Counted from the stretch's first letter, positions 1-52,982 are shown. The stretch is 52,982 nucleotides of DNA from a virus (IMGVR_UViG_3300042253_000131:1-52982); one strand, 5' to 3'. Numbers and translations: made by a program. Notes: generated by a model not told the origin, from the letters alone.

Positions 1-106
1 TTTTCGCGATGTTCCAGGATTGTCATTCGGCCAATGCTGCGCCTTGGCGGTGCGCGGGTAGTTGGCGCCTGTAATGAGCCCGTTCGTACGCCCGATGCCG
101 GGGTCG

Positions 107-496
107 TCAGGCGCGGTCTGATCGACCTGGCTGTCGACCCCACTCCACCGGAAACGGCTCCAGCACCAGCGCCAACGTCACATCGGGCCCGTACGTCCCG
201 TCCAGGATCGCCTCAACGATGTTAGGCGCGAGCAGCGTGAGCCGCAGGACGCGGGTCATGTAGGAGGGCGCTATGCCCTCCCGTTCGGCCAATTCGGCGA
301 TGGTGGCGTATTCGCCCGACTCAAGCATCCGCTTCCATCGGAATGCACGTGCCAGCGCCTTGACCAACGTGTTGTCCGCGCGCCGCGGCTGGGTAGCGCC
401 TTCCGGCAGCTGCATCTCCTTCCGTCCGCCCCGCTTCACGATGCGGAACGGCACGTGGAGCGTCACCGTCTCCGGGGCTGGAGACCCGCGGGTCAT
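107..496 (-). CDS. Small recombinase-associated HTH protein
   Basis: 129 aa; TIAELAEREGIAPSYMTRVLRL is HTH-like; start overlaps the recombinase stop (ATGA). Confidence 0.75.
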   Translation of the reverse strand: MTRGSPAPETVTLHVPFRIVKRGGRKEMQLPEGATQPRRADNTLVKALARAFRWKRMLESGEYATIAELAEREGIAPSYMTRVLRLTLLAPNIVEAILDGTYGPDVTLALVLEPFPVEWGRQPGRSDRA

Positions 497-1803
497 GCAG
501 CTTCTCCGATTCCGCCGGCAAGCATCTCGCGCGCGAGGCCACCGAGGCCATCAACGCGCAGGCGAATGTTGAGCCCGTCAGTGCCAACATCGACGCGTTC
601 GACCAGCAGTGCCACGATGCGTGCCTGCTCGGCGGGGAAGAATTCGTGCCACAGCGCATCGAGTTGCTGCAGCGCCGCACGCGCGTCGGCCTCGGAGATG
701 TCGTCGGCGTGAACACGCGCCGCCTTCCATGTCCCCGCAACAATCTCTGGCTGTCGGAACACGGCACGGAGTTGGTCGATGACCGTGGCCTCGATCTCCC
801 CTGCTGGCACGCGGCCCACCGGGCATGACCCGGCACCGTGCTTCAGCACTGTCTGGCTGACGTAGTAGCGGTAGAGCCTGTCGCCCTTGCGCGTATGGGT
901 CGGCGAAAACGCGGCACCATTGGGACCGAAGAGCAGCCCCTTCAACAGCGCGGGCGTGTCGGCGCGAGTCCGGGCGGCACGCTTGCGCGGGCTTGTCCGA
1001 AGGATGGCATGAACCTTGTCCCACGTCTCGCGGTCGATGATGGCGTCGTGCTCGCCGGGGTAGCTATCGCCCTTGTGGACCGCCTCGCCGATGTAGGCGC
1101 GGTTGCCGAGCATCCGGTAGATGTATTTCTTGTCGATCCGGTTCCCGCGCGGCGTCCGGATGCCGCGTGCGCCGACCTCCCGCGCCAGTTCCGTGCTCGA
1201 CCCGATCTCGAGGAAGCGGGCGAAGATCCAGCGGACATGCGCGGCGCCTTCTTCGTCGATGACCAGCTTCCGGTTCTCGACCCGGTAGCCGTAGGGCGGC
1301 ACCCCACCCATCCACATGCCCTTCCGGCGAGAGGCGGCGACCTTGTCGCGAATGCGCTCGGCCGTCACCTCGCGCTCGAACTGCGCGAAGCTGAGCAGGA
1401 TGTTCAGCGTCAGCCTGCCCATCGACGTGGTCGTGTTGAAGGACTGCGTGACCGAGACGAACGTCACGCCGTTGCGGTCGAACACCTCGACCAGCTTGGC
1501 GAAGTCGGCGAGTGAGCGGCTGAGGCGGTCGATCTTGTAGACCACCACCACATCGACGAGCCCGTCCTCGATGTCTTCCAGCAGGCGCTTGAGGCCGGGC
1601 CGCTCCAGCGTGCCGCCCGAGATGCCGCCGTCGTCATACTGGTCGCGGACCAGCACCCAGCCCTCGGAGCGCTGGCTGGCGATGTAGGCCTCGCAGGCCT
1701 CGCGCTGGGCGTGGAGACTGTTGAACTCCTGCTCCAGCCCTTCCTCGGAGGATTTCCGGGTGTAGACCGCGCAACGCAGCTTGCGAACGACAGATTTGTT
1801 CAT
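493..1803 (-). CDS. Large serine recombinase (integrase)
   Basis: YTRKS catalytic motif, YDDGGISGG..RPGL, VYKIDRLSRS, FAQFERE, GG.PPYGY and recombinase domain. Start MNKSVV at 1803; the longer ORF in the track is an in-frame extension. Confidence 0.93.
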   Translation of the reverse strand: MNKSVVRKLRCAVYTRKSSEEGLEQEFNSLHAQREACEAYIASQRSEGWVLVRDQYDDGGISGGTLERPGLKRLLEDIEDGLVDVVVVYKIDRLSRSLADFAKLVEVFDRNGVTFVSVTQSFNTTTSMGRLTLNILLSFAQFEREVTAERIRDKVAASRRKGMWMGGVPPYGYRVENRKLVIDEEGAAHVRWIFARFLEIGSSTELAREVGARGIRTPRGNRIDKKYIYRMLGNRAYIGEAVHKGDSYPGEHDAIIDRETWDKVHAILRTSPRKRAARTRADTPALLKGLLFGPNGAAFSPTHTRKGDRLYRYYVSQTVLKHGAGSCPVGRVPAGEIEATVIDQLRAVFRQPEIVAGTWKAARVHADDISEADARAALQQLDALWHEFFPAEQARIVALLVERVDVGTDGLNIRLRVDGLGGLAREMLAGGIGEAA

Positions 1804-2255
1804 GCCGTTCTCCGATGGTTTTTCAGCCCGAAGAAGACCCAGCCGTTCCAGCGTGTGCCGGTGATCGCGCGCGCGATGGCGGACAGCGACTTGTAGGGGC
1901 GGCCCTGCCATTCGAAGCCATCGGCGGTCACGGTGACGATCTGTTCGACGCCCTGCCACTCGCGCAGCAGCCGCGTGCCGGTGATGGGACGGTCGCGGTC
2001 GGCGCGGATGCGGCGCTTGGATCGGTCGCCGCCGTCCAACTCCTCGCCCAGCCGCTCCAGCCGCCGGATCGTCTCCGGCCTCAGCCCACCATAGGCCAGT
2101 TCCTGAATGCGGTAGGCCAGGCGGGACTCCAGGTAGCGCCGGTTGAAGGGCGGCGGCTCGCTGTCGAACAACTCTCGCCACTGTTTCTTCAGCTCGGGCG
2201 TCGACGTGGTCTTGAGCGCGGCCAGGCGCGCGGGGATGGGATCGGGCTTGTTCAT
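1800..2255 (-). CDS. DUF2924 domain protein
   Basis: LAYRIQELAYGGL, GTRLLREWQG, YKSLSAIARAITGTRWNGWVFFGL; typical partner upstream of these recombinases. Confidence 0.85.
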   Translation of the reverse strand: MNKPDPIPARLAALKTTSTPELKKQWRELFDSEPPPFNRRYLESRLAYRIQELAYGGLRPETIRRLERLGEELDGGDRSKRRIRADRDRPITGTRLLREWQGVEQIVTVTADGFEWQGRPYKSLSAIARAITGTRWNGWVFFGLKNHRRTA

Positions 2256-2455
2256 GCATTTCTCCGCTGAGTTGGAGTTGCATGACGGCATTGGTCGGGC
2301 GGATAGTGTAGGCAACGTTCTCCAGTATCGTCAGATACTTCGCCCATCTCCCGCATCCGCAGCCGAACCAGCCCGAGCGCCAGCAGGCCGCACAGCTCGG
2401 CGCGGCGCTCGGCGGGGGTCATTCGGGCGGGTGATAGCGGATTGGGGCGTTTCAT
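2252..2455 (-). CDS. Small hypothetical protein, first gene of the recombinase operon
   Basis: 67 aa, stop overlaps the DUF2924 start; lies directly downstream of the promoter motif at 2485-2516. Confidence 0.6.
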   Translation of the reverse strand: MKRPNPLSPARMTPAERRAELCGLLALGLVRLRMREMGEVSDDTGERCLHYPPDQCRHATPTQRRNA

Positions 2456-2484
2456 GAAGGGCGTGTCCGTGAGGTCTCACCCTT

Positions 2485-2516
2485 CCTCTACTCACGGCCC
2501 TTTCAATCTGTCCCAC
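2485..2516 (-). promoter_or_regulatory. Putative phage-sigma promoter, copy 1 (GTGGGAC-N13-CGTGAGTAGAGG)
   Basis: Same motif and spacing as 5477-5508; points into the recombinase operon. Confidence 0.7.
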
Positions 2517-2578
2517 GGACGGTGGCAATGCGCGAACCGCGCCTGTTTCGACTCGACTCAGGGTTGTTCTGGTTGTTA

Positions 2579-2593
2579 GAACATAATATGAAC
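2579..2593 (+). promoter_or_regulatory. Alphaproteobacterial LexA (SOS) box
   Basis: GAAC-ATAATAT-GAAC is a perfect GAAC-N7-GAAC in an AT-rich patch just upstream of the ATG at 2620. Confidence 0.8.
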
Positions 2594-2619
2594 AAATGAG
2601 TCTTCAGCGAGGGGGTGCC

Positions 2620-3855
2620 ATGGGGTCCGACATCAAGAAATTTGTCAATCCGAAGTTTCTCAACAGCATCGATGTCGTGCTCATGCGCGACCTCTTCGCG
2701 CGTCATTTCAAGGACGATGGCCTCCCTCTCGTGTTCGAGGGCGAAGTTGCCGAGATTCGCAAACGGATGGCCGCCTATTTCGCGGCGCCGATCACCGCCT
2801 GGTCCGAAGGGCTGATCGCGGATCTGCATCGGGTCGCCGAACTCGGCACCGGCGAAGGCATGCAACTCATCCTGAACGAGGCTCGCCGCCAGGGCGTGAT
2901 CCTCTATTCCGACCTCGATGCGAAACAGGCCGACTCGGCGCCGGTGAGGCACGAATCCAAGCATGTGGCGTTGCACGCCTATCTGCATCACCACCCGATC
3001 TTCGAGGCGGCGGCCGATTTCCAGGCGCTGCGGGCGCCGACCGCCATGGCGGAGTTTCGCGGCCCGCAGCGCGATGTCGGAGCCGATCTGACCGAGGCGG
3101 CGTCGGCGGCATTCAAGGCCGCCATCGTGAAGCTGTTCGCGCAGGACCTGCAGGGCGATTACTGTCGTCTCGGCCCCTATGAGGAGGATGGCGAGATCAA
3201 CCTCGTCGTCAGCCATGGCGCACCGGTCACGACCACGCCGGTCGTGGCGGGCGACCGCGAACAGATCATCACCCTGCGCGCGGTGAAATATGCGGCCCTG
3301 CGCTATGCATCGAACGAAGGGCTCCTGCGCATCGGCGGCGTGCCAAGGGCGCAGCAGGCCGAAGTGGCGGCGATCTTCGCCGAACACATCCTCGGGCGAC
3401 CCGGTTTCTTCGCCGGCAAGGACGCGCGCGATCTCTATACCCTCGATCCCATCACCGCGTTCGGCCCGGACTTCGCATTCCAGCATGCGTTCGACGAGAG
3501 GATCCTCGAGGTTCGGATCGTGGCGGCAGCGGCCGATTTCTTCGCCGAGGACGAGGATGGCGCATGGCGCTATGTGCGCAGCTGGGAGTCGAAGGACGCA
3601 TCCGGTGCGGCGCTCCGGCATTTCAAGGCCAGCGAGGTGCGCTTCGGCCGCGGCTGGCGTCTGGGAGAGATCACCTTCCGGGTGTTTTTCAAGAGCGACG
3701 CGAAACAGCCCGCCAAGGTGACCGTGCGTTTGAAGCCGCCCGGCACGCTCGCCTTCCGTCGCACCCGCTTCGAGAAGGCGATTCATGCGCTGGTCGCGCG
3801 CAACGGGCTGGAAAAGGATCGCGATGCTGACCTGGTTGTGGAAGCGGCTGAGTAA
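2620..3855 (+). CDS. Hypothetical protein (411 aa), LexA-box-proximal
   Basis: Long ORF with GAGGGGG RBS; overlaps the next gene; no motif recognised. Confidence 0.8.
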   Translation: MGSDIKKFVNPKFLNSIDVVLMRDLFARHFKDDGLPLVFEGEVAEIRKRMAAYFAAPITAWSEGLIADLHRVAELGTGEGMQLILNEARRQGVILYSDLDAKQADSAPVRHESKHVALHAYLHHHPIFEAAADFQALRAPTAMAEFRGPQRDVGADLTEAASAAFKAAIVKLFAQDLQGDYCRLGPYEEDGEINLVVSHGAPVTTTPVVAGDREQIITLRAVKYAALRYASNEGLLRIGGVPRAQQAEVAAIFAEHILGRPGFFAGKDARDLYTLDPITAFGPDFAFQHAFDERILEVRIVAAAADFFAEDEDGAWRYVRSWESKDASGAALRHFKASEVRFGRGWRLGEITFRVFFKSDAKQPAKVTVRLKPPGTLAFRRTRFEKAIHALVARNGLEKDRDADLVVEAAE

Positions 3856-4801
3856 CGGCGGGGCGGAGGCCAGGGTCTCCGGCCGGGCGCTACGCCGCTT
3901 CCCCGAGCGCGAGGTCGAGCGCCTGCTGCGGGCCCGGGTTCTGATCGAACAGCGCAAGGCCGACAATTGGCCGGTCTGCACGCATTGCGACTGCGGGCTT
4001 GATGCGCGCCCGATCCGGCGGGTCGGCGACGAGATTCGCGCTTGCTGTCCGCATGATGCCGCTGAAGACGTTGCCCTCACCGAGGACGACCTGAAACGCT
4101 ATTCCGTCGACGGGGAACACCTGGCGGGCGAAATCGCGGCATCGGGCGGGCTTGTCGGCGGCGTGGTCCGGATGGATGACGGCGTCTGGCTGATCGGCAA
4201 GGCACCTTCAGGCTATGCCATGGTGCTTTGCAACGACCCTGACAGGTTGGAAGCGCCCGGCATGATCCTTGCGCTCAAGGCCGCGGTGGGCGGCACAAGG
4301 GTGGCCCTGATCGCCACCGCAATCGAGGCGACCATCGCAATTCGTTGGCGGGAAGCCGGAATTCCGGTGCTGGACTTCAGCGAGGTGATGATCCCTGACC
4401 AGTCCGGTGCGGATCGTCTGGACCTCGCGCGGATCCTTGCGGAGCCGCACGTCGCGGCGACGTCCTCAGATTCCGCCGCATCCAGAACCGCCCGGCTAAT
4501 GATTTCACGCTCACGGCGAAGCGTGCAACTGGATGGCCGCGATTTCGTCCTGTCGCTTACCGAATTCGACTGTTTTCTCGGTGCCGCCGAGAAGGTCGCG
4601 GCTGGACAGGTCATGCTCACCTATCAGGAACTCTATGCCCTGACCAACCGGGCGACCCATCGCGATGTCATCAACGAACTCCGCGACAAGTTGCAGAAGC
4701 AGGGTCTGACGCGCGAACAGGCTTTCGACCTGGTGAAGACGGTGCACGGACGGGGACTGACCATCAGCTTGCCGGGACAGGACATCGACATCCGCGACTG
4801 A
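3824..4801 (+). CDS. Putative transcriptional activator with C-terminal OmpR/PhoB-type winged helix
   Basis: C-terminus LSLTEFDCF..LTYQELY..INELRDKL..LVKTVHGRGL resembles the trans_reg_C fold; N-terminal Cys cluster CTHCDC..CC. Confidence 0.7.
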   Translation: MLTWLWKRLSNGGAEARVSGRALRRFPEREVERLLRARVLIEQRKADNWPVCTHCDCGLDARPIRRVGDEIRACCPHDAAEDVALTEDDLKRYSVDGEHLAGEIAASGGLVGGVVRMDDGVWLIGKAPSGYAMVLCNDPDRLEAPGMILALKAAVGGTRVALIATAIEATIAIRWREAGIPVLDFSEVMIPDQSGADRLDLARILAEPHVAATSSDSAASRTARLMISRSRRSVQLDGRDFVLSLTEFDCFLGAAEKVAAGQVMLTYQELYALTNRATHRDVINELRDKLQKQGLTREQAFDLVKTVHGRGLTISLPGQDIDIRD

Positions 4802-4805
4802 GACG

Positions 4806-4844
4806 ATCCACGTTTCTCCCACGATTTTCCCACGCCATTCCCAC
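4806..4844 (+). repeat. Four direct repeats with 11-bp period (ATCCAC/TCCCAC)
   Basis: ATCCAC 4806, TCCCAC 4817, 4828, 4839; upstream of the sigma gene. Confidence 0.8.
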
Positions 4845-4907
4845 CAATCGCCCGCAGCGAAACGGCAGTTTCGGAACAACAGCAATGATGTTCCGAGGCA
4901 CCACGAC

Positions 4908-5501
4908 ATGCACCCACCCATTTCCCCCTCCGACCTCGCCACGCTGATCGACGAGGCCGACCTCGCGGCGCGGCGTCTGCACCGCAAGCTGGCGCTCCCC
5001 GCGGCCGATCTCGACGATCTCCGCCAGGACCTGCTCGTCGATCTGATCTGCCGTCTGCCCGGCTTCGATGCCCGACGCGGCAGCATCGGCGCCTTCGCGG
5101 GCATCATCCTGCGCAACCAGTCCGCGCGGATCGCGATCCGCCATCACCGCCAGCGCCGGGCGCAGGGCGGGACGGTGCTTTCGCTCGATGCGCCGATCGC
5201 TGGCGGGGTCGAGCCGCTGGGTTGCCTGTTGGCGGAAACCGACGGGCTCGCTGCCTGGCATGGCCAGGATGCCAGCGCGGCCGAGGATGCCGAGTTGCGT
5301 CACGATCTTGCCCTCGCCCTTGGCGCGCTGCCGGAAGAGGCCCGCAGGCTCTGCGCCGCTCTCGGGACCTGCGCCATCGCCGAGATTGTCAGCCACAGCG
5401 GCATCTCCCGCTCCGCCCTTTACCGCCGCATCGCCCGGTTGCGGCTCGACCTCGCGATGCGCGGGTTCGGGGCGCGGTGGGACGCCTCGCGAGCCGCGTG
5501 A
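4908..5501 (+). CDS. Phage sigma-70/ECF-like sigma factor
   Basis: DLDDLRQDLL..FDARRGS region 2-like; LSLDAP; C-terminal HTH IAEIV..GISRSALYRRIARLR. Confidence 0.8.
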   Translation: MHPPISPSDLATLIDEADLAARRLHRKLALPAADLDDLRQDLLVDLICRLPGFDARRGSIGAFAGIILRNQSARIAIRHHRQRRAQGGTVLSLDAPIAGGVEPLGCLLAETDGLAAWHGQDASAAEDAELRHDLALALGALPEEARRLCAALGTCAIAEIVSHSGISRSALYRRIARLRLDLAMRGFGARWDASRAA

Positions 5502-5508
5502 GTAGAGG
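5477..5508 (+). promoter_or_regulatory. Putative phage-sigma promoter, copy 2
   Basis: GTGGGAC-N13-CGTGAGTAGAGG directly before the RBS and ATG (5515) of the replication operon. Confidence 0.7.
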
Positions 5509-5514
5509 GAGGAC

Positions 5515-5871
5515 ATGGAGATGCTCATCATGCCCCGCACCGCCTTCATCCCGGCCAGGCCCCGGCCGCTCACCGATGTCGAATTCTGCGCCTGGATCGG
5601 TCAGGCGATGCCCGACGACCGCCTCGAATACCACCGCGGGTTTCTCGGGATCGACACGACGGCCGTCATCTCGACGCTGCCGGAGCCCGAGCGTCGCAGG
5701 CTTGGGGCGCTCGCCAGCGCCGCGCATCGGGCTTTTGAGGCGGACCTCGTCCACCTCGTTCAGGTGCGGCTCGGCCCGGACCGCTTCGCCTATCTCGCCA
5801 TCGCCCGGACCAAGCCGCGCCGCACGCCCGTGCCGCTCGCCCGTCTCCTCGAAGACGCCGAGGCCGCGTGA
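5515..5871 (+). CDS. Hypothetical phage protein
   Basis: 118 aa, GGAGG RBS, LEYHRGFL motif. Confidence 0.75.
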   Translation: MEMLIMPRTAFIPARPRPLTDVEFCAWIGQAMPDDRLEYHRGFLGIDTTAVISTLPEPERRRLGALASAAHRAFEADLVHLVQVRLGPDRFAYLAIARTKPRRTPVPLARLLEDAEAA

Positions 5872-5906
5872 TGGCCCTGCCATCCCCTTCCAACGGAGTT
5901 TCCGCC

Positions 5907-6389
5907 ATGCCGCAAAACGACAACGCCCCACGCCTCATTGACCTCGATCGCTTCGCCATTGGCGACATCGCCGCATTTCCGCCCGAGCTGCTGCTGGACC
6001 TGCAGACGACGGCGCTCACCGAGACCGCCCGCGTGAAGCGGCTGCGGGACCGGCTCGAGGCTGGCATCGCGCAACGTTACGAGGCCGCCGCCGCGGCCGA
6101 GCGGGCCACCCAGGGCAAGACCTCCGGCACCGTGCGCATCGAGGACGACGGCATCGTAATCGTCGCCGATCTGCCGAAGAAGGTGACCTGGGATCAGGAC
6201 CGTCTCGCGGCGATGGCCGAGCGCATCCGCGCGGCCGGCGATGACACGACCGAGTATCTCGAGATCGCCTACCGCGTGCCCGAGCGGCGCTACGGCGCCT
6301 GGCCCGCGGCGATGCGCGAGGGCTTCGCGGACGCGCGGAGCGAGACCACCGGCAAACCCGTGTTCCGGCTCGAGACCCGAGACCGGTGA
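5907..6389 (+). CDS. Hypothetical phage protein
   Basis: GGAG RBS before ATG 5907 (alternative start 5868); DLPKKVTWDQ motif common in these operons. Confidence 0.75.
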   Translation: MPQNDNAPRLIDLDRFAIGDIAAFPPELLLDLQTTALTETARVKRLRDRLEAGIAQRYEAAAAAERATQGKTSGTVRIEDDGIVIVADLPKKVTWDQDRLAAMAERIRAAGDDTTEYLEIAYRVPERRYGAWPAAMREGFADARSETTGKPVFRLETRDR

Positions 6390-6390
6390 C

Positions 6391-6466
6391 GCGCGGCGGC
6401 GGGACGCCCGCGCGGCAACGCCGGGCAGGTTCCCCTTCGGCACCCGGTCACCCCCCGCCGCCGCGC
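6391..6466 (+). ncRNA. Candidate structured intergenic RNA element
   Basis: 13-bp perfect stem (6391-6403/6454-6466) enclosing a GCAA-tetraloop hairpin and a cUUCGg loop; no U-tract. Confidence 0.4.
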
Positions 6467-6494
6467 ACCCTGAACGCAAATTCCGGAGAACCCC

Positions 6495-7352
6495 ATGACT
6501 TTCCGCATCATCACCGCCGACGAGCGCATCTCCTCGGCCGAGAACAAGACCTCGCTGGCGATCTTCGGTCCGCCCGGCGTGGGCAAGACCACGCTCCTGA
6601 AATCGCTGCCCGCCGAGGAAACCGTCTGCCTCGACCTCGAGGCCGGGATGAAGTCGGTGCAGGACTGGCGCGGGGCGTCGATCCCGGTGCGCAGCTTCAC
6701 CGATTTCCGCGATCTGGTGGTGCTGATCGGTGGGCCCGATCCTGCGCAGCATCCGCAATCCTGGTATGGTGCCGAACGCCATGCGTGGTTGCAGGCCCAG
6801 CACCGCGACAGCGGCATCGAAGCCTTTCTTGCCGCGCGCCGCATCGTGTTCGTCGACTCGATCACCGATTTGACCCGGCAAGTCATGGCCTATGCCCGCC
6901 AGCAGCCCGAGGCGTTCTCGGACCGGACCGGCAAGCCGGATGTACGCGGGGCCTATGGGCTGTTGGGGCGCGAAGTGATCCAGGCGCTGAAGCACCTGCA
7001 GCATGCGCGCGGCAAGACGGTGATCTTCGTCGGCGTGCTGGAAAAGGTCACCGACGATTTCGGGACGGTCACCTGGCAGCCGCAGATGGAGGGCAGCAAG
7101 GCCGGGCGGGAATTGCCCGGGATCGTGGACCAGGTGGTCTCGATGCAGCTGTTCGCGCGTGATGCCGAGGGCGAGTGGACCCTCGACGAGACCTCCGCCG
7201 AGCGCCGCCTCGTCTGCCGCTCCGGCAACCCCTGGGGCCTTCCGGCCAAGGACCGCTCCGGCCGCCTCGACATGACCGAACCGCCCGATCTCGGCGCGCT
7301 GCTCGCCCGGATCGATGGCCGAACCGCTCTCAAACCTGCACTCGCCTCCTGA
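6495..7352 (+). CDS. AAA_24 / Sak4-like P-loop ATPase
   Basis: Walker A GPPGVGKT, FVDSIT, C-terminal AKDRSG. Confidence 0.85.
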   Translation: MTFRIITADERISSAENKTSLAIFGPPGVGKTTLLKSLPAEETVCLDLEAGMKSVQDWRGASIPVRSFTDFRDLVVLIGGPDPAQHPQSWYGAERHAWLQAQHRDSGIEAFLAARRIVFVDSITDLTRQVMAYARQQPEAFSDRTGKPDVRGAYGLLGREVIQALKHLQHARGKTVIFVGVLEKVTDDFGTVTWQPQMEGSKAGRELPGIVDQVVSMQLFARDAEGEWTLDETSAERRLVCRSGNPWGLPAKDRSGRLDMTEPPDLGALLARIDGRTALKPALAS

Positions 7353-7371
7353 TCCCTGAAAGGAAACTGAC

Positions 7372-8124
7372 ATGAGCTACGATCTCAACGACGCCCAGCC
7401 GCAGATGGCCCCCATCGGCGAGCTGATCCCCGACGGCACCTTCGCCAAGGTCCGCCTGACCATCCGCCCCGGCGGCGTGAACGGTGCGACCCCGATGGAT
7501 GCGGGGCTGCTGAAGGCATCGCAATCCAGCGATGCACGCATGCTCGATTGCGAATTCACCGTGGTCGATGGCCCCCATGCCCGGCGCAAGTTCTGGCAGA
7601 GTTTCACCGTGGCGGGCGGGAAGCTGGACGAGAAAGGCCAGTCCATCGGCTGGAAGATCTCGAAATCCACCTTTCGGGCGATGGTCGACAGCGCTCTCGG
7701 GCTCGATCCCAGGGACGAAAGCCCCGGCGCCAAGGCCAAGCGGGTTCTGCCCGGGCTCAAGCATCTCGACGGCATCGTCTTCGCCGCGCGGATCATGGTG
7801 GAGCCCGCCTCCAACCCGCAATACCGCGACCAAAACCGCATCGCCAACGTCGTTCTGCCCGACGACGCGAGCCATGCCGCGATCATGCGCGGCGAAACCG
7901 TGCCGCCGGATCCGGTCAACGCCCCGCCGCGCAAGGCCGTGAGCGCGCAGGTGCCGGGCTGGCAGGCGCCGACACCGGCATGGGGCGCGGCGCAACCGTC
8001 GCCCGCGGCGCCGAACTGGGGCGCGCAAGCGGCCGCCCCGGCACCGGCACCGCAACCCGCGCCGCCGCAGCCCGCACCGGCGGCGCCGGCCACCCCCGCG
8101 ATGCCCGCGTGGCTCAATGGCTGA
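7372..8124 (+). CDS. Putative single-stranded DNA-binding protein
   Basis: Follows the Sak4-like ATPase; LDCEFTVVDGPHARRKFW; Pro/Ala-rich tail ending PAWLNG. Confidence 0.65.
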   Translation: MSYDLNDAQPQMAPIGELIPDGTFAKVRLTIRPGGVNGATPMDAGLLKASQSSDARMLDCEFTVVDGPHARRKFWQSFTVAGGKLDEKGQSIGWKISKSTFRAMVDSALGLDPRDESPGAKAKRVLPGLKHLDGIVFAARIMVEPASNPQYRDQNRIANVVLPDDASHAAIMRGETVPPDPVNAPPRKAVSAQVPGWQAPTPAWGAAQPSPAAPNWGAQAAAPAPAPQPAPPQPAPAAPATPAMPAWLNG

Positions 8125-8437
8125 GGCACGACGGACGCGGCGGTCAGGTGGGGCGGCACGATCACCAACCGCCCAAGGCGATGGGGCTGGGCCGGGGAAC
8201 CGGCCCATGACCCCGGACGAATGGCAGGCGCATGTGACGCGCGCCGCCGCGCTGGAGATCGGAAAATGGCTCGAGGCCCGAGGAAGACTGCACCAACCCA
8301 TCGCAAGCCTTACCCTCGGCGACCTCGAGGCCATGGCGGTGAACGCCATCTCGCGCTGGATCGTGATGCAGGCGGAACGCCTGCACCGGCTGGATTGGCC
8401 GCAAGAGGACCCGATCGCGACCTTCTTGATCGGATAG
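8117..8437 (+). CDS. Hypothetical protein (alternative start 8207)
   Basis: Start overlaps the previous stop; operon continuity. Confidence 0.6.
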   Translation: MAEARRTRRSGGAARSPTAQGDGAGPGNRPMTPDEWQAHVTRAAALEIGKWLEARGRLHQPIASLTLGDLEAMAVNAISRWIVMQAERLHRLDWPQEDPIATFLIG

Positions 8438-8805
8438 CGCTCTGCGCCGTCTGCGCCCGAAAGGCGCGCGGCTTCGGCTACTGCCACGGCCTCCGCTGGG
8501 ATCGCCATCCCTATCACCGCTTCTGCTCGCTCCGCTGTCAGGACGCAGGCAGCGCAATTGCCCAAAGGAACAATGGCATGATCGACAAGACCGCCCGCGA
8601 GGGCCGTGCGATCCGCGACGCGCGGACGCTCTTCGCCGAAGCGCTCACCGACCTCGGGCTCATGGAGCCCTTCTTCCATCGCAGCGCCGAAGACATCGAC
8701 CGCCTGATCGAGGCGGCGGTGACCGGTTACGTCGACAGCATGCTGGCGCAGGGGGCGATCAGGGAACGCACCGGCACCGCCCACGACGATCCGATCCCGT
8801 TTTAG
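8434..8805 (+). CDS. DUF6511-like protein with N-terminal Zn finger and DDPIPF tail (start uncertain: ATA 8434 or ATG 8578)
   Basis: CAVC..FCSLRC, then MIDKT..LIEAAVTGY..HDDPIPF*. Confidence 0.6.
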   Translation: MALCAVCARKARGFGYCHGLRWDRHPYHRFCSLRCQDAGSAIAQRNNGMIDKTAREGRAIRDARTLFAEALTDLGLMEPFFHRSAEDIDRLIEAAVTGYVDSMLAQGAIRERTGTAHDDPIPF

Positions 8806-8816
8806 GGAGAAGCGCC

Positions 8817-9032
8817 ATGATTGATCTGAACGACGATACGACGACCTGCGCCTGGAAAGGGCTTCTGGCCGCCGCCACCGAAAATGCCGCCACAGATTTC
8901 GAGATCGAATTCTGCGATAGCCTGCGCCAGAAACTCGAACGGTTCGGCGCGCGTGTCCAGTTGACGGACGCCCAGTTTCACAAGCTGACCTGCATCGCGC
9001 AGGCCGGTGGGTTCTGGGAGCGCGACCGATGA
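8817..9032 (+). CDS. Hypothetical protein (71 aa)
   Basis: GGGAG RBS; stop overlaps the next start. Confidence 0.7.
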   Translation: MIDLNDDTTTCAWKGLLAAATENAATDFEIEFCDSLRQKLERFGARVQLTDAQFHKLTCIAQAGGFWERDR

Positions 9033-9829
9033 TCGACCTCAACCATAAATCGGGCTTCCTCTACGGCGCCGCCGCGCCGCGTCCACCCATTGCCGAAGCC
9101 GTGTCCGCCGCCATCGACACGGCGCTGTCCGCGCGCAACCGCGCCGAGCGTCCGCGCACCTATGTCAGCTCCTCGGGTCTTGGCCGCGATTGTCTGCGCC
9201 AGATCCAGTATGACTTTCTGGCCGTGCCAAAAGACGAGGGTCAGGAGTTCGCCCCGAAAACCCTGCGCATCTTCGAGGCGGGGCACCGGGGCGAGGACAT
9301 CGTCGCGGGCTGGCTGCGCATCGCCGGGTTCGATCTGCGCACGGCGCGCGCCGATGGGCGGCAGTTCGGCTTCGAGGCCCTTGGCGGCCGGTTCAAGGGC
9401 CATATCGACGGCTGCCTCGTTTCCGGCCCGGTCGCCATGGACTATCCCGCCCTCTGGGAAAACAAGGCGCTCGGGGCATCAAGCTGGAAGGACGTGGTCA
9501 AGCGCGGGGTCAGCATCGCCCGCCCGGTCTATGCCGCCCAGCTTGCGCTCTATCAGGCCTATCTCGATCTGCCGAAGCCCGCGCTCTTCACCGCGCTGAA
9601 CCGCGACACGATGGAACTGCACGCCGAACTGGTGCCCTTCGATGCCCGCCTCGCGCAGGAAATGTCGGATCGCGCCGTCGCGGTGGTGCGGGCGTCCGAA
9701 GCGGGCGAATGGCTGCCGCGAACGGCGGCTGTCCCTACGGCGGTTCTGTGCCGGGGTGGCATGTCGGCGGGGAAATGGCATGCGCCCTGCGCGTGGGCGA
9801 ACCGTTGCTGGAAGGAGACCCACGCATGA
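9029..9829 (+). CDS. PD-(D/E)XK (Cas4-like/phage exonuclease) nuclease
   Basis: GHIDG, WENK, YAAQLALY motifs plus Cys cluster. Confidence 0.8.
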   Translation: MIDLNHKSGFLYGAAAPRPPIAEAVSAAIDTALSARNRAERPRTYVSSSGLGRDCLRQIQYDFLAVPKDEGQEFAPKTLRIFEAGHRGEDIVAGWLRIAGFDLRTARADGRQFGFEALGGRFKGHIDGCLVSGPVAMDYPALWENKALGASSWKDVVKRGVSIARPVYAAQLALYQAYLDLPKPALFTALNRDTMELHAELVPFDARLAQEMSDRAVAVVRASEAGEWLPRTAAVPTAVLCRGGMSAGKWHAPCAWANRCWKETHA

Positions 9830-10575
9830 TCCCCGACGCCTACGAACTCAAGCGCATCGTCCGCAACCACAGGGCTCGCTTCTGGTGCCCGGACCTGCTC
9901 GAAGCGGCGGAGTTCGCGCCGATCTACTTCTTCGACGATCAGGCCGCCTTCGACGGCGAGACCGTCGATCGCGCAATGACCCGGGTGCTGACCGGCCCGG
10001 TCCGGCTGCCGCATCCGACCGTGATCTTCGAGGTGCGCGAGCAGCGTCCGGCGCCCTCCGGTCTGATCGTCTGCGCACGCGAGCATGACGATATCGTCGA
10101 GGCGACCTTCCTGATGCGCAAGCGCGCGCCGGGCGGCTGGACCGACTGCCTGGTGCGGATCTGGATGCTTCCGGACGGCATGGTAGAGATCGAGGGCAAT
10201 CCGGCCGAGCAGAAGGACCAGACGATACGCGGTCACGGCGAGGTCGCCGCCGGCATCGTCTGGCGGGCATTGACCATCCTCGGCGCATCGCCGGACATCC
10301 GCGACCGCAAGGTGTCGGTCGCGAAACGCACCCGCCTTGCCCGCGACGGCGTGCGCGGGTGGGTCTGGCGGCAGGTCGCCATCGATCCGGAACGCCTTCG
10401 GACCGCCGCCGCCGATCCGGGCGACAGCCATGCCAGCCCGCGCTGGCATCTTCGTCGCGGGCATTGGCGTCAGCTCGCCGATGGGCGGCGCGTCTTCGTG
10501 CGGCAATGCGAGGTCGGCAATCCCGAACGCGGCGGGGTGGTCAAGGACTACGCTGTCGGAGGACACGCCGCATGA
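9826..10575 (+). CDS. Hypothetical phage protein
   Basis: AAGGAG RBS; basic C-terminal motif HASPRWHLRRGHWR. Confidence 0.75.
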   Translation: MIPDAYELKRIVRNHRARFWCPDLLEAAEFAPIYFFDDQAAFDGETVDRAMTRVLTGPVRLPHPTVIFEVREQRPAPSGLIVCAREHDDIVEATFLMRKRAPGGWTDCLVRIWMLPDGMVEIEGNPAEQKDQTIRGHGEVAAGIVWRALTILGASPDIRDRKVSVAKRTRLARDGVRGWVWRQVAIDPERLRTAAADPGDSHASPRWHLRRGHWRQLADGRRVFVRQCEVGNPERGGVVKDYAVGGHAA

Positions 10576-11891
10576 CCAGTTTCACCCCCTCGGCCGCACA
10601 GGCCGCCGCCATCGCCGAGGTCCGCGACTGGTTCGAAAATCGCACCGACCAGCAGCAGGTGTTCCGTCTCTTCGGCTATGCCGGATCGGGCAAGAGCACC
10701 GTTCTGAAATTCGCCCTCGACGACCTCGGCCTCGCGCCCCACCGCAGCGCCAGGGACGGCACTTGCGTGCCCGGCGTCGTCACCGCCACCTTCACCGGCA
10801 AGGCCGCACTGGTGCTGACCCGCAAGGGCACATCCGCGCGCACCATTCACAGCCTGATCTACTCGGTGATCGAGTCGACCGAAGAGGAAGTCGCGGCCGC
10901 CGCCGTGAAGGTGCAGGAAGCCGAGGCCGCCGCCCGCAAGCTGACCGGCTTCGACAGGACCGCAGCCGAGGCGGGAATCGAGGCGATGCGCCAGGCGCTT
11001 TCGGCCATGAAACATCCGCGCTTTGCCCTGAACCCGCAGAGCGATGCCGCCGATGCCAGACTGATCGTGCTGGATGAGGTGTCGATGGTGGGCGAGGAGA
11101 TGGCGCGCGACCTGATGAGTTTTGGCAAGCCCATCCTGGTGCTGGGCGACCCCGGCCAGTTGCCCCCCATCAAGGGTGAAGGCGCCTTCACCCGTGACGC
11201 GCCCGACGTGATGCTGACCGAGATCCACCGCCAAGCGGCGGAAAGCGCCATCATCCGGCTGGCCACCATGGCGCGAATGGGCGAGCCCATCGGCTTCGGG
11301 ACCTACGACGCCTTCGTGGCCAAGCTGCGCAAGGGCGACATCACCCCGGATCAGGCGCTGCGCGGCGGGCAGTTGATCTGCGGCCTGAACGCGACGCGGC
11401 TGCAACTCAACAATGCGATGCGCGCGGCCGCGGGGCTCGGCGGGACATACCTGCCCACCGGGGCTGCGGAAAAGATCATCTGCCTGAAGAACCAGAACGA
11501 CCTCGGGCTGATCAACGGCATGTTCCTGACACTGGAAGGCATCGTCGACGAAGGCAGCCTCCATTTCTCGGCCATCGTCCATGACGAGGATGGTCGCCGG
11601 GTCGGGCCCCTTGATCGCGACGGCCGACCCGGCCGCCTGCGCGTCTACAAGGGGCATTTCGAGGATCATGTCGCCAACGATCCGAAACGCCACGACCGCG
11701 ACTGGAAGGACAAGCGTCTTCTGACCGAAGCCACCTTCGGCTGGGCGATCACGGCCCACAAGGCGCAAGGCTCGCAATGGGAGAACGTGATCGTCTGGGA
11801 CGACGGGCTGGGCCGGACCGATCTCGACCGCCGCCGCTGGCTCTATACCGCGATCACCCGGGCCGAGCGCGGCCTTGTGCTGCTGGCCTGA
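10572..11891 (+). CDS. RecD/Dda-like SF1B DNA helicase
   Basis: GYAGSGKS, LDEVSMV, LGDPGQLPPI, LTEIHRQ, TAHKAQGSQW, LYTAITRA. Confidence 0.9.
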   Translation: MTSFTPSAAQAAAIAEVRDWFENRTDQQQVFRLFGYAGSGKSTVLKFALDDLGLAPHRSARDGTCVPGVVTATFTGKAALVLTRKGTSARTIHSLIYSVIESTEEEVAAAAVKVQEAEAAARKLTGFDRTAAEAGIEAMRQALSAMKHPRFALNPQSDAADARLIVLDEVSMVGEEMARDLMSFGKPILVLGDPGQLPPIKGEGAFTRDAPDVMLTEIHRQAAESAIIRLATMARMGEPIGFGTYDAFVAKLRKGDITPDQALRGGQLICGLNATRLQLNNAMRAAAGLGGTYLPTGAAEKIICLKNQNDLGLINGMFLTLEGIVDEGSLHFSAIVHDEDGRRVGPLDRDGRPGRLRVYKGHFEDHVANDPKRHDRDWKDKRLLTEATFGWAITAHKAQGSQWENVIVWDDGLGRTDLDRRRWLYTAITRAERGLVLLA

Positions 11892-11901
11892 AGGGGGTGC
11901 G

Positions 11902-14481
11902 ATGATCGACCTGAACGATGTCGCCACCGCCAACCCCCGCCATGATCTGGCGGCGGTGCGCGACCGGCTGGCCGTCACGGCCGCCGACTGGCTGCCGCGG
12001 CTGTTCCCCGAGGCGCGGCTTGCCCGTGACCGGCGCGCGTTGCGTTGCGCCGATCTTTCGGGCCGGGCCCCGCGCAAGGAGGGATCCTGCACCATCCACC
12101 TCGACGGGCCCTATGCCGGCTGGGGTTTCGACTATGCCACCGGCGAGCGGGCGGGCCCTATCGACCTGATTGCCCAGGCGACGGGCTTCTCTGACGCAGC
12201 ACTTTTCGACGAGGCGGCGCGGATCGCGGGCATGGACCATCCGCCACCCCGGTCCGCGCCGCGCCCCAAGCCCGATCATTCCACCGAGATCGCGAGGCTG
12301 GTCGCGGGTGCTATCCCCCTGGTGGGCACCGTGGGTGAAGACTACCTCCGCGCGCGCGGGCTATCGGATCCTGCATCGCCGCATTTGATGTTCCACCCTG
12401 ACCTGCCTGATTTCGAGAGCCGTCGCGGTTGGCCGGGGCTGATCGCGCTGGCGCGGTTCGCGAACGGAGATCGCGCACCCGGCATTCACCGGACCTTTCT
12501 GCTCGATGACGGCAGCGCCAAGGCCCCTGCGGGCAAGAAGATGCTGGGCTCGGTCGCGGACGCCGCAGTGCGTCTGTTCGCCATGCCAAAAGACGGCCAC
12601 CTTGGTGTGGCCGAAGGCATCGAGACGGCTGTAGCGGCGCACGACCTCTTCGGCACACCGGTCTGGGCGGCCCTTTCGGCCGATGGGCTGGCGCGCTTTC
12701 GCTGGCCCGAGGGCACGACGCGCATCACCATCTACGCTGACGCGGGCGATGCCGGGCGTCAGGCAGCCGCGACACTGTCGGACCGGCTGAACCGGGCCGA
12801 CATTGCGAACGAGATCGTCCTGCCGCTCCACGGGGATGATTTCAACGACGATCTGATGCGGGGCGCGCGGGCCGAGGACTATCCTGGCGAGGCCGCCGTG
12901 CCCGCGACCGCCTTGATGATCGAGCCCGCAGAGGATGCGGCGGCAGAACCGGTCGCCCCGGCCGGGGAAGATATCGACACGCTGGTCGCCGCCGCCGACG
13001 CCTTGACCAACCCGCCTGACATCACCGCCCTCGGCCAGCTTCTCGGCCGCGCCGCGCTTGCCAGACTGGACCCGCTGCCCGAACGCCAGATCCTCGCCCG
13101 GATCAAGACCGCCACCGGCATTTCCATGTCGATCCTGGACAAGCAGCTTGCCGAACTGCGCCGTCGCGTCAACGTCAGCGGCGATCCCAATGCGCGTATC
13201 GCCAAACCGGCCTGGTTCAACCGCCTGCGTCAGGACATGGCCGGAACCCCCGAACGCAACGAGGCCAATGTCATCATTGCTCTGACCTCCGATGTCGCCT
13301 TCGCGGGCGTGCTCGCCTTCGACGATTTCGCCCAAGAAATCGTGGTGCGGCAACCGCTGCCATGGGACAGCACGACCGGGCCATTTCCCCGGCCCTGGGA
13401 GGATGCGGACGACGTCCGCTCCGCCGAATGGCTGCAACTGCGCGGCGTCAACGTCGCCCCCATGGTGGTCGGCCGCGCGATAGGCGCCGTCGCCCGTGAC
13501 CATCGCATCCACCCGGTGCGTGACTGGCTGGAGCACCTGCGCTGGGACGGCACGCCCCGGATCGAGACCTGGACCAGCACCTATCTCGGGGCCGAACCCA
13601 CCGCGTTTCACCATACCGTCGGCGCGCTGTGGCTGATTTCGGCCGTCGCCCGCATCTTCCGCCCGGGCGTCAAGGCAGACCACATGCTGATCCTCGAAGG
13701 GCCGCAGGGCGCGCGCAAGTCCACCGCATTGAAGGTGCTGGCCGGTGAGGAATGGTTCACCGACGAACTGCCAGAGCTTGGGTCCAAGGATGCCGCCATC
13801 CACATGCAGGGCGTCTGGATCGTCGAGATCGCCGAACTCGACGCCATCGGCCGCGCCGAGGTCTCGCGCATCAAGGCGTTCCTCACCCGCACCACCGACC
13901 GTTTCCGCCCACCCTATGGCCGCTACACCGTCGAGGTGCCGCGCCAGTGTGTCTTCGCGGGTACGGTCAACCCGGACACCTACCTGCGCGACGAGACCGG
14001 CAACCGCCGCTTCTGGCCGCTCCGCTGCGGCACCATCGACATCGCGGCGCTCGCTCGCGACCGCTACCAGCTCTGGGCCGAAGCGGTCCACCACTTCCGC
14101 GCCGGGGCGATCTGGTGGATCGACGACCCGGCGCTGCTGGCGGAAGCCCGCGAGGAGCAAGACCGCCGCTACCAGTCCGACGCCTGGGACGACCTGATCG
14201 AGCACTGGCTGACACACGAGATCCGCACCGTCTCCGACGGCTTCCCCGACTATGGCAACTCCCGCACCGAGAACGTGCCGCGCCCGGAGCCGCTGCGGGA
14301 TGTGTCGGTCGGCGAGATCCTCGAGGAGGCCATCGGGCTCGAACCCGCCCGCTGGACGCGAGGCGATCAGATGCGCGTCTCGGCCTACCTCAAGGCGAAC
14401 GGCTGGGAGCGGTACCGGCGGCGCGACGAGGGCGGGCGCGAGGCGGCACGGGAGTGGCGGTACCGAAAAGGAGCTTGGTAG
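11902..14481 (+). CDS. Primase-helicase (TOPRIM + VapE/virulence-associated E)
   Basis: TOPRIM AEGIET..YADAGDAG..DDFND; VapE-type EGPQGARKST, WIVEIAEL, FRPPYGR, TGNRRFWP. Confidence 0.9.
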   Translation: MIDLNDVATANPRHDLAAVRDRLAVTAADWLPRLFPEARLARDRRALRCADLSGRAPRKEGSCTIHLDGPYAGWGFDYATGERAGPIDLIAQATGFSDAALFDEAARIAGMDHPPPRSAPRPKPDHSTEIARLVAGAIPLVGTVGEDYLRARGLSDPASPHLMFHPDLPDFESRRGWPGLIALARFANGDRAPGIHRTFLLDDGSAKAPAGKKMLGSVADAAVRLFAMPKDGHLGVAEGIETAVAAHDLFGTPVWAALSADGLARFRWPEGTTRITIYADAGDAGRQAAATLSDRLNRADIANEIVLPLHGDDFNDDLMRGARAEDYPGEAAVPATALMIEPAEDAAAEPVAPAGEDIDTLVAAADALTNPPDITALGQLLGRAALARLDPLPERQILARIKTATGISMSILDKQLAELRRRVNVSGDPNARIAKPAWFNRLRQDMAGTPERNEANVIIALTSDVAFAGVLAFDDFAQEIVVRQPLPWDSTTGPFPRPWEDADDVRSAEWLQLRGVNVAPMVVGRAIGAVARDHRIHPVRDWLEHLRWDGTPRIETWTSTYLGAEPTAFHHTVGALWLISAVARIFRPGVKADHMLILEGPQGARKSTALKVLAGEEWFTDELPELGSKDAAIHMQGVWIVEIAELDAIGRAEVSRIKAFLTRTTDRFRPPYGRYTVEVPRQCVFAGTVNPDTYLRDETGNRRFWPLRCGTIDIAALARDRYQLWAEAVHHFRAGAIWWIDDPALLAEAREEQDRRYQSDAWDDLIEHWLTHEIRTVSDGFPDYGNSRTENVPRPEPLRDVSVGEILEEAIGLEPARWTRGDQMRVSAYLKANGWERYRRRDEGGREAAREWRYRKGAW

Positions 14482-14694
14482 GCCTGTGCGCCTGGAGCCG
14501 ATGCCACATCTCAGCGGTTTCATGCCCAGCGGGTGTCAATGGGGGATTCCTTGTCGGGCTAAGGGATGCTAACCTGTAAAAATGTCGCGGCGTCTTTTGG
14601 GTTGCTTCTGGCGACCGTATTTCGGGAGCAAGAATACCGTCTTCGTTGGGCGCTCGACCGAAAAGGTGGTGCATCGTGGTGCGTAAGGTCTGAC

Positions 14695-15726
14695 ATGGCG
14701 CGGAGCGATCTTCTTGTATCCTTGATTCGCGCGGGTGCGACCGGCGATCGAGAGATGCTGCGCTCCACCACCGAAGCGATGGTCGCGGAAGAGCGCGCCA
14801 AGAAGCATTTCATCGTGGCCGACCGCATGCAGCGCGCCTTATCGGCCGTCCCGATCACACCTCCTGCCCTTACGGCAAGCTCGCCTCACTTGGCGGATCC
14901 GAACGGGCGCGAGGCCATTCTCGAGGTCACGCCGCAGCTCCAGCTCGACGACATCCTGCTTCCTTTGCCAGCAAAAGAAAGTGGCCGCCAGCTTCTTGAA
15001 GAGCATCGCAGAGCGGATGTCCTGCGCACGAACGGCTATGAACCACGGCACCGGGTCTTGCTGTCGGGCCCCCCAGGCAATGGCAAGACGTCGTTCGCCG
15101 AGGCAGTGGCAGAGGGCCTAGGCCTGCCCTTCTTCGTTGTCAGATATGACGCCTTGATCGGCAGTTACCTCGGTGAGACGAACGCGCGGCTCCGCAAACT
15201 CTTTGACTATGTGCGAACGACTCCGAGCGTTCTGTTCTTCGACGAGTTCGATGCCATCGGCAAGGAACGCGGCGATACACATGAAACGGGAGAGATAAAA
15301 CGGGTTGTCTCTTTCCTGCTCATGCAACTCGATCAGCTTCCCAGCTACGTCATTGTGGTCGCGGCTACCAATCATGGCGAGCTGCTCGATCGCGCTGTCT
15401 GGCGCCGTTTTCAGATGCGGCTGGCATTTCCGGCTCCCAAGAAGACCGAGATTGCGGTGTTTCTGGACCGGGTCATTTCGGGCTGGCCAGATGCACCAAA
15501 AATGGCGCTGAGCCGACTTGCCGGCCGCCTCGGAAATGTGAGTTACGCAGAAGCTCTCGACTTCTGCCAGAATGTCAGACGGCGGCAGATTCTTGGTTTA
15601 GGGGAGGTTTCGGTTGATGAGGCATTGCGCGCGGAACTGGATCTTTGGACTTCGCGCGTCACGCCCGAGTTCATAAATGCCGAGCGATCCAACAAAACCT
15701 CTCCTGAGACTGACGCCGAGAGCTGA
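14695..15726 (+). CDS. ietA: AAA+ ATPase of an IetAS-type TA/defence module
   Basis: GPPGNGKT, FFDEFD, AATN..LDRAVWRRF; directly upstream of and overlapping an S8 protease. Confidence 0.8.
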   Translation: MARSDLLVSLIRAGATGDREMLRSTTEAMVAEERAKKHFIVADRMQRALSAVPITPPALTASSPHLADPNGREAILEVTPQLQLDDILLPLPAKESGRQLLEEHRRADVLRTNGYEPRHRVLLSGPPGNGKTSFAEAVAEGLGLPFFVVRYDALIGSYLGETNARLRKLFDYVRTTPSVLFFDEFDAIGKERGDTHETGEIKRVVSFLLMQLDQLPSYVIVVAATNHGELLDRAVWRRFQMRLAFPAPKKTEIAVFLDRVISGWPDAPKMALSRLAGRLGNVSYAEALDFCQNVRRRQILGLGEVSVDEALRAELDLWTSRVTPEFINAERSNKTSPETDAES

Positions 15727-18202
15727 TCAGCCCCGCCCCAAAGGCCGCGCCCGACCCGTTCCCTCGCCAGATGCCTTTCCGCGAGACCGCCAGACCAGCG
15801 CGTTCGGCCCAAAGTTCACGCGCCTCGCCGAAATTCTCGCGCGCGGCGATGGGGCGCTTGAACTGCGCGCAGACCCTGCCGGCCTCGCGCCGGAACGGCT
15901 GCTGGTGTTCGAAGTCCGCGGCGCGATCAGTTCGTTTGCCGCGTCCATCCGCCAAGTGGGCGGGCTGGAACTGGTGGATGAGGAAGAACTCGACGGCGAC
16001 GAGGAAGACAAGCAACCCGTCGCCTACCTTCTGGTCCCCGACATGGTGGCCTTGCGAAGCCTTGAATCGCTGTGGCGGCGGTGGCAGGCTGGACAACTGG
16101 TCAGAGGGGAAACGCCCTGGGCGAATGTGTTCGAACACCTCAGGGACTTGCGTGCATGGGGGCCAGACGACCGCGTTCAACCGTCAGATCGGACCTTTCT
16201 CTCCTCAATTCTCGACGGCCACCAGGACAACGATCTGATCCGACTGGAGATCGAACTGGTTTTCAGGGCCAATGAGGCGGTCGCTCGACTCAGTGAAGAG
16301 GAGACGTCACACGCGCTGACGGCGCGAGGGGGCTTGGTCCTGTCTCGCTGCCGCTTGCCCGACATTTCCTACCATGCACTCCTTGCCGATATCCCGGCTT
16401 GGGCCGTGCGCGAAATCATCGAACGGCGGATCGCGGGGATCGCTGGTTTGGACGCGGTGATGCACATCCGTCCGCAGTCCGAGGCCACGACCGTCCAGAT
16501 CGGCGATCCTGAAGACAGCCCGCAGGCCGGGGAGCAGATCGAGGAACTCGGTGAGCCGATTCTTGCGGTGCTCGACGGCGTCCCTGTCAGTGGCCACAGG
16601 CGGCTGGCCGCCCATATCGACCTCGACGATCCCTTCGATCTTGAGCCGGACGCCCTCGTGGCGTCTCGGGCGCATGGAACGGCGATGGCATCCCTCGTCA
16701 TTCACGGGGACCTCAATCGCGGCGAGGCCCCACTGCCGAGAAAGATCCACATGATCCCGGTCTTGGGGAACAATGATGCCTTCCCTCCCGACAGGCTCAT
16801 TGTCGACATGATCTACCTCGCGGTCACAAGGCTGCGCGAACAGCGCCCCGGGGTCGTGATCGTCAATCTCTCCCTCGGAAATCGATATCGGCCATTCCAC
16901 AAGCACCTTTCGCCCTGGGCCCGCCTGCTCGACCGCCTAGCCTATCGCTTCGGCCTGCTCTTTGTGGTGAGTGCCGGCAATCAGGTCTTCCCATTCGGCA
17001 TGCCGGGTTACGCCACCAGCCGGGACTACGAGGATGCCGACGCAGAAAGCCGCGCGAAATCAATGGTTGCTACGCTGCATGGCGTCATGGCGGACCGCCG
17101 CCTGCTATCGCCAGCAGAGACGGTGAACGGCATCACGGTCGGTGCTGGAAACGTCGACGCCGTCGGTCCTGCCGAGCGCGGGTTGGCGCGAGCCTTGATC
17201 GATCCCTTCCCGGCTCACGTCGCGGCGAACCCATCGAGCAGCCTCGGACCGGGCTTTGCCAGATCGGTCAAGCCGGACATTCTGATGCCCGGCGCCCGCG
17301 AACACATGGCCTGTGTCGGCAATCACCGGCACATTGACGTCCGTCCGGCATCGGCCTCGCGCGGAGCGGGGCTCAAGGTTGCGGCGCCGCCAAGGGCAGG
17401 TCGAGAGAATCTTGACGGCTATTCGAATGGAACCAGCGCAGCAGCGGCGCTTGCGTCGCGGACGTGTCACCGCATCCACGATGCCCTCGAGGCCGCCTAT
17501 GGGGACGCGTTTCTGCGCATGCCGCCCTTGCAGCGTGCAGTTCTGCTGAAGGCCCTTCTGGTACATCCGGCCCAATGGCCGAGGGAGACCGCTGAACTCA
17601 TCAAGAATACCCTCGGCCCCACCGGGCGCGGCCAAGCGTCTAAGCAGAAGGATAACATTCGGCGCTTCCTCGGCTACGGCTATGTCGATTCTGATGACGC
17701 GGTGGCTTGTGCTGCGGATCGGGCGACGTTTTTCGCAACAGGGCTCTTGGGGGCCGATCGCATCGCAACGATCGACGTGCCGGTACCTTCGGCAATTGGC
17801 GGAAAGGCAAGACCGCACAGCCTGTCAGCAACGGTTGCTTGGTTTTCGCCTGTTGTGCCCGGCCGCAAGAGCTATCGCAGCTGTCGACTGAAGGTTCTCA
17901 CACCGGTCGAACTCGACGCGCTCGCTGTCTCTGGCGATCGTTGGCATCCAGACGAAAATCAGAGTAATCGCGGGACAGTCAACTCGCGGCGCTGGAGCGG
18001 GGCGAATGCGCCGGTCGTCACGCCCAACATGACGATTCCTCTTGTCGTACAGCGCGATCCCGATCAAGGCGCGCCAGTTGATGAGGCGATACCCTTTGGA
18101 TTAGCCGTGACAATTTCAATGCCGAGTGAAATCGGCATCTACGACGAAGTGCGGGCTCGACTCGCGCCGCTGGTCCAAGCGCGTCCGGCCGGAGGAGCTT
18201 GA
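15677..18202 (+). CDS. ietS: S8 subtilisin-like serine protease of an IetAS-type module
   Basis: Catalytic triad VLDG / HGTAMAS / NGTSAAA; VVSAGN; KPDI; no signal peptide. Confidence 0.8.
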   Translation: MPSDPTKPLLRLTPRADQPRPKGRARPVPSPDAFPRDRQTSAFGPKFTRLAEILARGDGALELRADPAGLAPERLLVFEVRGAISSFAASIRQVGGLELVDEEELDGDEEDKQPVAYLLVPDMVALRSLESLWRRWQAGQLVRGETPWANVFEHLRDLRAWGPDDRVQPSDRTFLSSILDGHQDNDLIRLEIELVFRANEAVARLSEEETSHALTARGGLVLSRCRLPDISYHALLADIPAWAVREIIERRIAGIAGLDAVMHIRPQSEATTVQIGDPEDSPQAGEQIEELGEPILAVLDGVPVSGHRRLAAHIDLDDPFDLEPDALVASRAHGTAMASLVIHGDLNRGEAPLPRKIHMIPVLGNNDAFPPDRLIVDMIYLAVTRLREQRPGVVIVNLSLGNRYRPFHKHLSPWARLLDRLAYRFGLLFVVSAGNQVFPFGMPGYATSRDYEDADAESRAKSMVATLHGVMADRRLLSPAETVNGITVGAGNVDAVGPAERGLARALIDPFPAHVAANPSSSLGPGFARSVKPDILMPGAREHMACVGNHRHIDVRPASASRGAGLKVAAPPRAGRENLDGYSNGTSAAAALASRTCHRIHDALEAAYGDAFLRMPPLQRAVLLKALLVHPAQWPRETAELIKNTLGPTGRGQASKQKDNIRRFLGYGYVDSDDAVACAADRATFFATGLLGADRIATIDVPVPSAIGGKARPHSLSATVAWFSPVVPGRKSYRSCRLKVLTPVELDALAVSGDRWHPDENQSNRGTVNSRRWSGANAPVVTPNMTIPLVVQRDPDQGAPVDEAIPFGLAVTISMPSEIGIYDEVRARLAPLVQARPAGGA

Positions 18203-18391
18203 CGCTGCGACGTCGCACAGAAGATTTCCGTATAGAGGCCCACGCTAGCCAGACGCAGCGCGCGACAGCTTGACGGCGTCGCAGATACACGGATGACACT
18301 GTCGCCTGCTGAGCATTGAAAGGCAGCATTCCTCCCTCCGCTGCCCGTCCTCAGTTTTTCGGAATCCGCCTGGCTTTCGTCACTGGGTACT

Positions 18392-18688
18392 GTCCCAACC
18401 CCCCTGGTGGTCCCAACCCTGTCCCAACCTTCCGAGGGGGTTGGGGACACGAAAAGGTGTGCAAAAACAACGGTGTCCCCAACCTCACTCCGTGGTCCCA
18501 ACCTTTTACCATACATTGATGTGGGAGAACGGAAAACGTCGGGACCATGTTTTTCCATACGAAAAGAGAAGGCCCCCCGTTGGGGACACCGAGGTTGGGA
18601 CCACATCCGGTCAAACCATTGGTGTGGAATGATAAAACCCTGTCCCAACCTCCCCGAAGGTTGGGACCACGCGCCCTGAGGTTGGGAC
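18392..18688. repeat. Iteron-like GTCCC(C)AACC array; putative replication origin
   Basis: 12 copies in both orientations (18392, 18410, 18421, 18439r, 18475, 18495, 18537r variant, 18578r, 18593r, 18642, 18659r, 18680r) around an AT-richer core. Confidence 0.8.
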
Positions 18689-18818
18689 CGGAGCTGAGGT
18701 GAGCGTCGATCGCCGCCCGCCGTCGCGCCCGTGGTCGTTTTCGCTTTGGCGCAGACCCGCCGGATGCTAGATATTGCGGTGACCGAAGCCGAAGGCCCAC
18801 AGCTTGTGAGCCTTCACG

Positions 18819-19340
18819 ATGAACACACCGATCCCCGCGCAGGACGTCCGCCCCGAGCCGGGCGCGATCTCCAGGTCCTGCATCCTCGCGCTCGATCTCG
18901 GCACCACGACCGGCTGGGCGCTCCGGACCCATGAAGGCCTGACCACCAGCGGCACCGCGTTGTTCCGCCCGGGCCGCTTCGATGGCGGTGGCATGCGTTA
19001 TCTGCGCTTCACCAACTGGCTGACGGAGATCGACCGGCTGTCCGGTCCCATCGCCGCGATCTGGTTCGAGGAAGTCAGAAATCACAAGGGTGTCGACGCA
19101 TCGCATGTCTATGGCGGTCTGATGGCCACCCTGACCGCATGGGCCGAGCTGCGCGGGGTGCCTTATCAGGGCGTGCCGGTGGGCACCATCAAGCGCCACG
19201 CCACTGGCCGAGGCAACGCCCCGAAGGAGGCGATGATCGCCGCGGCGCGAGCCCGCGGGTTCTCTCCCGCCGACGACAACGAAGCTGATGCTATCGCGCT
19301 CCTGCTGTGGGCCATCGCAACGAATGGGGGTGTCGCATGA
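18819..19340 (+). CDS. Phage RuvC-like Holliday junction resolvase
   Basis: LALDLGTTTGWA, FEEV, IKRHATGRGNAPK, DNEADAIA. Confidence 0.85.
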   Translation: MNTPIPAQDVRPEPGAISRSCILALDLGTTTGWALRTHEGLTTSGTALFRPGRFDGGGMRYLRFTNWLTEIDRLSGPIAAIWFEEVRNHKGVDASHVYGGLMATLTAWAELRGVPYQGVPVGTIKRHATGRGNAPKEAMIAAARARGFSPADDNEADAIALLLWAIATNGGVA

Positions 19341-19531
19341 GGTGGCATCCCCATGGCTACGGCGGGCACCGCCGCAACCCCGACGAGGTCAAGCGCGACG
19401 GCTGGAAGGAACAAGGGCTGCTGGCCGTCGCCATCGACGACGACCGCCTGACCTGGCCCGAACGCGAGCTGGTCCGTCAACTTGGCGAGCGGCTCTATGG
19501 CAAGCGGGAACGGGAGGCGCGCCATGGGTGA
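19337..19531 (+). CDS. Hypothetical protein (64 aa)
   Basis: ATGA overlap with the RuvC-like gene. Confidence 0.7.
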   Translation: MRWHPHGYGGHRRNPDEVKRDGWKEQGLLAVAIDDDRLTWPERELVRQLGERLYGKREREARHG

Positions 19532-19970
19532 GTGGACCACAGCGCAGGTGCAGGACCGGCTGGAGCTCGCGGCGGGCGTGATGCGGCAGATGCCGGGCGT
19601 GATGCCGCAGGGCTTCTTCAACGCATGGCCCGAGTATTTCCACAGCTTCGCCGACAAGGTCGGCCAGGAGCCGCGGATGCGTCGCCCGAGGCCCAGCCCG
19701 CGTCAGATCACGCAGGCCGAGGAGGCGATGCTCTGGCTGCGCTGGCTGGAGAAGAGCGACGCCCGCATCGTCTGGTTGCGTGCCAACGGCGAGCCGTGGA
19801 AGAAGATCACCTGGGAGATCGGGCTGAGCCGTCCGGCAGCCAACCGCCACTGGCAGTACGGCGTCGCGCTGATCACCTGGCGGCTCAACGGTCGCGTGCC
19901 GTCCTCGCGACGTTCGAAGCGCTTCGTGGTCGAGAATGCCGACCGGCTGTCAAGGAAAATCGTCCTGTGA
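19524..19970 (+). CDS. DUF6362-like protein, probable late-gene regulator
   Basis: C-terminal HTH (RIVWLRANGEPWKKITWEIGLSR); last gene before the cos/late region. Confidence 0.7.
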   Translation: MGEWTTAQVQDRLELAAGVMRQMPGVMPQGFFNAWPEYFHSFADKVGQEPRMRRPRPSPRQITQAEEAMLWLRWLEKSDARIVWLRANGEPWKKITWEIGLSRPAANRHWQYGVALITWRLNGRVPSSRRSKRFVVENADRLSRKIVL

Positions 19971-20222
19971 GGGAATTTTCGGAGAGACATCGGACGGGGT
20001 TCACCCTGCCCGCGCCGAGGCCTACAAAAACGATATGCTCGGGAGAGGCGCGCGCGGGACGGCCCGCGCCGCTGGCTTCCGGGGTCCATCTGGAAGCCAG
20101 GCCGGAATCCAGATCGGGGTCCGGATGGTTCGAAGGGCGAGTGGCAGGCGGTTGACGGGGGGCGCGCGCAGAGAATGGTTTTCCGGATCAATCGGTGACC
20201 GGTCGTCCCTGAGCCAAACCGC

Positions 20223-20471
20223 CAAGCCATTGTTTTACGGTTCCTTTCCGGGCCGAAACGTATGCTGGCGGGCGAAGCGCGGCATATCGCCAGCGACAGG
20301 GCCGATTTTTTGGGAAGCCACCCCGGGTGGAGTCCACCCCCGAAACCACAAATAACCACGCAATAACAACCACTTGGCTGGTGGACTCCGGGGTGGACAC
20401 CCTGGACCCCGGAGTCCAGCCGGAAGCCCGTGGATGCCCGCATCGCGGAATCCACCCGGGCGGAAGCCGCC
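20223..20471 (+). other. Lambda-like cos site (cosQ-cosN-cosB architecture)
   Basis: TTTACGGTTCCTTTCCGG (cosQ-like GGTTCCT 20239-45), TGGCGGGCGAAG-CGCGG (20266-82), GGA(G/A)(T/G)CCA repeats and IHF-like sites; the terminase is GpA-family. Confidence 0.65.
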
Positions 20472-20492
20472 CCATCATCGACAGGAACCTGC

Positions 20493-21866
20493 ATGACCCT
20501 CAGCTTCGCCCCGGACGCGATCGAGATGTGGCCGCTTGCGCGCCTGCAGCCCTGCGCGAGGAACGCGAAGGTGCATGGCGCCGAGCAGGTCGCCAAGATC
20601 GCTGCCAGCATGGCCGAGTTCGGCTGGACCGTGCCGTGCCTCGTGGCCGAGGACGGTGAGCTGATCGCGGGCCATGGCCGGGTGCTGGCCGCCACGCAAC
20701 TGGGGCTGACGGAAGCGCCGGTGATCGTGCTCGGCCATCTGACCGAGGCGCAGCGGCGGGCCTATCGCATCGCCGACAACAAGCTGACGGAGCTCGGCAC
20801 CTGGGACGAGGCGTTGCTGTCGGCGGAACTGAACGACCTGCTGGCCGAGGATTTCGACCTGTCGCTGGTCGGGTTTTCCGACGGCGAGTTGGACAAGCTG
20901 CTGGCCTTCGTGCCGGAGGGGGACGGCGAGGAAAGCGGCGGCACCAGCGTGCCGCCGGTGACCATCCCCGAGCCGCCGCGCAATCCAGCTTCGCGCACGG
21001 GCGATCTCTGGATCCTTGGCGACCATCGGCTGCTCTGCGGGGACAGCACGAACCACGCCGACGTGCGCCGCCTGATGAACGGCGAACGGGCGGTGCTATT
21101 CGCCACCGACCCACCGTATCTGGTGGATTACGACGGATCGAACCACCCGACGCGGAATAAAGACTGGTCGGCGTCTTATGGCACCACCTGGGATGACAGC
21201 AGCCAAGGCGCGGACCTCTACGACGGTTTCATTGCCGCTGCGGTCGCCGAAGCCATCGCCGACGATGCCGCGTGGTATTGCTGGCACGCCTCGCGCCGCC
21301 AGGCGATGCTCGAAGCCTGCTGGGAGAAGGCGGGCGCCTTCGTCCACCAGCAGATCATCTGGGTGAAGGATCGCGGGGTTCTGACCCGCTCGCACTATCT
21401 CTGGAAGCACGAACCCTGCTTCATGGGTTGGCGTCGCCCGAACCGGCCGCCGAAGGTGGCCGAGGAAACGCTGCCCTCGACATGGGCGCTGCCCAGCTTC
21501 GCCAAGGACGACCGGCCCGACCACCCGACCCCGAAGCCGCTCGACGCGTTCGGCATCCCGATGCGCCAGCATGTTGCGCGGGGCGGCCTCTGCTACGAGC
21601 CCTTCTCGGGCTCGGGTTCGCAGATCATGGCGGGCGAGGCCAACGGCCGCCGCGTCTTCGCAATGGAGATTAGCGCGGCCTATGTCGATGTCGCCGTCGA
21701 ACGCTGGCGGGCCGAGACCGGGCGCGAGGCGATCCTCGATGGCGACGGTCGGACCTTCGCTGAGGTGAGAACCGAGCGGCTGGGGGACGACGCCGAAGCC
21801 CGGGCCGATACGCCGGTCAAGGACGCCGCCCCCGAACCCGCGCGAAAGCGCAAGACCGCCGCGTGA
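20493..21866 (+). CDS. ParB-N domain + N6A/N4C DNA methyltransferase
   Basis: ParB-like IAGHGR..RAYRIADN; TDPPY; HPTPKP; EPFSGSGS (beta motif order). Confidence 0.9.
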   Translation: MTLSFAPDAIEMWPLARLQPCARNAKVHGAEQVAKIAASMAEFGWTVPCLVAEDGELIAGHGRVLAATQLGLTEAPVIVLGHLTEAQRRAYRIADNKLTELGTWDEALLSAELNDLLAEDFDLSLVGFSDGELDKLLAFVPEGDGEESGGTSVPPVTIPEPPRNPASRTGDLWILGDHRLLCGDSTNHADVRRLMNGERAVLFATDPPYLVDYDGSNHPTRNKDWSASYGTTWDDSSQGADLYDGFIAAAVAEAIADDAAWYCWHASRRQAMLEACWEKAGAFVHQQIIWVKDRGVLTRSHYLWKHEPCFMGWRRPNRPPKVAEETLPSTWALPSFAKDDRPDHPTPKPLDAFGIPMRQHVARGGLCYEPFSGSGSQIMAGEANGRRVFAMEISAAYVDVAVERWRAETGREAILDGDGRTFAEVRTERLGDDAEARADTPVKDAAPEPARKRKTAA

Positions 21867-22829
21867 CATGCATGACCTGGCTTTACGTTCCTCCGGAGAC
21901 ACTTCCGGAGCCGGAGACGCATGCCTCTTCGGCCTCTCCCTCTGCTCCGGCGCAGGCGGTCTCGACCTCGGGCTTGCCATCGCCATCCCCGGATATCGTG
22001 CTGTGGGCCATGTCGAACGGGAAACCTTCGCCGCAGCCACTCTCGTGGCGCGGATGGAAGACGCGTCCCTGGATCAGGCTGTTGTCTGGGACGACGTTGG
22101 AACCTTCGACGGCGGCCCGTGGCGCGGCGCGGTGGACATCGTCACTGCGGGCTATCCGTGTCAGCCGTTCTCCGTCGCAGGCAAGCGCCGGGGCACGGAC
22201 GACCCGCGCCACCTCTGGCCGCATGTCGCCCGCATCATCGGCGAGGTCGAGCCACCCTTCGTCTTCCTCGAGAATGTCGCCCATCATCTCCGCCTCGGCT
22301 TCCCCGAAGTCGCCGCAGGACTGGTCCGCATGGGCTACAAGCTTGCGGCAGGCCTCTTCACGGCGGCGGAAGTCGGCGCGCCCCATCGACGAGAGCGGCT
22401 CTTCATCCTCGCCATCCGCGAAGGGGACGAGTTGGCCGACCCCGCGCGCCTGCTCTGGGACCCGTTCGAGCGGCGGCAACCGGACGGAGATGCTGCGGCT
22501 CTGGCCGACACCGATGGCGAACGACGGTTGCAAGCCGAGCGCGGGCAACCGCAAGACGGCCGATCTGACCCATTCGGCGGGGATGTGGATGACGCCGACG
22601 GCCCGGGACCACAAGGATGGCGCGACGAGCCTGGCGAACACGCCGGTGAACGGCCTGCTTGGCCGCCAGGTCCTGGTGACGCCAGCGGTTGGCGCGCCTT
22701 CCTGCGACACGCCCCGGACCTCACATGGGCACTCCGATGTCAACGGTTGGCATTTGGTCACATGATTACGCTCCGTCTGTTTCAGGATCCGAGGTCCGAG
22801 CCCGAATGCATGACGCGGCCCGGTTCCGG

Positions 22830-22980
22830 GCACGATCAACCTCACATACGGTCGCGCAGGTGCCCTGTCGGGCGGTCGGCGCGGTCCAGAATTCCGCTTG
22901 CGGCGGGCTGGGCTCGAGCGGATGAGACCAATCTTGAACACGGTTCTTGTCAGACCAGGGTCCGGCCCGGTTCATCCACC
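22830..22980 (-). ncRNA. Putative bridge/seek RNA (target- and donor-binding loops)
   Basis: Guide segments match the insertion site (CTTGAAC 22933-39, GGTCCGG 22959-65) and the circle junction (CTCACAT 22841-47, ATTCC 22891-95). RNA ends unknown. Confidence 0.75.
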
Positions 22981-23036
22981 CGGATCCGGCGAGGCTGATC
23001 GGGCCCCGTCGAATTTCGAAAAAAGGATGTATCAGG

Positions 23037-24206
23037 TCAGGCGGGTTTCATCGCGGCACCCTCGATCACGACACCCGTGGCGACGTATTTCCAGAGTGCA
23101 ACCAGCAGCTTTCGCGCCAGCGCCACGATGGCGGGTTTGCGCGAGCGGCCACCCTGATGCGCCACCCTGTCGCGAAACCACTGCGTCAACGCCGATGTCG
23201 GCTGGTGCTGCAGCCAGAGCCAGGCCAGCTGGATCATCGTGGTGCGCAGCCGCGGATTGCCGGCTTTCGACACGCCTTGTTCCTGGTCGACCGCTCCGCT
23301 CTGCCACGGCGTCGGCGCCAGACCCGCATAGGCGGCCACCTGCCTTCGGTTGTCGAAGTGACGATAGAGCCCCTCCGACCAAAGCAGCATGGCGAATTCC
23401 GGGCCGATCCCCCTGATCTCCAGCAGCCGCGCGGCCGAGGCGGGCAGCGCGGCCTCCCGGGCCTGTGCCAGTTCGGCATCGCGCTCGGCCTCCACCGCCT
23501 TGATCTGCGCCAGCAGCAGTTCCAGCCGGTCGAGCTCGCGCAGGATCTGCGCCGTCAGATGCCGCGGGAGTTCCCGGCCGTCCCCGGTCCGCAGCTCTTC
23601 CAGCCGCTTGCGACGATCGCGCCGCAGCGGCTCATATCCGCTCACGCCTTGCGCGAAGAGCAGCCCCTTGATGCGGTTGACATGCGCAACACGCTCGCCG
23701 GTCAGGGTCTTGCGCTCGCGCATGATCCGGCGCGCGTCCTCCTCAGCGGGCGACGGGGCCCGGACCATGGCGCAGACCCGCGGCTCTGCCCGCTTGAAGG
23801 CCAGCAGCGCCCGCACCAGTGCCTCGCCGTCGATCCTGTCGGTCTTGGCGCGCCGCCGCCGACGCGAGGTCGCGATCGAGGCCGGATCGACGACATGGCT
23901 CTCGATGCCTTCCTTCACCAGCGCGCGGTGGATCCAGAAGCCGTCGAGACCCGCCTCCTGAATGGTGACGATCGGGAAATCCCGTCCCGTGCGCGCCTTC
24001 GCTTTCGCTACAAGAAGCCGGAAACGCTCCATGAGCCCCGCAATGTCGCCGCCCGGCACGCTGTGCTTCGACATCTTCTCGCCGCCGCCGGGCGACAGCG
24101 ACGTGACGACCCAACGCGATCGGCTGAGTTCCAACGAGACGAAAATCGCGCCAAGATCGGTGCGGATCGCGGCCGGCGTGATGATCGCGGGGGAAGGCTT
24201 GTTCAT
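23037..24206 (-). CDS. IS110 family transposase/recombinase (389 aa)
   Basis: CAGGAG RBS; RuvC-like SLELS / QEAG / KTDRID; C-terminal GIGP, GLAPTPWQSG, GNPRLR, ALARKL. Confidence 0.93.
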   Translation of the reverse strand: MNKPSPAIITPAAIRTDLGAIFVSLELSRSRWVVTSLSPGGGEKMSKHSVPGGDIAGLMERFRLLVAKAKARTGRDFPIVTIQEAGLDGFWIHRALVKEGIESHVVDPASIATSRRRRRAKTDRIDGEALVRALLAFKRAEPRVCAMVRAPSPAEEDARRIMRERKTLTGERVAHVNRIKGLLFAQGVSGYEPLRRDRRKRLEELRTGDGRELPRHLTAQILRELDRLELLLAQIKAVEAERDAELAQAREAALPASAARLLEIRGIGPEFAMLLWSEGLYRHFDNRRQVAAYAGLAPTPWQSGAVDQEQGVSKAGNPRLRTTMIQLAWLWLQHQPTSALTQWFRDRVAHQGGRSRKPAIVALARKLLVALWKYVATGVVIEGAAMKPA

Positions 24207-24434
24207 GGCTGTCTCCTGTGCAGATGGGTGTCTGAGCAACCCCACTCTGCCAGAGCGCCGGTCGCGGTCCACCGCCCATGGAATCTTGAACCCGCTGTTC
24301 GTCGAGGCGCTGATGGGCTGGCCCACCGGGTGGACCGGCTTCGGCTCTGTGGCAACGGCGTGGTCCCGCTGGTTGCAGCGTATGCGCTCCGAACTCTGGC
24401 GGCTGAACTGCTGGCCGATGGATGAGGCCGCGAC

Positions 24435-24650
24435 ATGAAGCAGTCGCGCCTCATGTCGCTGGTCGAATCCGTCGCCAATGTGATCGTCGGCTACGGCGTT
24501 GCGGTCGTCACGCAGATCCTGATCTTCCCGGTCTTCGGGCTGCACACGACGCTGGCGCAGAACCTGAAGATGGGCGCGATGTTCACGGTAGTGAGCATTG
24601 CACGCTCCTTCGTCCTGCGAAGGGTGTTCGAGGCGATCCGGGGGCGATAG
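24435..24650 (+). CDS. Small membrane protein (DUF7220-like)
   Basis: MKQSRLMSLVES, two hydrophobic helices; common after phage methyltransferases. Confidence 0.75.
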   Translation: MKQSRLMSLVESVANVIVGYGVAVVTQILIFPVFGLHTTLAQNLKMGAMFTVVSIARSFVLRRVFEAIRGR

Positions 24651-24725
24651 TGACGGTCAGATTGGCGGACGAAGCGGTCGTTTGCGGTCTGCCAGTGCGA
24701 CTGACGCGCGCACTGGCAGATAGCG

Positions 24726-25433
24726 TCAAGTCAGAGTCTGAAGGCGCACCTCACCGGCATTCAGGAAGCAGGCTTTTGAGAAGATGCCGGAAGGGATTGG
24801 ATTGGGAAGGCGAAGGTCGGCAATGCCCGGCACAGCCGTGACCTCGGGTTCGTAGGACCGGTCGATCTGCGAGATCACTCCCAGAATGACACCGGTGCTG
24901 CGTGTGAATGCCTGCAAGACCTTCATCTGTTCCGAAAGCGGGGGCTTTGTCCTCTGCTGATCGAGGATCTGCAAATAATCGATGACAGCCACAGTGCCCC
25001 TTGGTGCGCCCAACAGATGCTGGACGATGCTGTCGGCGCAGATATCGTCTGAGGTGACGATTTCGGGCATGAGTTCGGGCAACGGGTCGGCAAGTGCGCG
25101 GAACTGCTCGATCGCCTCGCGTTCAGTGTATTCCAGCGTGAAGAGGACGCTTCGCCGCCCTGCGTGGGCAGTATCGAGCAGCAGCTGCAATCCAAGCCGC
25201 GTCTTACCTTGCCCGGGACGGGCAGCGATCAGGAGCATATCGCCATATGCAAGCTCTTGCAGCAGTGGGTCCTCATTGGAACCCGCCTGGACGCGTGATG
25301 CCAGCAGGCTCCATGCAGTGAAGCCTTCGTCAATGGCAACACGGTCCTGTGCTAAATGCAGAGGAATTTTCTCATGACGGGCCAAGAGCTTGGCACGCCG
25401 TTTCAACTGATAGATCGGTGCGGACAGTCGCAT
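24726..25433 (-). CDS. Short DnaB-C/RecA-fold ATPase (accessory 'DNA helicase'-like)
   Basis: ARPGQGKT, FTLE, IDYLQ, SQIDR; GGAGG RBS; lacks the DnaB N-terminal domain. Confidence 0.8.
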   Translation of the reverse strand: MRLSAPIYQLKRRAKLLARHEKIPLHLAQDRVAIDEGFTAWSLLASRVQAGSNEDPLLQELAYGDMLLIAARPGQGKTRLGLQLLLDTAHAGRRSVLFTLEYTEREAIEQFRALADPLPELMPEIVTSDDICADSIVQHLLGAPRGTVAVIDYLQILDQQRTKPPLSEQMKVLQAFTRSTGVILGVISQIDRSYEPEVTAVPGIADLRLPNPIPSGIFSKACFLNAGEVRLQTLT

Positions 25434-25706
25434 CACGGAACCTCCATATCGAGCCGGAAACGCAACCCCTCCTTATGCGAACGCTCGAACAGATGGTTCG
25501 ATGATCTCAGTCACCCCGTATGTGCAATACTTCCCCATCTGGAGGGGGGAGGCGCGGGTCAAGCCTAACGACAATATTATTCATGATCAGGGAGCCACGC
25601 AACCCGTTCGTCCGCTTCGGGCTCTTCGCGTCGATTGCCTGCCACCGCTGAATGAGCAACCGCCGCCCAGCAGGACGGCGGCCTGATCGAGTTCGTGGCC
25701 TACCCC

Positions 25707-26225
25707 TTAGCCCTCGGCGATCATGTAGCAGCGCCCGCGTCCTGCGACCTTCTCGGAGGTGATGGTGAGTCCGAGTTTCTTCTTCAGCGCGCCGGCCATG
25801 AAACCCCTCGCGGTATGAGGTGCCCATTGCGTAGCGTCCACGATCTCGTCGATGGTGGCGCCGCCCTCGGCCTTCAGCATGGCGATGACCGCCTCCTGCT
25901 TGGTGCCGCTGCGGCGGCGAGCGGGCACGGGCGCAGGTTCGGCCGCCGGCAGCTCCTCCGGATCATCCGTGATTCCGAGAGTGCTGTAGGCCAGCGACGT
26001 GGCGCGCAGGGTGATAGGGCCGCGCTCCTCGTCGTGCCGCCAGACCGTGTTGAGGTCGGTGGCGGCGACCTCTTCGATCAGCCCACGCTTGAGCAAGCTC
26101 TTGCAGACATTGCCGACGGCGCCGCCCTTGAGGTTGGCGGTGACGGGGAACAGCATCCCGTCCTCGCGCGCGCAGGCGGCGGACAAGATTACGGCTTGGG
26201 TGTCGGACAGCTGGATCTGGGTCAT
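25707..26225 (-). CDS. DUF3489 domain protein
   Basis: TKQEAVIAML..GATIDEI..WAPHTARG..LKKKLGL. Confidence 0.8.
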   Translation of the reverse strand: MTQIQLSDTQAVILSAACAREDGMLFPVTANLKGGAVGNVCKSLLKRGLIEEVAATDLNTVWRHDEERGPITLRATSLAYSTLGITDDPEELPAAEPAPVPARRRSGTKQEAVIAMLKAEGGATIDEIVDATQWAPHTARGFMAGALKKKLGLTITSEKVAGRGRCYMIAEG

Positions 26226-26319
26226 GGGGGCGTCTCCGTGTTCGGGGCCGCGACCGTCGTGGCCCTCCTACGACCCCGAGCCGCGCTGGGCGCGGCAGGA
26301 GTTCCGGCGGTGCCGGATG

Positions 26320-26544
26320 TCAGCGGGCGTGCTCGCCCTCGCCGAAGGCGCTGTCGGTGATCTCGCGCAGCTTGGCGCGGTAATGGTTCAGGGTGCCGAC
26401 GTCGCCCCAGTCGATCTCGTCGGGGTGGGTCTCGAAGTGGTCTGCGCTGAGGGCGGCGAGCCGCTCCAGCATCGCCTCGATCTCGAACTTTGCGGCGAGG
26501 AAGGCGTCGAGGGCCTTGGTGTTGTCCGGTGGGCGGCGGGTCAT
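26320..26544 (-). CDS. Small hypothetical protein
   Basis: ALDAFLAAK..DHF..PDEIDWGDVGTL; GGAG RBS. Confidence 0.7.
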   Translation of the reverse strand: MTRRPPDNTKALDAFLAAKFEIEAMLERLAALSADHFETHPDEIDWGDVGTLNHYRAKLREITDSAFGEGEHAR

Positions 26545-26655
26545 GGTGGTGGCTCCGTTTTGAGTTGCTACGTTCCTGTGCAATCAGAATCGCTCCGCCA
26601 CGCCCGAAAGTGTAGGCAATTCAGAGCCATATGATTGCTTTCTGGCCGACACCAT

Positions 26656-26874
26656 TCAGATCAGCTGCAGGCTGGCCAGCATGGTGCTGGCGGCCACAAG
26701 CTCGGTGGTCGGCAGTTCGATCTTGATGTGCGAGATCACGTCCGAGGCTTCAGCCGCAATGCCCTCATCGCGCAGCGCGGCCTCGATCATGCGGGCGGCA
26801 GCTTCGGGACCCTTGAGGTTCAGCGGATCCGGCAGTGCAGTGTGATCGATGCGGATGGTGGTAGTGGCAGTCAT
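26656..26874 (-). CDS. Small hypothetical protein
   Basis: 72 aa, AAAGGA RBS. Confidence 0.65.
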   Translation of the reverse strand: MTATTTIRIDHTALPDPLNLKGPEAAARMIEAALRDEGIAAEASDVISHIKIELPTTELVAASTMLASLQLI

Positions 26875-26886
26875 GTGGGTGTCCTT

Positions 26887-27093
26887 TCAGGTTTGGGTTT
26901 CGACAGCGCCAGCGCGGCGTCCGGCGTCATAGGCCTCGACGAGCGCGTCGCGGATGGCCCAGACGGCGACATCGTGGAAATCGAGCCGGTCGGAGTTCCG
27001 GGTCTCGATCGTCTCGAGGAAGAAGCGGCGCTGTGCGATCTCCAGGATCAGCGCGTCGCGGGCGGCGGCGGGGTCGGTCTTGTGGCGGGGCAT
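26887..27093 (-). CDS. DUF6900-like small protein
   Basis: ETIETRNSDRLDFHDVAVWAIRDAL..AY; GAGGA RBS. Confidence 0.75.
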   Translation of the reverse strand: MPRHKTDPAAARDALILEIAQRRFFLETIETRNSDRLDFHDVAVWAIRDALVEAYDAGRRAGAVETQT

Positions 27094-27153
27094 GGCAGGT
27101 TCCTCGGGTGAGTTGCATCGTCCTTCTGGACACACGTTCCCTCAGTCCGCCGT

Positions 27154-27172
27154 GCTTATCAACTCGATAAGC
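27154..27172. promoter_or_regulatory. Operator-like palindrome GCTTATC-AACTC-GATAAGC
   Basis: 7-bp perfect arms in the divergent intergenic region before the small terminase. Confidence 0.45.
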
Positions 27173-27203
27173 GCATGATTCAGAATGATAATCGGAGCCG
27201 TCG

Positions 27204-27842
27204 ATGCAGGGCATGAGCGAGCGCCAGTACGCCGCCCATGTCGGGCTGTCGCGGGGCGCGATCCAGAAGGCGAAGACGGCCGAGCGGCTGGTTCTCTATC
27301 CCGACGGCAGCATCAACGCGGCCGCCAGCGACGCCCGGCGCGCGGAAACAACCGATCCGTCCAAGACGAGGGTGAGCGTGGACCGTGGCGCCAGTGGCGC
27401 CACGCAAGCCCCGCGAACGCCCGCGCCGAAGCTGAAACCCGTCCCCGAGGCGGCAGTGGCGGCCGTGGGCGACACGCTGCGCGAACAGGGTCTGGCGGTC
27501 CCGGCGGTCGGCGGCGGCACGACCTTTCTGCAGGCCAAGACCGCGAACGAGGTGCTGAAGGCGCAGGAGCGGCGCATCCGGCTCCAGAAGCTGAAGGGGG
27601 AATTGATCGAGCGGGCCCGCGCGCTGGCGCTGGTGTTCCGGCTGGCACGGGAGGAACGGGACGCGTGGGTGAACTGGCCCGCGCGCGCGGCCGCGCTGAT
27701 GGCGGCCGAGCTCTCGGCCTCGTGCAGCGACGCGACGGGCCAGCAGATCACCGTGGAGCCAGCCGCGATGCAGAAGGTGCTGGAGAGACATGTACGCGCC
27801 CACCTCGACGAACTCGCCGAGGTCCGGCCCGACTTCAGGTGA
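27204..27842 (+). CDS. terS: Terminase small subunit (Nu1-like)
   Basis: N-terminal HTH (SERQYAAHVGLSRGAIQKA), coiled coil KLKGELI; precedes the large subunit. Confidence 0.75.
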   Translation: MQGMSERQYAAHVGLSRGAIQKAKTAERLVLYPDGSINAAASDARRAETTDPSKTRVSVDRGASGATQAPRTPAPKLKPVPEAAVAAVGDTLREQGLAVPAVGGGTTFLQAKTANEVLKAQERRIRLQKLKGELIERARALALVFRLAREERDAWVNWPARAAALMAAELSASCSDATGQQITVEPAAMQKVLERHVRAHLDELAEVRPDFR

Positions 27843-29790
27843 TGATGATGGCCTGACGGACTTCGACGGCGCGGGCGAGATCCTGCGCGCCTGGGGCAAC
27901 GGGCTGCGGCCCGACCCGGACCTGACCGTCTCGCAATGGGCGGACCAACACCGGACGCTATCGAGCCGGGCTTCCGCCGAACCGGGGCGGTATCGGACGG
28001 CACGCACGCCCTACATGCGCGAGATCATGGACAACCTCTCGCCCGCGAGCCCTGTGCAGCGGGTGGTGTTCATGAAGGCGGCTCAGGTCGGCGCCACGGA
28101 AGCGGGCAACTGCTTTATTGGCTTCGTGATGCATCATGCGCCGGGTCCGATGCTGGCGGTCCAGCCGACCGTGGAACTGGCCAAGCGCAACTCGCGCCAG
28201 CGGATCGACCCGCTGATCGACGAAAGCCCGGATCTGCGGGAGCGGGTGAAGCCCGCCCGGTCGCGCGACGCGGGCAACACGATGCTGTCCAAGGAATTCG
28301 CGGGCGGCATCCTGATCATGACCGGGGCGAACTCGGCGGTCGGGCTGCGGTCCACCCCGGCGCGCTACATCTTCCTCGACGAGGTCGACGCCTATCCGGC
28401 CTCGGCCGACGAGGAAGGCGATCCGGTCACGCTGGCCGAGGCCCGGTCGCTGACGTTTGCGCACCGGCGCAAGGTGTTCCTGGTCTCGACGCCGACGATC
28501 CGGGGGCTGAGCCGGATCGAACGGGAATACGAGGCCAGCGACCAGCGCCGGTTCTTCGTGCCGTGCCCGCATTGCGGTCACGCGCAATGGCTGCGTTTTG
28601 AGCGGCTGCGCTGGCAGAAGGGGCGGCCGGAGACGGCGGAATATCACTGCGAGGGCTGCGAGCGGCCCATCGGCGAGCATCACAAGACGGCGATGCTGGA
28701 AGCGGGCGAATGGCGCGCAACGGCTGTTGCCGCCGATCCGACCACGGTCGGGTATCACCTCTCGGCGCTCTATTCGCCGGTGGGCTGGCTGAGTTGGGAG
28801 CGGATCGTGCGGTCATGGGAAGCAGCCCAAGGGTCGGACGAGGCGATCAAGGCGTTCCGCAACACGATCCTCGGCGAGACATGGGTCGAGACCGGCGAAG
28901 CGCCGGACTGGCAGCGACTGGCGGACCGGCGCGAAGCATGGCCAGCGGGCACGGTGCCTGCGGGCGGGTTGTTCCTGACCGCCGGGGCGGACGTGCAGAA
29001 GGACCGGATCGAGGTCGATGTCTGGGCCTGGGGGCGCGGGCTGGAGAGTTGGCTGATCGATCATCTGGTCCTCGAGGGCGGGCCCGGCGATCCGGCCTGC
29101 TGGCAACGGCTCACCGATCTGCTCGGCCGCACATGGGCGCATGCCTGCGGCCAGCACATGACGCTGGCGCGGCTGGGCGTAGACACCGGCTACGAGACCT
29201 CGGCGGTCTATGCCTGGTCGCGGCAGGTGGGGTTTGCGCAGGTGGCCCCGGTGAAGGGAGTCGAGGGCTTCAACCGGTCGAGCCCGGTCACTGGCCCGAC
29301 CTATGTGGATGCCACCATCGCGGGCAAGCGCCTGCGCCGGGGCGCGCGGCTCTGGACGGTGGCGACCTCGACCTTCAAGACCGAGACCTATCGCTTGCTG
29401 CGCCAGGACCGGCCGACGAAGGAAGAGATCGAGGGCGGTGCCTCGTTCCCGCCCGGCACGATCCATCTGCCGGACTGGGCCGACGGAGAATGGCTGAAGC
29501 AGCTGACCGCCGAGCAACTGGTGACCGTGCGCACCAAACGCGGCTTTGCCCGGCTGGAATGGCAGAAACTGCGCGAGCGCAACGAGGCGCTGGATTGCCG
29601 GGTCTATGCCCGCGCCGCCGTGTGGATCCTCGGGGCTGACCGCTGGGCCGAGGCGCGGTGGGACGATCTGGAGGCCCAACTCGGGGTCACGGCACAAGAC
29701 ACGGTTGATGGTGGGGCCGGAAACACCACACCCGTTTCACGGCGGACGGCGCCGCGCCGGCGCACGGTGCGCTCAAACTACATGAGGTGA
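27790..29790 (+). CDS. terL: Terminase large subunit, lambda GpA family (start uncertain)
   Basis: KAAQVGATE, FLDEVD, VSTPT, VPCPHCG, GADVQ, DTGY, RNEALDC. Confidence 0.93.
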   Translation: MYAPTSTNSPRSGPTSGDDDGLTDFDGAGEILRAWGNGLRPDPDLTVSQWADQHRTLSSRASAEPGRYRTARTPYMREIMDNLSPASPVQRVVFMKAAQVGATEAGNCFIGFVMHHAPGPMLAVQPTVELAKRNSRQRIDPLIDESPDLRERVKPARSRDAGNTMLSKEFAGGILIMTGANSAVGLRSTPARYIFLDEVDAYPASADEEGDPVTLAEARSLTFAHRRKVFLVSTPTIRGLSRIEREYEASDQRRFFVPCPHCGHAQWLRFERLRWQKGRPETAEYHCEGCERPIGEHHKTAMLEAGEWRATAVAADPTTVGYHLSALYSPVGWLSWERIVRSWEAAQGSDEAIKAFRNTILGETWVETGEAPDWQRLADRREAWPAGTVPAGGLFLTAGADVQKDRIEVDVWAWGRGLESWLIDHLVLEGGPGDPACWQRLTDLLGRTWAHACGQHMTLARLGVDTGYETSAVYAWSRQVGFAQVAPVKGVEGFNRSSPVTGPTYVDATIAGKRLRRGARLWTVATSTFKTETYRLLRQDRPTKEEIEGGASFPPGTIHLPDWADGEWLKQLTAEQLVTVRTKRGFARLEWQKLRERNEALDCRVYARAAVWILGADRWAEARWDDLEAQLGVTAQDTVDGGAGNTTPVSRRTAPRRRTVRSNYMR

Positions 29791-29793
29791 TCC

Positions 29794-30009
29794 ATGGCCA
29801 CGGCAGGTGAACTCCGCGCCCGGCGCGAAGCGCTGGCCGCGCAGAGGTCCTCGGGCGTGGCGCGGGTCAGTTATGACGGCAAGACCGTCGACTATCGCAG
29901 CGTCGCCGAGATCGACCGGGCCATCGAGGCGCTCGACCGCGAGATCGCGGCGGCCGAGGGGCGGCGGATCGTGCGCCAGGTCCGGGTGACGACGGCGAAG
30001 GGTCTGTGA
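29794..30009 (+). CDS. Head-tail joining protein (gpW-like)
   Basis: VSYDGKTVDYRS; between terminase and portal. Confidence 0.8.
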   Translation: MATAGELRARREALAAQRSSGVARVSYDGKTVDYRSVAEIDRAIEALDREIAAAEGRRIVRQVRVTTAKGL

Positions 30010-30011
30010 GC

Positions 30012-31580
30012 ATGGGGCTGTTCGATCTCTTCCGCCGTCCTGCGCGGGGCGATCCTGCGTCATCCGGGCTTACGCGGCTCCCCCGGAGCCACGGTCCCTC
30101 CGGACTGCGCGCCCGGCTCGAAGGCGCGATGGCGAAGCGCAGGCTGCGCGGCTGGAACCCGCCCTTGGAGAACATCAACGCGCTCGTTGCCTCGGGTGGG
30201 CCGCGTCTGCTGGCGCGCTCGCGCGAACTGGTGGTCACCAACGGTTATGCCGCCAATGCCTGCGAGGCGTTTGCCTCGAACCTCGTCGGCGACGGGATCA
30301 AACCCTCGTCGCTGATCGGGGATCCGGACCTGCGCGACCGGGTGCAGCGGCTGTGGCTGGCCTGGACCGACGAGGCGGATGCCGACGGGCTGACCGATTT
30401 CTACGGGCTGCAGGCGATGGTGGCGCGCGAGATGTTTGTGGCGGGCGAATGCTTCGTGCGGCTGCGCCCGCGCCGGGCCGAGGATGGCTTGCTGGTGCCG
30501 TTGCAGGCGCAGCTTCTGCAGTCCGAGATGCTGCCCTTCGAGAAGACGGAAGTCCTGCCCTCGGGCAACCGCATCCGCTGCGGCATCGAGTTCGACCTGA
30601 TCGGGCGGCGGGTCGCCTATCATTTCCGCCGCCGCCATCCGGGCGACAGCACCGACCGGGGGGCGGCGATCCCGGAGACGGTGCGCGTGCCGGCGGCGGA
30701 CGTGCTGCACGTCTATCGCCCGATCGACGCGGGCCAGATCCGGGGGCTGCCGCACATCGCGCCAGCCATGGTGCGGCTGTTCCTGCTCGATCAGTATGAC
30801 GATGCGGAACTCGACCGGAAGAAGACGGCGGCGATGTTCGCGGGCTTCATCACCAAGACCGCCCCGGAAGAGCCGTTGATGGGTGAAAGTGAGGCCGATC
30901 TCGACGGTTCTGCCATCGCCAGCCTCGAGCCCGGCACGATGCAGGTGCTGCTGCCGGGGGAAGACGTGAAGTTCTCGTCGCCGGCGGACGTCGGCGGCGG
31001 CTATGAGGCGTTCCAGTACCGCACGTTGCTCAGCGTCGCGGCCTCGCTGGGCCTGCCCTATCATCTGGTGACCGGCGATGTGCGGCAGGCCAACTATTCC
31101 TCCTTGCGCGCCGAACTGGTCGAGTTCCGGCGCCGCGTCGAGCAGTTGCAGCACGGGGTGATCGCGCATCAGCTCTGCCGCCCGGTCTGGGCGCGCTGGC
31201 TGGAGACGGCGGTGCTCTCGGGCGCGCTCGATCTGCCGGGCTTCGCGGGCCATCCGGCGCGCTACCGCCCGGTGCAATGGATCCCGCCGCGCTGGGACTG
31301 GGTCGATCCGCTGAAGGACATCCAGGCGCAGGTGCTGGCGATGGAGGCCGGGATCATCTCGCGGCGCAAGGTGGTCGAGGCCACCGGCTACGACGTCGAG
31401 GAAATAGACCGCGAGAACGCGGCCGACGCGGCCCGCGTCGCGGCGCTCGGCCTGCGCTATCGCACCAGCCCCGGAGAGACGCAGGGCGCGCGGGCGACCC
31501 CGGCGCAATTGCCGGATGCGGGCAGCGGCGCAGGCAGCGGCTCTGGTCCAAGCGCTGACGGGACATCTGAAGAGGAGTGA
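30012..31580 (+). CDS. Portal protein, lambda family
   Basis: GQIRGLP, NYSSLRA, WVDPLKD. Confidence 0.93.
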   Translation: MGLFDLFRRPARGDPASSGLTRLPRSHGPSGLRARLEGAMAKRRLRGWNPPLENINALVASGGPRLLARSRELVVTNGYAANACEAFASNLVGDGIKPSSLIGDPDLRDRVQRLWLAWTDEADADGLTDFYGLQAMVAREMFVAGECFVRLRPRRAEDGLLVPLQAQLLQSEMLPFEKTEVLPSGNRIRCGIEFDLIGRRVAYHFRRRHPGDSTDRGAAIPETVRVPAADVLHVYRPIDAGQIRGLPHIAPAMVRLFLLDQYDDAELDRKKTAAMFAGFITKTAPEEPLMGESEADLDGSAIASLEPGTMQVLLPGEDVKFSSPADVGGGYEAFQYRTLLSVAASLGLPYHLVTGDVRQANYSSLRAELVEFRRRVEQLQHGVIAHQLCRPVWARWLETAVLSGALDLPGFAGHPARYRPVQWIPPRWDWVDPLKDIQAQVLAMEAGIISRRKVVEATGYDVEEIDRENAADAARVAALGLRYRTSPGETQGARATPAQLPDAGSGAGSGSGPSADGTSEEE

Positions 31581-31584
31581 AAGC

Positions 31585-32637
31585 ATGGCCAGCTGGTATG
31601 CGATCCGCGCCCGAGCCACCGGCGCGGAAGTGGCGATCTATGACGAAATCGGCGCGCATGGCGTCTCGGCCAAGGGCTTTCTGGCCGAGCTCGGCGCGCT
31701 GCCCGAAGGGACGCCGATCGATCTGCGCCTCAACAGCCCCGGCGGGTCGGTGTTCGACGCGGTCGCGATCCACAACGCGATCAGGCGGCACGAGGGGACC
31801 GTCACGGTCTGGATCGACGGCATCGCCGCCTCGGCGGCGTCCTATGTCGCCATGGCGGGCGACGAGATCGTCATGCCGGAAAACGCCTTCCTGATGATCC
31901 ACGATCCCGCCGGCCTCGTCATGGGCACCGCCACCGACATGCGGGCGATGGCCGAGGCGCTCGACAAGGTGGGCGACAGCCTCGCCGCGGGCTATGCCGC
32001 GAAATCCGGCCGGACGGCCGAGGAGATCGCGGCGCTGATGGCCGCCGAGACCTGGCTCGATGCGACCGAGGCGCTGGCGCTCGGCTTTGCCGACCGGCTG
32101 GCCGAGCCGGTGCGGATCGCCGCCAGCTTCGACATCGGCCGCTTCCGCAACGCGCCGCCCGCGCTGATCGAGGCGGTGGAGGCCGAGGCGGTGGAGGCCG
32201 AAGGCCAGGACGGCACGGAAACCGTTCCGGAGGGGAACGGTTCCGACGGCGATCCCGCTGCCAGCCCTGTCGGACCGCAAGACCCGGCAGGCGAGGCCAG
32301 CGCCGATGGTCGATCCGACGATACCGAGGGGCATGTCGTGTCCGGCAACATGCCCCCGCCGCCGCCTCCCGCGCCACCCGATCCCGCGGCGATCCGCGCG
32401 GACGCCATGGCGCATGCCCGCGCCGTCGTCGATCTCTGCCGCCTTGCCGGGCAGCCGCAAATGGCCGGGCGCTTTCTGGAAACCGACGCGGACCTCGACG
32501 AGGTCCGCGCCGCCCTCATCGCTTTGAGGTCCGAGGCAGGGCCCGAGATTGCCGGGCATCACCCGCAGCCCGGCCGCCCGTCGAACACCCGTCCCTGGGG
32601 CGAGATCGTCGCCCGCACCTTCCGCCTGAAAGGATAA
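31585..32637 (+). CDS. ClpP-like head maturation protease with scaffold-like C-terminus
   Basis: LNSPGGSVF, GIAASAAS, LMIHDP, ETWL. Confidence 0.9.
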   Translation: MASWYAIRARATGAEVAIYDEIGAHGVSAKGFLAELGALPEGTPIDLRLNSPGGSVFDAVAIHNAIRRHEGTVTVWIDGIAASAASYVAMAGDEIVMPENAFLMIHDPAGLVMGTATDMRAMAEALDKVGDSLAAGYAAKSGRTAEEIAALMAAETWLDATEALALGFADRLAEPVRIAASFDIGRFRNAPPALIEAVEAEAVEAEGQDGTETVPEGNGSDGDPAASPVGPQDPAGEASADGRSDDTEGHVVSGNMPPPPPPAPPDPAAIRADAMAHARAVVDLCRLAGQPQMAGRFLETDADLDEVRAALIALRSEAGPEIAGHHPQPGRPSNTRPWGEIVARTFRLKG

Positions 32638-32641
32638 CCCC

Positions 32642-33007
32642 GTGCCCACGCTCACCGAGACCACCCATCCCGGCGGCTTCCTCGTCTGGGAGGCGTTCCG
32701 CGATTACACCCGCGAGACCATCACCGTCGCCTCCGGCGCGTTTGAGCCCGGCACCGTGCTCGGCAGGATCACCGCGTCGGGCAAATACGCCGCGCACGAT
32801 CCCGCCGCCATCGATGGCACCGAGACCGCCGTCGCCGTGCTCTGGGGCAAGGCCGACGCGAGCGCGGGCGACGCGCCCGCCGTCGCCCTGGTCCGCGGCC
32901 CCGCCATCGTCAACCGCAACGATCTCGTTTTTGCAGGCACGCCCAGCGAGGCCGAGATCGCCGCCGCCCATGCCGCCCTGCTGGCGGCGGGCATCCTCGT
33001 CCGCTGA
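32642..33007 (+). CDS. Head decoration protein (gpD-like)
   Basis: GTVLG..GKY..DGTETAVAVL; position before the capsid gene. Confidence 0.85.
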   Translation: MPTLTETTHPGGFLVWEAFRDYTRETITVASGAFEPGTVLGRITASGKYAAHDPAAIDGTETAVAVLWGKADASAGDAPAVALVRGPAIVNRNDLVFAGTPSEAEIAAAHAALLAAGILVR

Positions 33008-33032
33008 TCAAACTCTCAAGGAGGCACGCACA

Positions 33033-34046
33033 ATGGCCACCATGGACATCTTCGAAGGCGATGCCTTCACCATCATCGAACTGACCCGCGCGCTGGAGAA
33101 CATCCCCTTCAAGCCCGCGATCCTGTCGGGGACGGGCCTGTTCTCGCCGCGCGGCGTGCGCGCCCGCACCGTGGTGATCGAGAGCCGCGACGGCACGCTG
33201 TCGCTGATCCCGTTCTCGGAACGCGGCTCGGCCTTCGAGCAACAGGTGCCCGAGCGCCGCGACATGCGCGCCTTCGTCTGCCGCCAGTTCAAGAAGCAGG
33301 ACGTGCTCTGGGCATCCGAGATCCAGGGCATCCGCGACTTCGGCTCGGAAAGCGCCACCCAGCAGATCCAGAGCGAGGTCGCGCGCAAGCTCGGCCGTCT
33401 GCGCCAGGACGCCGAGGCGACGTTCGAATATCACCTGCTGAACGGCATTCAGGGCATCGTGAAGGATCCGAAGGACGGCGCCACGGTGATCAACTACTTC
33501 ACCGAGTTCGCGATCACCCCGGCGGCAGAGATCGACTTCGATCTCGACAACGCCACCCCGGCCTCGGGGGCGCTCCGAAAACTCAGCCAGGCGCTGATCG
33601 AGAGCGTCGAGGACAGCATGGGCGGGCTCGCCGCCGGGGCCGTGCAGGTGCGCGCCGAATGCGGCTCGGCCTTCTTCGCCGATCTCGTCGCCCACAAGGA
33701 GGTGCGCGAGACCTATCTCAACACCGCCGCCGCCGCCGATCTGCGCGGCCGCGTGGCCGACGAGGTCAGCTTCGGCGGCATCACCTTCCGCCGCTACCGC
33801 GGTGGCGCCGGCTTCGGCGTGCCGACCGACAAGGCCTTCTTCTATCCCGAAGGGGTCGAGGGGCTCTTCGAGATCTACCACGCCCCCGCCGACACCTTCG
33901 AGACGGTGAATACCCTCGGCCTGCCGCTCTACGCCCGCACCATCCCCGACCGGGACCGCGACGAATGGGTGCGCCTCGAGATCGAGTCGAACCCGCTGCC
34001 GATCTGCACCCGCCCGCAGGTGCTGCGCCAGGCGCGGCGGACGTGA
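33033..34046 (+). CDS. Major capsid protein (lambda gpE family)
   Basis: AAGGAGG RBS; APAD..ETVNT, ESNPLPICTRP. Confidence 0.9.
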   Translation: MATMDIFEGDAFTIIELTRALENIPFKPAILSGTGLFSPRGVRARTVVIESRDGTLSLIPFSERGSAFEQQVPERRDMRAFVCRQFKKQDVLWASEIQGIRDFGSESATQQIQSEVARKLGRLRQDAEATFEYHLLNGIQGIVKDPKDGATVINYFTEFAITPAAEIDFDLDNATPASGALRKLSQALIESVEDSMGGLAAGAVQVRAECGSAFFADLVAHKEVRETYLNTAAAADLRGRVADEVSFGGITFRRYRGGAGFGVPTDKAFFYPEGVEGLFEIYHAPADTFETVNTLGLPLYARTIPDRDRDEWVRLEIESNPLPICTRPQVLRQARRT

Positions 34047-34357
34047 TGAATGCCGTCGCTTCCGCGCTCGACGCGCTCTTTGCCGATGCCAACATCGGCC
34101 GCGACGCGGTCTACATCGCCGACGGCGGCGCGCCCGTGCTGGTGCGCATCGTCGCCCGGCGTGCCGATGCCATCACCGGCTTCGGCGATGCGCGGCTCTG
34201 GTCGGAAACCACGCGCGTCGACCTGCGCGCGGCGGAGGTGCCGAACCCGCGCCCCGGCGACCGGATCGAGATCGACGGCGACGCCTTCCTCATCCAGGGC
34301 GAGCCCCTCCGCGACCGTGAGCGGCTGATCTGGACCGTCGATCTGAGGCCTGCGTGA
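34046..34357 (+). CDS. Head-tail joining protein (gpFII-like)
   Basis: Position; PRPGDRIEIDG. Confidence 0.75.
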   Translation: MNAVASALDALFADANIGRDAVYIADGGAPVLVRIVARRADAITGFGDARLWSETTRVDLRAAEVPNPRPGDRIEIDGDAFLIQGEPLRDRERLIWTVDLRPA

Positions 34358-34362
34358 CCCCG

Positions 34363-34995
34363 ATGAAGCTGAAGCTCGACATCGATCCCGACATCGTCGC
34401 GATGATGGCGGCCGAAGTCGCGGCGGGCGAGCGCGCGGTGACGGCCGCCATGCGTGAGGCCGGGACCGGGCTCAAGACCGCCTGGCGGTTGCAGATCACC
34501 GGCGCGGGGCTTGGGCCCCGGCTGGCCAATTCCATCCGGAGCCAGAATTTCCCTAGATCGGGCGAAAGCCTCGATGCCGCCGCGCTGGTCTGGTCGAAGG
34601 CGCCGGTCATCGTCGGCGCGCATGACACCGGCCCGCTGATCCGCTCGAAGGCAGGCTTCTGGCTGGCGATCCCGCTGCCTGCCGCTGGCAAGTCCCTCCG
34701 CGGCGGAAGGATCACCCCCGGCGAATGGGAGCGGCGGCGCGGCCTGCGCCTGCGCTTCGTCTATCGCCGCACGGGCCCAAGCCTGCTGGTCGCCGAGGGG
34801 CGGCTGAACACCAAGGGTCAGACGGTCGTCTCGCGCTCGAAGACCGGCCGAGGCAAGGTCACCGCGCCGATCTTCCTGCTGGTGCCGCAGGTCAAGCTGC
34901 CGAAGCGGCTGGATCTGGCGCGGGACGCGGAGCGGGCGCATGAAGGCCTGCCGGGGCTGATCGTGGGGAAGTGGGTGGAGGTGCGAATTCGATGA
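34363..34995 (+). CDS. Neck/tail completion protein (DUF6441-like)
   Basis: Basic protein in the gpZ position; PIFLLVPQVKLPKRLD. Confidence 0.7.
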   Translation: MKLKLDIDPDIVAMMAAEVAAGERAVTAAMREAGTGLKTAWRLQITGAGLGPRLANSIRSQNFPRSGESLDAAALVWSKAPVIVGAHDTGPLIRSKAGFWLAIPLPAAGKSLRGGRITPGEWERRRGLRLRFVYRRTGPSLLVAEGRLNTKGQTVVSRSKTGRGKVTAPIFLLVPQVKLPKRLDLARDAERAHEGLPGLIVGKWVEVRIR

Positions 34996-35069
34996 ATGTC
35001 ACAGTTACGGACATAGCCGCCCTTGGATGAATGTCAGCACCAGGTAGGATACCGGCAAGGAGCTTGAAT

Positions 35070-35975
35070 TCAGTTGCCCGTTGCCACTCCCGCCCGCACT
35101 GGTTCCGGGTTCAATTCATGCTTGAGCCACGCGATGAGCGTCCTGACCCTTGGTCTTTCAAAGGTCTGCGGCAGGGCAACAGCATAATAGGCAAACTGTG
35201 TCGGCCAGCTGATATCCAACGCCTGCACCAACCGGCCCGATGCCAGATGCTCGCGCACGTAAACATCGCTCAGCAAAGCCAGTCCCTGCCCTTCGATCGC
35301 CGCCCGGACAGTCAGGAAGCCGTCCTTGAACACTGTGCCATACCGCGCACAACCGTCATCAATTCCCTGAGCGAGGAACCAGAGCGACCAGTCCTTGCCC
35401 GTCGCGTCGGGAAGCAATGTGTAGCGGAGACAATCGGCAGGGGTTTTCAGCGGTCCTTTCTTGCGGAGCAGATCCGGGTTTCCAACCAAGAAGAGTTCGG
35501 GCGAACACAACCATTCCGAGATCAGGCCCGGATAGTCACCGAGCCCATGGCGGATGGCCAGATCGACAGGCTCGCTCTTGAGATCGACCAGGCGATTTTC
35601 GGTTTCGACAGACAGGTGGATGGATGGGTGCTGGTCCGAGAATTTCCCCAGACCGGATACAAGCGCCGAATAGGCAAACATCGGGGCTGCGTTGATCCGA
35701 ATGGCATTTCTGGGGTCGGCGAAGTGTTTGCGATGGGCCGCTTCGATCGCCGTGAAGGCGGCGCCGATCTCCGATTGCAGCTCCTCACCCGCTGCGGTCA
35801 GGGCAATGCCCTTTTTGCTGCGGGTGAACAGGCGAAGACCGTGGCGCTCTTCCACCGCATGTATGCGCTGGCTGATCGCGCCGGGGGTCACCCCAAGCTC
35901 ATGGGCGGCATCCTGCATCGTGCCGGTCCGGGCGACGACGTAAAACGTGTAGAGATCCTGAATCCGTATAGCCAT
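35070..35975 (-). CDS. LysR-family regulator (GcvA-like)
   Basis: HTH AAHELGVTPGAISQRI, LFTR, VDLAIRHG. Confidence 0.93.
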   Translation of the reverse strand: MAIRIQDLYTFYVVARTGTMQDAAHELGVTPGAISQRIHAVEERHGLRLFTRSKKGIALTAAGEELQSEIGAAFTAIEAAHRKHFADPRNAIRINAAPMFAYSALVSGLGKFSDQHPSIHLSVETENRLVDLKSEPVDLAIRHGLGDYPGLISEWLCSPELFLVGNPDLLRKKGPLKTPADCLRYTLLPDATGKDWSLWFLAQGIDDGCARYGTVFKDGFLTVRAAIEGQGLALLSDVYVREHLASGRLVQALDISWPTQFAYYAVALPQTFERPRVRTLIAWLKHELNPEPVRAGVATGN

Positions 35976-35978
35976 AGT

Positions 35979-36001
35979 TCACTTTAGGGTGGCTAAAGTG
36001 A
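35979..36001. promoter_or_regulatory. LysR binding site (T-N11-A palindrome)
   Basis: TCACTTTAG-GGTGG-CTAAAGTGA, perfect 9-bp arms, between divergent lysR and MFS genes. Confidence 0.75.
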
Positions 36002-36067
36002 TTTGGCCAGTTTCTCGTTAGGCATGATGCGCGGTTCACGGCATTTCGGTCGGACAAGGAGAGCCCC

Positions 36068-37300
36068 ATGTCTGACACGATCACCCCCCATTCCCGCCAG
36101 AAATGGACGGTCGTTGCCTTCGGGTTTCTCGCCCTGTCACTGGCGTTTTCAGGCCGCGCCGCGCTTGGGTTGATCATGCCGGTCTGGCAGGCGGAGTTTG
36201 GGTGGTCGAGTGGCTATGTGTCGGGGGTGGGAGCCACCGCCCTGGTGGTCATGGCTGTCATCGCGCCCTTCGCAGGCCGCCTGGTGGATCGTCGCGGGCC
36301 GCAATTCACCTTGAACCTCGGCATGGGCCTGCTGGGTATCGGCTGTGCGATTGTGGCTCTGATGGACGGCAAGGCGATGTTTGTCATCGGCTTTGCGGGG
36401 TTTTGCGCCGTTGGCTTCGGGATCGTCGCCACCCATGTTGTGGCAACAGCCGTGACCCGGAGTTTTTCCGCCAATCGTGGGTTGGCCACGGGCATCGCGA
36501 CATCCGGCGCGACGGGCGGCCAGTTCCTCATTGTCCCGCTCATCGCCGCCCTACTGGCCTTCGCCAGTTGGCGGTGGAGTTTTGGGGCGCTGGCCCTGGC
36601 AAGCCTTGCCCTGATCCCCTGCATCAGGATGAGCCTGCGCGCCGCTGCGCCCTCGGACGCAGCGCGGGAACAAGACCCGGCCGCGTCCGGGATGGCCGCC
36701 GACCTCGCCCTGATCCTCCGGCGCCCGGCGTTTCATCTGTTGTTCTGGAGCTTTCTGATCTGCGGTTTCACGACCACCGGGGTCATCGAGACGCATCTGC
36801 TGCCCTTCGCCTCGTTCTGCGGCTTTCCTCCGATCCCCAGTGCGACGGCCTATGGAGTCTTGTCTCTGATCAATCTTGTCGGCATGATCGCCGCCGGCTG
36901 GCTGAGCGACCGGGTGAACCGCCCGGTGCTTCTGGCCGCCATTTACCTGGCGAGGGCGCTCACCTTCATTCTTCTCGGCAATCTGCCCGGCACATCTGTC
37001 GAAATGCTGTTCGTGTTTGCCATCCTGTTCGGCGCGGTGGATTACGCGACGGTGCCCGTGACCGCCAGTCTGGTGGCCAGCCATGTCGGGATCAAGGTAA
37101 TGGGCCTGGCAATGGGAATGATCTCGGCCGGACACGCCATCGGGGGCGCCATGGGGGCCTGGCTTGGTGGCTTCGTTTTCGACACAACGGGCGGCTATGG
37201 CATCTTGTGGACGGGATCTCTGTGGCTTGCCGTCGGGGCGGGTGTGCTGGTGCTGCTTCTGACGGCGCAGCCGGTATCCAGGCCCGTCGCGCAAGCATAA
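36068..37300 (+). CDS. MFS transporter
   Basis: About 12 hydrophobic segments; motif A GRLVDRRG and GWLSDRVNR. Confidence 0.92.
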   Translation: MSDTITPHSRQKWTVVAFGFLALSLAFSGRAALGLIMPVWQAEFGWSSGYVSGVGATALVVMAVIAPFAGRLVDRRGPQFTLNLGMGLLGIGCAIVALMDGKAMFVIGFAGFCAVGFGIVATHVVATAVTRSFSANRGLATGIATSGATGGQFLIVPLIAALLAFASWRWSFGALALASLALIPCIRMSLRAAAPSDAAREQDPAASGMAADLALILRRPAFHLLFWSFLICGFTTTGVIETHLLPFASFCGFPPIPSATAYGVLSLINLVGMIAAGWLSDRVNRPVLLAAIYLARALTFILLGNLPGTSVEMLFVFAILFGAVDYATVPVTASLVASHVGIKVMGLAMGMISAGHAIGGAMGAWLGGFVFDTTGGYGILWTGSLWLAVGAGVLVLLLTAQPVSRPVAQA

Positions 37301-37386
37301 GGCGGACCTTGGACATAGTCGGCAAACGTCATGGCCGGGTTCGACTCGACCTTTGCCACATCGAACAAATCCAGATCTGAGTGCAC

Positions 37387-37806
37387 ATGCCCACCCCTCG
37401 CGAAACCATCCTCGCCGCGCTGCATGCGCGGCTTTCGGCGCTGCCCGCCACCGCCCTGCGCGGCGACGTGCTGCCCGAGCGTGTCCCGACCGATGGCCTG
37501 CTGATCCTGCGCGACGGCGAGCCGGGGGAGCCAGAGGTCACGCTGTCGCCGCTCGCCTACCACTACCAGCACCGTGCCGAGATCGAGGCGGTCGTGCAGG
37601 GCGCCGACCGTGACGCTGCCTTCGACACGCTGACCGCCAGCATCGGCTCGGCGCTCGCTGCCGACCGCACGCTGGGCGGGCTCTGCGACTGGGTCGAGGC
37701 GGAAGCGCCACGGCCCGTCGATCTGCCGGTCGAGGGCGCTGCCAGCCTGAAGGCCGCCGTGATCCCGGTGGTGCTGCACTATTCCACGGCCGACCCGCTG
37801 GCCTGA
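37387..37806 (+). CDS. Tail terminator-like protein
   Basis: MPTPRETILAAL..DRTLGGLCD; precedes the tail tube gene. Confidence 0.7.
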   Translation: MPTPRETILAALHARLSALPATALRGDVLPERVPTDGLLILRDGEPGEPEVTLSPLAYHYQHRAEIEAVVQGADRDAAFDTLTASIGSALAADRTLGGLCDWVEAEAPRPVDLPVEGAASLKAAVIPVVLHYSTADPLA

Positions 37807-37830
37807 CCCAACCGACCACAGGAGACAACG

Positions 37831-38775
37831 ATGGCACGAGCCCAGGGGGCGCGGGCGCTGATGGCGCTTGCGTTCGAGACGACCTATGGAACGCCGCCCG
37901 CCAGCGGCTTCACCCGCATGCCCTTCGCCAGCACCTCGCTCGGCGCGGAGCAGCCGCTGCTGAACTCGGAGCTTCTCGGCTACGGCCGTGACCCGCTTGC
38001 GCCGATCAAGGACGCGGTGACGGCCGACGGCGACGTCGTGGTGCCGCTCGACGCCGAGGCCTTCGGCTTCTGGCTGAAGGCGGCCTTCGGCTCACCCGCG
38101 ACGACGGGCACTGCGCCGGGGCCGTTCACCCACGAGTTCCAGTCGGGCGCCTGGACCCTGCCCAGCCTCTCCATCGAGACCGGCATGCCCGAGGTGCCGC
38201 GCTATGCCATGTATTCCGGCTGCGTGCTCGACCAGATCAGCTGGCAGGTGCAGCGTTCCGGCCTGCTGACCGCGACGGCCCGGCTGGTGGCGCAGGGCGA
38301 GACGGTCGGGACCACGACGAGCGCGGGGACACCCGCCGCGCTGGAGCTCAAGCGCTTCGGCCATTTCAACGGGGCGATCAAGCGCAATGGCGCCTCGCTC
38401 GGAAATGTTGTCTCGGCTGAGATCACCTATGCCAACAACCTCGACCGGATCGAGACCATCCGCTCGGATGGCCGCATCGACGGCGCGGACCCCTCCATCG
38501 CAGCGCTGACCGGCCGGATCGAGATACGCTTCGCCGACCAGACGCTGGTGACGCAGGCGATCAACGGCGACCCAAGCGAGATCGAATTCGCCTATACTCT
38601 GCCCACGGGCGAGAGTTTCACCTTCATCGTGCACGCCGTCTACCTGCCGCGCCCGCGCATCGAGATATCCGGACCGCAGGGCGTGCAGGCGACCTTCGAC
38701 TGGCAGGCCGCACGCGACAGCGTCGTCGGCCGGATGTGCACCGCCACCCTCGTTAATGATGTGGAGACGTACTGA
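37831..38775 (+). CDS. Major tail tube protein
   Basis: AFETTYGT, LPSLSIE; position before chaperone and tape measure. Confidence 0.85.
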   Translation: MARAQGARALMALAFETTYGTPPASGFTRMPFASTSLGAEQPLLNSELLGYGRDPLAPIKDAVTADGDVVVPLDAEAFGFWLKAAFGSPATTGTAPGPFTHEFQSGAWTLPSLSIETGMPEVPRYAMYSGCVLDQISWQVQRSGLLTATARLVAQGETVGTTTSAGTPAALELKRFGHFNGAIKRNGASLGNVVSAEITYANNLDRIETIRSDGRIDGADPSIAALTGRIEIRFADQTLVTQAINGDPSEIEFAYTLPTGESFTFIVHAVYLPRPRIEISGPQGVQATFDWQAARDSVVGRMCTATLVNDVETY

Positions 38776-39230
38776 TGCTGACGCTCGATCTGACCAACGC
38801 GCCGCGCTGGCATGATCTCGCACCCGGTGTCCGGGTGCAGCTGCGCCCGCTGACCACGGCGCTGATGGTGGCGACACGGACCGATCCCGCTGTCGAGGCG
38901 GTGCCGGAGGCGGCCTCCGACGAGGAGCGCGCGGTCGCCTTCGCCAAGGCACTGGCGCGACGGGCGGTGCTGGCCTGGGACGGCATCGGCGACGCCGACG
39001 GAAATCCCATCGACCCGAGCCCGGAGGCCATCGACGCGTTGCTCGACATCTGGCCGATCTTCGAGGCCTTCCAGCTGACCTATGTCTCGAAGGGCCTGCT
39101 GCTGGAACAGGAAAAAAACGCCTCCGCGCTCTCGCCGAATGGTCCTTCGGCGGGGGCGAGCGCTACTGCGAGGGTTGCGAACCCTGCGGAGCCAGCGCGC
39201 AAGCCTGCCCGGACTGCCCGGCGCGGCTGA
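38775..39230 (+). CDS. Tail assembly chaperone (gpG-like)
   Basis: Between tube and tape measure; slippery heptamer A AAA AAC at 39113-39119. Confidence 0.8.
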   Translation: MLTLDLTNAPRWHDLAPGVRVQLRPLTTALMVATRTDPAVEAVPEAASDEERAVAFAKALARRAVLAWDGIGDADGNPIDPSPEAIDALLDIWPIFEAFQLTYVSKGLLLEQEKNASALSPNGPSAGASATARVANPAEPARKPARTARRG

Positions 39231-39475
39231 ACCGGCCGGAAACGCCGGAGGGTTGGCAGGTCTGGGACCTGGTCGGTCGTCTCGGCGGCCAGCTGCGCGT
39301 GCTGCCCGGCGCGGTGATCGGTTGGGACATGTCGGCGGCGCTCGCACTTGGTGACGCCCTCGGCGTGCCCCCGCTCGCCATGGCCGAACTGCTGCCCGTC
39401 ATCGAGGCGGTGATGGTTTTGAGGCTCAACGAACAGATGGAACGACCGGAGGGCCGACCCGGGATCAGCTTTTGA
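39113..39475 (+). CDS. -1 frameshift extension of the tail chaperone (gpGT-like)
   Basis: -1 frame open from the slippery site: KRLRALAEWSFGGGERYCEGC..CPDCP..WQVWDLV..ISF*. Confidence 0.75.
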   Translation, partial: KKRLRALAEWSFGGGERYCEGCEPCGASAQACPDCPARLNRPETPEGWQVWDLVGRLGGQLRVLPGAVIGWDMSAALALGDALGVPPLAMAELLPVIEAVMVLRLNEQMERPEGRPGISF

Positions 39476-39845
39476 TCTTCTCGATCAGGGTGACGCCGGG
39501 CAGCCCCTCGAAATGCCTGTCGCAGGTCAGGAGCGCCGCGTCATGGGCCCGGGCGGTCGCGAAGATGATCGCGTCCGCCGTCGCCAGCTTGTGCTCACCG
39601 CAGGCCTCGGCGGCCACGAGGGCGATCTCGGTGTCGAGCGGCACGACCGCGCAGACCTGCGTGAAGGCGATCACCTGATCGGCCTTGTCCTCGCCTGCCT
39701 CGCGGGTGAGCCATTTCGTCAGTTCCAGCTGGACCATGGTCGGCACCAGCCATTCGGCCTGATCGGGCAGATGCCCAGCCAGCGTGTCGCCGGTCGGCGA
39801 GCCGATCAGCCATTCGATCCAGGCCGAGGTGTCGACCAGCACCAT
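39465..39845 (-). CDS. vapC: VapC/PIN-domain toxin
   Basis: MVLVDTSAWIE, LEL, ADAII, LLTCDRHF. Confidence 0.9.
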   Translation of the reverse strand: MVLVDTSAWIEWLIGSPTGDTLAGHLPDQAEWLVPTMVQLELTKWLTREAGEDKADQVIAFTQVCAVVPLDTEIALVAAEACGEHKLATADAIIFATARAHDAALLTCDRHFEGLPGVTLIEKIKS

Positions 39846-40063
39846 CAGAAGCGGTCCGAGCGGTCGCGATAATCGGTAACCGAGGCGCCTTTCGCCAGTC
39901 CCTTCAGGCTCTCCCGCTTCGGGACCGGCACCAGAAGCACGCCGGTGCCCTTGGGGATGAAGGCGAAGGTCAGCCCCGCCTCCCAATGCTGCGCGGCGCG
40001 GATCGCCTTCGGGATCGAGATCTGGAACTTCGAGGAGAGGGTCGCCGTCGCCTGCATGGTCAT
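39845..40063 (-). CDS. vapB: AbrB/MazE-type antitoxin
   Basis: LSSKFQISIPKAIR; TGATG coupling with vapC. Confidence 0.88.
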   Translation of the reverse strand: MTMQATATLSSKFQISIPKAIRAAQHWEAGLTFAFIPKGTGVLLVPVPKRESLKGLAKGASVTDYRDRSDRF

Positions 40064-40127
40064 ACCTACTGTTGATCGATGCCACAAAGGTAAGACGCCC
40101 GCGCGGCGAAAGCAAGGATCCTGAGCG

Positions 40128-42551
40128 ATGGCAGAAAAACGTGTCTCCGTCCGCCTCGCTGCGGTCGGCGGACGGCAGGTGCGCGCCGAACTGGAAGGCG
40201 TGGGCGAAGCCGGGTCGCGCGGCTTCGGACGGCTGAGCCGGGAGATGGAGGCGGCGAACGCCCGGTTGGCCGCCTTCTCGCGCCGGGTGAAGATCGCGGC
40301 GGCGGCAGCCGTGGCAGCCGCTGCCGCCGCTGGCGTGGCGATGATCCGCTCCGGCCTCCAGACGGTGGATGCGCAGGCCAAGCTGGCGACCTCCCTCGAC
40401 ACCACCGTCGCCAGCATCCAGGTGCTCGAACGCGCGGGCGATCTGGCGGGCGTGTCGATGGGTCAGGTCGAGCAGGCCACGGTCCAGCTGACCCGACGGC
40501 TCAGCCAGGCCGCCTCCGGCACGGGTCCTGCGGTGGAGGCGCTGCGCCGCCTGCGGCTCACGGCCGAGGATCTGCAGCGCCTGCCGCTCGATGCGCGCAT
40601 CGCCGCGATCCAGCAGGCGCTGGGGCAATATGTGCCGGAGGCCGAGCGCGCGGCCGTGGCCTCCCAGCTCTTCGGCGACCGCGCGGCCTTGGTGTTCACC
40701 CGGATCGACACCGCGACACTGCGCCAGGCGACGGAGGACGTGCTTGCCTTCGGGGTGGTGGTCTCGGACCAGGACGCGGCCCAGATCGAACGCACGAACG
40801 ACGCCATCTCCCGGCTCGGGCTGATCTGGCGCGGGCTGTCGAACCAGCTGGCCGTCGCAGCGGCCCCCGCGCTGGAAGCCGTCGCGAATGCCATCGCCGC
40901 CGTGGCCAGCCGCACCGGGCCGCTCGGCATCGCCATTCGCGGCCTCTTCGACAACATCGGCCGCCTGACCGCCATCGCCACCACCTTCGCCGCTTTCCTC
41001 GCGGGCCGCTGGGTGGCGGGCATGGCCGCTGCTGCCCTCTCGGTCCGTGGCCTCGCCACGGCGCTGGTCGTCCTGCGCGGGGCGCTGATCCGCACAGGGA
41101 TCGGCGCGCTGATCGTCGGCGCGGGCGAGCTTGTGTTTCAGTTCACCCGCCTTGTCTCCGGCGCGGGCGGGTTTGGCGAAGCGATGTCGCTCCTGAAGGA
41201 CGTCGCCGTCGAGGTCTGGCAGCGGATCAAGCTGGGGGCTGCAGCGGCGGGGGCCGCAGCCACGGCGATGTTCTTCGACCTGAAAGCCGATGCGGCGTCG
41301 GCCATGCAGAGCGCCATCGAGAGCGTCGTTGCCTTCGGCAACACGGCCGCGAACACGTTCGAGGGCGCTTTTGAGGCGGTCAAGGCGATCTGGGGCCTGC
41401 TGCCCGCCGCGATCGGTGATCTGGCGTTCCAGGCGGCGAACAGCCTGGTCGACGGTGTCGAGGCGATGCTGAACGGCGTGGTCTCGCGCATCAACGGCTT
41501 CATCGGCGGGATCAACCAGGGGCTGGAAGCGCTCGGGTCGGAGCGGCGCATCTCGCTGGTGCCGGATCTCGACCTCGGCGAGATCGAGAATCGCTTCGAG
41601 GGTGCTGCGACCGCCGCGACCACCGCGGCGCAGGCGGCCTTCAACCGGGCCTTCGAGGACAACCCGCTGACCGCGCCGGATCTCGGTCTCACCAAGGCGG
41701 CGAACCGGGCGCTCGAGTCCGCCAACCTCTCTCGCGGGGCGGCGCGCGATCTGGCCGAGAGTGCGCGCGCGCCGCTGGAAAGCTGGCAGGCGCTGCGCGA
41801 TGCGGTGCGCGGGAGCGATCAGGATGGCGCGGACGCGCTGGCCGAGGCCACCGGCGCGGCCGAGCGGCTCGAGACCGCCCTTGACGATGCCGGGCGCGCC
41901 GCCACGGGTGCCGGTGCGGCCGCCAAGCCTGCGACGGAGGCCGCCGTCACCGGATGGCAGGTGGTCACGGCGGCGCTCAGCGATTACGCGAGCAAGGCGC
42001 GCGATATCGGCGGCGATATCGGCCAGAGCCTCGTCGGCGCCTTCCAGAGCGCCGAGAGCGCGGTCGGTGAGTTCGTGAAGACCGGCAAGCTCAACTTCCG
42101 CGACCTCGTCACCTCGCTGCTGGCCGATCTCGCCAAGCTCGCGGCGCGCCGCTTCATCCTCGGGCCGATCGCCAACGCGCTCTCCGGCGCGCTTGGTGGC
42201 GCGGGCGGCATTTTCGCCAACATCCTGCATGCGGGCGGCATGGTTGGCTCCGCTGGCCCCTCGCGGATGGTTCCGGCCATGGCGTTTGCCGCTGCGTCCC
42301 GGATGCATTCCGGCGGGGTCGCCGGGCTTCGACCCACTTCTGGCTTTGCGGGCCTCCGGCCCGACGAAGTCCCGGCGATCCTGCAGCGCGGCGAGCGGGT
42401 GCTGTCGCGCCGCGAGGCGCAGCGCTTTGGCGCAGGCACTGGCGTCAACGTCACCATCATGGCCCGCGACGCAGAGAGCTTCCGGCAATCGCGCACGCAA
42501 GTTGCGGCGGACATTGCCCGCGCCGTGTCGCTCGGGCGGAGGGGCATGTGA
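40128..42551 (+). CDS. Tail tape measure protein
   Basis: 807 aa, Ala-rich helical; C-terminal HAGG..DEVPAILQRGERVL..SRTQVA. Confidence 0.9.
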   Translation: MAEKRVSVRLAAVGGRQVRAELEGVGEAGSRGFGRLSREMEAANARLAAFSRRVKIAAAAAVAAAAAAGVAMIRSGLQTVDAQAKLATSLDTTVASIQVLERAGDLAGVSMGQVEQATVQLTRRLSQAASGTGPAVEALRRLRLTAEDLQRLPLDARIAAIQQALGQYVPEAERAAVASQLFGDRAALVFTRIDTATLRQATEDVLAFGVVVSDQDAAQIERTNDAISRLGLIWRGLSNQLAVAAAPALEAVANAIAAVASRTGPLGIAIRGLFDNIGRLTAIATTFAAFLAGRWVAGMAAAALSVRGLATALVVLRGALIRTGIGALIVGAGELVFQFTRLVSGAGGFGEAMSLLKDVAVEVWQRIKLGAAAAGAAATAMFFDLKADAASAMQSAIESVVAFGNTAANTFEGAFEAVKAIWGLLPAAIGDLAFQAANSLVDGVEAMLNGVVSRINGFIGGINQGLEALGSERRISLVPDLDLGEIENRFEGAATAATTAAQAAFNRAFEDNPLTAPDLGLTKAANRALESANLSRGAARDLAESARAPLESWQALRDAVRGSDQDGADALAEATGAAERLETALDDAGRAATGAGAAAKPATEAAVTGWQVVTAALSDYASKARDIGGDIGQSLVGAFQSAESAVGEFVKTGKLNFRDLVTSLLADLAKLAARRFILGPIANALSGALGGAGGIFANILHAGGMVGSAGPSRMVPAMAFAAASRMHSGGVAGLRPTSGFAGLRPDEVPAILQRGERVLSRREAQRFGAGTGVNVTIMARDAESFRQSRTQVAADIARAVSLGRRGM

Positions 42552-43177
42552 TGGCGTTTCAAGAGGTCCGGTTTCCCGACAACATCAGCCGGGGTGCACG
42601 GGGCGGACCGGAGCGGCGCACGCAGATCGTCGAACTGGCCTCGGGCGACGAGGAACGCAACGCCAACTGGGCCAACTCGCGCCGCCGCTACGACGTGGCC
42701 TACGGCATCCGCCGCGCCGACGACCTGGCAGAGGTGGTCGCCTTCTTCGAGGCGAGGAACGGTCGCCTCCATGGCTTTCGCTTCAAGGATTGGGGCGACC
42801 ACAAGTCCAGCCCGCCCTCGGGTACGCCATTGCCAACCGACCAGGTGATCGGCGCGGGCGACGGTGCGGCGACGGCGTTCCAGCTGGCGAAGCGCTACGC
42901 CTCGGGTGGGCAATCCTGGACGCGCAGCATCACGAAGCCCGTCGCGGGCACGGTGCGTATCGCAGTCGATGGCTTGGAACAACCCACCGGCTGGTCGGTC
43001 GACACGACCACCGGACTGGTCACCTTCAACGCCGCACCGGGCGCTGGCGTCGCCATCACCGCAGGCTTCGAGTTCGACGTGCCGGTCCGTTTTGACACCG
43101 ACGCGCTCGACGTGACGCTCGACCTCGAGCGGCTCGGCTCGATCACCTCCATCCCGCTTCTGGAGATCCGGCGATGA
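42551..43177 (+). CDS. Distal tail protein (DUF2460, RcGTA g12-like)
   Basis: FQEVRFP, GGPERRT, FFEARNGRLHGFRFKDW, FDVPVRFD. Confidence 0.88.
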   Translation: MAFQEVRFPDNISRGARGGPERRTQIVELASGDEERNANWANSRRRYDVAYGIRRADDLAEVVAFFEARNGRLHGFRFKDWGDHKSSPPSGTPLPTDQVIGAGDGAATAFQLAKRYASGGQSWTRSITKPVAGTVRIAVDGLEQPTGWSVDTTTGLVTFNAAPGAGVAITAGFEFDVPVRFDTDALDVTLDLERLGSITSIPLLEIRR

Positions 43178-43524
43178 ACAATGAGCCCGGCTTTGTCGCG
43201 GCTGTCCTGCGCGACCTCGCGGCCTCGACGGCGGTGATCCTCGCCGCCTGGGGCGCACTCGGCGGCGCCACCAATGCGCTGACCACGAAGATGCGGTTGC
43301 GCGACGCGCTCCGGCACATCCTGCTCGGTGGGCTGATCGCGGCCGGGATGGGCAGCCTGTCGATGGCCGTGATCACCGCCTGGCTCAGCCTTCCGCCCGA
43401 GGCGATCCCTGCGGGCGGGGCCGCGGGCTCGGCGGCCTATCTCGTCGGCGTCTTCGGCCCGGCCTTCATCGAGGTCGCGCTCGCCCGCCTGCGCCGCGCG
43501 AAGGACGGCGGCGGCGATGAATGA
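43174..43524 (+). CDS. Putative holin (lysis cassette 1)
   Basis: Three hydrophobic helices, charged C-terminus, upstream of the lysozyme. Confidence 0.6.
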   Translation: MNNEPGFVAAVLRDLAASTAVILAAWGALGGATNALTTKMRLRDALRHILLGGLIAAGMGSLSMAVITAWLSLPPEAIPAGGAAGSAAYLVGVFGPAFIEVALARLRRAKDGGGDE

Positions 43525-43648
43525 GCTTCTCCGCCTCGCACGCGCCCTCCGCTGCGAACCCGCCGATCCCCGGCAGGCCTTCGCCCACCGTCTGCGCATC
43601 GGCCTCGCCGTCGCGGCGCTGATCCTGATCCTCTCGTTCATCGGATAA
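43517..43648 (+). CDS. Small membrane protein (43 aa)
   Basis: MNELLRLARAL..IGLAVAALILILSFIG*; too short for the ORF track. Confidence 0.55.
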   Translation: MNELLRLARALRCEPADPRQAFAHRLRIGLAVAALILILSFIG

Positions 43649-43652
43649 TCCC

Positions 43653-44339
43653 ATGCAGATGACTGACCGGGGCTTGCTGGCCCTCGTCCGGTTTGAGGGT
43701 CTCGTGCCCGGACCCTATCTCGATGCGAAGGCCGTCTGGACCTTCGGCATCGGCCACACCGCTGCCGCCGGTTCGCCCGATCCGGGCTCCATGCCGCGCG
43801 GCATGCCCGCCGATCTCGAGGCGCGCGTCCGCGAGGCGTTCCGGCTCTTCCGCGCGGACATCGCGCGCTATGAGACGGAGGTGCTGCGCGCGGTGAAGGC
43901 GCCGCTCGAGCCGCACGAGTTCGATGCGCTGGTGTCATTCCATTACAACACCGGCGGCATCGCGCGGGCGGCGCTCACCCGGCACATGAACGCGGGCGAC
44001 CGCGAGGCCGCTGCGGCGGCCTTCATGGGCTGGCGGCGACCGGCCGCGATCATCCCGCGCCGCGAGGCCGAGCGCGACCTGTTCCGGCATGGCCGCTATC
44101 CGGGCGGGACCATCCCGGTCTGGGCCGTCGCCAGCGACGGCCGGGTCGATTTCTCGCGGGCGATCCGACGGCTGACCGAGACGCAAGCGCTGGCGCTGCT
44201 GCGCCCGCAGCCCGTGCCAACGGAACTCTCCGGCCAGGCCGCACCAGCCAAACCGACCGTCCCGCCTGAACCAATCCCGCCGGTCGGCTGGCTCGCCCGG
44301 CTGGCGGCATTCTTTTCCACCCTGATCCGGAGGGCCTGA
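43653..44339 (+). CDS. Endolysin, GH24 lysozyme
   Basis: FEG..PYLD..WTFGIGHT, FDALVSFHYNTG, RREAE. Confidence 0.9.
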   Translation: MQMTDRGLLALVRFEGLVPGPYLDAKAVWTFGIGHTAAAGSPDPGSMPRGMPADLEARVREAFRLFRADIARYETEVLRAVKAPLEPHEFDALVSFHYNTGGIARAALTRHMNAGDREAAAAAFMGWRRPAAIIPRREAERDLFRHGRYPGGTIPVWAVASDGRVDFSRAIRRLTETQALALLRPQPVPTELSGQAAPAKPTVPPEPIPPVGWLARLAAFFSTLIRRA

Positions 44340-44342
44340 CCC

Positions 44343-44573
44343 ATGCGCTACATCCGACCGACCTCGCTCACCTGGTGGGCCGGGCTCATCGCCATGCTCA
44401 CCGGCATCGCGTCTCTCGCGCTGCCGGCCACCGGCCCGCTCGGCGAACTCGCCCGCCTTGTCGCGCTGCTGGCCGGCAGCGGTGACGCCTCGCCCGCGGG
44501 GCTGATGTTTCTCGGGCTCGGGCTGATCGGCCTGCGGGACCGGATCGAGCGCGGGTTCCGCGGCGATGCTTGA
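44343..44573 (+). CDS. Small membrane protein (holin/antiholin candidate)
   Basis: Two hydrophobic helices; follows the lysozyme. Confidence 0.6.
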   Translation: MRYIRPTSLTWWAGLIAMLTGIASLALPATGPLGELARLVALLAGSGDASPAGLMFLGLGLIGLRDRIERGFRGDA

Positions 44574-44667
44574 GTTCCTCGCAGGTCTGTTCGTGGGCGG
44601 TGGCCTTGGCGTGCTGATCGTCGCCCTCTGTGTGGCCGCCGCGCACGGGGAGCGGGACGATGGCTGA
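44566..44667 (+). CDS. Single-TM micro-protein (33 aa)
   Basis: MLEFLAGLFVGGGLGVLIVALCVAAAHGERDDG*; overlaps both neighbours by 8 bp. Confidence 0.5.
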   Translation: MLEFLAGLFVGGGLGVLIVALCVAAAHGERDDG

Positions 44668-44890
44668 CATTCTGATCTGGCTGGCCGCGGCACTGGGCGC
44701 TGTCGGGGGCGTCGTCCTCGGGCGGCTCTGGGGCCGGATGACAGGAAAGCGCGATGGCAAACGGGAGGCGGAACGCGATGCAATGGAAGACAAGAGCCAG
44801 CGCGTGGGGCGCGGGCGCGCGGCGGTTCGCGATGGTCGCGGCGCTGGCGACCCTGCTGAGCGGCTGCGCCGCAACGATGGGCGCTGGTGA
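44660..44890 (+). CDS. i-spanin-like protein
   Basis: N-terminal TM helix plus charged helical tail; overlapped by a lipoprotein gene. Confidence 0.65.
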   Translation: MADILIWLAAALGAVGGVVLGRLWGRMTGKRDGKREAERDAMEDKSQRVGRGRAAVRDGRGAGDPAERLRRNDGRW

Positions 44891-45020
44891 CGCGGGCTGT
44901 GCTTCCTACGCCGAGGCGCGGCTCGCCCGACCGCCCGCCAAGACCGTCGCGGAGGTGCCGCCGGACTGGGCGAATTGGATCGCCGATCTCGATGACCGCA
45001 TGACGGGAACCTGCCGATGA
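44778..45020 (+). CDS. o-spanin-like lipoprotein
   Basis: GGGAGG RBS, basic N-region, lipobox LSGC, further Cys; overlaps the i-spanin gene in another frame. Confidence 0.65.
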   Translation: MQWKTRASAWGAGARRFAMVAALATLLSGCAATMGAGDAGCASYAEARLARPPAKTVAEVPPDWANWIADLDDRMTGTCR

Positions 45021-45901
45021 AATCCCTCTCGCCAGAGCTGCAATCCCATCTCGACGAGGGCACGACAACGCTCGCCTGGTGCTGGCGGATCACGCGGGCC
45101 GATGGCGTCACCTTCGGTTTCACCGATCACGACCGGACGCTCAGCTTCGACGGCACGGACTTCGAGCCGGAAAGCGGGCTGACGGCCTCCGAGGTGCGCT
45201 CGGGCTCGGACCTGTCCGTCGATGCGCAGGACGCCGAGGGTGTGCTGACCTCTGACCGGATCACCGAGACCGACATCCTCGACGGCCGCTGGGACGCGGC
45301 GCAAGTTGAGGTCTGGCGGGTGAACTGGGCCGACACCGGCCAGCGCGTGCTGATGCGCCGCGGCGCCATCGGCCAGATCCGGCGCGGGCGGCTCGCTTTC
45401 GTGGCCGAGGTGCGCTCGCTCGCCCATGTCCTCGGCCAGACGGTCGGGCGGACCTTCCAGGCGAGTTGCGACGCCGAGCTCGGCGATGCCCGCTGCGGCG
45501 TCGATCTGGAGGATCCCGCCTTCAAGGGCGCGGGCGCGGTGATCGATCTGCTGCGCGACCGGGCGTTCACCGCCGCCGGGCTCAACGGCTTCGCATCAGG
45601 CTGGTTCGCCTTCGGCACCATCGAGTGGACCAGTGGCGCGAATGCCGGGCGCAAGACGGAGGTGCTGGGTCACGATGTGACCTCCGGCGTCGCGATCCTG
45701 ACCCTGCTCGAAGCGCCCGTGCGCGCCATCGTCGCTGGCGACGCCTTCACCGCCCGTGCGGGCTGCGACAAGCGGATCGAGACCTGTGCGGAGAAGTTCG
45801 CCAATGTCGTGAACTTTCGCGGCTTCCCGCACATTCCGGGGCAGGACACCATCCTGCGTTACGCCTCCAAGGAAGGCGGGCACGAGGGGTCGGTGCTGTG
45901 A
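45017..45901 (+). CDS. Baseplate hub protein (DUF2163, RcGTA g13-like)
   Basis: GFTDHDRTL, CDAELGDARC, GCDKR..C..KF.NVVNFRGFPHIPG. Confidence 0.9.
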   Translation: MKSLSPELQSHLDEGTTTLAWCWRITRADGVTFGFTDHDRTLSFDGTDFEPESGLTASEVRSGSDLSVDAQDAEGVLTSDRITETDILDGRWDAAQVEVWRVNWADTGQRVLMRRGAIGQIRRGRLAFVAEVRSLAHVLGQTVGRTFQASCDAELGDARCGVDLEDPAFKGAGAVIDLLRDRAFTAAGLNGFASGWFAFGTIEWTSGANAGRKTEVLGHDVTSGVAILTLLEAPVRAIVAGDAFTARAGCDKRIETCAEKFANVVNFRGFPHIPGQDTILRYASKEGGHEGSVL

Positions 45902-46332
45902 CGCCCGCCGATCCCGAGCGTGTCATCGCCGCGGCACGCGACTGGCTCGGCACGCCCTATCACGACCAGGCCAGTTTGCGCGGCGTTGGCTGCGACTGCC
46001 TCGGGCTGGCCCGTGGCGTCTGGCGCGAGGTGGTGGGGCCCGAGCCGTTCCCGATTCCGCCCTACAGCCGGGATTGGGGCGAGACCGGGCCTCGCGAAGT
46101 CTTGGCCGAGGGTGCGCGCCGGATGATGGTGGAGGTGGACCCCGCCGACGCCCCACCCGGCGCGCTGGCGCTGTTCCGGATGATGCCGCGCGCCATCGCC
46201 AAGCATGTCGGGATCCTGACCGGATCCGGCACCTTTCTGCATGCGTACGAGCGGCTCGGCGTGATCGAGGAACCGCTCACGCGCGCCTGGCGGCGGCGCA
46301 TCGCCTTCGCCTTTCTCTTCCCGCAACGCTGA
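45898..46332 (+). CDS. NlpC/P60 peptidase (RcGTA g14-like)
   Basis: WLGTPYHDQ, GCDCLGL, KHVGI, FLHAY. Confidence 0.9.
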   Translation: MTPADPERVIAAARDWLGTPYHDQASLRGVGCDCLGLARGVWREVVGPEPFPIPPYSRDWGETGPREVLAEGARRMMVEVDPADAPPGALALFRMMPRAIAKHVGILTGSGTFLHAYERLGVIEEPLTRAWRRRIAFAFLFPQR

Positions 46333-46341
46333 GTATCTGTC

Positions 46342-49300
46342 ATGGCAACGCTTGTCCTCGGCGCCGCTGGCGCCGCCATCGGCGGCAGCATCGGCGGCAG
46401 CATTCTCGGCGTCAGCGCCGCGACGATAGGCGGCTTTGTCGGCTCCACCCTCGGCTCGGTGGTCGACAGCTTCATCGTCTCGTCGCTGGCGCCCACCCAG
46501 CGGATCGAGGGCCAGCGGCTCGACAGCCTGCGCATCACCTCGTCCACCGAAGGCGCGGTGATCCCGCGCATCTTCGGTCGCATGCGGCTCGGCGGCAACA
46601 TCATCTGGGCGACGGATTTCCGCGAGGAGACCCGAACCAGCAGCCAGGGCGGCGGCAAGGGCGGCGCGCCGAAGGTCAAGTCCACGGAATTCCTCTACTT
46701 CGCCTCGTTTGCCGTGGCGCTCTCGGAGGGCTCCGAAGCCGGTCCCGGAGGGACCATTCTCTCCAGTGGAGAGAATGGAGGCGGAGGAGGCCCGGCAGGG
46801 CGGGGGATCACCGGCATCGGGCGCATCTGGGCCGACGGCAAGCCGATGGACCTGACCGGCGTCACCTGGCGCTGGTATCCCGGCGACGAGGCGCAACTGC
46901 CGGACCCGTTCATCCTGGCGAAGATGGGCGCGGCCAGCACGCCGGCCTATCGCGGCACCGCCTATGTCGTCTTCGAGGAGCTGGCGCTCGCGAGCTTCGG
47001 CAACCGCCTGCCGCAGCTCAGCTTCGAGGTCTTCGCACCCCTCGCCGATCCCGACACCGCCGAGGGGCTCGTGCGCGCCGTCACCATGATCCCGGCCTCG
47101 GGCGAGTTCGTCTATGCGACGGAAGGCATCCGCAAGGGCGGCGGCGATTCCTCGGACCCCGACAACCTGCACGCGCTGCCGGACACCGCCGACATGGTGG
47201 TGGCGCTCGACCGGCTGCAGGCCAGCGCGCCCGGCGTCGAGAGCGTGAGCCTCGTCGTGACATGGTTCGGCGACGACCTGCGCGCGGGCGCGGCCCGGAT
47301 CAGGCCGGGCGTCGAGCTGGCAGCGAAGACCACGACGCCGAAGACATGGAGCGTGAACGGCGTGGCCCGCGCCAATGCGCATCTGGTCAGTCGCGACGAC
47401 GAGAACCGGCCGGTGTTCGGCGGCACGCCGGCGGATTTCGCGGTGGTGCAGGCGATCCGGGAGATGAGGGCGCGCGGGCTGCGGGTGACCTTTTATCCGT
47501 TTATCCTGATGGACGTGCCGCTCGGCAACACGCTGCCGAACCCGTATTCCGACAATGCCGCCGGGATCGGTCAGCCCGCCTTCCCGTGGCGCGGGCGGAT
47601 CACCGTCTCTCCGGCGGCGGGCTATGCTGGATCGGTCGACAAGACAGGGGCGGCCGCCACACAGGTCGCGGCCTTCTTCGGCAGCGCCAGCCCGACCGAC
47701 TTCGCCGCCGCGGGCGAGACCGTGTCCTGGACCGGCGCGGCGGACGACTGGGGCCTGCGCCGCATGGTGCTGCACTATGCCCATCTCTGCGCCGCCGCCG
47801 GCGGGGTCGATGCCTTCCTGATCGGCTCGGAGATGCGCGGGCTGACCACCGTCCGCTCGGACGGCGACAGCTATCCTGCGGTGCAGGAATTTCAGATGCT
47901 CGCGGCCGATGCGCGTGCGATCCTCGGGCCGTCGACAAAGATAGGCTACGCCGCCGACTGGTCGGAATATTTCGGCCACCAGCCGGGCGATGGCTCGGGC
48001 GACGTGTTCTTCCACCTCGATCCGCTCTGGGCCGATCCGGAGATCGATTTCGTCGGCATCGACAACTACATGCCGCTCTCCGACTGGCGCGACGGATTCG
48101 CGCATGCGGATGCGGCCGAGGGCTGGCCCGCGATCTACGACCGGACCTATCTGCAGTCGAACATCGCGGGCGGCGAAGGGTTCGAGTGGTTCTATGCCAC
48201 CGCCGCCGACCGCGCCGCGCAGGTGAGGACGCCGATCACCGACGGCGCCGCCAGCAAACCGTGGGTGTTTCGTTTCAAGGATCTGCGCGCCTGGTGGTCG
48301 AACGCGCATTTCGATCGTCCGGGCGGGGTAGAGAGCGGAACGCAGACGGCATGGGTGCCGGAATCCAAGCCGATCTGGTTCACCGAACTCGGCTGCCCGG
48401 CCATCGACCGGGGCGCCAACCAGCCCAACGTCTTCGTCGACCCGAAGTCGGCGGAAAGCGCGGTGCCGTATTTCTCGCGGGGCTGGCGCGACGACGCGAT
48501 CCAGCGCGCCTATCTGGAGGCGACCTGGCTCTGGTGGGGCGATCCAACCAACAACCCGGTCTCCAATGTCTACGGCGACCCGATGGTGCATGTCCCCGAA
48601 TGCGCCGCCTGGACCTGGGACGCGCGGCCCTATCCGTTCTTCCCCGAACTCAGTGATGTCTGGACCGACGGGGCGAACTGGCGGCGCGGACACTGGCTGA
48701 CCGGCCGGCTCGGCGCGGTGTCGCTCGCCGCGCTGGTGCGCCACCTCTGCCTGCGCGCCGGTCTGCCCGAGGCGATGATCGACGTCTCCGGCCTCTGGGG
48801 CGCGGTCGAGGGCTACGTGATCACCGCGCTCGAATCCCCGCGCGCCTCGATCGCCCCGCTCGCCCGCCACTTCGGCTTCGATGCCGTCGAGACCGAGGGC
48901 GTCATCCGCTTCATCATGCGCGGCCGGGCGGCGGTCGCCACCGTCACGCCCGACGATCTGGTCGCCCCGAACGCAGGCAGCGGGGCCCGCGACGGCGATG
49001 TGCTCGAACTGACGCGGGGCCAGGAGACCGAACTGCCGCAGGCCCTGAAATGGCAGATCGCGCGCGCCGACGAAGACTACGACGCCGCCCTCGTCGAGGC
49101 CCGGCGCATCACCGTTGACACGACGCGGATCGCCTCCGAGACCTTCCCGATGGCGGTACCGCCCGAGGAGGCCGAGCGCCGCGCCCGCCGCGCGCTGATG
49201 GAGGCGTGGGTGGGCCGAGAGACGGCAGCGTTCCGCCTGCCGCCGTCGCGGCTGGCGCTCGACCCGGCCGATGTCGTCAACCTTGAGCATGACGGTCGGC

Positions 49301-50394
49301 TTGTCCCGCTGCGCCTCGTCTCCATCGCCGACGCCGAGGCGCGCGGCATCGAGGCCGTGCGCCAGGACCGCGAGGCCTACGATCTGCCGCCCGGGCAGGC
49401 CCGGACCTCGGCGCTCACACGGGCCGTCGTGTTCGGCCCGCCCGTGGCGGTGCTGATGGACCTGCCGCAAATCAGCGAGGAGCAGCCCGCGCATCGGCCG
49501 CTCATGGCGGCGCACGCCGTGCCCTGGCCGGGCGAGATGGCGGTCTACCGCAGCCCCGCGACCGACGGCTTCGATCTGCTGACCAGTTTTGGCAGCCGCG
49601 CCCGGATCGGCGCGCTGGTGTCGGATCTCTGGCCGGGCCCCACCGCGCGCTTCGATCTCGGCAACGCGCTGGTGGTCGATCTGCTCACCGGCACGCTCGA
49701 GAGCGTCACGGATCTGACCCTGTTCGGCGGCGCCAATGCGCTCGCCATCGAAAGCGCGCCGGGGGTCTGGGAGATCGTCCAGGCGGGCGCGGCCGAACTG
49801 CTGGCGCCGGGGCGCTATCGCCTGACCCGCCTGCTGCGCGGCCAGCGCGGCACCGACGGTGCCATGGGCAATCCGGCCCCCGCAGGCGCGCGGGTCGTGA
49901 TGCTGGACAGCACGCTGGCATCGCTCCCAATCGCCGAGGCCGATCTCGGGCTGCCCTGGAACTGGCGCATCGGACCCGCGAGCCGCCCGGTCAGCGACGA
50001 GACCTATGTCGCCGCAAGCTTCACGCCCGAGGGCGTCGGGCTGCGGCCGTTCTCCGTCGCCCATGTCGAGCAGCCATGGCGCAGGCCGCGCAGCCCCGGC
50101 GATCTGACCATCCGCTGGACGCGGCGATCCCGCGCGCTCTCGGCCGACAGCTGGGGCACCGTCGAGGCGCCGCTGGCCGAAGAACTTGAGGCCTACGAGG
50201 TCGAGATCCTCGACGGGGTAACCGTCAAGCGAACCTTGACCGTTGCCACCACGAGCGCGGTCTACACCGCCGCCCAGCAGACGGCGGATTGGGGATCCAC
50301 GCTCGGGCCCGGCGACACGCTCGACGTCCGGATCGCGCAGCTATCCGCGCGCCTCGGGCGGGGCACCACCCGGACGGCAACCCTGAATTTCTGA
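46342..50394 (+). CDS. Baseplate multidomain protein (megatron, RcGTA g15-like)
   Basis: 1350 aa; PAYRGTAYVVFE, TIM-barrel YAADWSEY, IDNYMPLSDWRDG, WTWDARPYP, LLRGQRGT. Confidence 0.92.
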   Translation: MATLVLGAAGAAIGGSIGGSILGVSAATIGGFVGSTLGSVVDSFIVSSLAPTQRIEGQRLDSLRITSSTEGAVIPRIFGRMRLGGNIIWATDFREETRTSSQGGGKGGAPKVKSTEFLYFASFAVALSEGSEAGPGGTILSSGENGGGGGPAGRGITGIGRIWADGKPMDLTGVTWRWYPGDEAQLPDPFILAKMGAASTPAYRGTAYVVFEELALASFGNRLPQLSFEVFAPLADPDTAEGLVRAVTMIPASGEFVYATEGIRKGGGDSSDPDNLHALPDTADMVVALDRLQASAPGVESVSLVVTWFGDDLRAGAARIRPGVELAAKTTTPKTWSVNGVARANAHLVSRDDENRPVFGGTPADFAVVQAIREMRARGLRVTFYPFILMDVPLGNTLPNPYSDNAAGIGQPAFPWRGRITVSPAAGYAGSVDKTGAAATQVAAFFGSASPTDFAAAGETVSWTGAADDWGLRRMVLHYAHLCAAAGGVDAFLIGSEMRGLTTVRSDGDSYPAVQEFQMLAADARAILGPSTKIGYAADWSEYFGHQPGDGSGDVFFHLDPLWADPEIDFVGIDNYMPLSDWRDGFAHADAAEGWPAIYDRTYLQSNIAGGEGFEWFYATAADRAAQVRTPITDGAASKPWVFRFKDLRAWWSNAHFDRPGGVESGTQTAWVPESKPIWFTELGCPAIDRGANQPNVFVDPKSAESAVPYFSRGWRDDAIQRAYLEATWLWWGDPTNNPVSNVYGDPMVHVPECAAWTWDARPYPFFPELSDVWTDGANWRRGHWLTGRLGAVSLAALVRHLCLRAGLPEAMIDVSGLWGAVEGYVITALESPRASIAPLARHFGFDAVETEGVIRFIMRGRAAVATVTPDDLVAPNAGSGARDGDVLELTRGQETELPQALKWQIARADEDYDAALVEARRITVDTTRIASETFPMAVPPEEAERRARRALMEAWVGRETAAFRLPPSRLALDPADVVNLEHDGRLVPLRLVSIADAEARGIEAVRQDREAYDLPPGQARTSALTRAVVFGPPVAVLMDLPQISEEQPAHRPLMAAHAVPWPGEMAVYRSPATDGFDLLTSFGSRARIGALVSDLWPGPTARFDLGNALVVDLLTGTLESVTDLTLFGGANALAIESAPGVWEIVQAGAAELLAPGRYRLTRLLRGQRGTDGAMGNPAPAGARVVMLDSTLASLPIAEADLGLPWNWRIGPASRPVSDETYVAASFTPEGVGLRPFSVAHVEQPWRRPRSPGDLTIRWTRRSRALSADSWGTVEAPLAEELEAYEVEILDGVTVKRTLTVATTSAVYTAAQQTADWGSTLGPGDTLDVRIAQLSARLGRGTTRTATLNF

Positions 50395-50404
50395 AGGACA
50401 CATC

Positions 50405-51481
50405 ATGGCCGACGCCACCACGAACCTGCTCTTGCCGTTCATCCTGGCGGCGCAGGCCCAGAAGCATGTCACCCATAACGAGGCGCTGCGGCTGCTGGAC
50501 GGACTCGTCCAGCTCGCCGTCCTCGACCGCGACCTGACCGCGCCGCCCGGCGGCCCCGCCGACGGCGACCGCTACATCGTCGGCAGCGGTGCCACCGGCG
50601 ACTGGGCAGGCTGGGATCTGAACGTCGCGCTTTTCACCGATGGCGCCTGGCTGCGCCTGCCGCCGCGCACCGGCTGGCGGGCGTGGGTCGAGGACGAAGG
50701 GTTGCTCCTGGTCCATGACGGGGCGACCTGGATCGGGACAACCCCGGCGGCGCTGCAGAACCTCGCGCTGCTGGGCCTCGGCACCACCGCCGACGCCGCC
50801 AATCCGTTCTCTGCCAAGCTGAACGCGGCGCTCTGGACGGCGAAGACCGTGGCCGAGGGCGGCACCGGCGATCTGTTCTACACCATGAACAAGGCGGCCG
50901 CGGGCGACGATCTCGGGCTCATGCTCCAGACCAGCTTTTCCACCCGCGCGCTGCTCGGCCTCTTCGGGACGGACCAGTTCCGCCTCGCGGTCTCCGCCGA
51001 CGGCAGCACCTTTTTCGACGGTCTGATCGTCGACAACGCCAACGGCATCGTCGATCAGCCCCGGCTGCCGCGCTTCAAGGGCTACACCAACTTCGACAAC
51101 TATGTCGGCGTCGATACCTGGACGAAGATCGGCATCAACAACACCGAGTATAATGATCAGGGCGCCTTCGACGCCGCCAACAACCGTTTCGTGGCACCGG
51201 TCGACGGCACATATCTCTTTGGCGCAACGCTGCTCTACAAGGTCAACGCCAGCACCACGGCCCGCATGCGCGGGCGGCTCGTGCTGAACGGGACGACCGA
51301 AATCCGCGGCTCCCTCGGCGAGATCAGCGGCGGCCACGTCTCCCTCGCCACCGCGCTCTGGCTGCAGACCATGGTGCCCCTCGTCGCGGGCGATACCGTC
51401 GAGTTGCAGGGGTATTTCCGGGTCGCGGACGGCTACTTCGCCGCCGACCACACGTCCTTCTGGGGCTGCAAGATCGGCTGA
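50405..51481 (+). CDS. Tail fibre (DUF2793 N-terminus, C1q/TNF-like C-terminus)
   Basis: QAQKHVTHNEALRLLD; C-terminal FVAPVDGTYLF..GDTVEL..TSFWG. Confidence 0.85.
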   Translation: MADATTNLLLPFILAAQAQKHVTHNEALRLLDGLVQLAVLDRDLTAPPGGPADGDRYIVGSGATGDWAGWDLNVALFTDGAWLRLPPRTGWRAWVEDEGLLLVHDGATWIGTTPAALQNLALLGLGTTADAANPFSAKLNAALWTAKTVAEGGTGDLFYTMNKAAAGDDLGLMLQTSFSTRALLGLFGTDQFRLAVSADGSTFFDGLIVDNANGIVDQPRLPRFKGYTNFDNYVGVDTWTKIGINNTEYNDQGAFDAANNRFVAPVDGTYLFGATLLYKVNASTTARMRGRLVLNGTTEIRGSLGEISGGHVSLATALWLQTMVPLVAGDTVELQGYFRVADGYFAADHTSFWGCKIG

Positions 51482-51500
51482 GCGGCGGAAGGAGGCTCCG

Positions 51501-51788
51501 ATGACACCACCCCGATCCGAGGGCATCGTGCGCATGCCCGACGCCGAGTTCGAGGCGATCCTGACGCGGGCGGCCGAGGAAGGCGCCAGGCGCGCGCTCG
51601 CCGATGTCGGCCTCGATGGCGACGAGGCCGCACTCGACATCCGCGACCTGCGCTCGCTCGTCGACTGCATCCGCCTGGTACGCCGCACCGCCATGCAGAC
51701 CGCCGTGCGCATGATCACCACCGCGGTCCTGCTGGCGCTGCTGGCGGGCATCGCCATCAAGCTGAAAATCTTCGGCGGCGGCCCGTAG
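51501..51788 (+). CDS. DUF6127-like protein with C-terminal TM helix (holin candidate, lysis cassette 2)
   Basis: AAEEGARRALADVGL..DIRDLRSL, then a hydrophobic helix. Confidence 0.7.
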   Translation: MTPPRSEGIVRMPDAEFEAILTRAAEEGARRALADVGLDGDEAALDIRDLRSLVDCIRLVRRTAMQTAVRMITTAVLLALLAGIAIKLKIFGGGP

Positions 51789-51820
51789 CCGCCCACCACC
51801 CCATCCATCTGCCCAACTGC

Positions 51821-51849
51821 ACCCGCCCTCGAGGCGGGTTTTTCGTTTT
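51821..51849 (+). terminator. Intrinsic terminator-like hairpin
   Basis: ACCCGCC-CTCGA-GGCGGGT followed by TTTTCGTTTT, immediately before the RBS of the peptidase gene. Confidence 0.6.
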
Positions 51850-51860
51850 CGGAGGACCCC

Positions 51861-52535
51861 ATGACCACGACCTTCCACCGCCATTGGCGCGACGTTCCGG
51901 AAAGCGCCTGGCGCTGGCCGAACTTCAGCCCGGCTGAGATCGCCTGCCGGGGCACCGGCAAGCTGCTCGTCAACGAACTGGCGCTCGACAAACTGCAGGC
52001 GCTGCGCGACCGGCTGGGCAAGCCGCTGATCGTGCGTTCCGCCTATCGCAGCCCGGAACACAACCGCGCCGTCGGCGGCGCAACCCGCTCGAAGCACCTC
52101 GACGGCGCCGCCTTCGACATCGCCATGGCGAACCACGACCCGGTGGCCTTCGAGGCCACGGCGCGCGAGGTGGGGTTCCTCGGCTTCGGCTTCTATCCGC
52201 GCTCGGGGTTCATCCATGTCGACCTCGGCCCTGCGCGACAGTGGGGCGAGCGGTTCCCGGTACGGGCGACCGCATTTGCAGCTGAGACTCCGCCCGCGCG
52301 GGAGGTGCTGGCCGACAGCCGCACCATGAAGGGCGGTGGCGCGGCGGGTGTCGCGACGCTCGGCGTGGCCGGGGTGGAAGTGGCCCAGCAGGTGCTGGCG
52401 GAGACGCAAAGCGCCGTCCTACCGCTGGTCCCGTATCTCGATACCCTGCGCTGGGTGTTCATCGCAGTGGCGCTCGGCGGCATCGCGGTCACGATCTACG
52501 CCCGCCTCGATGACTGGCGCCAGGGGCGGCGGTGA
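51861..52535 (+). CDS. Peptidase M15A (YcbK/DUF882-type) endolysin with C-terminal TM helices
   Basis: SAYRSPEHN..SKHLDGAAFDI..FIHVD zinc motif. Confidence 0.88.
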   Translation: MTTTFHRHWRDVPESAWRWPNFSPAEIACRGTGKLLVNELALDKLQALRDRLGKPLIVRSAYRSPEHNRAVGGATRSKHLDGAAFDIAMANHDPVAFEATAREVGFLGFGFYPRSGFIHVDLGPARQWGERFPVRATAFAAETPPAREVLADSRTMKGGGAAGVATLGVAGVEVAQQVLAETQSAVLPLVPYLDTLRWVFIAVALGGIAVTIYARLDDWRQGRR

Positions 52536-52789
52536 TCGGCACCTTCCTCGGCGGGATCGCCACGAGCCCATGGATGCGGGCGGCGCTGCGCTACGGAGCC
52601 ATCGCGCTGGCAGTGCTCCTGTTCCTGCTTTCGCTTCGGCGCTCCGGGGAGCGAGCGGGTCGCCTCGCCGAACGCCTTGAAACCACGGAGAAGGCCAATG
52701 ACGTCCAACGTCGGATGCTGGAAGCGGCGGCTCGCCGTCCTCGCGATCACCACGAGCTTGCTGAGCGGCTGCGCGACGGTTCGTTCTGA
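52532..52789 (+). CDS. i-spanin-like protein (cassette 2)
   Basis: TM helix then helical tail ending ERLRDGSF, similar to ERLRRNDGRW in cassette 1. Confidence 0.65.
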   Translation: MIGTFLGGIATSPWMRAALRYGAIALAVLLFLLSLRRSGERAGRLAERLETTEKANDVQRRMLEAAARRPRDHHELAERLRDGSF

Positions 52790-52982
52790 GAACGGGAGGC
52801 TGGCGACATGCCCGCCCGTGGTCGAGTATGGCAGGGAATTCCAGGCGCGGGCGGCCGAGGAGCTGGCCTTGCTGCCACAGGGATCGGCGCTCGCGGAGAT
52901 GCAGCCATCGTTGTGTGATGGCACCCGCCACGCTTCAATGATCCGTGGCTTTGTGAAGTGCATCTCCAGCTGGGTCCTTTGA
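52698..52982 (+). CDS. o-spanin-like lipoprotein (cassette 2); C-terminus possibly replaced
   Basis: KRR + hydrophobic stretch + lipobox LSGC, CPPVVEY; overlaps the i-spanin gene. Confidence 0.55.
   Translation: MTSNVGCWKRRLAVLAITTSLLSGCATVRSENGRLATCPPVVEYGREFQARAAEELALLPQGSALAEMQPSLCDGTRHASMIRGFVKCISSWVL

Follow-up and report, generated by a model that had tools for sequence, protein, structure and literature searches.

What kind of element interrupts this 52,982-nucleotide viral stretch (here called the window) at 22722–24286, and does the non-coding end behind its recombinase gene encode an RNA with guides that can be read against the element's own target and its own ends? We conclude with high confidence that the element is an intact insertion sequence of the IS110 family, within the ISRel9-like clade, and that a bridge RNA (seekRNA) is encoded in its 3' non-coding end, on the strand of the recombinase gene. 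The kind is known, because Durrant et al. predict a bridge RNA by covariance models in 93.0% of the IS1111-group elements of ISfinder; alongside the IS621 bridge RNA and the IS1111 seekRNAs, the element adds a new orthologue.

The limits of the element can be read from its junctions. On the left, CCGGAC (22714–22719) is followed by one copy of a CT core (22720–22721) and by the tip CACAT (22722–22726), the sequence past CT being CACATGGG. On the right, CCATGGAAT runs to 24284, ending in GGAAT (24280–24284), and is followed by the other CT (24285–24286) and by TGAAC (24287–24291). The body between the two CT copies is 1563 bp and carries one long frame on the minus strand. Non-coding DNA extends for 315 bp downstream of the recombinase gene, from the end of the stop codon (23037) to the tip (22722), which is the length that an earlier reading of this DNA, made from sequence alone, had assigned to it, and for ~78 bp upstream; relatives share this layout, long downstream and short upstream, and keep the terminal motifs. 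The core reads AG on the recombinase strand at both ends in 63 of the 65 copies in which both ends were found (AG/AA in the other 2). As is typical of the IS110 family, the insertion is flanked by this 2-nt core and not by any long target duplication. The arms of the 7-bp sub-terminal repeat, which was taken from direct reading and is absent among the 25 repeat pairs listed by a repeat search, co-vary in relatives, with 6/6 positions agreeing in 50/65 copies.

The site before insertion can be recovered as well. The element lies in a C5 cytosine DNA-methylase gene, the frame of which is continuous across it by direct reading (..D T P R T|L N P L F V E A L M G W P..; past the junction TPRT|LNPLFVEALMGWP). 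Contigs of two public runs (X11 and X3) link 22683 to 24285 via 36 other letters ending ..GCCGGAC, then CTTGAAC, so that uninterrupted methylase homologues carry exactly the predicted empty site. The pre-insertion target CCGGAC-CT-TGAAC proposed by the sequence-only reading is in this way upheld by both junctions, by the methylase frame and by the empty-site contigs, and both element ends read in the window as its proposed circle junction GGAAT-CT-CACAT calls for. Pfam gave no match on the two short methylase fragments that flank the element, these being too short.

Table 1. Features of the element and its surroundings, numbered along the window.
Feature	Position	Strand	Remarks
IS110-family insertion sequence, including one CT core copy	22722..24286	-	1565 bp; junctions read in sequence
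Sub-terminal inverted repeat, right-end arm CATGGGC (+ strand)	22724..22730	.	Partner GCCCATG at 24273-24279; 7 bp; read directly
C5 cytosine DNA-methylase gene, interrupted, upstream part	21868..22719	+	Pfam DNA_methylase, E = 3.6e-32; resumes 24287, ends 24438
Recombinase gene	23037..24206	-	389 aa; likely ATG at 24206, AGGAGA 7 nt before ATG
Putative catalytic residues of the recombinase	E26, E84, D123, D126, S303	-	Alignments with paralogues and IS621/ISCro4
5' stem-loop CGGGGC-CCGAUCA-GCCUCG	22990..23008	-	Helix 1; 5/6 pairs change on both sides
Target-binding loop domain: outer stem, internal loop, inner hairpin (22956-22941)	22915..22982	-	Helices 2-4; alignment A1
5' target guide GCCGGACCCU	22957..22966	-	Same as + strand CCGGAC..CT; one nucleotide too many facing the core
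3' target guide GUUCA+AG	22933..22939	-	Pairs with + strand CT-TGAAC; 5 variable positions + AG
Donor-binding loop domain: outer helix 22914-22910/22803-22799, inner hairpin 22887-22849, 3' hairpin 22837-22812	22799..22914	-	Helices 5-7; RNAalifold
5' donor guide GGAAU-U-CU	22888..22895	-	Corresponds to left end GGAAT|CT read on + strand
3' donor guide AUGUG+AG	22841..22847	-	Equals right-end tip ..CATGTG|AG on recombinase strand
Candidate handshake guide GUU, after 3' donor guide	22838..22840	-	First nucleotide can pair with the target base adjoining the core
Mini-ORF: Shine-Dalgarno-like GGAG 22774-71, AUG 22763-61, UGA 22760-58, start-stop	22758..22774	-	Between RNA and right tip; 3 codons in most relatives
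TTGACA box, candidate -35 of a circle-junction promoter	22738..22743	-	17 nt before right tip; 17-19 nt in relatives (TTGAC(A))

The assignment of the protein to the IS110/IS1111 recombinases, also made from sequence alone, is confirmed by NCBIfam NF033542, 'IS110 family RNA-guided transposase' (223.8 bits over residues 22–378, against a cut-off of 140), and by two Pfam domains, Transposase_20 (E = 1.4e-15) and DEDD_Tnp_IS110 (E = 3.5e-08). Its C-terminal domain aligns with the IS621 and ISCro4 structure chains (phmmer E = 5e-09, residues 260–385), GLAPTPWQSG falling on their GLTPRRYESG, including the Ser-Gly of the catalytic loop, and S303 on their Ser. These chains, like enterobacterial plasmid genes, align with the recombinase only over the C-terminal third.

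The N-terminal catalytic positions are placed by four canonical IS110-family paralogues encoded in the same genome (contigs C15, C40, C73 and C12; L083–L086). Since ..VSLELSR.. aligns on their ..IGIDISK.. or ..GLDVS.., E26 is the counterpart of the first catalytic Asp, and E84, D123 and D126 match the remaining acidic residues (E, D, D). All four paralogues have Asp where the element's recombinase has Glu, and so both active-site types coexist in one genome. The Glu had been remarked upon in the first reading (SLELS); it is real, and is a trait of the whole clade rather than special to the window copy. It occupies the first catalytic position in 80/80 of the close relatives kept for comparison (defined below) and in 99 of the 115 aligned representatives of a wider survey, which took the best 150 representatives of 50%-identity clusters, 37–80% identical to the window protein (151 rows including that protein: E 99, D 10, other 7, gap 35). 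On these alignments, Glu is a clade trait of active, multi-copy elements, interchanging with Asp in neighboring lineages. No published mention of a Glu variant in the IS110 family was found in the literature searched, and the passages on the DEDD motif in one preprint (10.1101/2024.06.21.599552) do not mention it.

Behind the recombinase gene, on the same strand, lies the conserved structured part of the predicted RNA, ~210 nt long (~23008–22796) and made up of a 5' stem-loop, a target-binding loop and a donor-binding loop (Table 1); in relatives, the spacer of 25–35 nt that separates it from the stop codon shows no conservation. An RNA had initially been drawn at 22830–22980, and while the two loops are indeed there, that extent proves too short, the 5' stem-loop and a 3' hairpin belonging to the RNA besides. 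On the + strand, the loops show the common scaffold that had been described for them, aat-CTTGAAC-acggt..ccAG-g-GTCCGG (22930–22965) and aac-CTCACAT-acggt..ccAG-a-ATTCC (22838–22895); the closing stem GGATGAgACC/GGTTCATCC and the inner hairpin GGTtCT/AGACC are where they had been placed, and the target loop does come first on the recombinase strand. Both inner hairpins open with a conserved U-G pair (in 38 and 42 of 42 sequences), the U of which is the last nucleotide of the 5' guide. Because the 5' target guide is identical to + strand CCGGAC..CT, its partner would be the minus strand in the flank past the right end; the guide matches the empty-site contigs at 7/7 positions and the window's own flank at 6/7.

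Evidence for this fold comes from relatives. One genome per species was scanned, 484 relatives were found among the 600 stretches examined, and the best 80 (68–98% protein identity) were kept; alignment A1 comprises the window and 41 of these 80 loci, picked as complete and distinct. It has 40 invariant columns, and the columns of the four guides are without consensus. RNAalifold, together with a count of pairs, backs the 5' stem-loop, the stem of the target loop, the two inner hairpins and the donor domain's outer helix. Stem cells are paired in 95.2% of cases, as opposed to 27.7–49.0% with slid partners, and changes on both sides are seen in 18 of 33 pairs, a result that 0/500 shuffles reach. 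A long-range helix beyond the donor domain (GGAUCCRGG/CCUYGGAUNC) was considered and rejected: a local CAGG/CCUG, extending the target-loop stem, co-varies instead (pair 51–121 is A-U in 28 sequences, G-C in 7 and G-U in 3), and the distal partner does not follow. A search of 22000–25000 against Rfam 15 gave three matches (E = 0.7–3.4), all below their gathering scores and none on the non-coding end.

From which strand would this RNA be made? Guide complementarity does not fix the strand, because each loop has one segment for each DNA strand, and an RNA made from the + strand, antisense to the recombinase gene, would find its matches equally well. The fold, on the other hand, separates the two. 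The recombinase strand gives a z-score of -2.72, with 1/200 shuffles as good, whereas the + strand folds no better than its shuffles (z = +0.02; 97/200). Reading the + strand would also turn 101 G-U cells of the stems into A-C mismatches, as compared with 24 the other way, and canonical cells number 1355 of 1417 on the recombinase strand versus 1278 on the + strand. In all studied relatives, moreover, the RNA sits on the recombinase strand, and we give next to no credence to an antisense RNA. The RNA is accordingly described here on the recombinase strand.

If the guides are what they seem, they should change together with the sites in which different copies sit. The comparison of guides with flanks drew on the window, the 80 loci and one further copy present in L059, 82 copies in all, with one copy per distinct guide; element tips were placed by conserved terminal motifs (AG-ATCCCATGG.. 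and ..CCCATGTG-AG) under pattern rules of our own. Copies with an end, flank or guide that was missing, unrecognized or contained N were dropped, 16/82 from the right-flank test and 6/82 from the left-flank test. The 5' target guide agrees with the right flank at a mean of 6.10 of 7 positions (39 classes, 66 copies), with 7/7 in 21 classes; the mean upon shuffling is 2.48, the maximum 3.36, and 0/10,000 permutations are as high as observed, these permutations counting guide classes as independent although classes share ancestry. In 8 of the 39 classes, the 5' guide matches poorly in the copy examined. The 3' target guide agrees with the left flank at a mean of 4.54 of 6 positions (50 classes, 76 copies), as compared with a shuffled mean of 1.61, and again 0/10,000 are as high, under the same treatment of classes. 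Position by position, the five bases adjoining AG track the flank (0.76–0.90) and the sixth does not (0.28), which is why we define this guide as 5+2 nt, in agreement with the CTTGAAC originally singled out.

The donor guides follow the element's own ends in a similar manner. In 68/68 copies, the 3' donor guide is the same as the final 5 nt of the right end (ATGTG 56, ATATA 10, ATACA 1, ATATG 1). Variation at the left end is mirrored in the 5' donor guide, GGAAU occurring with ATTCC in 4 copies and GGGAU with ATCCC in 40 or, by G-T wobble, with ATCCT in 27; 4 copies misfit. Guide/target covariation among relatives had been put forward as a check when the locus was first read, and the outcome, for both target guides and for the 3' donor guide, is the one anticipated; the matches of guides to flanks and ends likewise bear out the claim that each loop holds one segment per DNA strand.

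A handshake can be read in one direction. In 35/39 classes, the nucleotide that follows the 3' donor guide is able to pair with the base of the target adjoining the core, in 19 of them by Watson-Crick pairing, and 0/10,000 shuffles reach either figure. For the opposite handshake, from target loop to donor, the candidate was rejected: its first nucleotide, A, and the partner T are invariant, so that no covariation is readable, and its second nucleotide does not track left-end variants.

The two loops had also been described as carrying one extra base after AG. An extra base is real and common in the family; it is best placed inside a core-facing triplet C/U-N-U, and it is not universal. In 23 of the 39 classes of 5' target guide, nt 1–7 pair with flank bases 1–7 and three RNA nucleotides face the two-base core. 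Among these 23, purines are absent from nt 8 (C in 18, U in 5), nt 9 varies freely (A in 15, C in 3, U in 3, G in 2), and nt 10 is U in 21 and G in 2, a distribution which suggests that nt 8 and nt 10 may pair with the core and leave nt 9 unpaired. Every 3' guide has AG as its last two bases; the last three of a 5' guide are N-N-U, the middle base being variable, and those of the 5' donor guide are mostly A/G-U-U. In the window, the triplets C-C-U and U-C-U leave the position of the unpaired base ambiguous. As to other registers, 7 classes are contiguous (8+2), 1 needs an extra DNA base and 8 match poorly; with 23 classes bulged and 7 contiguous, the extra base is common but not fixed.

One relative deserves separate mention. 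The 98% identical element L003 has a 5' target guide one base off the window's (GCCGGAUCCU), and its flanks read GCCTGATC|CT|TGAATC, a register that is contiguous rather than bulged. This site is tentative because both junctions carry NN, probably scaffold joints.

By analogy with IS621, the following course of reaction may be proposed for the predicted RNA and its recombinase. The two sides of the target loop would pair with opposite strands of CCGGAC|CT|TGAAC, and those of the donor loop with GGAAT|CT|CACAT, the sequence formed where the element's ends are joined in the excised circle. By homology with IS621, each loop would be bound by a recombinase dimer and the dimers would come together as a tetramer, with composite active sites formed from the RuvC-like residues E26, E84, D123 and D126 plus Ser303. 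Cuts beside the CT core, strand exchange through a Holliday junction and resolution would then leave the circle inserted with CT on each side, as is seen in the window. After exchange, the nucleotide following the 3' donor guide would pair with the core-adjoining target base, and AUU after the 3' target guide (22932–22930) could pair with the donor. The RNA itself would probably be cut out of the recombinase transcript, that transcript having started at a promoter formed only at the circle junction. We infer from natural retargeting among relatives that the recombinase is reprogrammable, the word used of it in the sequence-only reading.

Complementarity alone cannot separate RNA from DNA, and it might therefore be proposed that the guides act as single-stranded DNA, as in target selection of the IS200/IS605 type. 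We regard this as very improbable. The protein belongs to a family with members shown to use RNA, the guides are located 120–245 nt into the element and belong to a fold whose inner hairpins both start from a conserved U-G pair, and only one strand folds better than shuffles. All three points argue for RNA guides.

A more serious alternative is that the window copy is a silent or dead relic, which retains the anatomy of a bridge RNA while RNA and recombinase are no longer made. The element is single-copy in its genome, neither a sigma-70-like promoter nor an intrinsic terminator was found in 22600–24400, and one flank base mismatches the 5' guide. Read-through from the interrupted methylase gene cannot express the element either, because the element is antisense to it. 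RNA-library contigs cover the region in 4/4 runs compared with it, the highest share of sampled words in any run being 0.24, but these contigs are relatives at 90–99% identity and uninformative on transcription, ends and strand. Weighing against a relic, the 389-aa frame is open, and the copy has kept intact all five catalytic positions, its two tips, the sub-terminal repeats and each of the four guides; the 98% identical copy in another genome (L003) indicates, further, that the element has spread recently. Silence of the linear form is, moreover, the normal state described for the family in the seekRNA paper (PMC11187229, section 12). A relic thus seems improbable to us, and an intact element remains by far the better reading.

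A conserved TTGACA box near the right tip is a candidate -35 element for a promoter that the circle junction would complete, ISEc11, ISEc21 and IS621 providing the analogy. According to PMC11187229 (section 12), such a promoter arises when circle ends abut in ISEc21 and, by back-reference, in ISEc11. The -10 that would form across the junction here (TGT-GAGATT, spacer 15) is weak.

A very short reading frame also lies in the tail that separates the RNA from the right tip. A mini-ORF of this type (a GGAG-like motif, 5–11 nt, ATG and a stop within three codons) occurs in 37 of 49 distinct tails, as compared with a mean of 0.38 and a maximum of 3 in shuffles and 0 in reverse complements. Its ATG lies 37–55 nt (mostly 40–45) from the right tip, and the encoded peptide differs from copy to copy (MSP, MES, MRD and MNP, among others), the frame in the window being a bare ATG-TGA.

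How does this system compare with those that have been studied? With IS621 (PMC11208160, PMC11208158), it shares the order of 5' stem-loop, target loop and donor loop, the CT core, and the arrangement in each loop of a 5' guide identical to the left half of the CT strand and a 3' guide complementary to its right half. Handshake guides after the 3' guides are likewise described for IS621 in PMC11208158, and a Ser nucleophile with a RuvC-like tetrad is common to both, Ser and tetrad being placed here by alignment. A discontiguous guide has a parallel as well, in that the right donor guide of IS621 uses 9 RNA nt to pair with 7 DNA nt (PMC11208160), and the unpaired nucleotide lies in the 5' guides here. 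Unlike IS621, the element has its RNA downstream rather than upstream of the gene, and its 5' guide reads the flank beyond the right end; its core appears as AG when the recombinase strand is read, so that its orientation is reversed with respect to the recombination site. IS621 has a 3' target guide of 4 nt that can extend to 7; the one here measures 5+2 nt. This recombinase has Glu as its first acidic residue, and only its C-terminal domain aligns with IS621 by phmmer.

Likeness to the IS1111 group (ISEc11, ISPa11, ISKpn4; PMC11187229) extends to the long non-coding region downstream of the gene, to sub-terminal repeats with short extensions and to the motif GL-P----SG; the 7-bp repeat falls within the 7–17 bp that defines the group. 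In seekRNAs of the IS1111 type, according to the same paper (section 9), the forward-strand complement precedes the reverse-strand complement in the 5' to 3' direction, and here the 5' guide is complementary to the right flank of the recombinase strand and the 3' guide identical to its left flank. This likeness is one of layout and strand order; the recombinase, at 389 aa, lies outside the 330–350 aa given for IS1111-type proteins. A complete donor loop and a handshake nucleotide are readable here, whereas the seekRNA paper (PMC11187229) describes target matches. ISEc21, in that same paper (section 12), targets a conserved coding motif of other mobile DNA (IS3-family transposase genes), much as the present element has inserted where a C5 methylase gene encodes a conserved C-terminal motif; it differs in having its RNA upstream of the gene and the opposite order of strand matches.

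The nearest named element is ISRel9, known from NCBI annotations of Rhizobium/Agrobacterium plasmids, with 72.8–73.3% protein identity over residues 6–389. It belongs to the same clade as L033–L035, L038 and L047, which share the scaffold; guides and insertion sites differ from those of the window. No paper in the literature searched mentions ISRel9.

It is tempting to go one step further and to regard the ISRel9-like clade as a third, distinct layout for bridge recombination besides the plain IS110 and IS1111 types, with a Glu-type site, a two-loop RNA 3' of the gene, a 5' guide tolerant of 9-, 10- or 11-nt readings of the target beside the core and a translated mini-ORF of 1–3 codons. We consider this proposal doubtful. 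Were it true, one guide could serve sites differing by one base, and a ribosome at the mini-ORF might set the 3' end of the bridge RNA, its stability or its release, or might gate read-round transcription on the circle.

The element in any case offers the toolbox a natural bridge-recombinase orthologue from a GC-rich host, with a CT core, guides of 7+5 nt and guide positions mapped by ~40–50 guide classes. For enzymology, it raises the questions whether Glu, the rule in this clade, is equivalent to Asp at the first metal-binding position, how an unpaired nucleotide facing the core is accommodated and whether it widens or shifts site choice, and what role the conserved mini-ORF behind the RNA plays. 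Such elements, to judge from the site in the window, home to conserved coding motifs of phage-type methylase genes.

The surroundings of the insertion merit brief description. In the methylase gene, the frame changes at ~22440–22500 (+), motifs as far as ..RERLFILA.. being in the frame of 21868 and ..LWPTP.., together with the insertion site, in that of 21863; this change is a frameshift, a pseudogene or a sequencing error. The upstream neighbor (20430–21866, +) encodes 478 aa with a Pfam N6_N4_Mtase match at residues 224–424 and an N-terminal part that looks ParB-like. Two adjoining methylase genes suggest a prophage-like neighborhood.

Among relatives, a set of 13 loci (L023, L025–L027, L031, L039, L041–L045, L052 and L053) sits in ..GTCGA(C/T)GAGAA(G/A)|AG|CCA(A/G)ATCCAGGC.., which, read across the element, gives the codons VDEKSQIQAL, presumably a conserved motif of another, IS630-like transposase gene. 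If this site is a transposase gene, it would be a case of an insertion sequence homing to the genes of other insertion sequences. In L024, extra partial copies of the donor loop (3959–4029 and 4536–4723) lie past the right end, and L075 and L082 carry ~180 nt extra between the RNA and the right tip, their tails measuring 270 and 268 nt as compared with ~80–90 nt.
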